Shown here: one piece after another, positions 1 through 64,000 of the stretch
How positions within the stretch are numbered: position 1 is the first letter of the stretch
Layout: every line of letters begins with the position of its first letter
DNA from: Rebecca billardiae RCC1528
Taxonomy: Eukaryota > Protista > Haptophyta
Assembly: GCA_965240325.2 (NCBI GenBank)
Contig: OZ251252.1
Location: 310,001-374,000, forward strand
Reading direction: 5' to 3'
DNA length: 64,000 nucleotides
Notes under the pieces: model-generated
Told to the model about the DNA's origin: nothing
The model's database searches: none
What the model saw: only the letters and a program-made list of their open reading frames with translations
Translations under genes and position numbers: made by a program

Positions 1-1893
1 CCGCCGCTGCCTCCCCGCCGCCCGCCACGCTCACCCTGCGCAAGGTCGCCCCCTGCCTCCTGCCCGAGTTCGACTCAATCGTCGCGCTCCGCGTGCGCGC
101 GCCACGGGTGTGGCCTCTGACTCTGAACGTGAGCCGGAACGGCGCGCACGCGCTCGCGGTGCGGCGGCGGGTGCTGTACATCAAGCGCAAGGGGTGCGCG
201 CGCGCGCACACACACGCCGCGCCGCCGCGCCGCGTGGCGCGCGCCCCCCCCGCCGCTCGCGCGCGCGCACACACCCGCTCACGCACGCCGCGCCGCACGC
301 CGCGCCGCGCCGCCGCCGCGCGCTGCCGCCGCGCGCCGCCGCCGCGCGCTGCCGCCGCGCGCTGCCCGGTGCTGCGGTGGGCGGCTTCGCAGTGGGCACC
401 TGCCGTACGCGGACGACCAGCGCGCGTTGCGCTCGCTGCTCTGCCAGCCCTTCGCCTCGCTCGCGCCCAAGCTCGGCCAGCTCCGCGCGCTGATGGTCCG
501 CGGGGGCATGGCGCCAGGCGGCGTCGCTTTCAGAGCGACGCCGCTGCCTGTCAGCGGCGGCGGCGGCGGCGGCGGCGGCGCCGCCGCCGCCGACGCGGGG
601 TCGTCGCGCGAGCAGTTCCTGAAGGACTTTGGATCCGGTGCGCCCGCGCGCCGCGCGCCGCGCCGCGCCGCGGTCTAGCGCGCGGGCCCGCCCGGCGCCT
701 GCGCATGGCGCCGCCGGGGGCGCGGCCGCGCGGCCGCGCCGCCGGACGACACGCGGCGCGGCGCGGCGCGGCGGCGCGCTGACGTGTGTGTGCGTGCGTG
801 CGCGGCCGCGCGCGCTCGCGCGCGCCTCGCCGCGCCGCGCACGGCGTGCACGCGCAGACGCGGCGCTGGTGGCGTTCGCGCGCCTCTTCTGCTCGGCGGA
901 CGACGAGCGCTCCTCGTTCTGCGGCGCCGCGCTCTTCGAAGGGCTGAGGGCAGGCGCGCCCGAGCTCGCCTACCGGTGTGTGCCCGTGTGTGTGTGCATG
1001 TGTGCGTGCGTTGCGTTGTGTGCGTGTGTGTGGCCGTCGGCATGCGTGTGTGTGCGCGCGTGCGGCGTCTTCCCCCGCGCCCAGGCAGGCAGGCAGCCAG
1101 CCAGCGCGCGCTGCGCCCGCCTCCACGCCCGCCCACGCGCGCGTGCCCCGACCTACCCTCAACCCCAACCCCAACCCCAACCCCAACCCTAACCCTAACC
1201 CTAACCCTAACCCTAACCCTAACCCTAACCCTAACGCAGCTACCTCGAGCTGTGGTGCGCGTGTGCGGCGCTGCAGCGCGGGCAGCTGGGCGGCGTGGCC
1301 GTGCGGCAGCTGCGGCTGGCGCTGCGCTACCCGGACTCGGCGGCGCCGGCGCGGCTACAGGACTGCGGCGCGGGCGGCGCGGGGGGCGGCGCCGCCGGCG
1401 CGGCGGTGCCGCTGCTGCAGCGCGGCTTTGTCTCGAGCGTCTGCACCGCCATCGAAGTGCGCGCACGCGCGCGCCGCGCGACGCGCGACGCGCGCCGCGC
1501 GCGCCGCACGCCCCGGCCGCGCGCGCGCGCGCGCGCGCCCGCCGGCGGCGCGCCCACCTCAACGCCGGCGCGTCCGCCGCCGCTGCGCGCGCGCAGGTGG
1601 CGCTGGCGGCGCGCGGCGCGGAGCTCGACGCCGCCATGGCCGCCTACCTGCGCGGCTGGGCGATGCCCCCGGACCCGGAGCTCGCCGGACTTTTCGGCGC
1701 CATGCTGGCTTACCACGACGTGCCGGCGCGCGCGGAGCTCGAGGCGCTGGCGAGCGCGGCGGCGGCGGCGGGGGGCGGCGGCGCGAGCTTCCCGCGGTGG
1801 CTGCTCGCCGCGCGCGCCGCGCTGCCGGCCACGCCCACCGCCACGCTCATCCGGCTGGCCACGGCCTTCAAGGCGGCGGCCCAGCTCGCGTAG
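1..1893 (+). CDS. ANAPC1: Anaphase-promoting complex subunit 1, 3' part (exons <1-193, 393-637, 858-975, 1240-1456, 1597-1893)
   Basis: The spliced product reads APCLLPEFDSI..RVWPL..VLYIKRKGGHLPYADDQRALRSLL..FGSDAALVAFARLFC..AYLRG..LFGAMLAYHDVP. This is colinear with the APC1 C-terminus (PCLLPE..VLYVK..GQLSY.EDP..SLL..SDPALLSFA.YFC..L.YH.VP). GT-AG introns with compatible phases. Confidence 0.85.
1157..1234 (+). repeat. Interstitial telomere-type repeat (CCCCAA)4(CCCTAA)8 inside APC1 intron 976-1239
   Basis: Read directly; the array ends just before the GCAG acceptor. Confidence 0.95.
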
Positions 1894-2927
1894 GCGGCGG
1901 CGGCCGGGCGGACCGGAGGGCGCGGGGCCATGCGGCGCCGTGAGCCCCGGGCCGGGCCGCGGCCGCCGAAGTGGCGGCTTGGACCGGACTCCGTCGTGCG
2001 TGATTCTGGTGATCGAAGGCCATCCGTCGTCGTCGCCACCGCTTCGATATCTGCTGCTGCCGAACTAAACGTCCCGCGCGGCGGGGCCCGGGGCCGGGTC
2101 GTGCGCGCCGACAGCCGCGTCGCCGCGTCGGGCGGCGGGCGGCCGGGCGCCGTGTAAGCCCAGAGTATAGGCAGCGCGGAACTCGATCGTCGCGCGTATG
2201 CGCGTCGTATGTATCGCGCGCGGTAGTACGCGTCGTAGTATATATACTGCTCGTAGCTTCAGCAAGCGACTGACGAGTGACGAGCCGCGGAGTCAACGCC
2301 AAGGTCCGACCGTGTCCGTGTCCATGACCGAGACAGTCCGAGTTAGAGTAGTCGCGGTCGGCCGCCCGCGCGGGCTCCCGGGGCCAGTGCCCAGTCGGGC
2401 GGCTGACGGTGCCGCGACGCGCGCCAGTGAAGAGTGCTCGGCGGCGCCCGGCCGCGGTCCGCGCGCCGTCGCGCCGGGACCGGTGACGGTGAAGGCCACC
2501 CGGGTAGCTAGAGCAGCCCGCCGCGGGACACGCGGCGGTGGCCGGCGGCCCGTCGGACTCGCGTGAGTTCCCGGCCCGGGGCAGGCCGCCCGGCGGGGCC
2601 GGCCCCGGGCCCGGCTCCGGCCGCGCGGAGCAGGCCCGCGGGCGCAGCCCGTGGCGCCGGGCCGAACCGTCAACTGCCGCGGCGGCCCACTGCGCCACCG
2701 TGCTGCAGCGTGTACGGAGTATACGGTCAACGCCTCGGTGAGACAGAGTAACTGACGTTAGTCGTCCGGCGGGATCGGACGACGATGACGACGTGAGTCG
2801 TCGTCATTAGTAGCTGCTAGTCGTTCATTATATTCGTCGTTATTTCACTGCCACCAGCCACGCCGGACTCGTCGCCGCCAGTCCGCGGTACGGTCGGTCC
2901 GAGCGACAGGCATGAGGCATCAGCGGC

Positions 2928-5153
2928 TCAGCGCAGCCGTTGGCTTGCCCGCCATGCGCGCGCAACCACCGCGTCGAACGCAGAGACCGCATCGCAGATG
3001 ACGACGCCACCATCATCATGGCTGCCACCATGCCGTACTGCTGGCCCGCCCGCGCTGAGACAGTCGTCCCGCCGGTAGACGAAGAAGGGAAGCACGCGCT
3101 GCAGCTCCGCGCGCATCTGCGCGAGCCGCGGCGCGTCGAGGCTGAGCCGGTACAGCGCGTCCAGCCACGGCGGGCCCCCCTGCTCTGACTCGCCAGGGCC
3201 TGCGCTGGCCCCTCTGGCGCGTGCCAGGCGGCCCCTCCGACTCTCCAGAGCCTCGGACTCTCCCGCCGGGCCTCCGCCAGCACGCGCCGCCGCCGCCCGC
3301 TCGGCCGCTGTCTCAATCTGCCGCGCGGGCACGAACGTGGCGAAGCGATCGTACCGCAGGACCAGGGTGCCGCCTGCGCTGAGCGTGACGGTGGCGGCGG
3401 GGTCTCCCACCGGGTGGTGCTGCGTGGGGTCGGCGCTGCTGCCGGCGGCGCCGGCGGCGGTGGCGGTGGTGGCGGCGGGCGGCGCGCGGTCGGCGTCGTC
3501 CGCTGCCAGCGGGCGCGGCGCCCGCCACGCCCACCACGCGGGCTCGCCCTCGACAAAGGCGCGGTGGCCATCCTCGACGAACGCGACCACGCAGCCGGAC
3601 AGCATGGCGGCGTACGCGTGCGAGCGGCCCTTCTCGTCGCCGGGCGGCTCGATCACCACCTCCGCGTGGACCAGCGCTCGGTACGGGTTGGCGGTGCAGT
3701 TGCCGCTGCACTCGCGCGCGCGCCCCGGCTTGCACAGCGCGCGCATGCTCCGCCTGGCGCAGCCGCCGCGCGCCGCGTGCGCCGCCATCGCGCGGTGCAC
3801 GCGCGGCCGCACCGTCTGCATGCCGCGGAAGCGGTCCTTGCCGCGCCGCACCGAGTCGGCGTCGTACAGCACGCCAATCCCCCGGCGCTGCTGCGGCCGC
3901 GCGGCGGCGGCACTCGTCCAGTCCACCGCGCTGACCATACCAACAGTGCGCGGGAGTGTCACGAGGAGCGGCCCACCGCCGAACGTCCTGAGGCTCGAGC
4001 CGCGGGCGTCCGCCTGCGCGAGCAGCCGCTCCCGCCGGCGCAGCTCCTCCTCGGCGCCGTCCCGCCATCGGCACGCGCTCAGCAGGCTGCGCCCGCACGG
4101 ACTCGAGCCGCGCGCGCCCGCCCGGCGCGCGAGCAGCTGCCTGCTGCTGCTGCTGCGCCGCAGCCTCCGCACGTCCCGGGCGGCGCCGTCGCGCCACCCG
4201 CCGCACATGCGCAGGCTGCGCGCGCACAGCTGCTCGATGTGCGCGGTCGGGCGCGAGCTCATCTGCACGCCGAGCACGAGCCGGTCCAAGAACCCGGGCG
4301 GCTTCCTCCCCAGCGCCTCGACGCTCCAACCCATGTCGTCGGGGTCGAGCGAGCGGGGCTCAATCACAACGACCACGCGCGCGCGCGGCCGCTCGGCGCG
4401 GCGGCGCGGGTGGTGCGGCGCCGCGCCCTTGGGCTGCTGCAGGAAGAGGGCGCCCACGGCCTTCCAGTACGCGTGCACCACGGCGCGCGTCAGGCACAGC
4501 TTCCTCGGCCCGTCCACGGTCTCGTCGTTGTTCAGCATGAACCAGTGCAGACGCAGCGACGGGACATAGACCACCTCTGCGGCCTCGCACCAGCGCGCAG
4601 CGTCGGACGAGCGCGCGCGCGCCTTGAGCTCGTCGGTGCTGCGCGCGCCGTCGCCGCAGATGGTCGTGCCCGCGCGGCGCAGCACCCTCGACAGCACGTA
4701 CCGCTCGTGCGCCACCTGGTCGTAATAGGCCCCGAAAAGTCCGGGCCGGTCCGGGCCGCTGTGGTGCACGCACAGGTCCGCGGGCACAGAACCGGACACG
4801 GCGCCTTCGCCGAGCAGCCCGTCGCGGGCGCACGCGACGAGGGACGCGTTGAAGAGGTAGTCGGGGGAGAGGATGGTCGCGTTGAGCACGCGCATCGACG
4901 GCAGCAGCGTGGGTGGCCCCGCGTCATCCCCCGCGTCGCCGGCGAGCGCGGCCATACGCTCCAGCCACGGAGCCTTGGAGCGGTTGGCGACGCAGTGGGC
5001 GCCGCGGTCGCGCGCGAAGATGTTGCGGAAGAGCTCGCTCACCGCAACGCGCGGGCGTGCAAGCGCGGGCGGCGTGTCCGTGCTGCTGATGCACGCGATG
5101 CCGCGGACGAGGGCAGCGAACACGACGACCAGCTTGCAGCGTGCCGCCATCAT
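2928..5153 (-). CDS. Exostosin/GT47-family glycosyltransferase with N-terminal signal or anchor
   Basis: Intronless ORF with a hydrophobic N-terminus. GT47-like motifs: YYDQVAHERYVLSR, AEVVYVP, AEVVIEPPGD..RSH.YAAMLSGCVVAFV and LAQMRAELQRVLPFFVY. Confidence 0.7.
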   Translation of the reverse strand: MMAARCKLVVVFAALVRGIACISSTDTPPALARPRVAVSELFRNIFARDRGAHCVANRSKAPWLERMAALAGDAGDDAGPPTLLPSMRVLNATILSPDYLFNASLVACARDGLLGEGAVSGSVPADLCVHHSGPDRPGLFGAYYDQVAHERYVLSRVLRRAGTTICGDGARSTDELKARARSSDAARWCEAAEVVYVPSLRLHWFMLNNDETVDGPRKLCLTRAVVHAYWKAVGALFLQQPKGAAPHHPRRRAERPRARVVVVIEPRSLDPDDMGWSVEALGRKPPGFLDRLVLGVQMSSRPTAHIEQLCARSLRMCGGWRDGAARDVRRLRRSSSSRQLLARRAGARGSSPCGRSLLSACRWRDGAEEELRRRERLLAQADARGSSLRTFGGGPLLVTLPRTVGMVSAVDWTSAAAARPQQRRGIGVLYDADSVRRGKDRFRGMQTVRPRVHRAMAAHAARGGCARRSMRALCKPGRARECSGNCTANPYRALVHAEVVIEPPGDEKGRSHAYAAMLSGCVVAFVEDGHRAFVEGEPAWWAWRAPRPLAADDADRAPPAATTATAAGAAGSSADPTQHHPVGDPAATVTLSAGGTLVLRYDRFATFVPARQIETAAERAAAARAGGGPAGESEALESRRGRLARARGASAGPGESEQGGPPWLDALYRLSLDAPRLAQMRAELQRVLPFFVYRRDDCLSAGGPAVRHGGSHDDGGVVICDAVSAFDAVVARAWRASQRLR

Positions 5154-5720
5154 CACAATTGCCTCGGCGGCTCGGCCCCGAGATTTTGCGTCTAGCCGTA
5201 TCTGGACGAAGCAGTACGAGACCGGCCTGTTCAGACTTCAGCAGTCTTCAGGGTTCAGACTCATTCTATGATTTAACTTGAAGCTACTTACAGTTTATTT
5301 GTTTTAACGTGCGTAAGGCTCACGGTGGCAGGTTGCCGCGCCGTCCTTAGGTGAATGAGCCCGACGAGTGGCGATCGTACGTATGATACGACGGCGGATA
5401 TGGCGGATATGTAGCGTGCGCATCGGAGCCGGCGCCGCCCGGCGCCCGGGTGCCCGGCCCGGTGCGCCCGCGGGGCGCCCTCGCGGGCGGCGGGCCGGCG
5501 CCAGCAGCGCCGCGGCCCGAGGCAGCGTCGAGCGGTGCCACCAACGACCAACCGGCGAGCAGCAGCGCACTATCACATTCGGCGCATCATCTAGACCCCA
5601 GGCCCAGGCTGCAGCCCCGGACTGGGCTGACGCCGCTGGCGGGTCTTAAATCTGTCCGTCTGTAAGTCTGACCGGGGCTGGCGGCGTTATAACCAGCTCG
5701 CGACTGTGCTCAGAGAGCGC

Positions 5721-6254
5721 TCAGAGCATCTCGACGTTGTCGTTGGTCGCGCGGTCGGCGAGCGGGTGCTTCTCGCTGAAGGAGCAGTCGAGCTGCACCA
5801 CGCCGTACTCGACGAGGTCGACGTGCATCGCCTGCTGGGCGATCGCGCAGCAGCAGCAGCACGCGCCGAGCGCGGCGCTCGCCAGCGCGTGCTCCTCGAT
5901 CGAATATTTTTGTGCGAGGCGGCGGCGGACGACGACGACGAGGACGAGGAGGGCGACGAGCTCGGCGTACACGAGCGGCCACCACGCGCCCGGCGTGACG
6001 ATCAGCGCCGCGGTGAGCAGTCCGGACGCCAGCAGCACGCGGTCGAAGCGCGCGACGCCCGCGCGGCCCGCCGCGCGCGCGAGCGGCACGCACGGCGCGC
6101 AGGCGGAGCAGAGCGGCATCATGCAGTAGGGCGAGGCGAAGCAGCTGCACAGGTGCGCCGCCCAGCGCCCGCGCGCCGGCGTGATCGGCATGCCCGTGTA
6201 CGCCCCCCAGCTCCCGCGCGCGTCCGCCCACCAGCCGCGCAAGGCGGCCGCCAT
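5721..6254 (-). CDS. PLAC8/CNR-family cysteine-rich membrane protein
   Basis: CSCF..C.PC N-terminal motif, two hydrophobic segments, then RRRLAQKYSI..GACCCCCAIAQQAMHV. Confidence 0.85.
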   Translation of the reverse strand: MAAALRGWWADARGSWGAYTGMPITPARGRWAAHLCSCFASPYCMMPLCSACAPCVPLARAAGRAGVARFDRVLLASGLLTAALIVTPGAWWPLVYAELVALLVLVVVVRRRLAQKYSIEEHALASAALGACCCCCAIAQQAMHVDLVEYGVVQLDCSFSEKHPLADRATNDNVEML

Positions 6255-6380
6255 GGCGGCACGGACCTTGACGACTGCGCCCTATTTTCCGTCGGACGGG
6301 CGCGTGCGCAGCACCGGACTGCCGAGGGCACTGGCGAATATGGGCAAAAAGAAATGTCCGCGACATCGCGGCGGCCGAGC

Positions 6381-7508
6381 CAAGGGCGGTAAGGGCTGTC
6401 CACTCCCAGTGGCGGCGGTGACAGAGGTTGGTTCCCGCTTCGCTGCTGCGCGGCCTCGCTCCAGCGACTAACTCTCGTGGGCGCCCGCCCCGGGGGGCGA
6501 GTGGGGCGCGCACGGCGCGAGCTCCTGCGGCCGTGTACGCGCGCGCGGAGGCGGCGCGCGCGGCTGGGCAGGTGCTAGGGAGTGTATGTCGCCCTCCCAC
6601 GCCGCGCGCCTTGCTCGCCGCCGCTGTCGCCGCGCCTCAGGCCAGCGCGCACGCGTGCGCCGCCTCCAGAGCCAGCCTCGGGCCCGCGGCAGCTGGCCGC
6701 GCGCGTGTGGTGCGCGGTCTGGTCGGCGCGAGTCGGTCGGGGCCATCGGGCGAGGTTCGCATACTATAGACGCGCGCTCTGCCGCCGCGCGCCGCCGCGC
6801 ACGGTTGTCATGGGTCGACACGCAAGCATCTTAGGTCTGACACGAACTGCAGCACGAATGCGAAAATGCTCATGTTTGGACGCTCATGGAGACGCTGAAG
6901 AGCACAACAGACGAGCGCAGGCGATGGAGAGCGGGGCAATGCACTCATTGGACGCCGTACACGCACCCAATGCGGCCGCCTATCACGCGCATGGGCGCTC
7001 ACTGTCGCGTGTTCGAGCTCATTTCTGCTTGTCGTGCATTCATCGATCAGCTTCCTTCAACAGCTTCACGGGATGGTACCGGGCCCATGCGCGGCGGCGC
7101 GCGGCGGCAGAGCGCGCGTCTATAGTATGCGAACCTCGCCCGATGGCCCCGACCGACTCGCGCCGACCAGACCGCGCACCACACGCGCGCGGCCAGCTGC
7201 CGCGGGCCCGAGGCTGGCTCTGGAGGCGGCGCACGCGTGCGCGCTGGCCTGAGGCGCGGCGACAGCGGCGGCGAGCAAGGCGCGCGGCGTGGGAGGGCGA
7301 CATACACTCCCTAGCACCTGCCCAGCCGCGCGCGCCGCCTCCGCGCGCGCGTACACGGCCGCAGGAGCTCGCGCCGTGCGCGCCCCACTCGCCCCCCGGG
7401 GCGGGCGCCCACGAGAGTTAGTCGCTGGAGCGAGGCCGCGCAGCAGCGAAGCGGGAACCAACCTCTGTCACCGCCGCCACTGGGAGTTGACAGCCCTTAC
7501 CGCCCTTG
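6381..7508. mobile_element. Non-autonomous DNA transposon with 421-bp near-perfect TIRs (6381-6801 and 7088-7508)
   Basis: Ends are CAAGGGCGGTAAGGGCTGTC...GACAGCCCTTACCGCCCTTG. I saw one mismatch between the arms. Flanking direct repeat GCCGAGC at 6374-6380 and 7509-7515. Confidence 0.9.
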
Positions 7509-7601
7509 GCCGAGCCGAGCCGCACGCTCGCCACCACCCCGCTGCGGGATCCCGCGGCCGCCGCTCAACGCGCCAGCGCCTTGGACCGCCGCGCCGCCGC
7601 G

Positions 7602-10600
7602 ATGGAGGCCGAGCCCTCGCCCTCGGCGGCGGCGCCGCTCGCGACCGTGCTCGTCGAGTTCGTGCTGCCCAAGCCCATGCCCGCCCCCCTCGACGCCGCC
7701 GTCCACGCCCCGACCGGCACCGCGGGCGCGCGGTTTGTGGCAGAGCACACACGCGCGCGCGCCGCGCTCGGCGACGCGCTCGCTGGGCCGGCGCCCGCGC
7801 CGCAGCTCGAGGCGCTCGAGGCGTACATCCCGCTCGCGGCGCTCCTCGTCTCGCTTGACGACGCCCCCGGCGCGCTCGTCGACGGCGCGCGCCTGCCGAT
7901 CTTCCAGTGGACCTCAGCGCTCGGTGTGACGCGTGCGCGCGCGCGCCGCCGCCGCCGCCGCCGCCGCCGGCGGCGGCGCGCGGCGCATCCCGAGCGCGCG
8001 CGGTGTGTGCGCTCCTGTGCGGCGTGTGCGCTGCGCCGCGGCGGCGGGAGCCCCCGGATGCGCGCCCTCGCGCACACCCCCGCAGCTGCTCCGGCGCGCT
8101 CACAGCCGCCCGCCGCTGCGCCGGGCCGTGCGCGTGTGCGCGTGCGCGCGCCCCCGCTGCGACGCTCGCTCGCTCGTTGGGGTGTGGGCGCAGGCACGTC
8201 CGGCGCCGTGCTGGAGGGGGGCGCGCACTTCGAGCTGGCGATGTGCCTCGTCGCGCGCGCGCTCGCGCAGCTCAACGCTGCCGCCACGCGCGCCTCCGCC
8301 GCCCTCACCGCCGCGGAGCGCCTGGCCGCCGCCGACGCGTGCGCGCGCGCTCTCCGCGACGCCGCGGGCTGCCTTGAGTGCGCGCGCGGCGTGGCGGAGG
8401 CGGCGGCGGCGGCGGGTGGGAAGGCCATGCCGCAGGGTGTGGCGGAGGTCCACCCGCCCACGCTCGTCGCGCTCTCGCAGCTCTGTGTCGCGCTGGCCGG
8501 TGCGCGCGCCGCGCGGCGCGGCGCGCCCGCGCGCCCGCGGCCCCCGAGCCGCGCCAATGGTTTTATTGCGCGGCTGCGAGGTTTGTTTTTTGGGAAATCA
8601 AACGCTCCGGGGCGGCAGCATTCGTGTGCGCGCCTGCTTCTCACGCGGGCTCTGCTCGCGCGCGCAGCAGCCAGCGCGCTACCGTGGGCCTGCACACGCA
8701 CGCACGCGCGCGCGCGCCACGGCCGCCCGCCCTGTCGCCCGCCCTCACCGCCGCGTGCCCTGCTGCGTCGCGCGCGCCGCCCCCTCCGGCACACCGCGGC
8801 CGCGCCGACGACTGCACGGCGCTTCGGCGGGGGCGCGCGTGTGCGCAGGCGAGTGCGCCGTGTCCAAGGCGGAGCGGGTGCACACCTCCGCCGCAGCGGT
8901 CGCGATGATCCGCCAGGTGCGGCGCCGCGCCGCGCTCGAGATTGCAATCTCCCGCGCTCGAGATTGCAATCTCCCGCGCTCGAGAGTGCAATCTCCCGCG
9001 CGCGCGCGGCGGGGAGATTGCAACCCCCCTCCGCGCGCGAGGGCGACGGCGTGGGCCGCAGCGGCGCGCGCGGCGGTGCCCCCAGACCCTCCGGCGGAGA
9101 TTGCAATCTCCCCCGTGGCTCAGCCCCGCGCCCCCCTCCCCTACGCCGCCCCCGCCGCCCGCCGCGCGCGCCCTGCCCTGCCCTGGCCCTCAGGATGTGC
9201 GCGCGCGCGCCGCGGCCGCCGCGGCCGCGCTCGCCGCCGCGCCGGCGCTGCGCTCGCCTCTCGCCTGCTACGCCGAGCTGGTGGCGGCGCACGCGGCGCT
9301 CGCGCAACTCTCGGCGCTGGCGGAGGCGGCGCACGCGAAGGCGGAGCATGCGCACGCCCTAGGCTTCAGCATGGCTGCCGTGCGCGCCTCAGAGGTGCGT
9401 CTGCCGCCCGCCGCCCAACGCCCAACGCCCAACGCCCAACGGCCAACGCCTGGCCGCCCGCCGCCGCGCCGCGCGCCAACCGAGTGCCGCGCGTGTGCCT
9501 GACTCACGCCGCCACCGCCGCCGCCACCGCCGCCGCCACCGCCGCCGCGCACAGGGCCTGCCGTCGGTGGAAGCAGCGCTCGCGGCGCGCAGCACGGCAC
9601 CGTGCCTCCCGCCGCGCGGCGTGCGCCGCGCGCTCGCCCTCCGCGCCGCGCTCGACGCGAGCGCCGCCGCCGCGCGCGCGCGCGACGTGGCGTGGCGCGC
9701 CGAGAACGACCGGCTCTACTTCGAGGTGAGTACTAGTGACCTGCGGGCGCGATGCGCGCGCGCGGCCGGCGGTTACGCCGGCGGTTACGCGGGGCCGGCG
9801 GGGACGTTGGCGGCTTCTCCTCGCCGGGAGCGGGCGCACCGCGGGGCGCCTGCATGCGTGGCGCATGCGTGGCGCCGCCGCCGCCGCCGCGCACTGCACC
9901 ATACACACACGCACACACACCCGCGCGCGCGCGCGCGACACCGCGACAACAGGTGCCCACCGGCGTGGCGGCGCTGCGCTTCCCGCCGCCCAAGTGCATC
10001 ACGCCGCCCGAGCGGCCGCACCGCGCCGCGGACGCGCGCGAGCTGCACGAGCATGCGCCGCAGTGCGGCTATGCGGTTGACGAGATCAAGCTGCGGCCGG
10101 CGCGGCCCACAGAGACGGCAGCGGCGGGCGCGGCGGCGGGCGACGCGGCGGGTGGCGCAGCCGAGGCGGCGGGGCCGGCGGGCGGCGCGGGCGCGGCGGG
10201 CGCCGCCACGGCGGGGGGCGCGGCCCCGCCGGCCGCACCGCACGCCGCCGCCGCCGCCGCCGCCACTCCCGGCGGCGGCGGCGGCGCGGCCGTGGGCGGC
10301 GGCGCGGCGCCCGCGCCCACCGCAGCCGTCGAGCGATTCAGGGGGTTCAACTGGGAGGCGATGGCGGCGGGCCGCGCGTGGGCGCCCGTGCACGTGGGCT
10401 GGCTGAGCAAGCAGGGCGCGACGCGCGGCCTCCTCGCCGCATGGTCGTGGCAGGAGCGCCTGTTCGCGCTCTGCTCCGACGGGCGCCTCCGCTACTATCG
10501 CGTGCTCTCGCCCTCCGATCGCGTGCCGGAGGAGCGCGGCGCCGTCAACCTGCGCGCGGTCGCGGCGGTCGAGGCGAAGGGCAAGCGGCTCACGCTGCGC

Positions 10601-11831
10601 CCGATCGCGCCGGACGGCGGCGGCGGTGCCGAGGGCGCGGGTCGGCTGTACGTGCTCGAGGCGCAGCGGGACGTGGGCCTGTGGGAGGCCAAGCTCAGGG
10701 AGGTGCGGAGCTGCCGCGCCCCGCGCCCAGAGTGTACATTTGTACATTTGTACATTTGTACATTTGTACATTTGTACATTTGTACATTTGTACATTTGTA
10801 CATTGGTATCTGCTGCCGCATTGTACGCTGTGCTGCTGCGTTGTTTGTTGCTGCAAGTGTACTCTGTGTTGCATTGTCCGCAGTGCTGCATGGCGTTGGT
10901 GTATTGCGTGCACTGCCGTGCGCATCAGCGGCGCAGTGCTCGCTGGCGCAGTGCGCTGCCTTCCCCTCGCCCCCTGCCGCCAGCTGCTCCAGCCATGTGC
11001 TGTGGCTGGGTGGGTGCGGGGCCAGTCTCGGGCCCCGCTGCTGCGCTGCACTGTCTCTGCTGGCAGCACACTCTGCTGCCGCCGCATTGTATCGGCAGAG
11101 TGCGCCGCATTGTATCGACAGCACACTCTGCAGAGACACTGCGGCGGCGCACCCTGCTGCCGATACATCAAGTGGATCGGCAACGGAGTGCGCCGCCGCT
11201 GCTGCTGCCTGCCGGTTCGGGGGGGGGCGCCCCCCCAGCGCACCGCACACGCACACGCACAGGGGCCGGCTGCGAACGAGCGCGCGTGCGCGGCGCGCGC
11301 GCACTCATCCGGCCCCGGTGCCGTGCGTGCGCGCGCGGCGGCAACCCCAACGCTACCTCCAACCGCCCCAACCCCAAACCCCCAACCCTCACGGCTGCTG
11401 CGCAGATGCACGCGCACGTGCACGCACTCGCGGCGGGCGGCGCGGCGGCGGCGGCTGGCGGCGCGGCGGGCGGCGCGGCCTCGGGCGCGGCGGCGACAGC
11501 ACAGCTCGCGCCGCCCGCGCCGCTGCCCGCCGCCGCGTCGGCCGACGCCGCGACCGACAGCGACGACTACGACGACGACGACACGGCCGTCGGCGACGGC
11601 GCGGCGGGCGGCGGCGCTCCGAGCGCCGTCGCCGCCGCCGCCGGCGACGGCGGCGGCGGCGCCGGGCCCGCGGCCGCCGCGGACAGCGGCGGCGGCGGCG
11701 GCGGCGCCGCCGTCACACCGTGGGAATGTGAGGCATGCACGTTCGTGAACCGCAAGCGCTCCAACGTGTGCGCGCTGTGCCGGAACGCGCAGCGCAACTA
11801 CCCGGACCTGCCGATGGGGCCGCTGGGCGGC

Positions 11832-11901
<70 letters not shown>

Positions 11902-14082
11902 AGGGGGCAGGGGCGGCGGGCGCGGGCGCGGCGGCGGCTGCGCGCGGCTCTGCGGGCGCGCTGCCGGCGCCGCCCTCGCCCGCCCGCTGCGCGGCACCCT
12001 CAGCCACCACCGCCGCCACCGCCGCGGCCACTGCATCCACCTTGCCGCCGCCCGCCGCCCGCGCCCCCTCCGACGCCCTCGCCGCCTCCAACGCCGCCGC
12101 CACCGTCTCCGCCGCTGCCGAGCCTGACGAATACTGCTGCCCGCTGTCGCTCGAGCCGATGCGCGATCCGGTGATGCTCGTCGAGTCCGGGCAGACGTTC
12201 GAGCGCGAGAACATCGAGCTGTGGCTACGGCAGCACGTGCGCGCGGCGCGCGGCATGCGCGCGGGTGCGCGGGGCTGGATGCGCGGTGGGGCGGGGCGGC
12301 GCGTGCGCGCGTGCGTGAGTGTGCGTGCGTGGGTGTGCGTGTGTGTGCGTGTGTATGCGTGTGTGTGGCCGTTTGCGCGCGCGCGCGAGGAGGACCAGAC
12401 GGACAGACCCGCACGCCCGAGTCTGCCCCAGCGCTGCGCCGCGCGCGCTCTGCCGCGCACCGCCATCGCCGCCCGTGCGCACGCGCTCACACGGAGCGAG
12501 CGCGCGGCACCCGGCGTGCACGCCGCGCGCCGACGAGCCAACCGCCGGCCATGGCGCGCCCATGCCCGCCCCTCGCTTCCCCGCCCGCCCCCGCGTACGC
12601 TCCCGACCCCAACCCTCACCCCTCGCCAGTCCGAGTGCCCCGTCACCAAGATCGGCCTGGCCTCGAAGCAGCTCGTCCCCAACTATGCTTTGCGCGGCGT
12701 GATTGAAGCATGGCGCGCGGAGCGGGCCGCGGCGGCCGGCGGCGGCGGCGGCGGTGGCGGGAATGGGAATGGCGGTGGTGGCGTTGGCGGTGGCGGCGGG
12801 CGGGTGGGCGCGGCTGCGCTCGGCGGCGCGGCAGGCAGCGTGGCCGCGGCCAACGCGCCACCTCCGGGCTTCAGCGCGCAGCCGCTCCCGCCGCCGCCGC
12901 CGCCGCCACCGGCGATGGGCGCCGCCGACGCGTCAGCCGCCGCGCCGCCGCCGCAGCCGCAGCCGCCGACGCCGACACCGCCGCAGCCCGCGCCTGCGCC
13001 GCAGGGCGGCGGTGGCGGCGCGCTGCACTGGGTGACGCAGCCGCTCGCCTGGCTCGCCGGCGCCGCCACCGCCGACGACGGCCCCGCCGCCCAAAGCGGC
13101 ACGGCCGTCGCGCCGCCGCCAACCGCCGCCGCCGCCGCGCCGCCCTCGCCGGTGAGCCGCCTGACAGACCTCGGGTTTAGTCGGGAGCATGCGCGCTCGG
13201 CGCTGCACTGGGCGGGCGGCGACGTGGACAGGGCGGCCGACCGGCTGCTCACCGGCGGGGGCGGCACGGACGAGGGCGGGACCGTCGCGCAGCCGGGCGG
13301 CGCGCCCACGCCGCCGCCCGCAGCCACCGCAGCCACCGCAGCCACAGCCACCGCCGCCGCCACAGCCGCCGCCGCTCAGGGCTCGGGCGAAGATGAGCTT
13401 CCGCCGGGGTGGGAGCAGCGCTCCGCCCCCGACGGCCGCGCGTACTACGTCGACCACAGCACGCGCACCACGCACTGGGAGCGCCCGCGCCCGCCGCCGC
13501 ACGCGGGCCCGCACCTCTCCGCAGCGGCGGTGCAGCAGCTGACTGAACTCGGCTTCAGCCGGCCGCGCGCCGAGGCGGCGCTGCGGCGCGCGGGAGGCGA
13601 CGTGGGCGGCGCGGCGGAGGCGCTGCTCGGCGAAGACGGCGGTGGCGGTGGTGGCGGTGGCCCGCCGGTGGTCGCGGCCACGCCCGCCGCGCGCCCGGCG
13701 CACGCCGCCCACGCTGCCACCGCCACGCCCGTCGCCGCCGCCACCGCCGCCGCCGCCACCGCCGAGCAGCCGCCGCTGGGCTGGGAGCAGCGCTTCGCTC
13801 AGGACGGGCGCACCTACTGTAAGCGCTGCGGCCGCGCGCCGCGGCACCTGCCCGCCCGAGCGAGCGACGGCGCGAAACTGCGTGCCAGGGTGTGCGCGCG
13901 CGGCTGCTGCGCGCGCAGTCCACGGGCTGACAGCCTTGGCTCCACCCGCCCGCGCTCTGCGCCCCGCGCCCGCGCCCGCGCCGCCACCGCCGCCCGGCCG
14001 GCTGGGCGCAGGGGTCGACCACAACACGCGCACCACGCACTGGGAGCCGCCTTGGCTGCTCGCCCGCCGCGGGCAGCGCTGA
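7602..14082 (+). CDS. Multidomain protein BRO1-PH-NZF/RanBP2 ZnF-U-box-UBA-WW-UBA-WW, ~1302 aa (exons 7602-7923, 8194-8499, 8849-8916, 9194-9394, 9555-9725, 9953-10702, 11406-12236, 12630-13818, 14012-14082)
   Basis: BRO1: [30 protein letters not shown]: [27 protein letters not shown]: [15 protein letters not shown]-box: [32 protein letters not shown]. Two UBA (LGFSR..AL..GGDV..A..LL) and two WW domains. All eight introns are GT-AG and phase-compatible; total 3909 nt. Confidence 0.8.
8931..9110. repeat. Intronic repeats of the 14-bp palindrome GAGATTGCAATCTC (22-bp tandem unit x3 plus 2 dispersed copies)
   Basis: Copies at 8938, 8960, 8982, 9014 and 9097. Confidence 0.9.
10733..10804. repeat. 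(TGTACATT)9 intronic minisatellite
   Basis: Nine perfect 8-mers with a palindromic TGTACA core. Confidence 0.95.
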
Positions 14083-14828
14083 ACGCGCACCGCCCCGCCT
14101 GGCTGCAATGCTAGGCCGCAACTACTAGACGGTGCCACCGAGTGACCGGACGGTAGTGAAGCCCCGGAGTAGTGGACTCACTGAGTGGAGGCGCGCGGCC
14201 CCGCGGGCCTGCGGGCACCGCCACACCTGAGGACTCACCTGACGGTCCGCGCGAGGCCGGCGGCGCCCTGCGCGCCACTAGGCCTGCGTGCGGGCGGCAC
14301 TGCGCCGCCCGCGTGGCCGCGTGGCGCATGATATGCTCAGCTCAGGCCGTAACGTGCTGCCTGCTGGCCGCCCGATTACGTACCGACTACCGGATGATAC
14401 AGTATACACTTCCTGGGCGCCGCAGACCGCCGCTATTGTGAATATCGCGTAGCAGTCGCGATCAGCATTGTCATAGTCATGATGATGATATACATGACTC
14501 ACTGCAGCGGCGCCTGGCGGCGGGACGCGTCTGCGTCTCTCGCCGCGGCTGCCGCACCAGCTGGCGGTCCGCCGATGTCTGATCGGTTCGTTGCGGAGCG
14601 AGTATACTGCAGTCACTCTCACGTCTCTGTCTGGACCGGAGTAGCAGCATGGACAAAGTGTACACATGGCGCACGCGTCGAACACGGGTGCAGATGGTGT
14701 GTGCATGCGCCGCCATCGGCGACGCCCATTCCACGGTGCATGGCCCCGCCCGGCGAGCTGCCCGCCCGCGCGCGCGTGCGAGCGCCGCCGCCGCCGCCGC
14801 CGCGGGCGGCCGCCCAGCGGCGCCCGCG

Positions 14829-15335
14829 TCATTCGCCCGCCGGCGCGAGCGCGTCGGACGTCGGGGCAGACACGACGGTCTGGAAGGGCGGCGCGGCGTC
14901 CCACGCGGAGCGCGAGCCGTACTCGAGCACGCCGTCGGCGTACGGCACGAACGCGATCGAGCAGATCCCGTAATTTGCCGCAAACTTGATGCGCGAAAAA
15001 TAGGTCGGGTCCGCGAGCCGCGCGTCGGCCAAAAAATCGGGCTCCTGCAGCGCGAAGGAGCGGCCGACGACGGAGCCCTTGCCCGTGCAGAACGTCACCT
15101 CCTTCGCTCGCCGCATCGCGTTCAGGTGCTTCGGGCTGTTCAGCTGCAGCCCGTGCACCAGCCGGTTCATCGCCGCGTCGTATCGCCACCAGATCGTGTA
15201 GTCGGCGCCGGTCGAGTCGAGGACGGCGCGCAGCGCGTCCGTGGAGGGCTCGCCGAAGGCGTCGCGCTGCGGCGGCTTCTCCGCGTTCATCTCCGTGGTC
15301 AACTCGCGCAGGGCCTCCACGTCCGCGCTCACCAT
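14829..15335 (-). CDS. Stand-alone bHLH-MYC_N / GAF-like domain protein (168 aa)
   Basis: ADYTIWW..TFCTGKGSVVGRSF..FSRIKFAANYGICSIAFVPYADGVLEYGS matches the MYC/R N-terminal GAF-like pattern (YAIFW..F..G.G..G..GI.T..IP...GV.ELGS). Confidence 0.65.
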   Translation of the reverse strand: MVSADVEALRELTTEMNAEKPPQRDAFGEPSTDALRAVLDSTGADYTIWWRYDAAMNRLVHGLQLNSPKHLNAMRRAKEVTFCTGKGSVVGRSFALQEPDFLADARLADPTYFSRIKFAANYGICSIAFVPYADGVLEYGSRSAWDAAPPFQTVVSAPTSDALAPAGE

Positions 15336-15773
15336 CACGTGGCCGAGTCGGCGGCCCACGTCCACCGGTGCCGTGGGACGCAGTTCTCAGCACGTCGTCG
15401 GTCTGGTGCCCGAGCTCGGCAAAAAGCGCACAGATGCTCGATGCGCGCTTCCGATTGGCTGGCGGGCGGGAATCGAAACTTCCCGTTCGCGTCGCCGTCC
15501 AGCTTCAGGCTCTTTTGGTCTAGGTTTCAGGCCAGATCAGGCCAGATCAGGCCGATAGATAACGAGCCCGTTCGCACACTTCGCAGTAAGAGGGCCCTTT
15601 CGGCGATTCGTGTGTTCGGCACCCGACGATGACGACGTGGGCTCAAGTCGGCACACTCGGCAGTACCGCAGTCCGGTCGGCACGTGGCGTGCCGCTTCAC
15701 GTTGAGCGCTAATAATAGGCCGTTTGCCGGCGACCAACGGTCGCCTACTCCACTGTTCGCCGCGCCGGCCAGC

Positions 15774-16196
15774 ATGGCGTTCTCGTGGCTGAAGACGCTC
15801 GGCGTGGTGTTCGGCTGCGGCGCGTGCTACCAGGCGCTCGGCGCGCTGTGGTACGGCGCGCTCTTCGGCGCGCGCTTCCTCGCGCTCGCGCACCCGAAGA
15901 AGACCAAGGCGCAGCTGCAGGCCATGGAGAAGGAGCGCACGCGCGGGTACGTGGCCGCGGCCGCCGGCGCGTACAGCGCGATGGCGGCGCTGAGCTGCCT
16001 CGTGCAGCTGCTGCCCGGCCCGTTCGTGAAGCACGGGCTGCTCCTCGGCGCGCTCCTCTGCCTCTTCCACGCCGGGCTCAACGCGCCCCACGGCTTCTTC
16101 GAGGGGCGGCCCTTCGAGCTGTACCTGCTGCACCTCGGCTACCACGTGTGCGGGGTGCTGCCCGCCGCGGTGCTCATGACGCTGCTGCTCAACTGA
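15774..16196 (+). CDS. DUF1761-family small multi-pass membrane protein (140 aa)
   Basis: LGALWYGALFG N-terminal motif, FFEGRPFELYLLHLGYH C-terminal motif and about four hydrophobic segments. Confidence 0.75.
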   Translation: MAFSWLKTLGVVFGCGACYQALGALWYGALFGARFLALAHPKKTKAQLQAMEKERTRGYVAAAAGAYSAMAALSCLVQLLPGPFVKHGLLLGALLCLFHAGLNAPHGFFEGRPFELYLLHLGYHVCGVLPAAVLMTLLLN

Positions 16197-16847
16197 CTGC
16201 CGAGAGTCCAGCTCGCCGCGCTGTGCTGTGCCTGCTTCACCAGGCTCACCACGCGTGCCGTGCACTGCCCGCAGCGGTGCTCATGACCGCGCTCAGAGTG
16301 CGCCGACTAACGGAGCTGCGAGCCGGTGACTTATCGGTCCAGACTGTCTCACACTGAGTCGCCCGCAGGACGAGTGCTGCCAGCACGCAGCTTCCGAGTG
16401 CTCGTGCCTGGCACGTGGCAGCGCACCGGTGCAGCCGGCCCCGGGCCGCACGACACGGTCATCGGACAGATCATCGGTGATCGGGGGCCGGGTGCCGCTC
16501 GGTGGTCGCCGCGCGCCGACCTGACTCCTGAGCCGAGTGACGTACGGTGCCTCATGAGTGACTGGCGAGTGACGACCGGCGTCGATCCCCGGGATGGCTG
16601 GGACCCCGCCGATCCCCCGATCTGCACGGGAGCCACGTCCGCTCACGCGACCGTAGTCGGGGCCGCGTGGCAGTCGCGGGCCAGCTGCAGGCGGTGAAAG
16701 TGCACGGTCCTTATTCGCACAATAATAGCCCAAGATGGCAAGATCGGGTCCGGGATATTGAAATCCGGCCGCCCGCCGCCCCAGGCCTGGCCCCGCAGGT
16801 TTAGGCGGTGTCGTTCCGGTTCAGCTCTGCAGTGAGCCGACTGAGCG

Positions 16848-18930
16848 ATGACGATGGCGCACAGCCGCCGTCCCGTGCAGACCATCGCGCTGCTGGCCGT
16901 CGCGCTCGCGGCGACGGCGCGCACGGCGGCGTGGCCCGCCAGCGGGCTCGGACCCGACCCCGCCGCCGCCCAGTGCATCGCGCCAACCGTCGACCCCTCG
17001 CTGCCGGTCGACGCCGCCATGGCCGCCGTGCTGCGCAACGGCCGCCTCAGCCTGCGCGAGCAGCTCGTCTTCCGGCACACGCCGCCGCGCGGCGCGGCGC
17101 GGCGCTGCCCGCCGGTGTCGACGGTGCTCCCGGGCCTCGCGCGCATGTGCCAGTACCGCGAGCTCGTCGACTACGTCGTCCGGCCGTGCGCGGCGGGCAA
17201 CACGTCGCTCGCCCTCGTGCTTCAGTCGTATGACGAAATCGGTTCCGCGGAGAAGGCGCTGGGCGTGCGCAGGCAGGCCGGGTTCGGCGCATGCGAGGCG
17301 AACCTGCGCGCCGCGATCGAGGGCACGCCGTGCCACGCCCTCCTCGTCCGCCAGTGGTTCAGTGCCGACGACCCCAGGGGCCCTTGTCCCTCAGACGCGC
17401 CGCGAGTGGGCTGGCTGGTGCGCGCGCCGCCGCGCCGCCGCGCCGCCGCGCCGCCGCGCCGCCGCCGCGCCGCGCGCGCGGTGGCGTGCGCCACGCGCGC
17501 TCGCGGGGCGGGGTGGCTGCTTCGTGTCTGCGCGCGCCCCGCGCGGCGCCGAAAGGTCCGCGCCCGCGGCAAGCTGACACCCCGGCGCCGCGCGCCCCGC
17601 CACGCTCTGCGTGGCCCCGCGCCCCGCGCGCCCCTCCCCGGCACGCGGCGCGCGCCCTCAGTCGAAGCACGTCGTGCGCGTCATGACGCAGACCCTCGCC
17701 GTCGGCCGCGCGTTCGCGTGGGCGCGGCACTTCCACCCGGGCGCGTCCTCGTTCGTGCGCGCGCGCCTCGACTCGGCGTGGTGCGTGCCGTGGGGCGCTG
17801 CGGCGCGCACGCCTGGGCAGATGGTGCTCAATCAATTCACAGTGGAGGGCTCCCAGGATGGCCCCCGCTGGGCGGGCGACATCTTCGCCTTCGCCTCCGC
17901 CGACGCCGCGCCCGCGTACTTCGACGCGTGGCGCGTGTGGGGCCGCATCAACTGCTCCGCCCTCTGCCTCGCCGGCGCCGGCACGGCCGCGTGCCACTTT
18001 GTCGGGCTCGCACGGCAGTGCACAGGGGAGTCCCCTCTGACCTCTCACCTGTGCGACCACTATGGCGGCACCAACCAGTCCGCCGCGTACTTCGCGCCCT
18101 TCTCCGGGCGGCAGACCGCCGCGCTCGGCGTCACGATGGCCGCGGCCGGCGGCGCCGGCGGCGCGCTCGCGCGGCCGCGGCCGCAGTGGCGGCGGATGGA
18201 GCGGCTGCCCTACCCGCTGCTGCATCCGACCAACGAGACGCACGCGCACCACCGCGGCGCGGGCGCCGCGCCCATCCGCAAGATCGTCGCGGACCTCGAG
18301 CGCCGGCGCGCGGACACGTGCCCCGGCTGCATGCCGGACTGCCTGCCGCGCGGCAAGGTGATGTACCACCGGAAGAAGATGCATGGCCGAAGGAGGGCCT
18401 GCAGGAATGACTTCCAATCGCTCCGCTGTCAGTTCAGAGCGCAGCGCGAGGCCTGGCTCGACCAGGCGCCGGCGCGCGAGCGCGCGGCGCTGGAGGCGCA
18501 GGGCGCGGTATGGGACGCGCAGGCCGCAGAGGCCAAGGCCGCCAAGCTCCGCCGCTCGGGCGGGCATGCTGGTCCAGGCCTGCGGCCGCCCGCGGCCGCG
18601 GCCAGCGGCGCGCGCGCCGCCGAGCCAACCCCCAGCCAGCACGGCGGGGCCGCTGGGCTTGGGCTTGGGAGCGCGGGCGGCGCGGCGGCGGCGGAGCGCG
18701 GCGGCGACGCGGAGTGGCGCCCTTTCGCCGCCCAGGGCCACGTGCGGCGCAGCCGAGCGCCGGGCGAGGGCGAGGAGGCGGAGGAGGCCGAGGGCGCCCC
18801 GTCGCGGCCCGGGGCTTCGGGCGCGGGCCGCAGCCGTGCCGGCGCCGAGCGCGCCGCCGCCGGGGCACTGCGCGTGGCGGAGGCGGCACTCGACGCTCAG
18901 TGGGCGGGCGTCCGGATGCCGACGGCGTGA
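16848..18930 (+). CDS. Secreted or signal-anchored protein, possibly glycosyltransferase-like (exons 16848-17405, 17662-18930)
   Basis: Signal peptide (IALLAVALAATARTA) and one phase-0 GT-AG intron. Motifs LPGLAR..YVVRP and FVRARLD recall algal GxxR..RxRxD GT-like proteins. Confidence 0.55.
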
Positions 18931-19420
18931 CGCCGTGGCGCGGTGGGGGGGCAGCCGTCGTCGCGTCGTGATCAGCGCCGCGCAGTTATCGGTGGCCCAG
19001 CCAGTGACGTCGGGTCACGCGTACGCCAGCAGGCGCAGGGGGCGGCAGCGCGGCGCGCACGCTGCCGGTGAGACTGCCTGACGCGCACGCAGACTCGATC
19101 GAATCCAGCGCGCCGCAGCGCAGCCACGCAGCGCTGGCATATCGTCACTCGTCAGCATGCGCCATGCAGCCGCCGCTGCGCAGCGGCCCTGCCACTCGGT
19201 GGCGCGGCACCCGGCCTCGGCCGTGACACTGGCCGTGCCGGTGGCCCCGTGCCGTCGTCAGCGCCTCAGCGGTAGTCAGGCCGGTCAGCGGTGAGCGGAC
19301 CGCCCGTACCGCGGTACCACCGGCCGGGCCGTACCCCGCCGGCTACCGTCGCTACCGAGTCCGAGTAATTACCGGCGCGGCAGCTGGCGCCTCAACTGAG
19401 TCACTGCTATCAGCACGCTA

Positions 19421-19600
19421 AATTACTATATATATATATACTGCCAGGCCGGATCGGCCGGCGTCGCCGCGTCGTTACCCGGCGGAGCAGCGCGCATTAT
19501 AATATAATATATATATATATATTAATAATAGTATATATATATACTTTAATATATTAACGACGTGGTATGCAACTAATATATTAGTAGTATTATTATTTTC
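19421..19600. other. AT-rich island with (TA)n and the motif ATATTAACGACGTGGTATGCAAC
   Basis: Abrupt AT-rich tracts in GC-rich DNA; the motif is at 19551-19573. Confidence 0.8.
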
Positions 19601-19657
19601 TGCGATCGATCCGCGGGCCGCGCCGAGCCCGAATCGGGCGAATCGCCGATGAGTCTA

Positions 19658-21372
19658 GGGGGGCCAAAGTGGCACTGTGACGTGACTGACGGCTACGAGC
19701 GCTGGTCCTAGCGAGTGTTTAGCGCTGAATTGGGGCTGGATCATATGCCCTCTGGAGGGGTCTGGGCCAGCCAAGTAAAAAAATCAGGTGCACATACCCT
19801 GAATATAGGGCGTAACGGCTAGCATATTTACTTATTAGAATGAGCCTGAACTTATTGGAAACGGCATGTAACGGCTGTCTTATATGTGACATATAGACCA
19901 TGTCGACTTCACTTTGATAGAGCATCTCGGCGAGATCGTTCTGAGTCCCCAGCAGCAGCAGGTCCCAACATGCGATATAGGCTGTGTACTGGCAGGCTGT
20001 CAAACACGTAGTTTCCCGGAAGCCACTCTGGTCGTTACATTCCCACCGTGTATATAGACGCCATGCTGATGAATACAGTCTCGTCTGATCTCGAGCCGCG
20101 AGATACGTTTTCAGACTGTGTATACGGCCATGCGTACGGCGTATTGCAGACATAGTAGACCCAAAGCACCGGCCCCATGTCCTCAGCTCGGGAGTACTCT
20201 CGGTCATAATCAAGGTTTAAAGTCACTCGAGCCAACCGTCACCGCTCCATGGCCGAGACCTACGAGGCAGGTCAAATCTGTCGTCGTCGCAGCGCGGCAC
20301 AGTGCCGAGCATGCGATTCGGCAGCAAACGCCTGCTCCAGGTGGTGGCTGGCGTCTCTGCACCAAACCAGGCCGGATGGGATCGGTCCATATATGTACGC
20401 CCTACCCTGTTCCGCGCTATTTCTGGGCGTTGGGGCGGATATTCGGCCTACAGAGGCTGATCCGGCGCTGTTCGGCGCTCCTGGCTGGCTGCGCGGAGCC
20501 CAATGGCAAGCGCCGGCGTGTGCAAGGTGTCAAGATTGAGACGGTCTCTGACGCTCCCGCCGGTCTTGGGCGCACCACGGTGCATTGAGGCCCATCTGCG
20601 TCTGCTTCTGCAGGCATGCGCGTCACAGGGGCGCGCTTGTAGGCACGGTCGAGTGCACGTCGGATCTGTCGAATGAGCCATCCGCTGCCTGCGAGCACGT
20701 CCGCGACGTCCTGAGAGGCGAATGGGAGGCGCCCCGACGCCATCTGGGGGCACGCGTGACCCATACCCAACGTGCTGACCATCGCAAGTGCCACGGCAGG
20801 TGCAAACACGGGCCCTACGAGCGGAACATGACAGTTGCGGGCTCCGCGGAGGTGTTGCGCGCGAGCTCGCGCCGGTCTGCTGACGGCGATTCCGGCGCAG
20901 CAGGGCAGGTTAGGCGAGCTGGGCATCCACGGATACACATGAACACTTGGGGCGAGCATCGATCTCGCCGGGGCGAGTTGATCTTGAGCCACAAGGAGGG
21001 GTAGCGTGACGGGCGTACGCAGCGCAGCAATTCAAGCCGGCCGACGCGCGCCGCGCACGGCGCGAGGTGGCCAAGAACCGGGTGGTGAGCCGCTGGTGGC
21101 GCAAAGACAAGGGTCAGAAGCGCCCACCAGCGTCACGCGCGCGCGCTCCCGAGACCATCTCGGCGTATCATGGGACGCGAGCGCGCGGCGGTCCACTGCC
21201 TCCGGCCGCTCGCTCGAGCGGAACCGAGCTCTCAGAGCGCCCGAACGCGTCGGAGCTCGATTTTCGAGCGAGGTCCGAGAAAAAGGCTCCGCGCCACCCT
21301 AAAATGCCGAGGGAGGAGCGAAAATGCGCCGCGGCTTTGATTTTCTTTTTTAAATGAGCGGTTTGGCCCCCC
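19658..21372. mobile_element. Possible decayed TIR element (lower-GC segment bounded by GGGGGGCCAAA / TTTGGCCCCCC)
   Basis: 11-bp inverted repeat at 19658-19668 and 21362-21372. Composition is unlike host genes. No convincing TSD or transposase. Confidence 0.3.
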
Positions 21373-21707
21373 GATCCGCGCCGCGCACCTGACGTCAGAG
21401 TACGGTCATAGTATCAGACCGTGGCATGCGCAGGCCGTCGCCTTGCAGCGCGCCGCACGTGACGGCATTGAATTACCAGCGCTCGGGCATCTATCTGTCC
21501 GCGATTATTTCCCGCGCCACTGCACAGGCGCGGCCCGCCAGGCTCGGTCCGAGCTTAGACTGCCATGCGACCGTGACAATCCGAATCACTCATCGTGGCT
21601 GTCACGCGCCGGGCGGTGGATCCGAGTGGCGGGCGCCGTGCCCCCGCCCCGCCAGCCGCTGGCCGCCGGTCCGTGCGCCGTGATGCGAGGCTCCGTACGC
21701 CGAAACC

Positions 21708-22097
21708 TCAGGAGCGCGACGGGTACACGCCCTCGGTCGCGATGATCCACTTGGTGCAGCCTTGGTATGGCCCCGACACAGTCGCCGTGTTCGCGGCCGA
21801 CATGAGGTCGCTGGGGAAATTGTACTGCAGTGGCTGAGCGCCGTCGGTGCGCCGATACATGTCGTATGCCGTGAGCATGCGGGTGTTGTCGTTCTGCGTC
21901 TCGCGGGCTGGGCACACGTCCGGCAGGTTGGGGAGGGCGAACGAGGACCGACCGTCTCCGCCGTACTGGGTGCCGAGCAGCGAGAAGAGCGTAGGGTTTT
22001 CCATGATTTGGATGAGCCGGCCGTTGGCATGGGACCAGTTGCGCGGCTCGTAGTCGTACGGGACAAGCTTCAGCTCGCCGATGAATGGCTCCGACAT
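21708..22097 (-). CDS. Phage tail-collar domain protein (microcystin-dependent protein MdpB-like), 129 aa
   Basis: MSEPFIGELKL..PRNW..ANGRLI.I.ENPTLFSLLGTQYGGDGRSSFALPNL and C-terminal WIIATEGVYPSRS are hallmark motifs of the bacterial family. Intronless. Confidence 0.9.
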   Translation of the reverse strand: MSEPFIGELKLVPYDYEPRNWSHANGRLIQIMENPTLFSLLGTQYGGDGRSSFALPNLPDVCPARETQNDNTRMLTAYDMYRRTDGAQPLQYNFPSDLMSAANTATVSGPYQGCTKWIIATEGVYPSRS

Positions 22098-22183
22098 CTG
22101 AAGGACTGGGGACGAGTAGGGGGTTGGAGGGCCGACGCCGCTGATTGCTGCCGCGGCGGTTGTGCGGGCGCGCGCGGCTGGTG

Positions 22184-22192
22184 ATATAAATA
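22184..22192 (-). promoter_or_regulatory. TATA-like box (TATTTATAT) upstream of the tail-collar gene
   Basis: About 90 nt upstream of the ATG at 22097, in a GC-rich context. Confidence 0.4.
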
Positions 22193-22487
22193 GGGGATGG
22201 GATGAGAATACCCAACTTTTCGCAGAATGCCGGCGGCGGATCCCAACGCCTACCCAGGAAGCTCGATCCTTCAACTTCCTGAGAACCTATTCGCGGGTCA
22301 GATCGAATCGCATCAGCAGCATCTGAATAATGAAAAGTTGCAGGAAGCTCGTCGTCATCTGATCATCTTTCACCAGAGCGCCTAAAACTGACCTACTGCT
22401 AAATGAACCGGAGCGGTGGAAAGTTCTGAGGAGCGCGCTGCGCGCACGCCGCCGAACGGCGCACATCCACGAGACCGAGAGGCGTGC

Positions 22488-23190
22488 CAAGGGCGGTAAG
22501 GGCTGTCAACTCCCAGTGGCGCCGAGTGGCGGAGGTTGGTTGCCCCTCAACTCGTGCGGCCTCGCGGCGCAGCGGCTAAGTCTCCTGGGCCGCCGCCCTG
22601 GAGGGCGCGTGGGGTGCGCACGCCGCGGGCTCCTGCGCCCGCGGCAGCGGCCGCGGACACGGCGCGCGTGGTTGGTCGCATGCTAGACAGCATTTAGTAC
22701 CCTCCCACGCCGCGCGCCGCGCTCGCCGGCGCCCTCGCCATGCCTCAGGCCAGCCGCGCACGCGCGCCGCACCAATGGCCAGCCGTGGCCACGGGCCAGC
22801 CGCCGGCGCGCGCGCGGTGCGCGGTGCGGTCGGCGCGGGCCGGGCGCGCGCCCGGGGCGAGGCTCACGTGTGGTGGGCGCGCGCCATGCCGCCTCGCGCC
22901 GCCGCACACGAGCTTGATCACGTTCCACGCGTCTGCTGAAGGGTGCTCGTTGAGCATTCCTCGGCCATCAGAAATGAGCTTGGACAAGCGGCTGTGAGCG
23001 CATCAGTGCGAGGAACGCGAGCACTTGGGGGCTCGCGTGCCATAGTAGGAGGCTAGAGGCGAGTGCGGGCGCCCACGAGAGTAAGTCGCTGGAGCGCCGC
23101 GGCCGCACAGCGAGCTCGAGCGCCGCAGGAGCCAACCGCCCTGCCGCTGGCGTACTTGGGCGTTGACTACGCCCTTATTCTCGCCGCTTG
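22488..23190. mobile_element. Diverged relative of the 6381-7508 element
   Basis: Starts CAAGGGCGGTAAGGGCTGTCAACTCCCAGTGGCG and is colinear with the reverse complement of ~6995-7508. A degenerate opposite end lies at ~23067-23190. No TSD. Confidence 0.75.
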
Positions 23191-23951
23191 ACCTCGGTGG
23201 TGACGCCGTGTCGGGCGTGAGTGCCGCGGAGCGCCGGACGCGGCCCGACATCGCCCATCGATGAGTGCCGGCCCGTCGGCGTTCTTAAGTCTTGGCGGGC
23301 AGGGGCGGTTGCGCGGCCCGTTGGGCGTGCCCGCGTGGAGACGGGGGAGGGGGGTTGGCCGTGGGCGCGGGCCACGGGCGTGGTAGCGTTAGTACTGACC
23401 CGCGTTTGCCCCCCCGTCATGAGCACTACAGTCTACACGTGCTTCATTACAGTAAATAAATAAAAATCATTACAAGCGGCCCTGCGTGCTTGATCAGGTA
23501 CCGGCGGTCGGAGCCGCAGAGCCAGCATAATAAATATATGGCGCGCGTGGCCGCAGGCAGCGCGCAGCTTGGCGGACCGGCGCCCGAGTCACTAGTCCGC
23601 CGAAGTCCGCGCCGTCCGACGAGGCATGTCCCGTGTCCGCGGCCGGCCATTAATCGAACCATCCGGCCCATCCGCCACACGGACAGTGACAGACCGCCCC
23701 GGGACCGGCGACGGTCTCATGGCGCGGACCCTTGGCGTGAACCCGGTGCATCGGCACTGCTGGCAGCAAGGAGCGGCGCGCGTGCAGAGTGCGGCACCGC
23801 ATGGCACCTCGCCCAGCCGCCGCCTGCGCACCCGGACCAAAGTCCCCAACGGCCCGGACTCGCCACGCTCGGTCGGGGGCCGACGGTTTGGCGCCTCGGC
23901 GGGCGCGCGGGGTTGGTCCCGGACTGTCCGGCTGCAGAAGCCGGCGTGCGC

Positions 23952-26719
23952 TCAGCCGTACCAGATCTCGCGGAGGTACCTGCCCTGCGCGGCGAGCTCG
24001 GCCAGCTTGCCCTCCGCCTCCGCGTGCGACAGCCCCGCCTCCGCCTTCAGCACCGCCACCAACTCCGTGTGCACGTCCGCCGCCATCGAGCGCCCATCGC
24101 CACACACGTACACGTGGGCGCCGCCCGAGAGCAGCAGCTCGCAGATCGAGCGGGCGCACGCGAAGAAGAGGTCCTGCGGGGGCGGGAGGGGGGCGGGGCG
24201 TGCGGCTGAGCGGCGGGGCGGGTGGTGCGCACGGCCACGGCGTGCTGCAGCTCAACGCGCGCACACACCCGCACACGCGCACACACGCGCACACACACGC
24301 ACACACGCACACATGCACACATCGCGCACGCACGGAGCGATAGGCTTGTAGGCTGTGCCTGCGCGCGCGCGCGGACACACCTGCACGTAGTTCACGTTGA
24401 TGCGCACGTTGCGCCACTCGCCGGCCGAGGCGCTGTCGATGGCGTCGCGCGAGAACGCCTGCGCAGCCGCCGACGCGTCCGCGCGAGCGCACACAGCCGC
24501 AGCGCGCGCGCGCGCGGGCAGGGGCGCCACTGCGTGAGCGCGCGAGCCGGCCTCGCGCGCAGCGCGCGCGACCGCACACGGCACGCACCGCGTGGAGCCT
24601 GGTGAGCGCGCCCTCCTTCTCGAGCGTGCGCAGCTCCTGCTCGAAGAGAAAGTCGCCCACGCGGTGCTGGCAGCCGAAGAAAAGATGCGCTTCGCCCGGC
24701 GGCGCGCCCGCGCCCGCAGCCTTGGCGGCGGCGGCGGCGGCGGCGGTGGAGGTGGCGGTGGGCGCGGCGCCGGCGCGGAGCAGGGCGCGGCGGTGCTGCA
24801 GGAAGCCGACGAAGGGCGACACCCCCGTGCCCGGCCCGACCATCAGCACCGGCGTCGCCAGGCTCGGCGGCAGCCGCAGCTCGTTGCCCGTCGGCCGGCG
24901 TCGGTACACACGCACGCGCGGCACCGCCGCCAGCGCCGCGGGCTGGCCGCTGGCCTTGGCTGCCATGAACGCTTCGCCGAGGCGCGCGAGCATGCCGGAG
25001 CACAGCCCGACGCGCTCGCGCGTGCCGCCGCGCGCGGGGCCGCCGCCGGGGCTCGCGGGCGAGTCCGGCCGGCCCGTCCGGGAGAAGTCCGGCACCGGCG
25101 TCCGGTAGGTGACGAGCGAGAAGGCGATCCGGACTTTCTCCGGACTCTCGAGCGGCGAGGAGGCGATCGAATAGGAGCGCTCGGCGAGCGGCGGCAGCGC
25201 GTCGAGCAGCGCCCAGATGGGCGGCCGGCTCGACGGGTACATCGCCAGCAGCTCCGACAGCGTCGGCCGCTCCGCCGCGAGCTGCCCCGAGCGCGCCGCC
25301 GCGAGCGAGCGCAACTCCGCCGCGTCGGCGGGCGCGCGCGCGTGCTCGGCTAGCAGCCGCAGCAGCTGCGGCCGCGGCCAGCCTGCGCTCGCGCCGAGGT
25401 CGACGTGGCGCGAGAGCGCGACGCGCGGGGACAGCCCCGCGCCGCGCAGGTGCGCCGGCACGTCCTTCCCCTCCGGCGGCGAGAGCGGCGCGTCCGCGCC
25501 CGCGCCGTCCTCCAGCCCGAGTGCGGCGAGGCACGCCGCGACCTCCGCCGCCGGATTGGTCGGCAGGATCGAGATTGCATCTCCCGCCTCGTATTGACGA
25601 AGCGCGGCGGAGGCGCAGCCGCCGATGTCGAGGGTGAGCGTCATCACGCGCCGCCCGTCGTCGTCCACCGTGAGCCACGCCGCGTCGCACACGCCCGCCG
25701 CGTGCGCGCGCGCCGCCGAGCCTCCCTCCAGCTGCGCCCACGCCGCCGCGGCCGCGTCGTCGTCGTCATCCGCGTCCGCGTTGGCGTCGGCGCGCGCCGC
25801 CGCGGCCGGATGGGCGGCGGCGGGGTTGGGCGCTGAGGGCGTGGAGGCGCCGTTTGACGGCGCGCTCGGCGGCGCCTTCGTCGCGGCGGCGGCGGCGGCG
25901 GCGGCGGGCTGCGCGCCCGCGCCCGACGCCCCCCCGCCGCCGCCGTTGGCCGCCTGGCCTGGCGGCGGCGCGGGCGCGGACACGCCGTCGCCGTCGCCGT
26001 CGCCGTCGCCGGCGGTGCGCGCGGCCTCGAGCACGTCGACGAGGGCGAGGATGAAGGGCTCGACCGTCGCCTCGAGCAGCCCGGTGCCCTCGTCCGCCTC
26101 GCACCGCTCGATCACCTTCTTCGCGCCCAGCCGGCTCAGCTGCGCGTCAATCAGCCGCGGGATGGCCTGATACTGGTCGTAATTCGTGTCGCCGATTCCG
26201 AGCACCGCGTAGCGCGTGCGCGCAAAGAGGTCGGTGGGGTGCGCCTTGCGCTTGATGTAGCGCACGAAGGCCTCCGCGTTCTCGGGCGGGTCCCCGTTCC
26301 CTGCGCACGGCGGACACGGCCGCGCAAGGGGGGGACCCACGGGCGGACGCAGCGGTGAGCAGGCGCGCGCGCGCACTGCAAGCGCGGGCAGGCGAGCGCC
26401 TCGGGCGCGGCTACCGGCGCCGCGCGTGGGCACGCACCGGTGGTGGAGCAGACGACGACGACGAAGCGCTCCTGCTCCAGCTTGAGCTGCGCGCGCGCGC
26501 GCGGACGCGGGGCGGAACGTTGCCGCGTCAGCCGCGCGCGTGCGGCGCGCGCGTCCGGCGCGAGGCGCAGGGCGCGCATGCGCGACGCCCCACCTTCTTG
26601 AACTGGTCGAGGCATGCACATTCGGCGTCGAAGCCCTTCTCGGAGAGGGTGTCGCTGATCTGCGCGGCGATGCTGCGCGAGTTGCCCGTCTGCGTGCCGT
26701 ACACCACGCGCACGCGCAT
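23952..26719 (-). CDS. MTRR: Methionine synthase reductase (diflavin oxidoreductase); exons 26719-26594, 26486-26438, 26300-24589, 24458-24381, 24173-23952
   Basis: Flavodoxin part: YGTQTGN, VCSTTGNGDPPENA, YAVLGIGDTNY, ADEGTGLLEATVEPF. FAD/NADPH part: RSYSIASS, GLCSG, MVGPGTGVSPFVGF, FFGC, YVCGDG, RYLREIW. No CPR-type membrane anchor. Confidence 0.8.
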
Positions 26720-26992
26720 GCTGAGACCGCGTCGACGGTGACGGCCCGGGGCTGATGGCTGCTGCACAGCGGAGGGCGTCCTGATGCGCGGTGGCGCAGG
26801 GGCGTGACCGCGTGAGCAAAAAGAAAAGCATCGCCGATTCGCGATGTGCGGCACGATGGCGGCGCGCGGGGAAAAGTCCGGATGGGCGCCCGGACGCAAG
26901 CCGCGTGGCAACCTTCGACGCCCTGGCAGCGCACGCGACTCCAAGGCCTGTGCAGCTGCGCCCACACGCACGTGGGGTGAGCCGCGCGACCG

Positions 26993-28036
26993 ATGTTCGA
27001 GAAGGTGGTCATCGTCGACTGCCGCGGGCACCTGCTCGGCCGGCTCGCGTCGGTGGTGGCGAAGGAGCTGCTCAGCGGCCAGCGCGTGGTGCGCGCACCG
27101 GCGCGCACCGCGGCGCGGGCGGGCGCGGCGCGGGCGGGGCGTGCCACTCGCTGCCGCGCCGCGGCGCGAGCTGGCCGCCATTCAGGCAGCTGGGCCGTCT
27201 CGCGCGCGTGCTGGTCTCGAGCTGGCGCATCGAGCCTTCCACTGGCCACCGCATGCCTCACGCGCACCGTCTGCGCCCCATCCCACGCGCTCTGCGCGCC
27301 GCCGTTGCCGCGCGGCTGCTGTCTCGTGGCGTCGCTCCGCTGCCGGGCGCTCGTGCGTGTGCGTGTGCGTGCAGGTGTGCGTTCGGGCGGAGGACATCAA
27401 CATCAGTGGCTCGCGTACGCGCTCGCTCGCTCGCCCGCCCGCCCCCGTGCCCGGCGGAGCGCGCCACGCCCGCCGCTGCCGCGCGGCATGGCCACACCTC
27501 GCGCCGCCCAGCTCACCGCCGCCGCTGCCCCGCCGCCGCGCGCCGCCTCGCGCTCGGCTCGCGCAGTGTACCGCAATAAGCTCAAGTACGCGGAGTGGAT
27601 CCGCAAGAAGACGAACACGAACCCGTCGCACGGCCCGTTCCACTTCCGCGCCCCCTCGCGCATCCTCTACCGCGCGATCCGCGGGATGGTGCCGCACAAG
27701 ACGCCGCGCGGCGGCTCGGCCATGGACCGGCTCAAGTGCTTTGACGGGATCCCCTCGCCTTACGACAAGATGAAGCGGATGGTGATCCCGTCGGCGCTGC
27801 GGGTGACGCGCTTGAAGCAGGGGCGCAAGTTCTGCGTCCTCGGCCGCCTCTCCGCCGAGGTCGGCTGGAAGCACGGCGCCGCCGTCGCCATGCTTGAGGA
27901 GAAGCGCAAGGCGCGCGACAAGGCCTATTACGACGAGTCCAAAAAGGCGGCGCGCGCGGTCACCAAGGCAAAGGCGGCGGCGTCGAAAAAGATCGGCGCG
28001 GCGGCGGGCGTGCTCGAGGCGCACGGCTACGCCTGA
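26993..28036 (+). CDS. RPL13A: 60S ribosomal protein L13a (uL13); exons 26993-27088, 27375-27414, 27567-28036
   Basis: [66 protein letters not shown]; 201 aa after splicing. Confidence 0.97.
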
Positions 28037-28347
28037 GGCGGACGCGTCGCGGCCGTCGACGCCGCCGGCAGGCGCAGCCGGGGCGCGCCCGCACCCGGGC
28101 TGCCCCCGAGCGAGGCCGTCCAGGACGGCGCCGCGGAGTCGGGTGACTCGACGACGTAAGTAACGGCGCAATCACCCGCGCGCACAGTCCACACCGGTGA
28201 ACGAGTCGCACCGGGAGCTGCAGATGATGACGATGCATTTTTTCATGATGGGGCGCTGACAGTGTGGCGGCCGGCTGCGCTGCGACCAGATCCGGTGCCA
28301 GCACGCGCGCTGCTGCCAGTCAGAGTGAGACGACGGCGCGCGTCGAC

Positions 28348-28860
28348 TAATTAATTATTATAAATTATAATATATATTATTAATATATATTAAATACTCC
28401 GCGCCGTTATTATTATTTTATATTAACGACGTGGTATGCAACGGGCAGGCGTCAGAGTCAGCAAGCTGTAGCAGCAGATCGAGCAGCAGAGACAAACACC
28501 AGGATCAGCGCTCCTCGCCGTCGTCCCCCCCCTCATAGTCGCCCATCAGCACTCCATCGCCGAGCGGAAGCTCGACGCACCGTCTGGCGTCGACGCGCAC
28601 GCGCCACCGCGGTGGTCGCGGTGCCACGCGTCGTCAGCCGTCGTCTCGAAGTAGTCGTCGTATGCAGCGCCCCCGCGGGCGCGTGCCCCCGGGCGCACGT
28701 GCGCCATGCGCGCGCGGGCGATGAGCATCTTGGCCTGGCCACGCAGGCAGCGCATGCCCAGCTCGCGCCGCATTATTATTTTATATGATGCGATTATTAT
28801 CATTATTGTTATTGTAAAGTAATACTATTTTTAAATTATAATATATACTACTATTATTCA
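28348..28860. other. Two AT-rich islands (~28348-28425, ~28772-28860) bracketing a coding-like fragment; second copy of ATATTAACGACGTGGTATGCAAC
   Basis: The motif at 28420-28442 is identical to 19551-19573. Confidence 0.7.
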
Positions 28861-29100
28861 TCAGCATCATAAGGCTGACAGGGTCCGAATGCTCAGTGAG
28901 TGCAACGAGCTCGCATGCGCGCCGCGCCGCCCTCCGAATCTGAGTCTGACCGCGGCTCGGCCCGGCTCACCCCGGCCCCCGGGGCTGGCGGCCCGAACGA
29001 ACAGTCCGGCCGAGAGCCAGCGACCGGGCACCGGCGCGGTCAGCGGCGACACTCGACAGCAGGAGCGCCATTCTCAAAAGTGAGGATGAGCGCGGGTGCA

Positions 29101-30536
29101 TTATTCGGCCGCCGCCGCCGCCGCTGCGCCCGCGCCCACGTTCTGCCCAATCTCGGTCGCGCACGAGTACAGGCCCTGCGCAATGGAGGTCTGTGGTGGG
29201 TGGGCGCGTGGCGGCCGCGGCGGCGCACGCGCGTGTGAGCAGTCTGTGTCAGCCAGTGCCAGCGCCGATGGGCACCGGGCGGGGTGGGCGGGCTCGTGAC
29301 GGGGGGCGGGGGCGGGCGCGCAGCCGGCCGCGCGCGCGGGTCCGCTGCGCGCACCGTCTGCAGCACCGAGCGCGCGCGCAGCTCCGCCAGCAGCCGAGCG
29401 AGCGCCTTGGAGCCGCCGCCGTCTTCTCCCGGTGCGGCCTCTAGCAGTGTCGCCGACGCGAGCCGCCCGCCGAGCGCCTCGAGCGCGGCGAGGGCGGGGA
29501 GCGTGCGCGGGTCGCCGGCGAGGATGGCGTCGGAGCAGCCCGCCTCGCGCGCGCGCGCGCGCGCCGACGCCCACGTCGCCTCGGCGAGGACCGCGGGGGA
29601 GAGAAGCTTCCCGGAAGTGGCGGCGGCGGCGCTCGCCACCGCGTCCGGCGCGGAGCCGCCGCCGCCGCCGCCGTCGGCGCCGCCCGCCGCCGCGCGGCCG
29701 TTCCCGCCAGCCGCCGCGGCCGCGTGCAGCGGCTGCTGCGCGCGCGCCGCCTCCGCAATCGCGTCGGCGCGCGTGAGCGACACAAACCGCCGGCCGGCGG
29801 CGCCCGACGCGCCGCCCGCCGCGGCGGACTGCTGCGCGACGGCGGCCGCGCACGCCTCCGCAACGAACGCACGGTCGGCGTCGGACGAGCCGTCCGTGAG
29901 CACAAGATGCAGCCGCGGCGCCGCCGCGTCGGACGCCGCGGCGGCCGACTCGGCGGCGCCGTCGGCGGCGGCGCCGCCGAGCGCACCGCCGGCCTCGGCG
30001 CCACCCTCTCCGCCGGCGACAAAGGCTCGCACCACCTCGGCCTCGTAGCCCCGGAGGGAGGGCGGCACCCGGACCAGGCGGCGCGTGCCACCGAGCGCCG
30101 ACGCCAGCATGGCCGCCGGCAGCATGGCCGCCGCCCCCTCCGCGGCGCCGGGCTCGTCCGCCGCGCCGTCGCCGCCGCCGAGCGCCAGGCCGAGCCGCGC
30201 GCCGAGCGCGAGCGCAGTCGCCGCCTCTTCTGACAGCGCGGCGAGCGCGGCGGCGCAGCCGTCCGCCGACACGAACCACGGGCCGCCCTGCTCCTGCGCC
30301 GCCGCCGCGTCGGCGGGCGGGAGCGCCTCAAGCGCACTCGAACCGCCGAGCGCGCCCGCCAGCCGCGCGCACGTCTCGCGCTGCGCGCCGCCCTCGCCGC
30401 CAAACACCCAGACGGTGTCGGTTGGCCGGAGCAGCTGCGTCAGCGGCGCGGCCGGCGGCGGCGCGTCGGCGGCGGCGGAGGACTGGTCGGCGGCGGCCGC
30501 CGCTGTCGGCGTCGGGGCCGCCGCCGCCGCGCCGCC

Positions 30537-30569
<33 letters not shown>

Positions 30570-33117
30570 GCCGCGCGGCGCCACAACCTCATCAGCCTTG
30601 GTCGCGCGCTGCCGCGGCGCGGCGGCGGCGGCTCCGGCGGTGGCGGCGGTGGCTGCGCCGCCCGCCGGCGGGAGCGGAGCGAGGGCCGCCGGCGAGAAGG
30701 GCGGCGCGCCGAGCGTGGCGAGTACGGCGCCGACGATGCCGCCAACGCCGTGCGCCGCCGAGGGGCGGAGTGTGATGGGCGCGCCGCCGCCGCCGCCGCC
30801 CGTGCCGCCGCCGTCGGCGCCCCCGCCCCCGCCCCCGCCCCCGCCGGCGGCGGCGGGTGGCAGCCATGCTGGCGGCAGCCATGCTGGCAGGTCTGCGAGG
30901 ATGGCCGCCACGCGCGCGTCGTACCGCCGGATGGCGTCGACACCGTAGCTGCCCGCGCCGCCGCCGCCGACCGCAGCGGCGGCGGCGGCGGCGGCGCCGC
31001 CCGGCGGCGGCGCGTGCACTCGGTCCGTCGGCGCGTACTCGGGCGCCAGCAGCACGCGCGGCGCCCAGAGCGCGCCGCCGAGCGCGCGGAGCGCGCGCGC
31101 GTCCGCCGCGGAGCAGTCGACGACGACGGCGCCGTCAAGCCCAAGCGCCGCGTCGCGCACGCGGCGCGCGGCGGCATCGGGGTCGGCCGCGGCGGGGTTG
31201 GTTGGATCGGCGTCGAAGCTCAGAACTGGGAGCCCGCCGAGCGCCGCGCCGACGGCGGCGCAGACCGCGCGCCCGGCGTCGCGCGTCGGCGCGAGTACCG
31301 CCACCACGTCCGCCGCGCCGAGCGACAGCCGCGGCAGCGCGGCCGCGGCGGTAAGGGCGTCGAGTGCGGCCGCGCACGGCGCGCCGCCCGCGCGCAGCGC
31401 GCCCGCGTCCGCGCGCGCGAGCCTGCCGTGGGATTCGAGCGCCGCGAGCAGGTCGGCGCGCACGCCCACGGGGCGCGGCAGCGGCCGAGCGGCCGCCTCT
31501 GCCTCCGCCTCGGCCGCGGCGGCGCCAGCGGGCCGCACGAACACGCACACGTCCAGCGCCAGGCCCGTCAGTTCCTCCAGCGTGCCGAGGGCCGCGACGG
31601 TGGTGGGAGCGCCCTGCAGCACTACGGACCCGCGCCGCGCCGCGCCGCCCACCGCCGCCGCCAGCACCTCGTTGGTCAGCGCCGCCGGCAGGATCTTGCC
31701 CGCGCGCGTGAGCTCGGCCGCGCGGCCGGCGCGCTCCGAGCCGGAGCGAAGCTCGGCGGCGAGCGCCGACGGCAGCGTGACGAGGGTGGCGCAGAAGGCA
31801 GCGGCGAGCTCGGCGGCCGCGCGCGCCTGCGCGTCCGCGTCGGAGCGCGCGCCCACCACCGCGACCAGCTTGCGCGCGCCGCCGGCGCCGCCGGCGCCGC
31901 CCGCGGGCGCGCCCGGCGGCACGCGCGGCGCGAGCGTCGGCAGCGGCGGCAGCGCGAGGGTCGGCGCCGCCGCGGCCAGCGCCTCAGCCGCGGCGCGCGC
32001 GGCAGACGCGTTAGCATCGCGCGTCGCGTCGTCTCTCTCCTCCACCGCCGCGCCCCCGCTCCCGCCGCCCTCCGCGCCACCCTTGCCGTCCGGCGCGCCG
32101 CCGCCGGCCACCGCCGACGCCGCGCGCCGCCGATCGCGCGCCGCCGCCTTCAACCCGTCGATGGCTCCGGCGGCCGCGGCGGAGCGACCACGCAGCGCGG
32201 CCTCGAGCGCGGAAGCGTCGGCCTCGGCCTCGGACGCGGAGGCCTCGGCGGCGGCGGCGCTCGCGTGCGCGCTCGCGAGCTGCGCGCGCAGCCGCGCGCT
32301 GTGCGCCGCCACGCGCGCGCGCACCGCCGCCGCCGCGCGCGCGGACGCATCGGCGATGGCGGCTGCGCGGAGGCGGCGGCGGCGGCGCGCGGCGGACACA
32401 CGGTCGGCGGCGGCGGGTCAGCCGGCGCGCGCACGCACACGCGCACGCGCACGCAGACACACACACACGCGGCAGCAGCAGCAGCGCGCGCGCGCGCGCA
32501 CCGCGCGCCGCCGCGTCGTCGGCGTGCAGCGCCGTCGCGCGCGACGCGTTATGGTCACGCGCCTGGCGCGCTTGTAGCAGCTGCGCGCTGAGCCCGTCGC
32601 GGCGCGCGTCCTCCTGCCGCGCGGAGGCGTCGTACACGCGCGCGTCGGCCGACAGCTGCGCCGCCTGCCGGTGCGACGAGGACGCCGCGCTCAGCAAGAA
32701 GGTGGCGGCGAGCTCGGCTGCGCGCGGCGCGGCGCGGGGCGAGGGCGCGCGGCGCGCGGCGCGCACGGCAGGCGGCCGCGCCGGCGGGGCGTGCGGTGTG
32801 GGCGTGAGCGCACGCGGCGCGCGCAGGCGGGCAGGGGCAAGCGGTCGTGCGCACGCCCCCAGCCCTCACGCCACACACGCGCCGCCGCGGGATCGCCGCG
32901 GGCGCCGCGCGGCGCCGCGGCGCGTGCGCACACCTGCTTGGGAGTGTGAGAGCTGCGCGCTGCCGCCGCCCTCGCGCGCGCGCGCGCGGAGGGCGCGGAG
33001 CGCCTCGGCGAGGGTGGGCTGGAGCGAGGTCTCGAGCACGCGCAGGCACTCCTCGTCCGACGCGTCCGGTGGCAGCGCCACGCGCGCGAGCTTGACGGCG
33101 TGCGCGCTCGGCAGCAT
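29101..33117 (-). CDS. DPY30/RIIa-like docking motif, coiled coil and up to four degenerate adenylate-kinase-like domains, ~1165 aa (exons 33117-32934, 32717-32502, 32362-29355, 29190-29101)
   Basis: LETSLQPTLAEALRAL..AELAATFLL is DPY30-like. LVAVVG..AELRSGSERAG..AGKILP..VVLQGAPTT and SGKLLSP..AILAGDPRT have NMP-kinase spacing. Introns are phase-compatible. Confidence 0.6.
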
Positions 33118-33249
33118 GGGGGACGGTGCGCGCGTCGCGGCAGGTTCTGCCCGAGAAACCGACGCCGCACCGGCAGGACACCTTTTCGTTTTCGTTCGTA
33201 CCGTAGCGCGGCAAGCGGCCGGAAAAATCGGAAGGATGGATGATAACTA

Positions 33250-36200
33250 CAGTCCTCTCAACAATAAATTACCCTATGGAGAGCACACCTGCACATCACA
33301 CCTTCTCCTGGCCGCCTAGGCTTGCATGACGGGCACCTGCGGCCCCAGCACTCTCCATTCGGTCGAGCTGCGCCCACCCATCATGACTTCAGCCGGGTGA
33401 GTGACAATTGGAGGACTCCTCTGGGCAGCACGTGAAGCCGGCCAGCTCGGACGTGACAGTGGCCGACAGGCTCTCGACTGGCTCCCACACCCCTTTCAGC
33501 CCAGCTTGTAGCACAGCGCGCCGCTGATTTTCGGCGGAGCCTCGTGTGCTGTGCTACAGGGCATACCCAATCAGCAGGTGGGCCGCTGGCAGGCTAGGTG
33601 CATCTGGTGCACTGTGGTGGCCATTCCCCGACCACCACCCGCAGAGACGTGGCCTGCGCACTGAAACAGCACTGCTCACGCCAGGCTGTGCTGCTAGGCT
33701 GGCTGCTAGGCAGTATCAAAGGCCATCCAGCTGCAGCGCCAGGGCCCACTACACAGCTGCTACACTCCCAGCCAGCCAGCCCACAGCCTGCTCAGGGGGT
33801 GAATTTCCATCCCTGCCTGCCCTCGTGGTGGTCCAGCACCCCCGCGCAGCACCCGTCAGCCGGTTGTGCATCTGCATTCAATTTATCTGACTGACTCAGC
33901 CCACACACCCGCCCAGCTCATACCCACCTGGTCTGTGAGGGCTATAGGTGCAGTAACAGATAGCATGCAGCAGTGGGCCTCAAACAGTGACTGAGCTGGT
34001 ATAGACAGCCAAACACAAGGGTAACCAATTGTTGAGGGGACTGATCGCCGACAGCTCATTGCTGAGGCTGCTGAGTGCTGCGAGGCAGGGGCTGCAAAGT
34101 CGAGCGCAGCTGGCGATCCAAACGCCCTAATGTAGCTATAGCGTCTTCTAGTAGTCTGTTCGGCTCCACAACGCGCCACTATGCAGCCTCCAGGCCACTG
34201 ATGGCCGCGCAGGGGCCCAGATAAGTCAGCCGCCAGCCCACAGCAGCCAGCCGTCAGCTGTCGTGAGTGGCACAGCCGATGTTGATCGACTCTGGCGCGC
34301 CCCCAGCCGCTGATTCAGCGTGAGCGGGGGCTGCGCCGAGCCCGCCGCGCGCGTGAGCGTGCCGTTGGGCAGCACGGGGGCCGCTCATACCGATCAGCCG
34401 ACCGATCAGCCGCCAGTCGTCAGCCGCCAGCCGCCAGCAGCCAGCTGTCGTGAGTGGCACAGCCGATATTGATCGACTCTGTCGCGCCTCCAGCAGTTGA
34501 TTCAGCGTGAGCGGAGGCTGCGCCGAGCCCGACGCGCGCGTGAGCGTGCCGTTGGGCAGCACGGAGGCCGCTCATACCGATCAGCCGACCGATCAGCCGC
34601 CAGTCGTCAGCCGCCAGCCGCCAGCAGCCAGCTGTCGTGAGTGGCACAGCCGATATTGATCGACTCTGTCGCGCCTCCAGCAGTTGATTCAGCGTGAGCG
34701 GAGGCTGCGCCGAGCTCGACGCGCGCGTGAGCGTGCCGTTGGGCAGCACGGGGGGCGCTCATACCGATCAGCCGACCGATCAGCCGCCAGTCGTCAGCCG
34801 CCAGCCGCCAGCAGCCAGCTGTCGTGAGTGGCACAGCCGATATTGATCGACTCTGTCGCGCCTCCAGCAGTTGATTCAGCGTGAGCGGAGGCTGCGCCGA
34901 GCCCGACGCGCGCGAGAGCGTGCCGTTGGGCCGCACGGGGGGCGCCCATGCCGATCAGCCGACCGATCAGCCGCTAGTCGTCAGCCGCCAGCCGCCAGCC
35001 GCCAGCCGCCAGCCGCCAGCTGCCGTGAGTGGCACAGCCGATGTTGATCGACTTCTTCCGTGAATTCGCCCACGCCGCCGTTGAACGTCAGCACGACGTG
35101 CGTGTGCTTCTCAAGGCGGGGCACTTTGCCGTGCTTGCATCCAACCTTGGCACGAGCGCCTGCACCAACGGGAACCTCACCCATCGTGCCGATGCCGAGG
35201 GCGGCCGGGCTTGATTGCTCTCTTTACATTACCAGGTACGTGGGTCGGCACCGGAAGCTTCTGATGAGCCGGCCGGCCGTTCGGTCTGGACCGGGCCCGG
35301 CCGCGGGTGGACGCCCGCCGACCGGCGCCGGCGGGTCTTACAAATGGTACGATACGTACAGTCGTGGTCAGTACTTTAACAGTCATCCGTGGTTTTGAAA
35401 GGCTCATCCTTGGCTGAAGAGCCGCGCGGCGCGGGCACAACATGATGGCGAGTTGGCGGCGAGGAGTCACGCACGTGGCAGCAGCGCGCGTTCCTATCCC
35501 CAGGCGACGCGGCGTGACGCGCGCGTGCATGGCACGGGCAAGGCCGCGCTCGAGCGGGCTCTCAAAAGAGCCCACGCCGGCTGAGCAGTGACTGTGCGCC
35601 ACACTCCGCCGCTCGTGCGCTCGCCCCCGTGCGCATGCGATTGTGGATGCTCACGTGGCACCCCAACAGCCCTCTATAAAATGGGGCGCGTGATGGCCGG
35701 CTTCCAGGCGGTGATTCCAGACGTTCAACACATCGCCAAGCTGCCCGCAAAGCACGGCTGCCCTGAGACGCCTCCTCGTGCAATCAGCACAGTCCTCTCA
35801 ACAGTAAATTACCCTATGGAGAGCACACCTGCACATCACACCTTCTCCTGGCCGCCTAGGCTTGCATGACGGGCACCTGCGGCCCCAGCACTCTCCATTC
35901 GGTCGAGCTGCACCCACCCATCATGACTTCAGCCGGGTGAGTGACAATTGGAGGACTCCTCTGGGCAGCACGTGAAGCCGGCCAGCTCGGACGTGACAGT
36001 GGCCGACAGGCTCTCGACTGGCTCCCACACCCCTTTCAGCCCAGCTTGTAGCACAGCGCGCCGCTGATTTTCGGCGGAGCCTCGTGTGCTGTGCTACAGG
36101 GCATACCCAATCAGCAGGTGGGCCGCTGGCAGGCTAGGTGCATCTGGTGCACTGTGGTGGCCATTCCCCGACCACCACCCGCAGAGACGTGGCCTGCGCA

Positions 36201-36583
36201 CTGAAACAGCACTGCTCACGCCAGGCTGTGCTGCTAGGCTGGCTGCTAGGCAGTATCAAAGGCCATCCAGCTGCAGCGCCAGGGCCCACTACACAGCTGC
36301 TACACTCCCAGCCAGCCAGCCCACAGCCTGCTCAGGGGGTGAATTTCCATCCCTGCCTGCCCTCGTGGTGGTCCAGCACCCCCGCGCAGCACCCGTCAGC
36401 CGGTTGTGCATCTGCATTCAATTTATCTGACTGACTCAGCCCACACACCCGCCCAGCTCATACCCACCTGGTCTGTGAGGGCTATAGGTGCAGTAACAGA
36501 TAGCATGCAGCAGTGGGCCTCAAACAGTGACTGAGCTGGTATAGACAGCCAAACACAAGGGTAACCAATTGTTGAGGGGACTG
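33250..36583. mobile_element. TA-flanked DNA element with 794-bp long terminal direct repeats (33250-34043, 35790-36583), each bounded by ~25-bp imperfect TIRs
   Basis: Each unit runs CAGTCCTCTCAACA(A/G)TAAATTACCC...GGGTAACCAATTGTTGAGGGGACTG. I saw two substitutions between units. TA occurs only at the outer ends (33248-33249, 36584-36585). Confidence 0.85.
34225..35052. repeat. 187-bp tandem satellite (4 full units plus a partial) inside the direct-repeat element
   Basis: CAGCTG(T/C)CGTGAGTGGCACAGCCGAT recurs at 34255, 34442, 34629, 34816 and 35017. Confidence 0.92.
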
Positions 36584-37190
36584 TAGAGTGGGTAGAAGTA
36601 ACGGACGACCGCCGCCATCGTGAACAGAGCGGTCAGAGCCCGTCCGCAGCGGAGCCCCCGTGACGTCCAACCGGCACGCGCTCGTGCGCGTGGGCTGCGG
36701 TTGCCTCGTCTCGAGGCCAGCAGAGACTGGCCAACGATTGCGTGATGCGTGCCGCCGTGTCCGGACCGGTGGCGCCGCTGGCGCCCCGGGGTCGCGGCGG
36801 TCGTGCGGCCGGGCCCGCCCCGGATCGCGGACTCACTCGGACTCCGAGTTACAGAGACAGTGTGAAGACAGAGTACCGCGAACTGCCGGCAACTGACAAC
36901 TGTAGTTGTACCGGGGATGACGACTCCGGCAACTGATGATGAGTATACAGATCGACGACTTATTTTAAATATACGGCGCGCATGACTTCTCGTCCGCCTG
37001 GAATCGCCAATCGGATTCGGGCGAGGGCCGGCGGCGCCAGTCACACTGCTGTCACTTCGCGGCCGATGCGGCCGCCGCGGTGACGACTCAAGGCATCGAC
37101 ATCGGGCGCCGCTGACCAGGCTCTGAGGCTGTGCACGTGAGACCCGGGGGCGCCGCCCGCGCTGAGTGTCACTGCTACTGCTGGCGCTAG

Positions 37191-40100
37191 CTACTCTGCG
37201 CCCACGGCGTCGCAGAGACTGGTCACGACGGCGCGCACCGCCACCGCATCACGCTGGTCCACCCCGACCGCCTCCGTCGACGTCGACCGCACGCCACCAC
37301 CAGGTGCGTCCGCCGCGGCGTCCGCGGCGGCGGCGACGGCGGCAACGGCGGCAACGGCGGCGGGTACATCCGGGCCGTCGACACACATGGCGCACGGCCC
37401 ATCGTGCTGCGCGCCGGCCTCGGCAGGCGCGCCGGGCGCACGGACGCTCCCCGCGCCGCCCGGCGCGGCCGTCTCGCGCAGCGACGCGGCCGCCAGCCGC
37501 TCCACCACCGCCGCCAGCGGCACACGCCGCCGCCGGCCCGGCAGCAAGGCCGCCGCCGCGGGCGGCGCGGGCGTGGCGGGCGGCGCGGCAGCCGCGTGCT
37601 CGCGCGGCGCCACGGCGCTTGCCGCGCCGGGCGCGCGCGCTTCGCTCAGAAGCGTCGGCGCCGTCGCCACCGCCGCCACCGCGCCGCCCACGCCCCCCGC
37701 GGGCGCGCCGGCCGGAACCACCGCGCCGCTACCACCGCCGTCGCAGCTGAAGCTCAGCGCGGCGGCGTCAGCGCCGCGCCCTGCCGGCGTCAACGCGCCC
37801 GCGCGCGCGCGCGCCGCGCACAGCGCAGCCGTCGCCTCGAGCGATCGCCGCCGGCCGGCCGCCGGCGCCATTGCCGCCGGCGGGGCGCACACGTACCGCG
37901 CTGCGCCGGCGAGCACGCCGCGCCACGGCTCGCCGCCCCACGCGGGCTTGGGCGCGGGCTGCGGCGCGCGCGCGCGCGGCGGCGCGGGCGGAGGCGCGTC
38001 CGCCGCGGGCGCGCCGCCGGCGGCGGCCGCCGCGCCGGCGCTGGCGTCGCCGCACGCGCGCGCGCGCTTACGCGCGGCCGTGGGTGCGTCGTCCGCGGGC
38101 TCCCCGCCGGCGCCAGGCTGCTTGGGCGGCCGTGGGGGGAGGACGGCGGAGAAGGCGGCGGCCGAGGCGCGCGGCGCGGCGGCGACGACGCCGCCCGCGC
38201 CGCCGCTCGCCGCGCCGCCGCCCCCAATGCCCGCCGCCACCGCGCCGCCGCCGCCGCCGCCACCGCCGCCACCGCCGCCACCACCGCCGCTCCCACCGCC
38301 GCCGCCGGGGGCGACGAAGTTGATCGCCGAGTAGCGATGCGCGCCGCGCGGGTTCCGCGTCATCAGCGCACCGGCGAACACGTGACGCGCGGGCGCCGCC
38401 GCCGCCTCCTCGGCCGCCGCGGCCGCCTCGCGCCGACGCCGCGCAGCATACACGCGCACCGCAGTCGCGGCCTTGTCTGCAGCCGCCGCCGCCGCCGCGG
38501 CCGCCTTGCCCGCGCCACCGCTCGCGCTCGCCGCGCCGCCGGTGGGCTTGGGCGCGGCGGTCTCCTTCGACGCGATCCGCTCGCGCGCCGCCGCCGCGCG
38601 CGCCGCGAGCCGCGCAAGCTTCTCTCGCTCCGCCTTCGAGACTGGCGCGCGCGCGCCGCGGCCGCGCGGCGCGTCGGCGGCGGCCGCGCGCGCGCCGCCT
38701 GGGCCACGCTTGGCGGCGCCGCCGGCGCGCTTGGCGCCGCGCCCCTTCCGCCCGCCCGCCGCCGCCGCCTCCTCCCCCGCCGCCGCGGCCGCCTGCATCG
38801 CCAGCTGCTCCTCCGCCGACCAGTCGTTCTGAAACGGCCGCATCGAGTGGTAGTTGTAAGTCACCTGAGTGTCGATGCGCGCGCGCCGGGGCGTATTATA
38901 ATGGGTATGGGTAGAATGCGGGTAACGGGGGTGGGCAGTTGGGCGGGGGTGGGGTCATGCGGGTGGGGAGGGGGGCGAGGGCGCGGGCTCACCGCAGCGC
39001 AGCGGGCGCGACGCACACGCCGGCCCGCACGCGGGCGCGGTGGGGCCATGTGCACGCGCGCACACGGGGGGGATATGCGCGCAGGCCGCCGCCGCCGCGG
39101 CGCGCGCACCTCCTCGCCCGCCTTGATGTCGCGCACGGCGCGCAGCATGGGCACGCGCGGCAGCAGGCTGAACGCCTCTCCCGTGCCCAGCGGCATGAAC
39201 CACAAGTACGACGTCGTGTGGTAAGGGTCGTGATTGGCCATCGAGCCGCAGCTGCGCGCGCGCGTACAGGCGGGCGTGTGTGTGTGTGTGTGCGTGTGCG
39301 CGTGTGTGTTGTGTGTCGCCGTGTGTCCACGCGTGTGCCAGTGCGTGTGCCAGCGTGTGCCGTAAGGCAGTGGGCGTCAGCGTGGCGCGGCGTGGGCGTG
39401 GTGCGCCCGTGGGCGCGCGCAGAGCCGCGCGAGAGGGCGGCAGGGCTGCAGCTGTGCGCGCGAGCGCGCGTGCGCGCGCGCGCATGCGCCTGTCGCGCGG
39501 CGGCGTGGCGGCATCGCGACGGCACACGCACGCACCCTTGCGTCCACTGCGTGGCGGTCTCGCCCTGCAGCGGGCGGAAGCGGCCGTCCGCCTCGGGCGC
39601 CTCGCCGATCCCGGCGGCAAACTGCATGCCGTCCACCAGCATGTCCGAGTCTGGGCATAGCGCCAGGGGCGGGCGGCGGCGCGGGCCCGCGCGCGTGAGC
39701 GATCGCACGGGCGCGTGTGCGGACCGGACCGCGCGCGCATGGCAGCCGCGCCGCCACTTCCGCAGGCAGCACCCCTCCCCGCCCACCGCCCGCCACGCGC
39801 AACGACCCCACCGCGCGCACGCAGTGCTGACGAACCACCGCCCCCCCAGGCCGAGGATGAGGCGGCGGCGGCGAGCCGCACCTGAGATGCGGAGCACGTA
39901 CGATGCGCAGTGGTGGGCCTTGCGCTGCTCCCCCGCCGCCACTGAGATCACCTCGCCGCCGTACAGCGTGATCGGCTCGTCCTTGACGAAGTCGCGGCCC
40001 GCGTACAGCCCGCGGCCCAGCTTGGTGCCTGCCGCCGCGCGGAGGAGCGGCGCGCACGATGGCGGACGGGGGGCGGGTGAACAACGGCCGAGAGGGGGGC

Positions 40101-40976
40101 GGCGCGCGCGCGCGGGACGCGCGCGCGCGCCGGCCGCCGGCGCGGCGCGGCAAGCGCGCGCGCACCGAAGAGCTCGAGGGTGCCGGACTCGCGGATCTCG
40201 ACGCCGCCGTTCGCCAGCGTGCCCAGCGCGCCGAAGCGCGGGTCGACGCCGCGGCTCAGGTGCCCGAGTTGTAACAGCTCCCGAAGCGGCGCTAATAGCG
40301 CCTCCTGCTGGTAAGTAAGCCCAGTACCCAGGTAGGGGCCCAGGTAGGTGCCGTAACCGTCGGCGGCATCCGCGCCGTACTCCACGCCATAGGGCTCGTC
40401 GCCCGCGTACTCGTACCCGCCGTACCCGTTCCCGCCGCCGGCGCCGCCGCCCGCGCCGCCGCCCGCGCCGCCGCCGCCGCCCGCGCCGCCCGGCCCGCCG
40501 CCGCCCCCTGGCTGCTGCCGCGTGGAGGCGCGGCGCTCACGCTCGACGCCCGCGCCGAAGCTGAGCGCACGGTCGCGCACCGCCGGCGGCCGCGAGCCAC
40601 CGCGCAGCCGCTCCGCGCTGCGCGCGCGCGAGGGCGGCCGCGGCGCGGCCGCGGCCGCTGCCGCCTCCTCCTCCGCCTCCTCGCCTGACGAGGCACCGGC
40701 CGCGCCGTCGGGCTCGTTCGGGCCGGAGCGGGCGTCGTCGTCCTCGCCCTCCTCCGCGTCGCCACTCGCCTCGCCGTCGGCCGTGTCCGGGCCTTCGTCG
40801 TCGTCGCGCGCGCCGGCCGCGCCGGCCGCGAGTCCGCCATCGTCGTCGTCGCCGCCGCCGCGCCGCGCGCGCGCGTCGTCGTCGGCGCCGTCGCTGCCGC
40901 CGAGCAGGGCGGCGCGCTCAGTCTCGGTCCACGCGAGGAAGCCCTCGCGCGGCGCACCCTCCTCCTCCGCGCTCAT
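37191..40976 (-). CDS. SET-domain lysine methyltransferase with low-complexity flanks (exons 40976-40166, 40028-39882, 39650-39536, 39251-39110, 38864-37191)
   Basis: VEIRES..LGRGLYAGRDF..ITLYGG..YVL..VDG..GSMANH..LRAVRDIKAGEEVTYNY; splice phases are consistent. Confidence 0.85.
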
Positions 40977-41183
40977 GCTACGTACGCGCGCACGCGCGCG
41001 CGGCCGTGGCCACCCCGCGCCACGGCGAGCCTCGCGCCGGTAGCCCGCGACCGCGAGTCGCCAAGACGCGACGGGCGCACGATGGCGGCCTCTCGCCCCG
41101 GCCCGGGATGCTGATGCACAGCGTGACGATGCACAGCCGTGACGCCCATAGGATATACATACACCGCGCGGCCTGCGCGCGCG

Positions 41184-44100
41184 CTAGACGGCCAGGTCAC
41201 TCCTCGCGGGCGACGGCTCGGGCATCGCTGGTCGCCTCCCGCCGCTGCCAGCCGCAGGCTGCGCCGCGCCGCCGCCGCCCGCGCCGCCGCCTGCCGCGGC
41301 GGCGGGGGCCGGCGCCACAGTGGCGGCTCCCGCGCCGCTCGCATCGTCGGAGGCCTGCTCCTCGCCCTCCTCGTGCACCGTCGCGCCCGCCGTCGCGCCC
41401 GCGCCACCCTGCCGCCGGACGCTGGGCTCCGCCGAGGTCGGCCTCGGCGCACACCCGCCGCCGCCGCCGCCGCCACCGCCGCCGGGCGCGCTCGTCGCCA
41501 TCACGTGCTCGGCGACCAGGGCGCCGTCGACGCCGGTGCAGCGGAGCATCACGGTGGCGCCGTCGAGCCGCTTGAGCAGCACCACGTCGCCGTGCACGGG
41601 CGGCAGGCAGCCGAAGCAGTTTCCCGAGAAGTCCGGCCGCTGCGCGTGCGGGTGCTTGGGGCCGTGCAGGTACGCCTGCGGGTCGCCCAGGTGGAAGCCC
41701 TCGTCGAACAGGTTGACGCAGCTGCGCGAAAACAAAAGAAAATGGAGCAGAGAAGCAAAAACCCGCAGTCGTCGGGCACGATGGCGGCGGACGGATGAGC
41801 GTGAGACGGATGAGCGCAAGGGTTGCGCCGGGCCAGGGCGCGTCGTTGCCGCGCGCGCGCGCGGCGCGCACCCCGCGACGAACGCCTCGTCGATCGACGT
41901 GCGCCCCCGCGCGCGCAGCTCGTGCGCGCTCAGGTGCGCGCCGATCGCGTCGACAAATCCGACCGCGAACGCGCGCGCCGCCTGATCCTCCGTGATCGAG
42001 TTCCAGCAGACGACCTGCGCGGCGCGTTGGGTGGGGGGCGGGCGTGGGGCGGGCGGCGTGCGTGCATGCGCGTGCCCGTGCGCCCATGCCCCTCTGCGTG
42101 TGCCGCGCGCGTTTGTTGGACACACACGAAGCGCGCGCGTGTGTGCACGCGCGTGTGCGTGTGTGTGCACGCGCGCGCGTGTGTGTGTGTGCGCGCGCGC
42201 GTGTGCGTGTGTGTGCGCCCGTGTGCGGGCGACGCCCCTCTCGCGCACCTTGAGCCACGGCATCGACTCGAGGATGGCGCAGCCGAGCACCGTCGTCAGG
42301 CAGCCGTTCAGGAACACAGCCTGCCGGGTGCGGACGGCGCGGTGGCGGTTACGGACGGCGCGGTGGCGGTTACGGACGGCGTGGTGGCGGTTACGGACGG
42401 CGCGGTGGCGGTTACGGACGGCGCGGTGCTGGCCGGCCAGTGGGGGCGCGCAGCGTTGGGCCGTTGGGCGCGCCCGCCGTGCCGCCCAGCCCCCCTACCG
42501 CAGCCGCAGGCCCGCAGGCCCGCACGCACCTCGATCCGGCCGTTGGGCGCGTCCGCCGTGCGGCGCAGCAGCGAGACAAACTCGTCGGGCGGCGAGTGCG
42601 TGTCGATGCGGCCGTTGGCCAGCTCGAACGCCAGCGCGCCCATGAACGTGTGCCCGCTGAACATGATGATCCGCGGGTTGAACGCCTCGAGCGCGCTCGT
42701 CGCGTCCGCGAGCGTCGCCGCCGGCTGCACCTCCAGGTACATCTTCGGGATGGTGCGCAGCAGAAAGCGCAACTCCTGACCCAGCTTAAGCGGCTTCAGA
42801 CCCAGCTCGTGCGCGACGCGCGCGGGCAGCGTCGGGTTGGCGAAGAGCGCGAGGAACTCGACGTGCGCGCCGGCGATCATCTCCTCGTTCTCCTCCACCT
42901 GCCAGGATACACGGGCCGTGGCGCAGGGCCGTTACAAAGGCCGTTACAAAGGCCGATACGCGGGCCGTGACGCAGGCGCGCGCCGCCCGTGCGACGTGGA
43001 CGCGCGCGGCGCGCGGCGGCAGGCAGCGCGCGCGGCGGATGGGCGGCGACGCGCGCGCGCGCTCTCCCCCCGCGCACGCACGCACACATAGGCACACGCA
43101 CACGCACACGTGCGCACACGCGAGGCGCTCCCCCCCGCGCATGCCTTCCCCCAGAGCAGGTACTGCTGCACGAACGAATGGCGCTCGAAGCGGTTAATCC
43201 GGTGCGCGCCGATGAGGAAGAGGAGAACACCGCACGCGCCGGACAGGAGCGCCTTCACGCACTCCTCCGTCACGTCCGCCGCGCCACCACCGCCACCGCC
43301 CCCGGCACTGCCGCCGCCCGCCGCGCCGCCGCCGCCGTCCGCCGGCCGCAGCGGCGGCGGAAGCGCCAGCACACCCGCCGCGTCGGCCAGCTCGACGGCG
43401 CACGCCGCGGCAAAGCAGAGATACAACGCTACGCTCACGAGCACGCAGAGGACAAAGTCCAGCGCCGCGTTCAGCACGGTCGCCGAGACCGCCAGCAGCA
43501 GCCAGACGAGCTGCCAGACCACCTGGAGCGCCGGGCGCGCGCCCCACGCGCCCGTGCGCCGCTTGAACGCCCAGTCTGACCAGAGAATCGTGTTGTAGGC
43601 GCAGAGTGCAGAGAGAAGAACGATCAGGCGCCACCACTGCACGCACGGGCTGGCGGGCGCGTACGTCGGCGCGGCAGGCGACGCACCAGCGGCGGTGGCG
43701 GAGGGCCCGGCCGCGCCGACCACCGCGCCGCGCCCCGCCGCCCGCTGCCCGCCGCCGCCGCCGCCGGCGCGCGCGGCGGCCCTCGCGTCGGCGCACGCGC
43801 CGCGGAGGCTAGGCGGCGGCGGCACGGCCGCCGGCGGCGCCGCCTCGCGCGCCGGCACGCGCCGCCGGGTGATCAGCAGCCCTGCGGAGTGACCAGGCGG
43901 GAAGGGCGTGCGCCATGGCGGTGCGCACGGCGGGCGGCGCGCGTGCCGCTGAGCTTCAGCTGCCGAGGCGGCGCGCGCGCGTGGCAGCGGCGGCAGCGGC
44001 CGCGCTCGGCGGGGCCGGGCGGCGCGTGCCGCCGCTGCCACGCGCACCCGCGCCCGACGCAGAGCAGAGCGCTGCCGCCCGTCCACCCATCCCTCCGCCG

Positions 44101-46232
44101 TGCACACACACACCGCCCGAGAGCGCAGCACCGCGCCGCCCCGGCCGCACGCACCTGCGAGACTCAGCATGGCCGCCGGTGCGAGCATGTTCAGTGCCGC
44201 CCAGCCCAGGGCCACCCCTGAGCCCAGGCTGTAGCAGCCATTGGCGCCGAGGAACGCGGCGGTGAGCCACAGCCGGCGCTGCACGCGCTCGAGCTGGTAC
44301 TCCGTCACGTAGCTGCGGGCGGACAGGGCGGCAGGGTACGGGCACGGGCACGGGTACGGGTAGGGGGTGGGGCCCGGGGTCGGGGCGGCGGCAGCGCACA
44401 GCCACGCGCGCGCGGTGGCGGCGGCGGCGGCGCGCGCCGAGATGGTGTGGCTGGTTGGGGGGGGGAAGGGACGTGGGCAGACACGGCGGCGAGGCGGCAC
44501 GCGACTGCTCCGCCCTCCGCCGTGCGCGGTGGGCGGCGCGCACACGGCGCACAGCACGGCCGCCGCCCGCGCAGCCTGCGCAGGGCGCCAGCCCGCTGCT
44601 GTCCCCGCGCTCCCGTGCACGGCGCGCGGCAGGGTATGTACGCACCGGTGGAAGCGGTCCTCCACCTCCTGGCTGCCCTTGAACTGGTTCGTCCAGCGGT
44701 GTTGCTGCAGGGGTAGGGTCCGGGGGTAGGGTTGGGGTGGTCACGGTGGGCGGGGTTCAAGACGAGGGTGACCGTTACATGACTACCGTTACACCATGCG
44801 GTGTAACGGCGCGGCGTAACGGCGCACACCTGCAGGTACTCCCGGCGCAACGAGCGCGTCTCCTCCTTCCGGAAGAAGCCGCGCCGCATCGCCGCCTCTT
44901 CGGAGGCGGTGGCCTGTGCACGCGTTCCCGCCGCGCGCGCGCGTGGTGTGTGTGCGTGTGTGTGTGTGTGTGCCAAGGGGCGGAGGGGAAGCCAGGGGGG
45001 CGCGCACGGCAGGGGTGCGCGCGCGCGCGCATGGGCGGAGGGGGAGGGCGGTCGGCGCGCGGCGGCGTGCGCAGAGCGCGCGCGTGCGTGCGAGGCACGG
45101 CGCTGCAGCGCTGCCCCCCTGCAGCCAGCCAACCGCGGCGGGCGGCGGCGGCGCGCGCGCAGAGCGTCCGTCACAGGGCGCGCGCGCGGTGCCGCCCGCG
45201 CGCGGGCGCGCGGGCGCGCAGCCGCTGGAGGATGCATCCGCACGCACGCGCCCGCCCAGATCGCAATCTCGGCAGGTCCCTCAGTCCGTACGCGCCCACC
45301 CGAGCCGCGCGCAGTCCGCAGCCACGCCATTCCACGGCGCCCTCCGCCCCCGGCGGAGGGCGTGTGCCGTGTGACGGCGTGCCTGCAGACTGGTGCCGCG
45401 CGCGCGCGGGCTGAGGGACCCGCCGAGATTGCGATCTGGGCGCCGCCCCACCCCGCCGAGATTGCGATCTGGGCGCCGCCCGCACCATCGGAGGGTCTCT
45501 GAGCCTCAACACGAGCGGCGCTGTGCCTGTGTCGGAGCGGAGCGTCGAGAGGCCTCGGCGCAGCGTGGCGCGCGGCACGTGCGAGACCTGGCGCGAGGTG
45601 GTGGGCTCCGGCGGCTGCGACTGCTGCCGCCCAGGCTCCACGCCCGCGCGCGGCGGCGCCGCCGTGCCACCGGGTGCCGCGCCGCCGCCGCCGCCGCCGC
45701 CAGCTCGCTGCTGAGCCAAGCGGCGCGCCTCGGGCGACTGCGGCAGTGAGACGCCACGCGAGATGCGCGGCGCGAGGCGCGCGGGCGGTTGCGGCATGCG
45801 CCGCGGCGACGCGCCGGGCGGCACGCCCTCGCCACCGCCGCCGCCGCCGTGCGCGCCGCCGCTCGCAGGCGGCTGCAACGCCATAAACCCACCGCCACCG
45901 CCGGCCACGCCCTGCGGCGCGCACGCGGGCGGCGGCTGCGGCTGGCGCGCCCCGCGCGCCGCCGACGGCGACGTCATCTCACACTCGCCACCGCGCGCCG
46001 TCGGCGCCGTCGGCGGCGGCCGCTGCTGCGGCGGCGGCGGCGGCGCGGGCGTCGGCGGCGGTGTGACAAGCTCGGAGGAGCGACCGCACGCGCCGTTGGG
46101 CGCGAGCGGGACGGCGGCCTGGTGCGAGTCGGGCGTGCCCGTGCCGAACACGTTGCACAGGTCTCGCGCGCGCAGCGCGCGCCGCGCCGCATCGTCGGCT
46201 TGCGACTCGGCCGCGGCAATCGCGCGCTCCAT
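41184..46232 (-). CDS. Multi-pass membrane protein with a C-terminal CHAT (clan CD, caspase-like) peptidase domain, ~968 aa (exons 46232-45486, 44913-44830, 44704-44646, 44312-44155, 43881-43145, 42898-42530, 42320-42249, 42014-41872, 41721-41184)
   Basis: CHAT: [65 protein letters not shown]. About six TM helices lie upstream, framed by WTNQF..VEDRF and [10 protein letters not shown]. One donor is probably GC (43144); an in-frame GT lies 27 nt further on. Confidence 0.8.
42331..42428 (-). repeat. 21-bp intronic tandem repeat TAACCGCCACCGCGCCGTCCG (~4.5 copies)
   Basis: Read directly; it ends next to the acceptor at 42321-42323. Confidence 0.9.
45253..45471. repeat. Intronic hairpin (~35-bp inverted repeat, 45253-45287 / 45408-45442) built on the (C/G)AGATCGCAATCTC motif, plus a third copy
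   Basis: The arms differ at two positions; a third motif copy is at 45458-45471. Confidence 0.75.
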
Positions 46233-46510
46233 CGTGCCGGATGACGCTTGGCGCACCTCACCGACCCGCTCAGTCGCTCACCGCTCCCGCCCGCGCGGTC
46301 CGGCCGAACGCGAGCCGCGCGCGCGTCCGGAGAGTCGTGTCGTTTCCATTGCGTCGGCAAAAAACCGGGCCAGCCGCCATCTTGTGTCAGTTTCTGAGGG
46401 CTTCGCCAGTTGCCACCGCCCCGGTGCGCCGCCCCTCGTCGCTCGCCAGCGCGGCGCACAGCCGCGAGAGACCAGCCGCCCCCTCGCAACCGACACACCC
46501 AGCAGCGACC

Positions 46511-47845
46511 ATGCGCGAGATCGTGCACATCCAGGGCGGGCAGTGCGGCAACCAGATCGGCGCCAAGTTCTGGGAGGTGATCTCCGACGAGCACGGCGTC
46601 GACCCGACCGGCACGTACCACGGCGACTCGGACCTCCAGCTCGAGCGCATCAACGTGTACTACAATGAGGCGACCGGCGGCCGGTACGTGCCGCGCGCGA
46701 TCCTGATGGACCTCGAGCCGGGGACGATGGACTCGGTGCGCTCGGGGCCGTTCGGCCAGATCTTCCGCCCGGACAACTTCGTCTTCGGCCAGTCCGGCGC
46801 GGGCAACAACTGGGCCAAGGGCCACTACACCGAGGGCGCCGAGCTGATCGACGCGGTGCTCGACGTCGTGCGCAAGGAGGCGGAGTCGTGCGACTGCCTG
46901 CAGGGCTTCCAGATCACGCACTCGATGGGCGGCGGGACGGGCTCGGGCATGGGCACGCTCCTCATCTCGAAGATCCGCGAGGAGTACCCCGACCGCATCA
47001 TGGCCACCTACTCCGTCTTCCCGTCGCCCAAGGTGTCGGACACCGTCGTCGAGCCGTACAACGCGACGCTCTCGGTGCACCAGCTGGTGGAGAACTCGGA
47101 CGAGTGCCTGCTGCTCGACAACGAGGCGCTGTACGACATCTGCTTCCGCACGCTCAAGCTCACCACGCCCACCTTCGGCGACCTCAACCACCTCGTCGCC
47201 GCCGTGATGTCGTCGTCGACGTGCTGCCTGCGCTTCCCGGGCCAGCTCAACAGCGACCTGCGCAAGATGGGCGTCAACCTCGTGCCGTTCCCGCGGCTGC
47301 ACTTCTTCATGATCGGCTTCTCGCCGCTCACCTCGCGCGGCTCGCAGCAGTACCGCGCGCTCACCGTGCCGGAGCTCACGCAGCAGATGTTCGACGCGAA
47401 GAACATGATGGCCGCCGCCGACCCGCGCCACGGCCGCTACCTGACGGCGGCGGCGCTCTTCCGCGGCCGCATGTCGACCAAGGAGGTGGACGAGCAGATG
47501 CTCAACGTGCAGAACAAGAACTCGTCGTACTTCGTCGAGTGGATCCCGAACAACATCAAGTCGTCCATCTGCGACATCCCGCCCAAGGGCCTCAAGATGG
47601 CCGTCGCGTTTGTCGGCAACTCGACGTGCATGCAGGAGGTGATGAAGCGCATCTCCGAGCAGTTCACCGCCATGTTCCGCCGCAAGGCGTTCCTCCACTG
47701 GTACACGGGCGAGGGCATGGACGAGATGGAGTTCACCGAGGCGGAGTCGAACCTCAACGACCTCGTCTCCGAGTACCAGCAGTACCAGGACGCCTCCGCC
47801 GAGGAGGAGGGCGAGTTCGACGAGGAGGAGGGCGAGGAGTACTAG
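46511..47845 (+). CDS. TUBB: Beta-tubulin (444 aa, intronless, somewhat divergent)
   Basis: [17 protein letters not shown] start, GGGTGSG signature and acidic tail. Confidence 0.98.
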
Positions 47846-48439
47846 GCGCGCAATCCACTCGCTCCCACTACTACTACTCACTTAGTAACTGCTGCTGCTG
47901 CGACTGCTTCTCACCAGCACGCAGCCGCGCGGCCGCACTCGGCACTGCCAGCTACCGGGCCTCCCGGCCGCCGTCCGCCCGAGCGGGCGAGAGGCGCGCC
48001 AGCGCCGCGCCGCCGTCGGCACCGACGCACGACAGCCGCCGTGCTGACTCGGGGTGAAACCGACGGCGGCGCGCCGCCGCGGCTTGCCGCCGCCGGGCGC
48101 CGCCAGTCCTTACGGACGGCGGCCTCGGCACTCGCGCGGGCGGGCATGGCGCCCTCAGAACGCGGCGCAGCCCCTGACGTCACCCCGCGGCGTGCTCGGA
48201 CTCGCCGCCCGTGGCTCGCGCGCGCGTTCCGCCCGGTGTACATCGTCTAGCGCATGACTACCGACGCGACTGTTATCATAGCTACCCCGACCGTGTCAGA
48301 TGCCGATGGCGCCGGCGGCGGTGATCATCAAGAGTCAGTGAGTGACGGAGGACCGTCTGTCTTTTTGACGAGCGGGCCTTTTTTATTTTTCGCGGCAGCA
48401 GAGCGGGCGCAAAAACAAATATGTGGCGAAAAAAGAACG

Positions 48440-50806
48440 ATGGCGACCGCCGTCGGCCGCCGCGCGCTGCTAGCGGCGCTGGCGTGGGGCTACGCGTGCG
48501 CGCGGCCGCACGCGGCGCCGAACAGCACCTCCGCGCCCGACGCGCGGCTCAACGTGCTGCACATCGTCGCGCACGACCTCCGCGCCGACTTTGACGGGCC
48601 GAACACGCGCGCGCTCGCGCGCGAGGGCGCGCGCTTTGCGCTCGCGTTCTCCAACGCGCCCTTCTGCGCGCCGAGCCGGCACTCGTTCCTCACTGGCCGC
48701 CGGCCCGCGGTCACGCGGGTCCACACCTTCGTCCGCCGCGACGATGAGGCGCGCTGGACCTCGCTCCCGCGCGCGTTTCGAGACGCGGGCTACGCCACCG
48801 CCACGGTCGGATTCTCGACCGGATTTGCATGCACGGGCTGCTGGTCGCAGCCGGAGGTCGCGGTGATGCGCGGGTGCCACTCGTGCCCGCAGGCGGACCA
48901 CGTGGCGGCGCGCACGGCGGGGCGGCTGATCACCGACTGGGCGCGCGCGAACGCCGGCGCGGGCGCACCCGACGGCGCGCACGGCGGGCGGCGGCGCGCG
49001 GCCCAACGCGCGGAGCGCCGCTGGGGCGGTGGGCCGGGCGGTGGCGCCGCCGCCGCCGCCGCGTCGCTCGTGCACCCCGAGCCGTCGGCGCTGCCCCCCG
49101 CGCAGCCGTGGTACCTGCTCGTCGGCTTCGTCGGCGGGCACCTGCCCCACGTCGTGCCGGAGGCGGCGAGCGCCGCCGCGGGGCAAAGGCTGCGCCGCGC
49201 CATTGCGGCGGCGACGCACACGCGGCCGGCGGGAGGAGGTGGCGCCATCTCGGCGGAGGCGAGATTGCGGCCGGCGGGAGGAGGTGCGACGTCGTCGGGC
49301 GCGCCGCTGTGCCGGCTGCGCCCGCCGAGCGGCGCGCACGCGCACACCGTGCCCGCGCCCTCGCGCCAGCGCGTGTGGCGGCCCGGCCAGCGCCTCCGCG
49401 CCCTCCGCGACGCGCTCGCAGCCTACGCGCACCTCGACGCCGCCCTCGGCCTCCTGCTCCGCGCGGCGCGCGGCGCGCCTGGCGGCGTGTACGAGCGGCG
49501 CACCGTGGTCTGCTTCCACGCGGACCACGGCCTCTCCGTGGGCGAGTACGGCGTACCCGGGAAGAAGGGCAAGCTGCTCGACGTGGACACGCGTGTGCCC
49601 CTCGTCCTGCGCGTGCCCCCGCCGCTGCCGCCGCCAACGGGGGTGCCCGTGGCGCCGTCGGCCGCGTGGCGTGGCGCACCGCGACGGCTCACGCCCCTCG
49701 CGGCCGCGCGCGGCGGGGACGGCGGTGGCACCGCCGACGACGGCATGGGATGGTCGAGCGGTGGCGCGGGCGGCGAGGGCGGCGGTCGCACCGCCGCCGG
49801 CGGGTTGCGCGTGCCGAGCGGTGGCGCGGGCGGCGAGGGCGGCGGCGACGGGCCAGGGCGCGTGGTCTGGTCGGAGGTGGTCGAGCTCGTGGACGTGTAC
49901 CCGACGCTGCTCTGTGCCGCGCTGCAGGGCGTTGGCAGCGGCGGCGCCGTCCCCAGATCGCAATCTCGAACTGCTCCCCGCGCCCAGGGCGCGCGCGGCG
50001 CGTGGCAAAGCGCCGCCGCCGCGGACGGCGACGGCGCGTGCGGCGGCGGCGGCGCGTGGCGCCGGTCGGAGCCGCCGCTCGCCGGTCGATCGCTGCTGCC
50101 GCTGCTGCTGCGCGCGCAGGCGGGCGCGGCAGGCGGCGTCGAGGGCGCGCCGGCGCACGCCGCGCACGCCGACGGCGCCGCGCGCGCCGAGATCGCAATC
50201 TCGTCCACCAACCCGCGCGCCCAGATCGCAATCTCGACCTACCCGCGCTGCCCCATGCACGGCGGCAAGGACTGGGCGTGCCGCCGCGCGTGGGACGGTC
50301 GGATCGAGGTGATGGGCACGAGCGTGCGCACGGCGCACTGGCGGTATGTGATCTGGGCGCCGTGGGTACGGAGCGGCGGCGGCGAGGTGGCTGCCGCCGC
50401 CGGTGGCAACCGCTCCGCGGCGTCCGGGTATGCGCACGCCCCGGACTTTGGTGCGCACGCCCCGGACTTTGGTGCGCACGCCCCGGACTTTGGCGCGCAC
50501 GCCCCGGACTTTGGTGCGCGCGGCTGCTGCGCGGAGGAGCTGTACTTCTACCCGGCGGGCCTCTACTCCGACGAGTCCCGGCACAGCACCGGCGGCGGGT
50601 ACCGATGGCCCGCGCTCGACTTGGCCGTTGAGACGGCCAACGTCGCCAGCGCACACCCCCAGGTGGCGCGCGCGCTGCGGAGGGTCGCGGTCGCGTCGTG
50701 GGGGCGCGCGCACGCGCTGGAGGGCGGCGAGCGGCCGAGGCCAGTGCCGTTGCCGCCGGAGGTCATGTCGCCTGCTGGCTCTGCCGCGCTCACGCCGATG
50801 GGCTGA
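48440..50806 (+). CDS. Secreted formylglycine-type sulfatase, iduronate-2-sulfatase-like
   Basis: Signal peptide; NVLHIVAHDLR; CAPSRHSFLTGRRP (CxPxR); HLPH; ADHGLSVGE..KGKL..TRVPL; VELVDVYPTL; STYPRCP; MGTSVRT..WRY; ELY. Confidence 0.85.
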   Translation: MATAVGRRALLAALAWGYACARPHAAPNSTSAPDARLNVLHIVAHDLRADFDGPNTRALAREGARFALAFSNAPFCAPSRHSFLTGRRPAVTRVHTFVRRDDEARWTSLPRAFRDAGYATATVGFSTGFACTGCWSQPEVAVMRGCHSCPQADHVAARTAGRLITDWARANAGAGAPDGAHGGRRRAAQRAERRWGGGPGGGAAAAAASLVHPEPSALPPAQPWYLLVGFVGGHLPHVVPEAASAAAGQRLRRAIAAATHTRPAGGGGAISAEARLRPAGGGATSSGAPLCRLRPPSGAHAHTVPAPSRQRVWRPGQRLRALRDALAAYAHLDAALGLLLRAARGAPGGVYERRTVVCFHADHGLSVGEYGVPGKKGKLLDVDTRVPLVLRVPPPLPPPTGVPVAPSAAWRGAPRRLTPLAAARGGDGGGTADDGMGWSSGGAGGEGGGRTAAGGLRVPSGGAGGEGGGDGPGRVVWSEVVELVDVYPTLLCAALQGVGSGGAVPRSQSRTAPRAQGARGAWQSAAAADGDGACGGGGAWRRSEPPLAGRSLLPLLLRAQAGAAGGVEGAPAHAAHADGAARAEIAISSTNPRAQIAISTYPRCPMHGGKDWACRRAWDGRIEVMGTSVRTAHWRYVIWAPWVRSGGGEVAAAAGGNRSAASGYAHAPDFGAHAPDFGAHAPDFGAHAPDFGARGCCAEELYFYPAGLYSDESRHSTGGGYRWPALDLAVETANVASAHPQVARALRRVAVASWGRAHALEGGERPRPVPLPPEVMSPAGSAALTPMG
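50432..50519 (+). repeat. In-frame 21-bp tandem repeat (AHAPDFG)x4 in the sulfatase
   Basis: GCGCACGCCCCGGACTTTGG(T/C) x4. Confidence 0.9.
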
Positions 50807-51259
50807 CCGGCAGCGGGCGGGGGCGATCGAAGCTGCCCGTGGCGTAGTGGGAGCCGCGGGGCGGCGCGGCGGGCTGTGCATCCGCCGCACTGCGCCCGAC
50901 GCCGCGCCTGCACTGCCTCGCTCAGTGCGCAGGGTGGCCGCCTGCCCCGTGCCCGGGGGCCAGCAGCCTGGTTGGCACTTGACTAGCTGCCGCTCGGCCT
51001 GTGCTCGGGCCTGTTGACGACGCCGACTGCGTCGCCTGCGTCCACGTCGGCCCACACCTCCCGTCGTGCGGGCTGGCTCGAGGGAGGGAGTGTCCCGTTG
51101 CCGTTGCTCTCCGCTCGGTTGCTGCCTTGCTCTCGCCGGACTGGTCAGGACTTGCTGCAGCCTGCAAGCGCGCGCGCGCCACGCCGAGGTCGCTCGCCGC
51201 GTCCGCCACGCCGCGCGCGCCGAGGACGCGCGCGAGTTCTCCCCGCACGGCCGGCCCGG

Positions 51260-54200
51260 ATGGCGTCGGCGGGTCCGCTCCAGCTCGCGCTTGCCGCCGA
51301 GCTGCGCGGCCACGAGCAGGACGTGCGCAGCGTCGCCGCCTCGCCCGCGGGCGACGTGGTCACGGCGTCGCGCGACGCCTCGATTCGCGTGTGGCGGCGC
51401 GAGACGGATGGCGCGCGGTACGAGCAGACGCGCACGCTGGTCGGGCACTCGCACTACGTGGGCGCGGTGACGACGATGGGCCCCGACGGCCAGGTCGTCT
51501 CCGGCTCCAACGACAAGCACGTCATCGTCTGGGACGGCGAGGGCGGCTCCCCCTCCCACATCCTGGAGGGGCACTCGGAGGTCGTCGCGTGCGTCGCGGC
51601 GACGGAGGGCGGCGACGTGGTCTCGGGCTCGTGGGACAAGTGCGCGCGCGGATCGGGCGCGCGCGCCGCCGCAACCGCCCTCGCGCGCCGCGCCGCGCGC
51701 CGCGCTCACGCGCAGTCGCCGCGCGCGCGCGCGCGCGCGCGCATCGCCCGCGGCACCGCGCGCGCAGGACTGTGCGCGTGTGGCGCGAGGGCGGCGCCGG
51801 TGCGTGCGAGGTGCTGAGCGGGCACGGGCAGGCGGTGTGGGCCGTGCTCCCGCTCCCCGACGGCGCGGGCATCGCCTCCGCCTCGGGCGACCGCACCGTC
51901 CGCATCTGGCGCGACGGCGCGTGCGCAGTGACCCTGACTGGTCACACCGACGTCGTGCGGGCGTTGGCGCTCGTGCCGGGGGTCGGGCTGGCGTCCGCGT
52001 CGAACGACGGGACGGTGCGGCTGTGGACGCTCGACGGCGCGTGCATCCGCACCATCCACGCCTCCGACTCCTTCGTCTACGGCGTCGCCGTGCTGCCGAG
52101 CGGCCACCTGGCCGCGTGCGGCGAGGACCGAACTTTGAGAATCTTCTCAGCGGCCGACGGCGCGTGCGTGCAGGCGATCCCGCACCCGGCGCCGGTGTGG
52201 GCGGTGGCCGTGCTGCCGAGCGGCGACGTGGCCACCGGCTGCGCCGACGCCGTCGCGCGCGTCTTCACCGCCGAGCCCGCGCGCCGCGCGGACGCGGACA
52301 CGGCTGCTGCGTTTGAGCAGCAGGTGGCGGCGCAGCGCATCCCGGCTACCGAGATACCGGGGCAGGTGTGCGCGTGCGCGGGCTGGCGGGGCGCGCGCGC
52401 GCGCAGGGGCGGCGGTGCACGCGCGCGCGCGCGGTGCGGCGCCGCCGCGTTCGTTCACGCAGCGGCAAGGGCTGGGGTCGGGTAGGGTCAGCGCGTGCGC
52501 GCCGCCCCGCCCACCGCCGCCCTGACTGAGCTGCCGCGCGCGCCCCGGCGTGCCTCCGCGGCGCGCAGGTGGGCGGGGTGGACGTTGCCGCGCTGCCCGA
52601 CGAGTCGGCGCTCGGCACGCCAGGCGCCAAGGAGGGCCAGTACAAAATCGTCCGCTCGGCGGCCGGCACGCCGACCATCTACACGTGGTCGGTCGCGGAA
52701 GGTTCGTGGAAGAAGCTCGGCGACGTTGTGAGCGACCCTCATGCGGAGGCGGGCGCGGCGGGCGGCGGCGGGGCCGCGGGCGGGATCGGCGTGAGTGCCT
52801 CGGGCGGGCGCACGCACAAGGGCAAGCAGTACGACTTTGTGTTCGACGTCGACATTGCCGAGGGCCAGCCGCCGCTGCCGCTCGCGTACAACCGCACCGA
52901 CGACCCCTGGACGGTCGCGCAGGCGTTTCTCCACGAGCACGACCTGCCCCAGTCCTACCTGGAGCAGACGGCGTCGTTCATCATCCAGAACGCCGGCCCG
53001 CCGCCCTCCACGGTGCGCAACGTCGACCCGTTCACCGCGGGCGGCGCGTACGTGCCGCCTCCGCCCGGCGGCGGCGGCGGCGCGGCCGGCGGCGCCGCCG
53101 CCGCCGCGCGCAACGCCGACCCCTTCACAGCGGCGGGCGCGTACGTGGCTGGCAGCGCACCGCACCCGGCGGTGGGCGCGGCCGGCGGCGGCGGCGGCGG
53201 CGGCACGGAGGACGGACTCACCGCCTCGCGCTACCGCCCGGGCGACGCGTCCGGCGGCGCGGGCGGCGCGGGCGCGGGCGTCGGCGCCGGCGGCGCGGGC
53301 GGCCCCACGTTTCCGCAGCGCTCGCCGTGGCTCTTCGACGCGCTGCCCAAGCCGGACACGGTGAGCGCCAAGCTTGCCGAGCTGAACAGCGCGCTGCGCG
53401 CCGCCGGCGACGCGCGCGCGCTGAGCGAGGAGCAGAGCGCGGCTCTGGCCGAGCTGGCGCGCGCGCTGGGCGGCGCGGGCACCGCCGCAGGGCAGCCGCC
53501 GCGCGCCGCGGTCGCCGACGCTCAGCTCAGCGCGCTGCTGAGCGCCGCGCTCAGCTGGCCACCGAGTTCGGCCTTCCCCGCGCTGGACCTGCTGCGTGTC
53601 GCGATGGCGGCGCCGGGCGTCGCCGCGAGGCTCGCCGCCGCCACGTCGAGCGGCGCCGCGCCCGCGCTCACCCCGCGGCTGCTGTCCCTGCTCGGCGCGG
53701 ACGCGGCCGCGCCGCCGCCGACCGTGGTGATGGCGCTGCGGGCGCTGGCCAACATGTGCGCGCTCGGCGAATTGCACGGCGCGGTGGGCGAGCACGCGGC
53801 GGCGGTGCTTGAGGCCGCGTCGGAGCAGCTCAGCGCCGCGCCCAACGCGCAGGCGCGCACCGCCGCGGCGACGGTGCGCGCGGCGCGCGCCTCACGCGCG
53901 CGCGAGCGAGCGAGTGGGCGGGTGCTGCGCGCGGGCGGCGCGCGCGCGCGCGGCGGGGCCGGCGCAGCGGCCGAGGTCGGCGCGCCCCAGGCCCGCCTGA
54001 CTGTGTGCGCGTGCGCGTGCGTGCTGCCGTGTGCTGCGCTGCGCTGCGCAGCTGCTGCTCAACTTCTCCGTGTTCGTGCGCTCCTCGCCCGCCTCGGAGG
54101 AGGAGGCGCAGGCGCAGGTGGGCGCGCGCGCCCACGCGCGCACACGCGCACGCGGGCGCGCGCACACGCGCACATGCGCACACGCGCACATGCGCACACG

Positions 54201-54832
54201 CGCGCGCATGCCCGCGTCGGCCGCCTCGCGGCCGTGGCCACGGGCGCTGCCCGCGCGGGCCGCGGGGCGGCGCGGTGTGGGCGCGGCCGAGGTGCGCTCA
54301 CCGCCACTGCCTGCCGCGCGCGCCGCGCCGCCCCTCGCCCCCCTGCGCTTCGTGTTTTTTTGGGATTTATTTTTTGGATTTATTCTTGGCAATTCAGATT
54401 CTCTCCGCGGTGGCGCCCGCGCTCGCGGCCGCCGCGTCTGGGGGCGCGTTGGGCACCGCGCCAGCTGCCGAGCTCGAGGTGCGCCGCTGCGCCCGCGGAG
54501 GCGCGTGTGCGCGCCAGGCGGCTGCCCCTGCGCGCGCGGCCGCGTGCGCCACGGAGCCCGCCGCCGCGCCGCCGCCGCCACGCCCGCGCCCACGCCGTGC
54601 CCCCCGCGCCGCCCCCCCCCCCTCCCCCCGCCCGCAGGCGCTCCGTCGCCTGCTCCTGGCCGTGGGCACGCTCGCGCACTCGGCGCAGGGGGCCGGTTTC
54701 GTCAGGCAGCTCGTAACGGACCTCGGGATCTCCGAGAGCATCGCGCAGCTCGCGGCGCCGGGCGCGGCGCCGGGCTCGGCCGCCGCGGCGCTGGGCGCGT
54801 GCGCGGCGCAGCTCAAGCAGCTGCTGGGCTGA
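51260..54832 (+). CDS. PLAA: Phospholipase A2-activating protein / Doa1 / Ufd3 (WD40-PFU-PUL); exons 51260-51639, 51768-52365, 52569-53873, 54052-54117, 54398-54478, 54638-54832
   Basis: LRGHEQDVRSV..ASRD WD40 repeats; PFU GKQYDFVFDVDI..LAYN..DPW.VAQAFL..YLEQ..FI; DPFT motifs; PUL WP..FPALDLLR..LLLNFS..LLAVGTL. Confidence 0.92.
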
Positions 54833-55703
54833 GACGGGGGCTGGAGGGTCCTGCTAGGGCCTGGCCAGGGGGCCCGGACTCGGAGGCAGGCGTGCGCGGG
54901 CCGCGCGCGCCGCCGCCGCCTGCTCGTGGCGACCGCGCCTGGTCGGCGGATTGTCGCTCGACGCCGGTGTGAGCTAGGCAGCGGGAAGGGGGCGCGCGCC
55001 GACGAGGCGGCCGCGGGCATGCACTGATGCAGACAGCGCGCGCGCGGCGACGGTCGTACGATCAGATAAGCTGCGCTATATGATATGATGTCGTATATGC
55101 TGTAGTCACAGCGCGTACCGCATGATGATGCGGCGCCTACTAAGTCGTACTACTACTAGCAGAGCGGCGCGCCAGGAATGAGGACCTGAGTGAATGAGGA
55201 AACTAGGAAAGGATGACGTCCGAGCAAAGGTCATATATATATCCATATAAGTGCTCCGGAAGGCGCTCGGCCGCGGCGGCATCTGCCGTCGCCGCCGCGT
55301 GCCCCAGGCCGAGGCGGTGCTCCATCCCGGCCCCGCTCCCGTAGGGGGGCAGGGCTGCGGGTGGCGCACTGTCTGACCTGGACGGAAGGCGCGGACGCAT
55401 TGAGTATTGACTATGTGTCTGTTTAGTACAGACTGAGATCCTCACTACTCCTAAATACGTCATTGATCCGCCCGGCGTCGCGTTCTGACCTCGCGGTCCG
55501 AGCCACATACAGAGTCAGAGTCACAGACTGAACCGTGAACGGCCAGCGTCCGCGGTCCGGCGGCGGCTGTGAGGCTCCCGCCGGAGGCCGTCGTGGCGTC
55601 GGCACTCCGCGGGGCTGCCCGCGCGGCGGGTGGGAGGTCGCTTGCGAATGGCATCTGCCCGATCCGGCGGCACCCTGCTGACACTCCCTGGTGCAACCCG
55701 CCG

Positions 55704-56699
55704 TCAGTCCAGCACCGCCAGCAGCACGTCCATGGGCCAGGTGGTCTCCGGCTCCCCGTGCTGCGCCGGCTTGATGAGCTCGGCGGCGCCGCCGCGCGGC
55801 GAGGCGAGCCCGGCTGGCGCCAACCAGTCGAGCGGCCCGAGCATCTCGTGCACGGCGGCGAGGAAGCCAGCGACGAAGCACGACGTGTCAACCGCTGCGG
55901 CGGCGGCCGCCGTGGCGGCCGCGCTGGGCGGCGCCTCGCCGACGTCTGCGCCGCCCGCGGCCGGCGGCGCGAGCCCGGCCGGCACCGCCCCTGCCGTCGC
56001 GGTCCGGTCGGCCGCGCCGCGGCCAGGGCCCTCGTCCGGCGCCGGCGCGTGGTGTTCAAGGTTGGCATTGTCGGGGTCTGTCCACGCGGCGGGCTGCGCC
56101 GACCAGAACGACGACGGCGGCGCCTCAGCCCGCAGCTCGCCGTCCGGCATGTTGACGACCGGCGGCGCGTGCAGCGGCGACGCGATCGGGAGCGCGGGCT
56201 GCGGGGGCGACGAGACGGGGGCGGCGGCGGGCGCCCATGCGCCGAAGGCGGGCATGGGCGTGGCCAGCGCCGGCGGGAGCGCGACCACGCGCGTCATGGG
56301 CTGGGCGTGCGCCACCACCGGCGCTGCGCCGGCGGCGGCGAGTGGAGGCGCGCTGCCAGTGCCATCGGACGCGCCGCCGTCGTCGTCGTCGTCGTCGAGC
56401 GCCATGTGCGGGCGGTAGCGCCTGTTCTGGAACCAGATCTGCACCTGCCGTGGCGTCGTGTCCAGGTATAGGGCGAGGTACTCGCGCTGAGCCCTGTTCG
56501 GGTACGGGTGCTCCTTGTAGACGTGCTGCAGAAGCCACCGTTGTGCGCGCGTAGCGCGCCACCGCGGCGGCGACGGCGGCGGCGCAGAGGAGGGCGGCGA
56601 GCCTGCCGAGCGCGCCGGCTGGCCTCGATGCGCTTGGAGCTCCGGAGCCGTCGGAATGGCCTGCAAGAGCGTCGTGGCGGTCGTGACGGGAGGTCGCAT
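55704..56699 (-). CDS. Homeodomain transcription factor (non-TALE, Q50), intronless, 331 aa
   Basis: RWRATRAQRWLLQHVYKEHPYPNRAQREYLALYLDTTPRQVQIWFQNRRYR. Confidence 0.88.
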   Translation of the reverse strand: MRPPVTTATTLLQAIPTAPELQAHRGQPARSAGSPPSSAPPPSPPRWRATRAQRWLLQHVYKEHPYPNRAQREYLALYLDTTPRQVQIWFQNRRYRPHMALDDDDDDGGASDGTGSAPPLAAAGAAPVVAHAQPMTRVVALPPALATPMPAFGAWAPAAAPVSSPPQPALPIASPLHAPPVVNMPDGELRAEAPPSSFWSAQPAAWTDPDNANLEHHAPAPDEGPGRGAADRTATAGAVPAGLAPPAAGGADVGEAPPSAAATAAAAAAVDTSCFVAGFLAAVHEMLGPLDWLAPAGLASPRGGAAELIKPAQHGEPETTWPMDVLLAVLD

Positions 56700-56854
56700 G
56701 GCGTGCGTGCGCTCACTTGACGAGAAGGCGGAGGTGAGGGGCCGTGGGCGCACTGATGAAGGGCGCGTCGCCCGGTCGGGGAAACGCTGCGAGTAGATAG
56801 ATTCCCGTCTCGAAATCACGATCTCCGCTATCATACCCCCATTCTTGATTTGCA

Positions 56855-57200
56855 GGCATTGATACGCGTTGGGCGACCCCCGATCGCAGCGGTTCAGCCA
56901 TTTTTCGAACATGGAGCCTATTCATTGACGGTACAAGGCATGACGGCGAATGAATATAAGCACTGGATGCTATTCATTCAAGCAACCGCAGGTCAAAACC
57001 GAGAAGATTCGCCCAAATGCTCATTGACTAAAGTAGCCCATCGGCACATTTCAAAATTGACGGTTGAGTACAGTTTACTAAGAATAAGAGACGCACACAG
57101 CTCAGGCAGGCGAGATTGACGCCCGCCAACTGTCACCGCCCATGAAGCCGTCGCCGATGGTAGCGCCGCCGGAAAGTTTGGTTGTCTTTATATTCATTGA
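56855..57200. promoter_or_regulatory. Cluster of TATTCATT / ATTGA motifs upstream of the homeobox gene
   Basis: TATTCATT at 56919, 56949 (reverse), 56971 and 57191; ATTGAC at ~56924, 57023, 57056 and 57115. Confidence 0.5.
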
Positions 57201-57757
57201 TCAGGCGGGAGTCTCAAACGGACTTAACAGAGATGCCGATATGTTCGCCGGTCGGACTGATTAATATGGGTTGGCGCTGCGCGTCAACTTGGGCTGGAAA
57301 CCTGTTTCTGAAACGCACGATGGCACGCCGGGCCGGTGGCCCGAGCTCGGAATTCCGACGCTGCCAACGGCGCCACAGGGGCGCAGCGGCGGGGCTGACG
57401 ACGCGCGCGCGTGTGCACGTCTGACCACGCGCTGCAATGACTGGCCCGTCTGCAGCACCACGCCCCGCGCTGTGAGTGAGAGTGTGGCCCGCGCCCAAGC
57501 GAGAACGCGGGCCCCGCGGGCGGCACTCTGCACTCTGAGCCTGACGCTTGTCCGCGATGCTGCCACGTCGTTAAATATATATCATCATCATAGCGCTAGC
57601 TAGGTATATACTACCGCATCAGCAGCACAAAGCACGCGCGCGCAGCGCATCATCTGCTGAGGCTTCGCTGGCGGCGGCCGCGCGCCAGACCGGCGCGGCG
57701 GTGTGCGGAAGAGACGGCGGAGTAGTGATGTCTGATGACGAGTACAGCCGGCGGTCA

Positions 57758-59530
57758 TCAGCGCTGGCGGCCGAGCGCCATGCAGCCGCGCGCGTCGCAG
57801 CGCAGGCAGGCCGTCGCGCTCACGCCGTGCGTGAACGGTATCGTCCGGTGCGAGACCAGCCGCCAGCGCACCGCCGGCGGCGGCTCCGACTCCGAGTCTG
57901 ACGCCGGCGCTGCCGAGCCCGCGGCGGCGGCGGCATCCGCGGCCGCGCGCGCCGGCGGCGGCTCGGCCACCCAGCGCTGCGTGGCGAGGAGCGTCGTCAT
58001 CGCGCCCGCGGGCGCGGTGCCCGGCGCGGGCTTGGCCGGGTACTCGTAGCAGCTCGTCACGCCCTCAATCAGCATGGCCGCCGCGCCCTCGCCTTGCTCA
58101 GCCAGCATGGCCGCCGCCGGCGCACCCGGCTCATTGCCGCCACCGGCAGCGGCGCCGGCCGCGCGCGCGCCCGCGCCCGCCGCCTGCCGCCGCTCAAGGA
58201 CGACGGCGTCGGTGCCGCCGATGCGCAGCCCGACGGTGGCGCCGTCGGCGAGCACGGCGTCCCAGCCGTCCAGCCGCCCGCCGCCGTCCGGCACGTCCAC
58301 GCCCGCCGCGAGCCGCACGCTCTCAGCCGCCCACAGCGCCGCGAGCGCGCGCTCGTCTGCCGACGCGAGCGCGGCGTAAAACTGCGCCTGTGCTTCGGCG
58401 AGCGAGCGCTCGAGGGCGTCGGCGGGCGGCGCGCCCCGCGGCGTGGTGCGCTGCGCCCACGCCTCCGCCGGCGGCAGCGGCTCCGCCGGGCCGTACTGGC
58501 TGCCCAGAAGCTCGTCCAGCGCCAGGCTGCGTAGCCCCGGCGCCGAACCGACGGAGCGACCGCGCCGGCTTAGGGCGACCCACGCGCCGCGCTCGCCCAG
58601 CTCGCGCAGCGCGGCGTCGGCGTCGGCGTCGTCGGCGGCGGCGTCCGCGGCGGGGGCGGCGGCGGTGGCGCCCGGCGGCTCCGCACCCGCCTCGCCCGCC
58701 GCGAGCCCGCCCAGCGTGCGCAAAAACCGTCGCCACTGCCGCGGCGCTGCCGCGATGCCGAGCCACGGCGCGCCGCGCGCCCAGTCCGCGCCGTCCAAAA
58801 GTCCGGCCGCCGGGTCGGCGCTCCCGGACTGGGCGCCGCCCGCCGCGCCGACGGGCACGGCGACGAGCACGACGCCCGCGTCCGCCAGCCGCGTGCGGTA
58901 CGCGCGCGCGCGGTCCACCGCCTCGCGCACCAGCGCGGCGGAGCCGATGAGCAAAACAGCGCCGCGGCGCTCGGCGCGCAACCCGCCGATCGGAACGGTC
59001 CGGCGCACGATGCCGTCGTCGAGGCGGACGGGGAGGTCGCGCAGCTGGTACTCGCGCTCGAGCCGGACGAGCTGCGCCGTGCGCCGCCCGCGCTCCCGCG
59101 CGAACAGCGCCGCCGAGCCCAGCGCGCCCGCGCCGCACGCCGCGCGGCCGGCCGCCGCCTGCAGCGGCCCCGTGAGTAACGTGGGTACGTCGTCGGCGAG
59201 CGCGGGCGCGAGCGCGAGGGCGAGGGCGAGGAGCGCCCACAGCAGGATGCGCAGCGGCTCGGACTGGTTCGTGTTCTCGTACTGCAGCAGCACGTCGCGC
59301 CGGAACGAGCGCCCGGACAGCACGTCCAGCTGAGAGCGCGTCACGTCAAACCCGTCGTCGTCGTCCGCGCCGCCGGCCGCGCGCGCCGCGGCGCGCGGCG
59401 CGGAGGCGGCGGGGCGCGCGAGCCAAAGGGGGCGAGGGAGGGCCGTGCGCGCGCGCGCCGGCGTGCGCGCGCCGAGCGACGGCGCGAGCGCCACGACCAG
59501 CGCGCCGACGCACGCGATCAGCGCGGGCAT
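57758..59530 (-). CDS. LPA1 (DUF3493)-like plastid membrane protein fused to a C-terminal SnoaL/NTF2-like domain, 590 aa
   Basis: Signal plus transit-like N-terminus. LPA1-like: FRRDVLLQYE..EPLR, two TMs, QLVRLERE..LRDLPVRL..LR..VLLIG..YRTRLADAGVVLVAVP. SnoaL-like: AQAQFYAAL..LAALW..GRLDGWDAVL..HRTIPF. Confidence 0.65.
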   Translation of the reverse strand: MPALIACVGALVVALAPSLGARTPARARTALPRPLWLARPAASAPRAAARAAGGADDDDGFDVTRSQLDVLSGRSFRRDVLLQYENTNQSEPLRILLWALLALALALAPALADDVPTLLTGPLQAAAGRAACGAGALGSAALFARERGRRTAQLVRLEREYQLRDLPVRLDDGIVRRTVPIGGLRAERRGAVLLIGSAALVREAVDRARAYRTRLADAGVVLVAVPVGAAGGAQSGSADPAAGLLDGADWARGAPWLGIAAAPRQWRRFLRTLGGLAAGEAGAEPPGATAAAPAADAAADDADADAALRELGERGAWVALSRRGRSVGSAPGLRSLALDELLGSQYGPAEPLPPAEAWAQRTTPRGAPPADALERSLAEAQAQFYAALASADERALAALWAAESVRLAAGVDVPDGGGRLDGWDAVLADGATVGLRIGGTDAVVLERRQAAGAGARAAGAAAGGGNEPGAPAAAMLAEQGEGAAAMLIEGVTSCYEYPAKPAPGTAPAGAMTTLLATQRWVAEPPPARAAADAAAAAGSAAPASDSESEPPPAVRWRLVSHRTIPFTHGVSATACLRCDARGCMALGRQR

Positions 59531-59591
59531 GACGTCGCGGCGGCTGATTGCGCGCGAGGCGACCGCCGCGCGTCGAAGCAACGCGACTTCG

Positions 59592-62500
59592 CAGTCCGGG
59601 TCAAGTGCACGCTTCGCGAGATCTGAGCCTCGCGATGGCGTCGGCCGGGATGCGGCCCCGCAGCCGACGCCCCTCGGCGGAGGGGGCGCGGCGCCGCGGC
59701 GCGAGCGAGGAGGCGGCGACGAGGTGCGCGCCTGCACGCACCGGTCGTGTGTGGCCCTGCTCCGCGCCTCCGCGGCCAAGCAGCTGCACTCCCTCGCCCG
59801 CCCGCCCGCTCGCGCGTGTGGCGTGCGCGCGCGGGGCGGCCGCGCACCCTCGCGGGGTCGCGCGCGCGTGGCACGGCCGAGGGCGGCCAGGCGGGCGCCG
59901 CGCGCGGGGGGCGTGCGTATGACCCCAAAAGCCATCGCGCGCGCCCGGGCCACCGAGCCGGATACGGCCGCGTTGCGATTTCCGCAACCGCCAGACACGC
60001 GCGTGCTCAGAACGGCGCCCCCGGCCCCGCGCGCGCGCGCGACGCGCGCGCAGGGCGAGGGAGCGCCGCAGGGGCTGTTTCTGGCGCGGGCAAAGAGGGG
60101 CAGGTATAGCTGACTGCCACCATCTCTTCTGACCTGGCGGTGACGGTGGCAGGCTCGGCAGCGAGCTCGGCGGTCGGGTCGGCGGCTGTGCTGATGGCGG
60201 CGATGATGGTAGAGGGCTTGGTGGCGGAGATGTAGGCAGTGACGGTTGCGGGCTCGGCGGCGGGCTTGGTGGCGGCGACGTAGGCGGTGACAGTGGCGGG
60301 CTCGGCGACGGGCTCGGTAGCGGCGACGGTATGCAGCTGACCCGCCACCCACGGCCCGCGGCCGACGGGCCGCTTGCGGCTTGGCGGATGGCCAGAGAAG
60401 CAGACGGCCGGGCAGTCTGGGCGGCAGCGAGGGTGGTGGGGATGGACGCGGGCTCGGTGGCGGAAGCGGCAGAGGCGGGCTTGATCAGCGGGCTCGCGCG
60501 GCGGCCAGCATGGCTGGTTCGGCGCTGGCGATGGCGGTGGGAAGAGTCTGAAGGTCAAAGCCTCCTGGCCGGAGTAGCTCCGCGGGACTCCCTGCGTCAC
60601 CACGGGAGGGCTGAGTTCGTGAGGGAGATCGATCGGCGTCATCACCAGGCGGTCGATCTGGTAGATCGAGTTCCACAGCAGGAGCTGACGCCGCATGTTG
60701 CATATTAGCAGTCACGTAACGACAACCGTATAGTAGCCGTCTACTATCGCGGCTGCATCACTATCGTCGCGTCATCGTCATAATATCATTATTTTTATTC
60801 GATATCGTCTCGCGGCCCGGCAGCGGGCAGCATCCTCAGGCTCAGCTTCACAGTCGGCTGACGACTTGGCCATCAATCCTTGATAGATTGCGGTCCTTCG
60901 GCTGCGAGTGCCCGGCCAGCGCGCCCGGGGCCTGCTCCTGACGACACGCGACCTGAGACTGCCTGCCTGAGGCTCATGATGCTTATAATATTGCCGCATC
61001 CGAATGTTGGAGGCGCCCAGTGCGTGACGGCCGGTCGTTCTAGATAGATCCGCCGCACTAAGGCCGCACGGCCGGCCGCGGGGGTTCATTGCCATTGGGC
61101 CCGGCGGTGCGGGGCGGCACTGCCCGGCTGCCCACTGCTGACCCGAGGTCGCTCCGTCACGCGGCAATTTCAGGGATGCAATTCGCGCGGGCGTGGCACG
61201 GGTCTCTGCCCGCGTGGCATGCAGGATGAGGTAAGGCTGCCTGATGTGACTGACGTGGACCACTGACCAGGCCGCGGGAGCGCAGTATATCGCTGACGCA
61301 TCCCAGCAGAAACTTCAGGGGAACCCGACAATGACGGACTACTGATATGCTTCCACTGTAGCAGTGCTGCTCTACTTGCTCGTCATGAAGATCGACGACT
61401 CGTCGTGATCACTCGAGTCGTCAAGTGATAGTGATACGGACACCATATAGCCATCGCAGCACGCGCCGTTGCCGTTCGAATGCAGAATAAGTCGCACATT
61501 GTCCTGCTGACGGAGCGCATACGGTACTGAATGGCTGCTGCCGTGCAGCATGCAGTAACGTCTGGTGCAGTAATTAGCAACAGCCAGCACAGCAGGAGCT
61601 CAGATTGTGATGCTGGTACGCCGTATCATCAGCGCAGGCGCTTGTCCAAGTTGATGCCAGCGGGGCGGGTAGGACGCGGTTGACGAGTAATAGCCAGTGA
61701 CGAACTCTGCTGACGATGAGTCACGACGATGAATAGCAGGGCGGATGATGATGCTGCTGTGATCCGTACTCGTATAGGGATCTACACTTACAGCTAGCTA
61801 CTCATGACGATCGGACAACGCTGGCGGAGCACTAGCAGCCTACGGTCGCTGAGTAGTCTAAGTCAGTTCATATCAAACTCGACCAGACTGGGCAGCGACG
61901 ACCATCCCTCTCACGGACTCAGCCTTACTGAGGTGACGCAGCCATCCCGCAGAGCCCTGCTTCAGCATGTCCGGGCATCGGTGAGCCAGAGCCAAGCGGG
62001 TGGCCCGTGCGACAACATGGCAGCGTCAGCACCAACACCCAGAGCTTGGCCGCGCTGTGTCACCGCAAAGCTCTGACCGAGAGCGACAGTGACGCGGCGA
62101 TCCCGCCGCCGCGCCGCCGCCTCAGCCGTCTCACAGCCCGTCTTCGTCGGGCCGCCGAACCGTCCACCGAGCCAGCCACCGGTCTCCACCATCACTGAGC
62201 CACCGCCCGCAGCAGTCTACGTCCCGGCCAAGGCGCAGGCATCGGCCCGGCGTTTGAGCCTGCCAGCACGCCGGCCAGCGCTCTGATGCCGCGCGTCCTC
62301 GATACTGGTTGCCGAGCTGTCGCGCTGCCGTGCCCGGCAAGACACGTGGATCCGCTGCCGAGCATTCACCAGCCTCCGAACCCGCGCACGCCTCCGACCG
62401 GGGCATGCATGCACCGTCGATCTACCCAGCCGGAAGCAGCTCGACAGCCCCGCTGTGTGGCGCGCCTGCCGGTACGTCCGCTGCCTGCTCGAGGGCGAGC

Positions 62501-63604
62501 GCGCACCGCCTCGCCTGTCGACCACGACAGCACGCCTCGCGTGCACACTCTGACGGCGAGGCCCGGGATCCGGGCGGGCGATGGCACTACCCACGCCTCC
62601 GCCAAGTCTCGGCCTGGCCGAGGGGCGCAACACTGGCCGAGCCCTTGGCCCGGCGCGCCGCCGCCATCCTGTGCTGACAAGCCCAAGCCGTGCGCGGCAG
62701 GCATGCACGTGAGAGCGGCGATGGGCGGCGTTGCGCGGCGCCAGGAGGGCCAGGGGCATGTCAGACTCGACTCCGCCGCGTCGCGCGCGGCCAAGCGCGC
62801 GCTCTGCACCAGGGACGCGCGACGCGAGGCGGGCGCTGCGCACGCACGCGGCCATCCCGACCAGCGTCAAACGGGCGGCGCCAGCGGAGGGAGGTGGTGT
62901 CGTCAGACGAGAGCACCTCCCTCCGAACGAGAGCGCCTCCCAGTGGGAGGGACGTGCTCACGAGTACGAGTTCGGCTGTGCGCACTCTGTTCGCGCCGGC
63001 CGGCGGCGCACGGACAGACACACAGATCACGTCGGCTGGCAGCCAGCCGCTCTCTGACCAGGTCAGAAGAGATGGTGGCAGTCAGCTGTACCTGCCCCTC
63101 TTTGCCCGCGCCAGAAACAGCCCCTGCGGCGCTCCCTCGCCCTGCGCGCGCGTCGCGCGCGCACGCGGGGCCGCGGGGCGCCGTTCTGAGCACGCGCGTG
63201 TCTGGCGGTTGCGGAAATCGCAACGCGGCCGTATCCGGCTCGGTGGCCCGGGCGCGCGCGATGGCTTTTGGGGTCATACGCACGCCCCCCGCGCGCGGCG
63301 CCCGCCTGGCCGCCCTCGGCCGTGCCACGCGCGCGCGACCCCGCGAGGGTGCGCGGCCGCCCCGCGCGCGCACGCCACACGCGCGAGCGGGCGGGCGGGC
63401 GAGGGAGTGCAGCTGCTTGGCCGCGGAGGCGCGGAGCAGGGCCACACACGACCGGTGCGTGCAGGCGCGCACCTCGTCGCCGCCTCCTCGCTCGCGCCGC
63501 GGCGCCGCGCCCCCTCCGCCGAGGGGCGTCGGCTGCGGGGCCGCATCCCGGCCGACGCCATCGCGAGGCTCAGATCTCGCGAAGCGTGCACTTGACCCGG
63601 ACTG
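59592..63604. mobile_element. 4.0-kb non-autonomous DNA element with ~546-bp TIRs (59592-60137 / 63058-63604), CAGTCC termini and a 3-bp TSD (TCG)
   Basis: The arms are reverse complements with about 3 differences. TCG at 59589-59591 and 63605-63607. No transposase recognised inside. Confidence 0.85.
60138..60700 (-). pseudogene. Frameshifted Pro/Ser-rich (PPSPP, extensin-like) gene fragment carried inside the TIR element
   Basis: The minus strand reads PSPLPSPSPSPPLSPPTSPPPSPPPSPQPSLPTSPPPSP..SPP and runs into the TIR at a CAG|GTCAGA donor-like junction. No intact frame upstream. Confidence 0.5.
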
Positions 63605-63655
63605 TCGCGAGCGGCGCCCAGCGGCGAGCGGCCCTTCTCGCGGCGCCCGGTCAGG

Positions 63656-64000
63656 ATGGCCGCGCCCACGGCGTGGCTCTCGCACCTGCGCGCCAACCCG
63701 ATGCGCGCGTGGCTGTGCGCGTCGCTGTGCGCGGTGGCGCTGTACCTCGCGCTCGCGCTCGCGTACATGACGCGCGGCCTCCTCCTCCCGCGCGACGCGC
63801 CGCCCGCCCTCGAGCCCGACGTCCAATTCGTCGGCTCGACGCTGTCGGTTCTCTCGGCGGTCGCGAGCTTCGGCGCGTGCCGCGAGGCGTGCGCGGCGCG
63901 CGCGGGGTGCGTGGGCTGGTCGTACGAGGCGGTGGACACGGCGTGCTGGCTCAAGCGCCCCGGCTTCGCCCGCGTCGTGCACGCCGGCACCATCTCCGCC
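63656..64000 (+). CDS. Type II membrane protein with a PAN/Apple domain (5' part, truncated by the window edge)
   Basis: MAAPTAWLSHL..TM..LEPDVQFVG..GACREACAARAGCVGWSY..ACWLK..GTISA is the Cx3Cx5C..W..CWLK..ISG-type pattern. Confidence 0.8.
   Translation, partial: MAAPTAWLSHLRANPMRAWLCASLCAVALYLALALAYMTRGLLLPRDAPPALEPDVQFVGSTLSVLSAVASFGACREACAARAGCVGWSYEAVDTACWLKRPGFARVVHAGTISA

Follow-up and report, generated by a model that had tools for sequence, protein, structure and literature searches.

In yeast and animals, Bro1/ALIX, the ligases Rsp5/NEDD4 and the ubiquitin-binding ESCRT subunits are separate, physically interacting proteins. ALIX (PDCD6IP), yeast Bro1p and plant ALIX use the Bro1 domain to contact the C-terminal helix of Snf7/CHMP4, and they also bind ubiquitin. 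In HD-PTP (PTPN23), a Bro1 domain stands at the head of a large enzyme of several domains, with CHMP4B, STAM2 and UBAP1 as binding partners, and yet other partners are bound by Bro1 domains such as those of rhophilin, BROX and PalC. ESCRT-0 is not known outside opisthokonts. Nor is any U-box family known to have Bro1, PH, NZF, UBA or WW partners in an arrangement such as the one described here, and a literature search found no paper describing one.

The window analysed is a 64-kb stretch of DNA from a haptophyte, a host whose DNA is extremely GC-rich. On the + strand at 7602–14082, the sequence predicts what is most likely a single gene of nine exons, with a spliced CDS of 3909 nt (1302 aa plus stop) for a modular protein. 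The predicted order is Bro1-like domain, Ala/Gly linker, PH, linker, NZF, (Gly-Ala)n linker, U-box, Gly/Pro linker and UBA-WW-UBA-WW. Exon 1 (7602–7923, GC3 0.94) begins with the start codon at 7602, encodes the N-terminal part of the Bro1-like domain and contains an F-x-W motif (7902–7910). The domain continues through exons 2 (8194–8499), 3 (8849–8916) and 4 (9194–9394); its C-terminal part lies in exon 5 (9555–9725), which includes an ENDRLY motif (9702–9719), and its end in exon 6 (9953–10702, GC3 0.94). Exon 6 further encodes the Ala/Gly-rich, low-complexity linker (residues ~400–480) and the PH region (~10391–10702). Beyond intron 6 (10703–11405), exon 7 (11406–12236) supplies a low-complexity linker, the NZF/RanBP2 finger (11718–11801) and, from ~12123, the N-terminal half of the U-box. 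Exon 8 (12630–13818) carries the second U-box half (to ~12728), UBA1 (13146–13259), WW1 (13398–13490), UBA2 (13524–13634) and the start of WW2 (from 13770), and exon 9 (14012–14082) carries the rest of WW2 and the stop codon (14080–14082).

Each of the eight introns has GT-AG borders and the phases agree throughout, as stated in the original prediction for this locus. GC3 is 0.88–0.95 in each exon, compared with a GC2 of 0.55–0.74, and codon-type periodicity is absent from the introns of the gene. At the level of sequence, the junctions of exons 1–5 are confirmed by P0001, a 329-aa intron-free fragment that was the sole relative of the N-terminal domain among 1.84 billion representative proteins. 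P0001 is 58% identical to the model, aligns with it gap-free over the exon 1/2, 2/3, 3/4 and 4/5 junctions and covers the model to residue ~335, encoded in exon 5; exon 1 is collinear with it at 59% identity, exon 3 is also collinear, and exon 4 is 61% identical. Introns 7 and 8 are likewise confirmed in the sequence by the Pfam U-box and WW domains, which they split cleanly, and the phase-1 junction of exons 8 and 9 rebuilds the WW tryptophan. Codon-position bias in all exons, collinearity with P0001 and the split domains support the exon–intron structure as originally drawn.

Pfam BRO1 (PF03097) gave no match on the gene's own exon pieces or on the exon 1–intron–exon 2 read-through, and phmmer with the Bro1-like domain found no PDB Bro1 chain. 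P0001 (truncated at residue 324) matched the BRO1 profile at positions 38–226 of 385 with 29.4 bits (E 5e-7), below the gathering score of 35.1 bits. The domain is therefore highly divergent, being sub-threshold in Pfam and having a single relative. The ESM Atlas model of P0001 (pTM 0.82) matches BRO1 clusters with TM 0.76–0.79 over 286–296 residues, and 30 of its 40 Atlas feature matches are BRO1. Moreover, the 16 best PDB entries for an AF2 model of P0001 (pLDDT 58) are all Bro1 domains, with Z 11.1–13.9 and 234–262 residues aligned; the next, unrelated match has Z 10.8 over 130 residues. HD-PTP and BROX match the fold best (3uly, 5mjz, 3um3 and 3rau; Z 13.2–13.9), and ALIX (2oew, 3c3o) and Bro1p (1zb1) are also among the best. 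Judged on this 58%-identical relative, the N-terminal domain is predicted to adopt the elongated, all-helical (TPR-like) Bro1 fold; a failure to model in this way, which would have spoken against the original prediction, did not occur in the relative.

As in ALIX, yeast Bro1p and plant ALIX, in which the Bro1 domain spans ~360–380 aa, the domain is N-terminal. Unlike ALIX/Bro1p, the predicted protein has no V domain (ALIX_LYPXL_bnd had no Pfam match in exon 6 after the Bro1 domain) and no proline-rich tail, whereas ALIX/Bro1p carry none of the PH, NZF, U-box, UBA and WW modules that follow Bro1 here. Its sequence similarity to the Bro1 family also stays below the Pfam gathering score, even via P0001. 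HD-PTP has V and phosphatase domains, and BROX consists of Bro1 and a CAAX tail; both are without E3 or ubiquitin-binding modules.

The PH and NZF assignments come from weaker profile matches. Pfam PH (PF00169) on exon 6 scored 21.3 bits (E 4e-4), covering profile positions 2–58 only and lying below the cutoff of 25.1 bits. The ten best named ESM Atlas feature matches of this region are all PH families, with scores of only 0.81–0.89, and its predicted strands, with a helix after them at the C-terminal end, form a PH-like pattern; a single-sequence AF2 model (pLDDT 48) was too poor for fold comparison. On exon 7, the RanBP2-type finger (PF00641, Zn_ribbon_RanBP) scored 21.8 bits (E 1.1e-4) against a cutoff of 27 bits, and Vps36-NZF-N matched weakly (E 9.5e-3). 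A 20-residue stretch of the finger (11721–11780) has the exact W-x-C-x2-C-x3-N-x6-C-x2-C spacing, and TF after Cys2 together with Leu between Cys3 and Cys4 forms a putative ubiquitin-binding signature, following a TF ... hydrophobic rule for NZF fingers reportedly set out by Alam et al. in 2004. The pairing resembles Vps36 of ESCRT-II, which combines a PH-like phosphoinositide-binding domain (GLUE) with an NZF ubiquitin-binding finger. However, the NZF fingers of yeast Vps36 are inserted inside GLUE, whereas the finger here lies ~105 residues downstream of PH. Vps36 also has an EAP30/winged-helix ESCRT-II core, and no Pfam match to EAP30 was found.

The C-terminal modules are clearer. The exon 7 part of the U-box (PF04564) matched profile positions 2–37 with 34 bits (E 3.4e-8; gathering cutoff 21.4 bits) and the exon 8 part matched positions 41–71 with 16.9 bits; since these halves are complementary, the U-box is split exactly by intron 7. 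Its consensus is intact and canonical, with CP-[ILV]-S, DPV, G-x-T-[FY]-E-R, W, CP-x-T and L-x-PN all present, as in the U-box E3 ligases CHIP, UFD2, PRP19 and plant PUBs. Two UBA domains (PF00627; 59 bits over two stretches, E 3.8e-16) and two WW domains (PF00397; 57.5 bits over two stretches, E 1.3e-15) scored above their gathering scores, with exon 9 supplying profile positions 19–31 of the WW2 domain split by intron 8. The UBA-WW unit is tandemly duplicated, and the copies are 63% identical. The NEDD4/Rsp5 ligases (C2-WW-HECT) share the logic of a lipid-binding domain, WW domains for PPxY cargo or adaptors and an E3 module, and WW1 reaches, over short stretches, as much as 75% identity with WW domains of NEDD4-type proteins. 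In contrast to their HECT domain, which forms a thioester intermediate, the E3 module here is a U-box, an E2-docking adaptor; PH takes the place of C2, the modules run in the opposite order so that WW comes last, and no exon gave a Pfam match to HECT.

The domain list originally proposed is borne out at graded strength, with the U-box, both UBA and both WW domains above Pfam threshold, PH and NZF below it, and the BRO1 assignment reached through the Pfam and fold matches of P0001. Each of these domains is well known; the new part, within the databases and literature searched, is the joining of Bro1 to an E3 ligase and WW domains, a combination absent from both. Database searches found neither a full-length orthologue joining the N- and C-terminal halves nor a protein with the C-terminal NZF-U-box-UBA-WW-UBA-WW architecture, and the WW region found no database relatives other than C2-WW-HECT proteins, which matched through WW alone. 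The idea of a lineage-specific fusion is supported by the single N-terminal relative in 1.84 billion proteins and by the lack of any match to the C-terminal architecture, and the family appears to be confined to one small algal lineage.

By analogy with the roles of these domain families elsewhere, we propose that the protein acts at membranes or endosomes as a U-box E3 ligase/adaptor linked to ESCRT-III. The WW domains would recruit cargo or adaptors bearing proline motifs, and the U-box would recruit a ubiquitin-carrying E2 and ubiquitinate them. Ubiquitin chains would stay bound to the NZF and UBA domains, PH would tether the protein to a membrane with phosphoinositides, and the Bro1 domain would dock on an ESCRT-III subunit of the Snf7/CHMP4 type, placing ubiquitination and ESCRT-III hand-over in one chain. 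One nine-exon gene and an endosomal U-box E3/adaptor role, taken jointly, may be the best explanation of the data, with a probability of about 0.5. A stronger version is unlikely: that a pavlovophyte-type haptophyte has merged the upstream half of the multivesicular-body pathway in a single polypeptide, in which PH would bind endosomal lipid, WW select PPxY-type cargo, the U-box ubiquitinate it, NZF and the two UBAs hold ubiquitin and Bro1 nucleate or recruit ESCRT-III, bypassing or replacing ESCRT-0/-I/-II and NEDD4-type ligases. Because the Bro1, E3 and ubiquitin-binding activities are separate but interacting in yeast and animals, their natural fusion would be evidence of the Rosetta-stone type, suggesting that the fused activities share a substrate and a site of action. 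The protein would also be a compact system for studying the coupling of cargo ubiquitination to ESCRT-III recruitment in a lineage in which ESCRT-0 is not expected. Its significance is bounded by the seemingly narrow distribution of the family and by the predicted nature of both gene and activity.

The joint reading depends on the locus being a gene, and a single one. The whole region has very long spurious ORFs on either strand, and the predicted protein is 28% alanine, with alanine, glycine and proline making up half of its residues, as might be expected if the open frames of a decaying or mis-assembled locus were by-products of 74–80% GC. This is extremely improbable given the strong codon-position asymmetry found in all exons and in no intron, six intact Pfam domains, two of them exactly rebuilt across introns, and a 58%-identical relative with collinear exon junctions. 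The exon 6/7 junction, the basis of the single chain, is a prediction from intrinsic sequence evidence. Intron 6, singled out originally as the weak link, is atypical for the gene, at 703 nt against 160–393 nt and with a GC of 0.65 against 0.77–0.84 in the other introns. It contains a (TGTACATT)9.5 microsatellite at 10733–10808 and structured hairpins at 11060–11215. As the longest and least GC-rich interval, with a composition like that of the flank after the stop codon, it could separate two transcription units, a Bro1-PH gene (exons 1–6) and an NZF-U-box-UBA-WW-UBA-WW ligase gene starting at ATG 11406, or hold an internal promoter giving a short ligase isoform beside the full-length form. 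The repeat array is rich in UGUA, a feature of some 3' UTR or polyadenylation elements, exon 7 opens exactly with an ATG, as originally pointed out, and the genome is probably compact, judging from figures for D. lutheri (43.5 Mb, 14,446 genes; PMC8379373) that may not be those of the host. However, no stop trinucleotide occurs in any + frame at 10404–11729, so the exon 6 ORF cannot end before exon 7, and, if the upstream unit were a gene of its own, its CDS would have to run over at least 320 nt of the downstream CDS to reach a stop codon. In intron 6 itself, 15 stops were expected and none was observed, a result reached in 0 of 2000 shuffles. Its donor (GTGCGG) and acceptor (GCGCAG) hexamers recur unchanged at other introns of the gene, and the flanking exons meet in phase 0. 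Moreover, the acceptor is preceded by the branch-site-like 13-mer CCCCAACCCTCAC, which occurs only twice in the 64 kb, 10–14 nt upstream of the intron 6 and intron 7 acceptors. Two units or a second promoter are accordingly quite improbable, and the sequence strongly favours one gene across exons 6 and 7.

Granting a single gene, its product might still take no part in ESCRT hand-over. The Bro1-like domain could be a generic helical scaffold or partner binder of the kind seen in rhophilin, BROX or PalC-like proteins, the U-box E3 could serve, for example, protein quality control or membrane signalling, and the WW, UBA and NZF modules could derive from promiscuous shuffling, which the fusion may reflect instead of a dedicated pathway. 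This alternative, doubtful though far from negligible, draws on the divergence of the Bro1 domain, with its sub-threshold Pfam score, single relative and lack of a PDB Bro1 chain by phmmer, and on the missing V domain and proline-rich tail of ALIX/Bro1p. On the other hand, the predicted protein brings together Bro1, a pairing of PH with NZF like that of Vps36 and a pairing of WW with an E3 like that of Rsp5/NEDD4, all of which are tied to endosomal sorting in opisthokonts. The ESCRT-linked ligase/adaptor reading is also favoured by BRO1+UBA fusions in haptophytes and diatoms, in keeping with a conserved connection of Bro1 to ubiquitin binding. Two ESM Atlas clusters from the same or neighbouring algal lineages, "BRO1-like/UBA" (Haptophyta, ~465 aa) and "BRO1 + ALIX V + UBA" (Bacillariophyta, ~848 aa), represent such fusions; both list no U-box, WW, PH or NZF, and they resemble P0001 by features (0.86) or fold only. 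These clusters are a precedent for the fusion of Bro1 to a ubiquitin binder.

The DNA around the gene is GC-rich (73.7% across the window; the genome of Diacronema lutheri, of the Pavlovales, has 73.25% (PMC8379373)), and spurious ORFs hundreds of codons long are found in all six of its frames, so that codon-position asymmetry serves as the meaningful coding signal. Nine exons were placed on the plus strand, at 7602-7923, 8194-8499, 8849-8916, 9194-9394, 9555-9725, 9953-10702, 11406-12236, 12630-13818 and 14012-14082, giving a spliced CDS of 3909 nt that encodes 1302 residues. All eight introns are GT-AG with consistent phases. GC3 lies between 0.88 and 0.95 and GC2 between 0.55 and 0.74 in every exon, while none of the eight introns has such periodicity. 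The nine-exon structure of the original prediction is thus borne out. Domains that extend over several exons were tested through exon pieces, stop-free read-throughs or a relative of the N-terminal region, P0001.

Pfam BRO1 gave no match to the exon pieces of the window or to the read-through from exon 1 across intron 1 into exon 2. When the same read-through was used as a HMMER query against 1.84 billion representative proteins, a single relative was recovered (P0001, E 4e-36), a 329-residue protein encoded on L001, an ENA assembly contig of 2.2 kb. This contig ends in a Nextera adapter, indicating that P0001 is incomplete. P0001 is intron-free, 58% identical to the window gene, and aligns without gaps across exon junctions 1/2, 2/3, 3/4 and 4/5, which independently confirms introns 1-4. 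Its match to Pfam BRO1 (E 5e-7, 29.4 bits) falls below the cutoff of 35.1 bits. The ESM Atlas model of P0001 is confident (pTM 0.82) and superimposes on BRO1-domain clusters with TM 0.76-0.79 over ~290 residues, and BRO1 families make up 30 of its 40 Atlas feature neighbours. With a shallow-MSA AF2 model (pLDDT 58), the best 16 PDB entries were all Bro1 domains (BROX, HD-PTP, ALIX and Bro1p), with Z of 11.1-13.9 over 234-262 residues. A sequence search of the PDB with P0001 and profile A2 returned chance matches only, with no Bro1 chains among them. Based on the Pfam match of P0001 together with its Atlas and AF2 fold and feature matches, the N-terminal 380 residues are assigned as a divergent Bro1-like domain. 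The BRO1 fold, on which the original prediction had staked itself, therefore passes by way of the P0001 models.

L001 carries a second ORF (1-948; P0001 occupies 1206-2195) that matches A_deamin (adenosine-deaminase/editase, E 3.5e-25); it has the same strand as P0001 and lies 257 nt upstream of it. Both ORFs are intron-free, and L001 is probably a transcript assembly joining neighbouring genes. Synteny between the window and L001 found no support, as tblastn detected no A_deamin gene in the window.

The remaining domains were sought with Pfam in in-frame exon pieces of the gene model. Exon 7 closes with the first half of a U-box (profile positions 2-37; 34 bits, E 3.4e-8), and exon 8 opens with the second half (positions 41-71; 16.9 bits). 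Two UBA domains exceed the Pfam cutoff (59 bits), and two WW domains score 57.5 bits, the second being completed by exon 9. Introns 7 and 8 are validated because each splits a recognisable domain, the U-box and the second WW, respectively. Judged by these profile matches, the predicted protein qualifies as a U-box E3. The UBA-WW units (13146-14055) are a tandem duplication, 63% identical over 111 positions including the linker, with an alignment score of 277 vs 57 ± 9.5 for shuffles. An intron interrupts only the second WW and not the first, and must therefore have been gained or lost once the unit had been duplicated.

The putative PH domain (21.3 bits, E 4e-4) and the RanBP2/NZF finger (21.8 bits, E 1.1e-4) both score under the Pfam cutoff. 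The spacing of the finger matches W-x-C-x2-C-x3-N-x6-C-x2-C exactly, with Thr-Phe after Cys2 and Leu between Cys3 and Cys4, a pattern that we take to be the ubiquitin-binding signature of Npl4/TAB2-type NZFs. Atlas feature matches for exon 6 comprised PH families only, with scores at the level of a lead, and an Atlas query with exon 8 gave no usable match. For the PH region, AF2 run on the single sequence gave a model that was discarded as uninformative (pLDDT 48; Foldseek gave kinases and chaperones at E > 0.03). Directly 3' of the finger, at 11799-11810, is a YPDL motif resembling a YPxL late domain, and the protein has no V domain to bind it in cis; the motif may be there by chance.

The single-chain claim depends on the exon 6/7 junction, that is, on intron 6 (10703-11405). 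A division into two genes at this point would fit several of its properties: intron 6 is the longest in the gene (703 nt), has the lowest GC (0.65 vs 0.77-0.84 in the other introns) and contains a (TGTACATT)9.5 microsatellite, and the first codon of exon 7 is ATG. However, the segment 10404-11729 (1325 nt) is free of TAA, TAG and TGA in every plus frame, so the exon 6 ORF cannot end before exon 7, and an upstream gene, if separate, would have to run at least 320 nt into the CDS of the downstream one. The splice sites also argue against separation. Intron 6 shares its donor, GTGCGG, with intron 3 and its acceptor, GCGCAG, with introns 1, 2 and 8; the phase is 0 at either exon edge, and coding periodicity begins at 11406 and not earlier. 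Moreover, the 3' ends of introns 6 and 7 have in common the 13-mer CCCCAACCCTCAC, which occurs within the 64-kb window only at 11380-11392 and 12607-12619, in both cases 10-14 nt upstream of the predicted acceptor. It includes a branch-site-like CTCAC and looks like a shared cassette of branch site and C/A tract. Further, Atlas entries include BRO1+UBA proteins from haptophytes and BRO1+V+UBA proteins from diatoms, so there is precedent for ubiquitin binders placed after a Bro1 domain. Taken together, we put the probability of one gene rather than two, as judged from the sequence, at about 0.85; an internal promoter may yield an extra short isoform.

Searches for relatives spanning this junction were negative in their respective scopes. 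A word search for a full-length orthologue with residues 261-1064 of the stop-free ORF 10626-14111 found none, probably because low-complexity words swamped the query. The PH region gave no relatives by word search, the UBA-WW-UBA region retrieved only C2-WW-HECT ligases, matched through WW, and metagenome scans with P0001 and with the PH region gave no matches.

Bro1 domains bind ESCRT-III subunits, PH domains bind phosphoinositides, NZF and UBA domains bind ubiquitin, U-box domains dock ubiquitin-charged E2s, and WW domains bind PPxY-type motifs. Given these established family roles, the protein is most simply read as a U-box E3 and adaptor associated with a membrane, coupling ubiquitination to ESCRT-III. 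Its WW domains would hold cargo or adaptors, which the U-box part would ubiquitinate, and the protein would retain the ubiquitin signal and link it to ESCRT-III. The main rival, in which the partner of the divergent Bro1 domain lies outside ESCRT and the protein serves another ubiquitin-dependent process, seems to us less likely.

Such an E3/adaptor would resemble a merger of known systems, and by its predicted domain content it belongs to none of these. It lacks the V domain of the Bro1/ALIX family; it pairs a putative PH with NZF as Vps36 does, but without the EAP30 core; and it follows the Rsp5/NEDD4 logic of lipid module, WW and E3, but without HECT. No paper describing a Bro1-U-box or Bro1-WW architecture turned up in the literature searches. 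The proposal of a lineage-specific fusion stands in so far as the domain architecture is real and lineage-restricted, P0001 being the only relative of the N-terminal query. The predicted protein is a fusion of the Rosetta-stone type, composed wholly of familiar domains and limited to a narrow lineage, and it predicts, testably, that ubiquitination is coupled to ESCRT-III.

The introns have several further peculiarities. Where 15 stop trinucleotides are expected, intron 6 contains none, and not one of 2000 shuffles was stop-free; its 78 TG are never followed by A, nor its 17 TA by A or G. The segment 10404-11729 (GC 0.73) is the second longest in the window that is stop-free in every plus frame, and introns 2 and 3 are likewise stop-free in all three frames. 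A transposable-element origin of intron 6 was rejected, as blastn found no second copy in the window. The (TGTACATT)9.5 array is near-perfect and UGUA-rich, and occupies 10733-10808, beginning 30 nt downstream of the exon 6 donor. Stable hairpins cluster at 11060-11215 (MFE -81.9 kcal/mol, z -4.6 vs dinucleotide shuffles). Rfam gave only sub-threshold miRNA-like hairpin matches over the locus, all in intron 6, for example mir-5366 on the minus strand at 11137-11203 (32.5 bits, E 7e-4). Finally, intron 3 harbors four copies of the perfect 14-nt palindrome GAGATTGCAATCTC (8938-9110), one of them with one mismatch and three forming a 22-nt tandem array; a fifth copy, with one mismatch, lies at 50189. 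The chance expectation is zero copies.

Follow-up and report, generated by a model that had tools for sequence, protein, structure and literature searches.

Does the minus-strand locus at positions 46232-41184 of the 64-kb window (the whole stretch of DNA analysed here) encode one protein in which a membrane sensor module is joined to a CHAT protease, and would such a module gate the protease? Work on bacterial immunity has recently brought CHAT proteases to the fore as switchable effectors, as in Craspase, SAVED-CHAT and DdvA, and to our knowledge those of eukaryotes, separase aside, are almost unstudied. Caspase-like activities have long been measured in haptophyte cell death.

Gene model

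Nine exons, all on the minus strand, join into a single frame of 968 aa (41184..46232; CDS of 2,907 nt ending in TAG), and the terminal stop is the only one in the spliced ORF. The first-pass annotation had proposed a nine-exon spliced gene, and this proposal agrees with a frame that is open throughout and with consistent splice signals. The acceptor is CAG at every intron, and the donor is GTGCG[G/T/C] in seven introns, GTGTGC after exon E2 and GCATGC after E5. Given this last donor (AAG followed by GCATGC), the intron at 43144-42899, already flagged in the first reading, is a GC-AG intron. All exon junctions were placed by tblastn with two uninterrupted homologues, P0002 and P0004, and the nine-exon model, GC-AG intron included, is thus homology-based. 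Aligned with P0002, the spliced product has 57% identity across 817 residues spanning aa 1-918; its identity to P0004 is 62%. Both homologues have their parts in the same order as the spliced gene, each within a single ORF: P0002 (851 aa) lies on a contig of 8.25 kb and P0004 (651 aa) on a transcript-like contig of 2.3 kb. Thus, the membrane and protease parts belong to one gene, as had been supposed. Judged by sequence, the gene is intact and encodes a polytopic membrane protein whose family extends throughout the haptophytes, and no paralogue was found elsewhere in the 64-kb window. The motifs named in the first reading are all present in the spliced protein: WTNQF at aa 281, EVEDRF at 290, FSGH at 675-678, FLNGC at 721-725, GDPQAYLH at 802, and two ten-residue motifs at aa 577 and aa 825.

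The protein starts with a Pro/Ala/Gly/Arg-rich, probably disordered cytosolic N-terminus encoded by E1 (45486..46232; aa 1-249). Its ends are conserved (tblastn with P0002 1-182, E=3e-19), and the conserved pieces seen with P0002 are an N-terminal helix and a TTSRQVS...LRLRDPP block. A basic juxtamembrane helix with a 20-residue signature follows in E2 (44830..44913; aa 250-277), which is 83% identical to P0004 5-28 and corresponds to the predicted helix H16-26 of the orthologue model. Structures discussed here are AF2 predictions for P0004, which at 62% identity serves as a proxy for the window protein.

The CHAT domain and its His/Cys loop

The N-terminal half of the CHAT domain lies in E6 (42530..42898; aa 596-718; 75-80% identity to P0004/P0002) and contains His678 within FSGH (codon 42650-42652), while E7 (42249..42320; aa 719-742) contributes Cys725 within VFLNGC (codon 42300-42302). 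The Pfam CHAT family (PF12770) matched P0002 with 21.9 bits (E=1.3e-4; gathering score 24 bits) and gave E<0.01 in only 2 of 21 family members. Pfam searches with each single-exon translation returned no CHAT match, as can be expected of such short pieces from a divergent family. With phmmer, 8tl0_A was reached at E=0.048 with both catalytic motifs aligned, and the family profile A3 matched this same SAVED-CHAT protein at E=9.7e-16 (60.6 bits). Foldseek also gave 8tl0 as its best match (E=1.2e-6); caspases, separase, C11 and Csx29 came next. The intact CHAT domain with both motifs that had been read from the sequence is therefore supported by the profile and by the similarity to caspase-hemoglobinase folds.

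In the alignment with SAVED-CHAT, FSGH and LNGC fall on H375 and C422, the equivalents of H678 and C725 of the window protein, and the H375/C422 dyad was proven by mutants (10.1101/2023.06.23.546230). In the P0004 model, strand 368-372 (beta3) precedes the His and strand 415-419 (beta4) precedes the Cys. The catalytic His is kept in 21/21 sequences of A1 and the Cys in 19/19; each is kept in 33/34 sequences of A3, where the sole exception, P0095, has lost both. The conservation of the dyad among homologues, on which the first reading depended, thus holds. Downstream, E8 (41872..42014; aa 743-790) encodes beta5 and a helix with the W..TEDxAAR motif, of which W442, E447, D448, A450, A451 and R452 in P0004 are at least 90% conserved; the model has strand E438-442 here and then helix 448-469. 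The conserved acidic E/D pair of W..TED may point to a preference for a basic residue at P1. The pLDDT of the P0004 model is about 87-94 through residue 560 and then falls below 50. According to the predicted structure, the protease domain adopts a caspase-hemoglobinase fold of the CHAT type (clan CD), and its dyad is conserved. In sequence it is homologous to a proven CHAT protease, and peptidase activity is predicted.

The end of the fold is encoded by E9 (41184..41721; aa 790-968 and TAG), as delimited by tblastn and the orthologue model. The protein had been described as ending in a His/Cys-rich tail, which proved not to be the case: after this stretch come a small beta-sheet and a Gly/Ala-rich low-complexity tail of about 100 aa. 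The motif itself, GDP..YLH.P.HPH...C.GC.PPVHG (41589..41687; aa 802-834), comes after the last helix and ahead of the final core beta-strand in the secondary-structure order of the model, and structural alignments with caspase-7 stop at model residues 539-540. Its modelled position is that of caspase loop L4. In A1 its residues are well kept (H505 17/19, H509 17/19, H511 18/18, C521 20/20, C524 19/19, H529 16/19), and the loop is a candidate metal or redox site. At the L4 position it would probably bind metal and shape the substrate groove.

The six-helix membrane module

The pre-TM1 motif WTNQF.G..EVEDRF, conserved in A1/A2, is encoded by E3 (44646..44704; aa 278-297). E4 (44155..44312; aa 297-350) encodes TM1 and TM2, placed by hydropathy and segment mapping and corresponding to model helices H40-79 and H84-104. 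E5 (43145..43881; aa 350-595), the exon with the GC donor, encodes the cytosolic loop 2-3, TM3-TM6 and the exit helix, which carries a ten-residue motif and runs to WGK. The estimate of about six TM helices was right, since six hydrophobic helices are seen both in the hydropathy of the window protein and in AF2 predictions for the orthologue (TM-only model, pLDDT 85.7, pTM 0.83). Lys and Arg number 27 on the proposed inside versus 5 outside; by the positive-inside rule this indicates an N-in/C-in topology with the protease in the cytosol. In the model a single unbroken helix (H242-299) comprises both TM6 and the exit helix, whose cytosolic length is about 25 residues. The module therefore has the layout of a class III cyclase cassette, with six TM helices, both ends cytosolic and TM6 running into a cytosolic helix. 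However, the domain that follows the exit helix is CHAT and not a cyclase transducer element with a class III catalytic domain.

For the comparison with known anchors we used the domain-only model and an exhaustive aligner instead of whole-model Foldseek, whose GPCR rows for the TM part had an rmsd above 20 A and were discarded as meaningless. Foldseek with the TM-only model gave ImcA with probability 1.00, and the Atlas MASE8 cluster was aligned with TM 0.62/0.73 and an rmsd of 2.8 A. The class III adenylyl cyclase anchors compared were those of AC9 (6R3Q), AC5 (8SL3), AC8 (8BUZ) and Rv1625c (7YZI). On the modelled structure, the closest anchors are that of the diguanylate cyclase ImcA and the MASE8 cluster, with adenylyl cyclases 9, 5 and 8 second. 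The structure-based identity to cyclase anchors is 8-13%, and the TM-part profile A2 found nothing at E≤10 among all PDB sequences. Thus, the term adenylyl-cyclase-type used in the first-pass annotation holds as a statement of fold only: the six-helix cyclase-anchor fold is shared, but ImcA and MASE8 are closer and no sequence-level homology was detected. In Pfam searches with P0002, P0003 and P0004 at E≤10, neither Guanylate_cyc nor any other cyclase family was matched, nor was MASE8 (PF20968), so that the protein is not filed as a MASE8 member and has only the fold in common with it. Pfam hints of transporters (TctA, TauE, Serpentine_r_xa; E 0.016-0.16) were set aside as sub-threshold hydrophobic matches, and when the TM part was used in a word-based search, the closest relatives alone were retrieved.

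The most conserved residues of the anchor are the pre-TM1 motif TNxF.G..E, the LDF of loop 4-5 and RxNRFERxSF after TM6. In P0004, N34, F36, G38 and E43 before TM1 are at least 90% conserved in A1/A2, as are R273, N275, R276, R279 and F282 in the exit-helix region, to at least 90%. Conservation is concentrated on the cytosolic face of the membrane and in TM4, and not in the outer loops, which are short or poorly conserved; this argues against a classical extracellular ligand site.

Gating, alternatives and known systems

A survey of haptophyte homologues, which had been recommended in the first reading, found the family in Emiliania, Prymnesium, Haptolina and pavlovophyte-like relatives of this genome, and by sequence the 6TM-CHAT family is haptophyte-wide. 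Public databases name such haptophyte proteins automatically as "CHAT domain-containing protein". The same CHAT subtype occurs after an ANF_receptor ectodomain and one TM helix in P0053 (Prymnesium parvum) and P0070, after protein kinases in P0106, P0132 and P0155, and within P0044, a protein named as PLC. Pattern scans of bacterial and archaeal genomes and viral contigs found no relative; as such scans reach close relatives only, they say little about origin.

We consider it fairly probable that the protein is a polytopic receptor in which a cyclase-type 6TM module acts through the exit helix on a gated cytosolic CHAT protease. In this receptor the disordered cytosolic N-terminus would lead into the six-helix module with its cyclase-sensor-anchor fold, which may form a homodimer by analogy with ImcA and with Rv1625c, a bacterial cyclase. 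A lipid, small ligand or partner protein could be sensed within the membrane or at its surface, and this signal would be relayed down the exit helices and would order or pair two CHAT domains. Filament formation activates SAVED-CHAT and proximity activates initiator caspases, and the proposed pairing could be likened to both. The active protease may then cut cytosolic substrates or the tails of the receptor itself and so propagate the signal. Gating by a ligand or by dimerisation, the substrates and a cell-death or antiviral role are what we infer, and the replacement of a cyclase output by a protease is offered as an evolutionary scenario.

It is also possible, though we think it rather unlikely, that the 6TM module serves only to hold the CHAT domain at a membrane and that control lies elsewhere, in tail phosphorylation, inhibitors or the metal or redox state of the His/Cys loop. 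The short or variable outer loops would fit such an anchor, as would the presence of the same CHAT subtype in soluble contexts, with kinases and PLC, and a likeness to sensors that is at the level of fold only. However, the conserved anchor residues are gathered at the point where the exit helix emerges from the membrane, and TM6 is predicted to be continuous with the protease linker, which is the design of transducing and not of passive anchors. A receptor whose main substrate is itself or its dimer partner, with the freed disordered tail as the signal, is less probable still. This model resembles the proposal for the anti-sigma factor DdvA, a dimeric TM-CHAT protein for which autoproteolysis in trans has been proposed (PMC11506125), and long disordered tails with conserved islands do flank the folded core; yet conservation of these tails is poor among family members, and they contain no recognisable cleavage site or releasable effector domain. 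It is very improbable that the protein is a pseudoprotease scaffold or that the nine exons were put together from separate or decayed genes, as the sub-threshold Pfam score and the losses in P0095 might suggest, given the open frame with its consistent splice signals, the uninterrupted P0002 and P0004 with the same part order, the dyad in 33/34 sequences and the A3 match to a proven CHAT protease at E of about 1e-15.

The receptor-protease that we favour would have a complete-dyad CHAT rigidly joined to a cyclase-type membrane module in ecologically dominant algae, and is a testable example of transmembrane signalling in which proteolysis stands in for a second messenger. This family is also a possible new source of the caspase-like activities of haptophyte cell death. 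More tentatively, haptophytes might possess receptor-proteases in which CHAT is gated directly by a 6TM sensor, beside the ANF-receptor-, kinase- and PLC-CHAT proteins; regulated CHAT proteolysis would then be an output free of second messengers, and some of the caspase-like activity seen when bloom-forming species die from viral infection or stress could be due to these enzymes. These findings bear on whether 6TM cyclase anchors, which are able to act as receptors (PMC4821796), are portable sensor modules, a view supported by the coupling of a cyclase-anchor fold to an unrelated output.

Among known systems, ImcA of P. aeruginosa (PDB 8WCN) is a 6TM homodimer driving a GGDEF diguanylate cyclase (PMC10904736). 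It and the MASE8 proteins, which are bacterial, have the 6TM fold in common with the haptophyte protein, but no similarity was detected at the sequence level, and the GGDEF output of ImcA is attached by a flexible hinge. Receptor guanylyl cyclases combine an ANF-receptor ectodomain, one TM helix and a cytosolic output, and P0053 and P0070, which are paralogous proteins and not the window gene, are alike with CHAT and lack the kinase-homology and cyclase domains; this layout makes them a parallel case of CHAT in place of a cyclase. Initiator caspases and metacaspases belong to another family within the clan, and the haptophyte protein has neither their p20/p10 processing signatures nor their death-fold adaptors. 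SAVED-CHAT (type III-B CRISPR, PDB 8TL0) is bacterial, soluble, gated by cA3 via its SAVED domain and filament-forming, whereas the haptophyte protein has a 6TM module as its N-terminal partner and an extra His/Cys loop. Our literature search found no description of the 6TM-CHAT architecture, in line with the first-pass annotation, which knew of none. DdvA, a transmembrane anti-sigma factor of Myxococcus xanthus with TPR-CHAT, is a dimeric CHAT protein that is also tethered to a membrane, and regulated proteolysis has been proposed as its way of signalling (PMC11506125). DdvA, however, is single-pass, with an incomplete active site and a periplasmic CHAT after TPRs, while the haptophyte protein has six TM helices, no TPR, a CHAT domain predicted to be cytosolic and a complete dyad. 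Membrane tethering of CHAT was already known in bacteria from DdvA, and what appears to be new here is the 6TM-CHAT architecture.

Gene model and part order of the CHAT gene

The CHAT gene lies on the minus strand (46232-41184) in an extremely GC-rich region (70-82%), where a prokaryote-style ORF listing gave only fragments. The pieces described in the first-pass annotation were recovered by reading the minus strand and translating candidate exons, and the ORF containing the hydrophobic part, used as query in a word-based protein search, led to two long relatives with the same part order, P0002 (851 aa) and P0004 (651 aa). Every exon junction was set by tblastn of these two proteins against the window, giving nine minus-strand exons at 46232-45486, 44913-44830, 44704-44646, 44312-44155, 43881-43145, 42898-42530, 42320-42249, 42014-41872 and 41721-41184. 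The predicted spliced CDS (2,907 nt, single terminal stop) encodes 968 aa, with 57% identity to P0002 (817 aligned residues across aa 1-918) and 62% to P0004, and all the motifs quoted in the first-pass annotation are found in it. CAG is the acceptor of all introns. Seven introns have GT donors, six being GTGCG[G/T/C], a strikingly uniform consensus for the R. billardiae genome, and that of exon 2 GTGTGC; in this homology-based model intron 5 (42899-43144, minus strand) is a predicted GC-AG intron (AAG/GCATGC...CAG, exon 5 donor GCATGC).

P0002 is a single uninterrupted ORF in an 8.25-kb contig with neighbouring genes, and P0004 is the sole ORF of a 2.3-kb transcript-like contig. Moreover, the same part order occurs in nineteen more proteins of 600-930 aa, among them Emiliania huxleyi EMIHUDRAFT_451958, two Prymnesium parvum proteins and one from Haptolina ericina. 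Therefore, the membrane and CHAT parts belong to one gene rather than two, in line with the first-pass annotation.

The P0002 gene, on Logan contig SRR30664515 (8250 nt), is intronless, as opposed to the eight introns of its orthologue in the window, and the genes flanking P0002 encode a WD40/PFU/PUL (Doa1-like) protein and a SET-domain protein. In the window, an intronless beta-tubulin gene (46511-47845, plus strand) is head-to-head with the CHAT gene; since only ~280 bp separate the start codons at 46511 and 46232, a common bidirectional promoter is suggested. Intron 1 carries an inverted repeat with 43-nt arms (45253-45295 and 45400-45442, 91% complementary, 104-nt spacer) and a tandem/direct duplicate of one arm at 45419-45481, a structure that could represent a small hairpin or an element of MITE type. 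A 21-nt unit occurs five times in tandem in intron 6 (42322-42428; GGCGGTTACGGACGGCGCGGT on the plus strand), and introns 5 and 7 contain (GT/GC)-rich microsatellite-like runs. A Gly/Ala/Asp/Glu-rich ORF of 342 aa (39948-40976, minus strand) follows on the same strand, ~200 bp downstream of the stop.

The CHAT protease domain

Single exons of the gene had no match in Pfam. P0002 matched CHAT (PF12770) at E=1.3e-4 with 21.9 bits, below the cut-off of 24; only two of 21 family members reached E<0.01 with this profile, and phmmer of P0004 against PDB sequences gave one CHAT chain, 8tl0_A (E=0.048). Profile A3, from 34 diverse family members, matched 8tl0_A at E=9.7e-16, and Foldseek with the AF2 model of P0004 (pLDDT 76.6) ranked 8tl0 top (E=1.2e-6), with caspases, separase, C11 and Csx29 next. 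The assignment to CHAT is thus weak by single sequences and decisive by profiles and predicted structure, which bears out the caspase-hemoglobinase fold claimed earlier.

8TL0 is a cA3-activated SAVED-CHAT filament whose H375A/C422A double mutant is dead (10.1101/2023.06.23.546230). FSGH and LNGC align to 8tl0_A chain positions 355 and 402 in both HMMER alignments, and a constant offset of 20, deduced from the aligned residue ranges, would map these to H375 and C422. The corresponding dyad of the window protein is His678 (codon 42650-42652) and Cys725 (codon 42300-42302). Both residues are kept in relatives: in alignment A1 all 21 residue-bearing rows have the His and all 19 the Cys, and in A3 each occurs in 33 of the 34 rows. 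Loss of both catalytic residues together is the usual pseudoenzyme pattern, and P0095 (347 aa), the only A3 member without both (His to Pro, Cys to Ser), is likely a pseudoprotease.

The His/Cys-rich segment taken in the first-pass annotation for the tail is a motif, GDP..YLH.P.HPH...C.GC.PPVHG, strongly conserved across the core family and missing from more divergent soluble members, but it is not the end of the protein. In the P0004 model (pLDDT ~87-94 here) it follows the last helix and precedes strand 532-538, and caspase-7 alignments stop at residues 539-540. This secondary-structure order and the end of the alignments put the motif, in the model, where caspases have loop L4, adjoining the substrate groove; metal binding by it is putative.

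The six-helix membrane module

Hydropathy shows six hydrophobic spans, and a domain-only AF2 model of P0004 residues 1-300 was confident (pLDDT 85.7, pTM 0.83), with TM6 and its continuation into the protease forming a single helix (242-299). When this model was aligned exhaustively to 48,161 representative PDB chains, the 6TM-GGDEF diguanylate cyclase ImcA ranked first (score 16.0, 219 aligned), followed by adenylyl cyclases 9 (14.1) and 5 (13.3); designed helical proteins came from rank 4 onward (about 10-11) and Rv1625c was tenth (9.5). Foldseek also put ImcA first (probability 1.00, E=0.034), the highest query TM-score being that of AC8 (0.48), and the best ESM Atlas match was a bacterial MASE8 cluster (TM 0.62/0.73, 216 aligned, rmsd 2.8 A). 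We therefore consider "cyclase-type 6TM sensor fold" a quite probable description of the modelled module. The adenylyl-cyclase-type cassette of the first-pass annotation is taken here as a probable likeness in fold: neither Pfam nor the TM profile against PDB sequences linked the module to cyclase anchors, and because of this the modelled likeness is kept at fold level, with no assignment to the AC-anchor or MASE8 families. ImcA homodimerises via its 6TM domain (PMC10904736), and 6TM cyclase anchors are exchangeable with a quorum-sensing receptor (PMC4821796).

Lys and Arg number 27 on the proposed cytosolic side (before TM1, loop 2-3, after TM6) against five on the outer side, which gives a predicted N-in/C-in module, as in the cyclases, and a cytosolic protease. 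Conservation within the anchor is strongest in groups of residues on the membrane's cytosolic face and in TM4 (TNxF.G..E before TM1, WWR at TM3, Q..W in TM4, LDF in loop 4-5, RxNRFERxSF after TM6), and loop 5-6 is highly variable in length. With such a pattern, an in-membrane or partner-mediated signal down the exit helix would fit better than a classical extracellular pocket.

A candidate receptor-protease and its relatives

The protein is best read as a candidate dimeric receptor-protease. The order of its parts is shown, and its gating is proposed by analogy with ImcA, adenylyl cyclases, SAVED-CHAT and initiator caspases. The 6TM module would sense a signal, the exit helices would carry it to the CHAT domains, and their ordering or pairing would switch on cleavage of cytosolic proteins or of the receptor's own tails. 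Less probably, the module is only a passive anchor, for which conserved positions clustered where the exit helix leaves the membrane would be less expected, or the protein is a self-processing receptor, DdvA-like (PMC11506125). That the CHAT part is a pseudoenzyme, as P0095 likely is, or that the locus is mis-modelled, sits poorly beside the intact dyad and the single-ORF relatives.

Literature searches turned up membrane-tethered CHAT only from bacteria and no report on haptophyte CHAT proteins or the E. huxleyi gene, in agreement with the first-pass annotation, to which no description of this architecture was known; in databases the haptophyte proteins carry automatic names only. In an exhaustive HMMER search, 569 cluster representatives reached E<=1e-3 (222 of them E<=1e-10), and the named members are haptophytes in every case. 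The same CHAT subtype ends the protein-kinase proteins P0106, P0132 and P0155, which also bear PH, Ank, PfkB or RRM domains, and is C-terminal in P0044 (P. parvum AB1Y20_023332, 1983 aa), named phosphoinositide phospholipase C. It also stands behind an ANF_receptor ectodomain and a single TM helix in P0053 (P. parvum AB1Y20_007163) and P0070, both of which have a long insert between the His and Cys halves. Thus, judged from these domain orders, the subtype appears to be a portable signalling output in haptophyte algae, and the ANF_receptor proteins resemble a receptor guanylyl cyclase in layout, with a protease where the cyclase would be.
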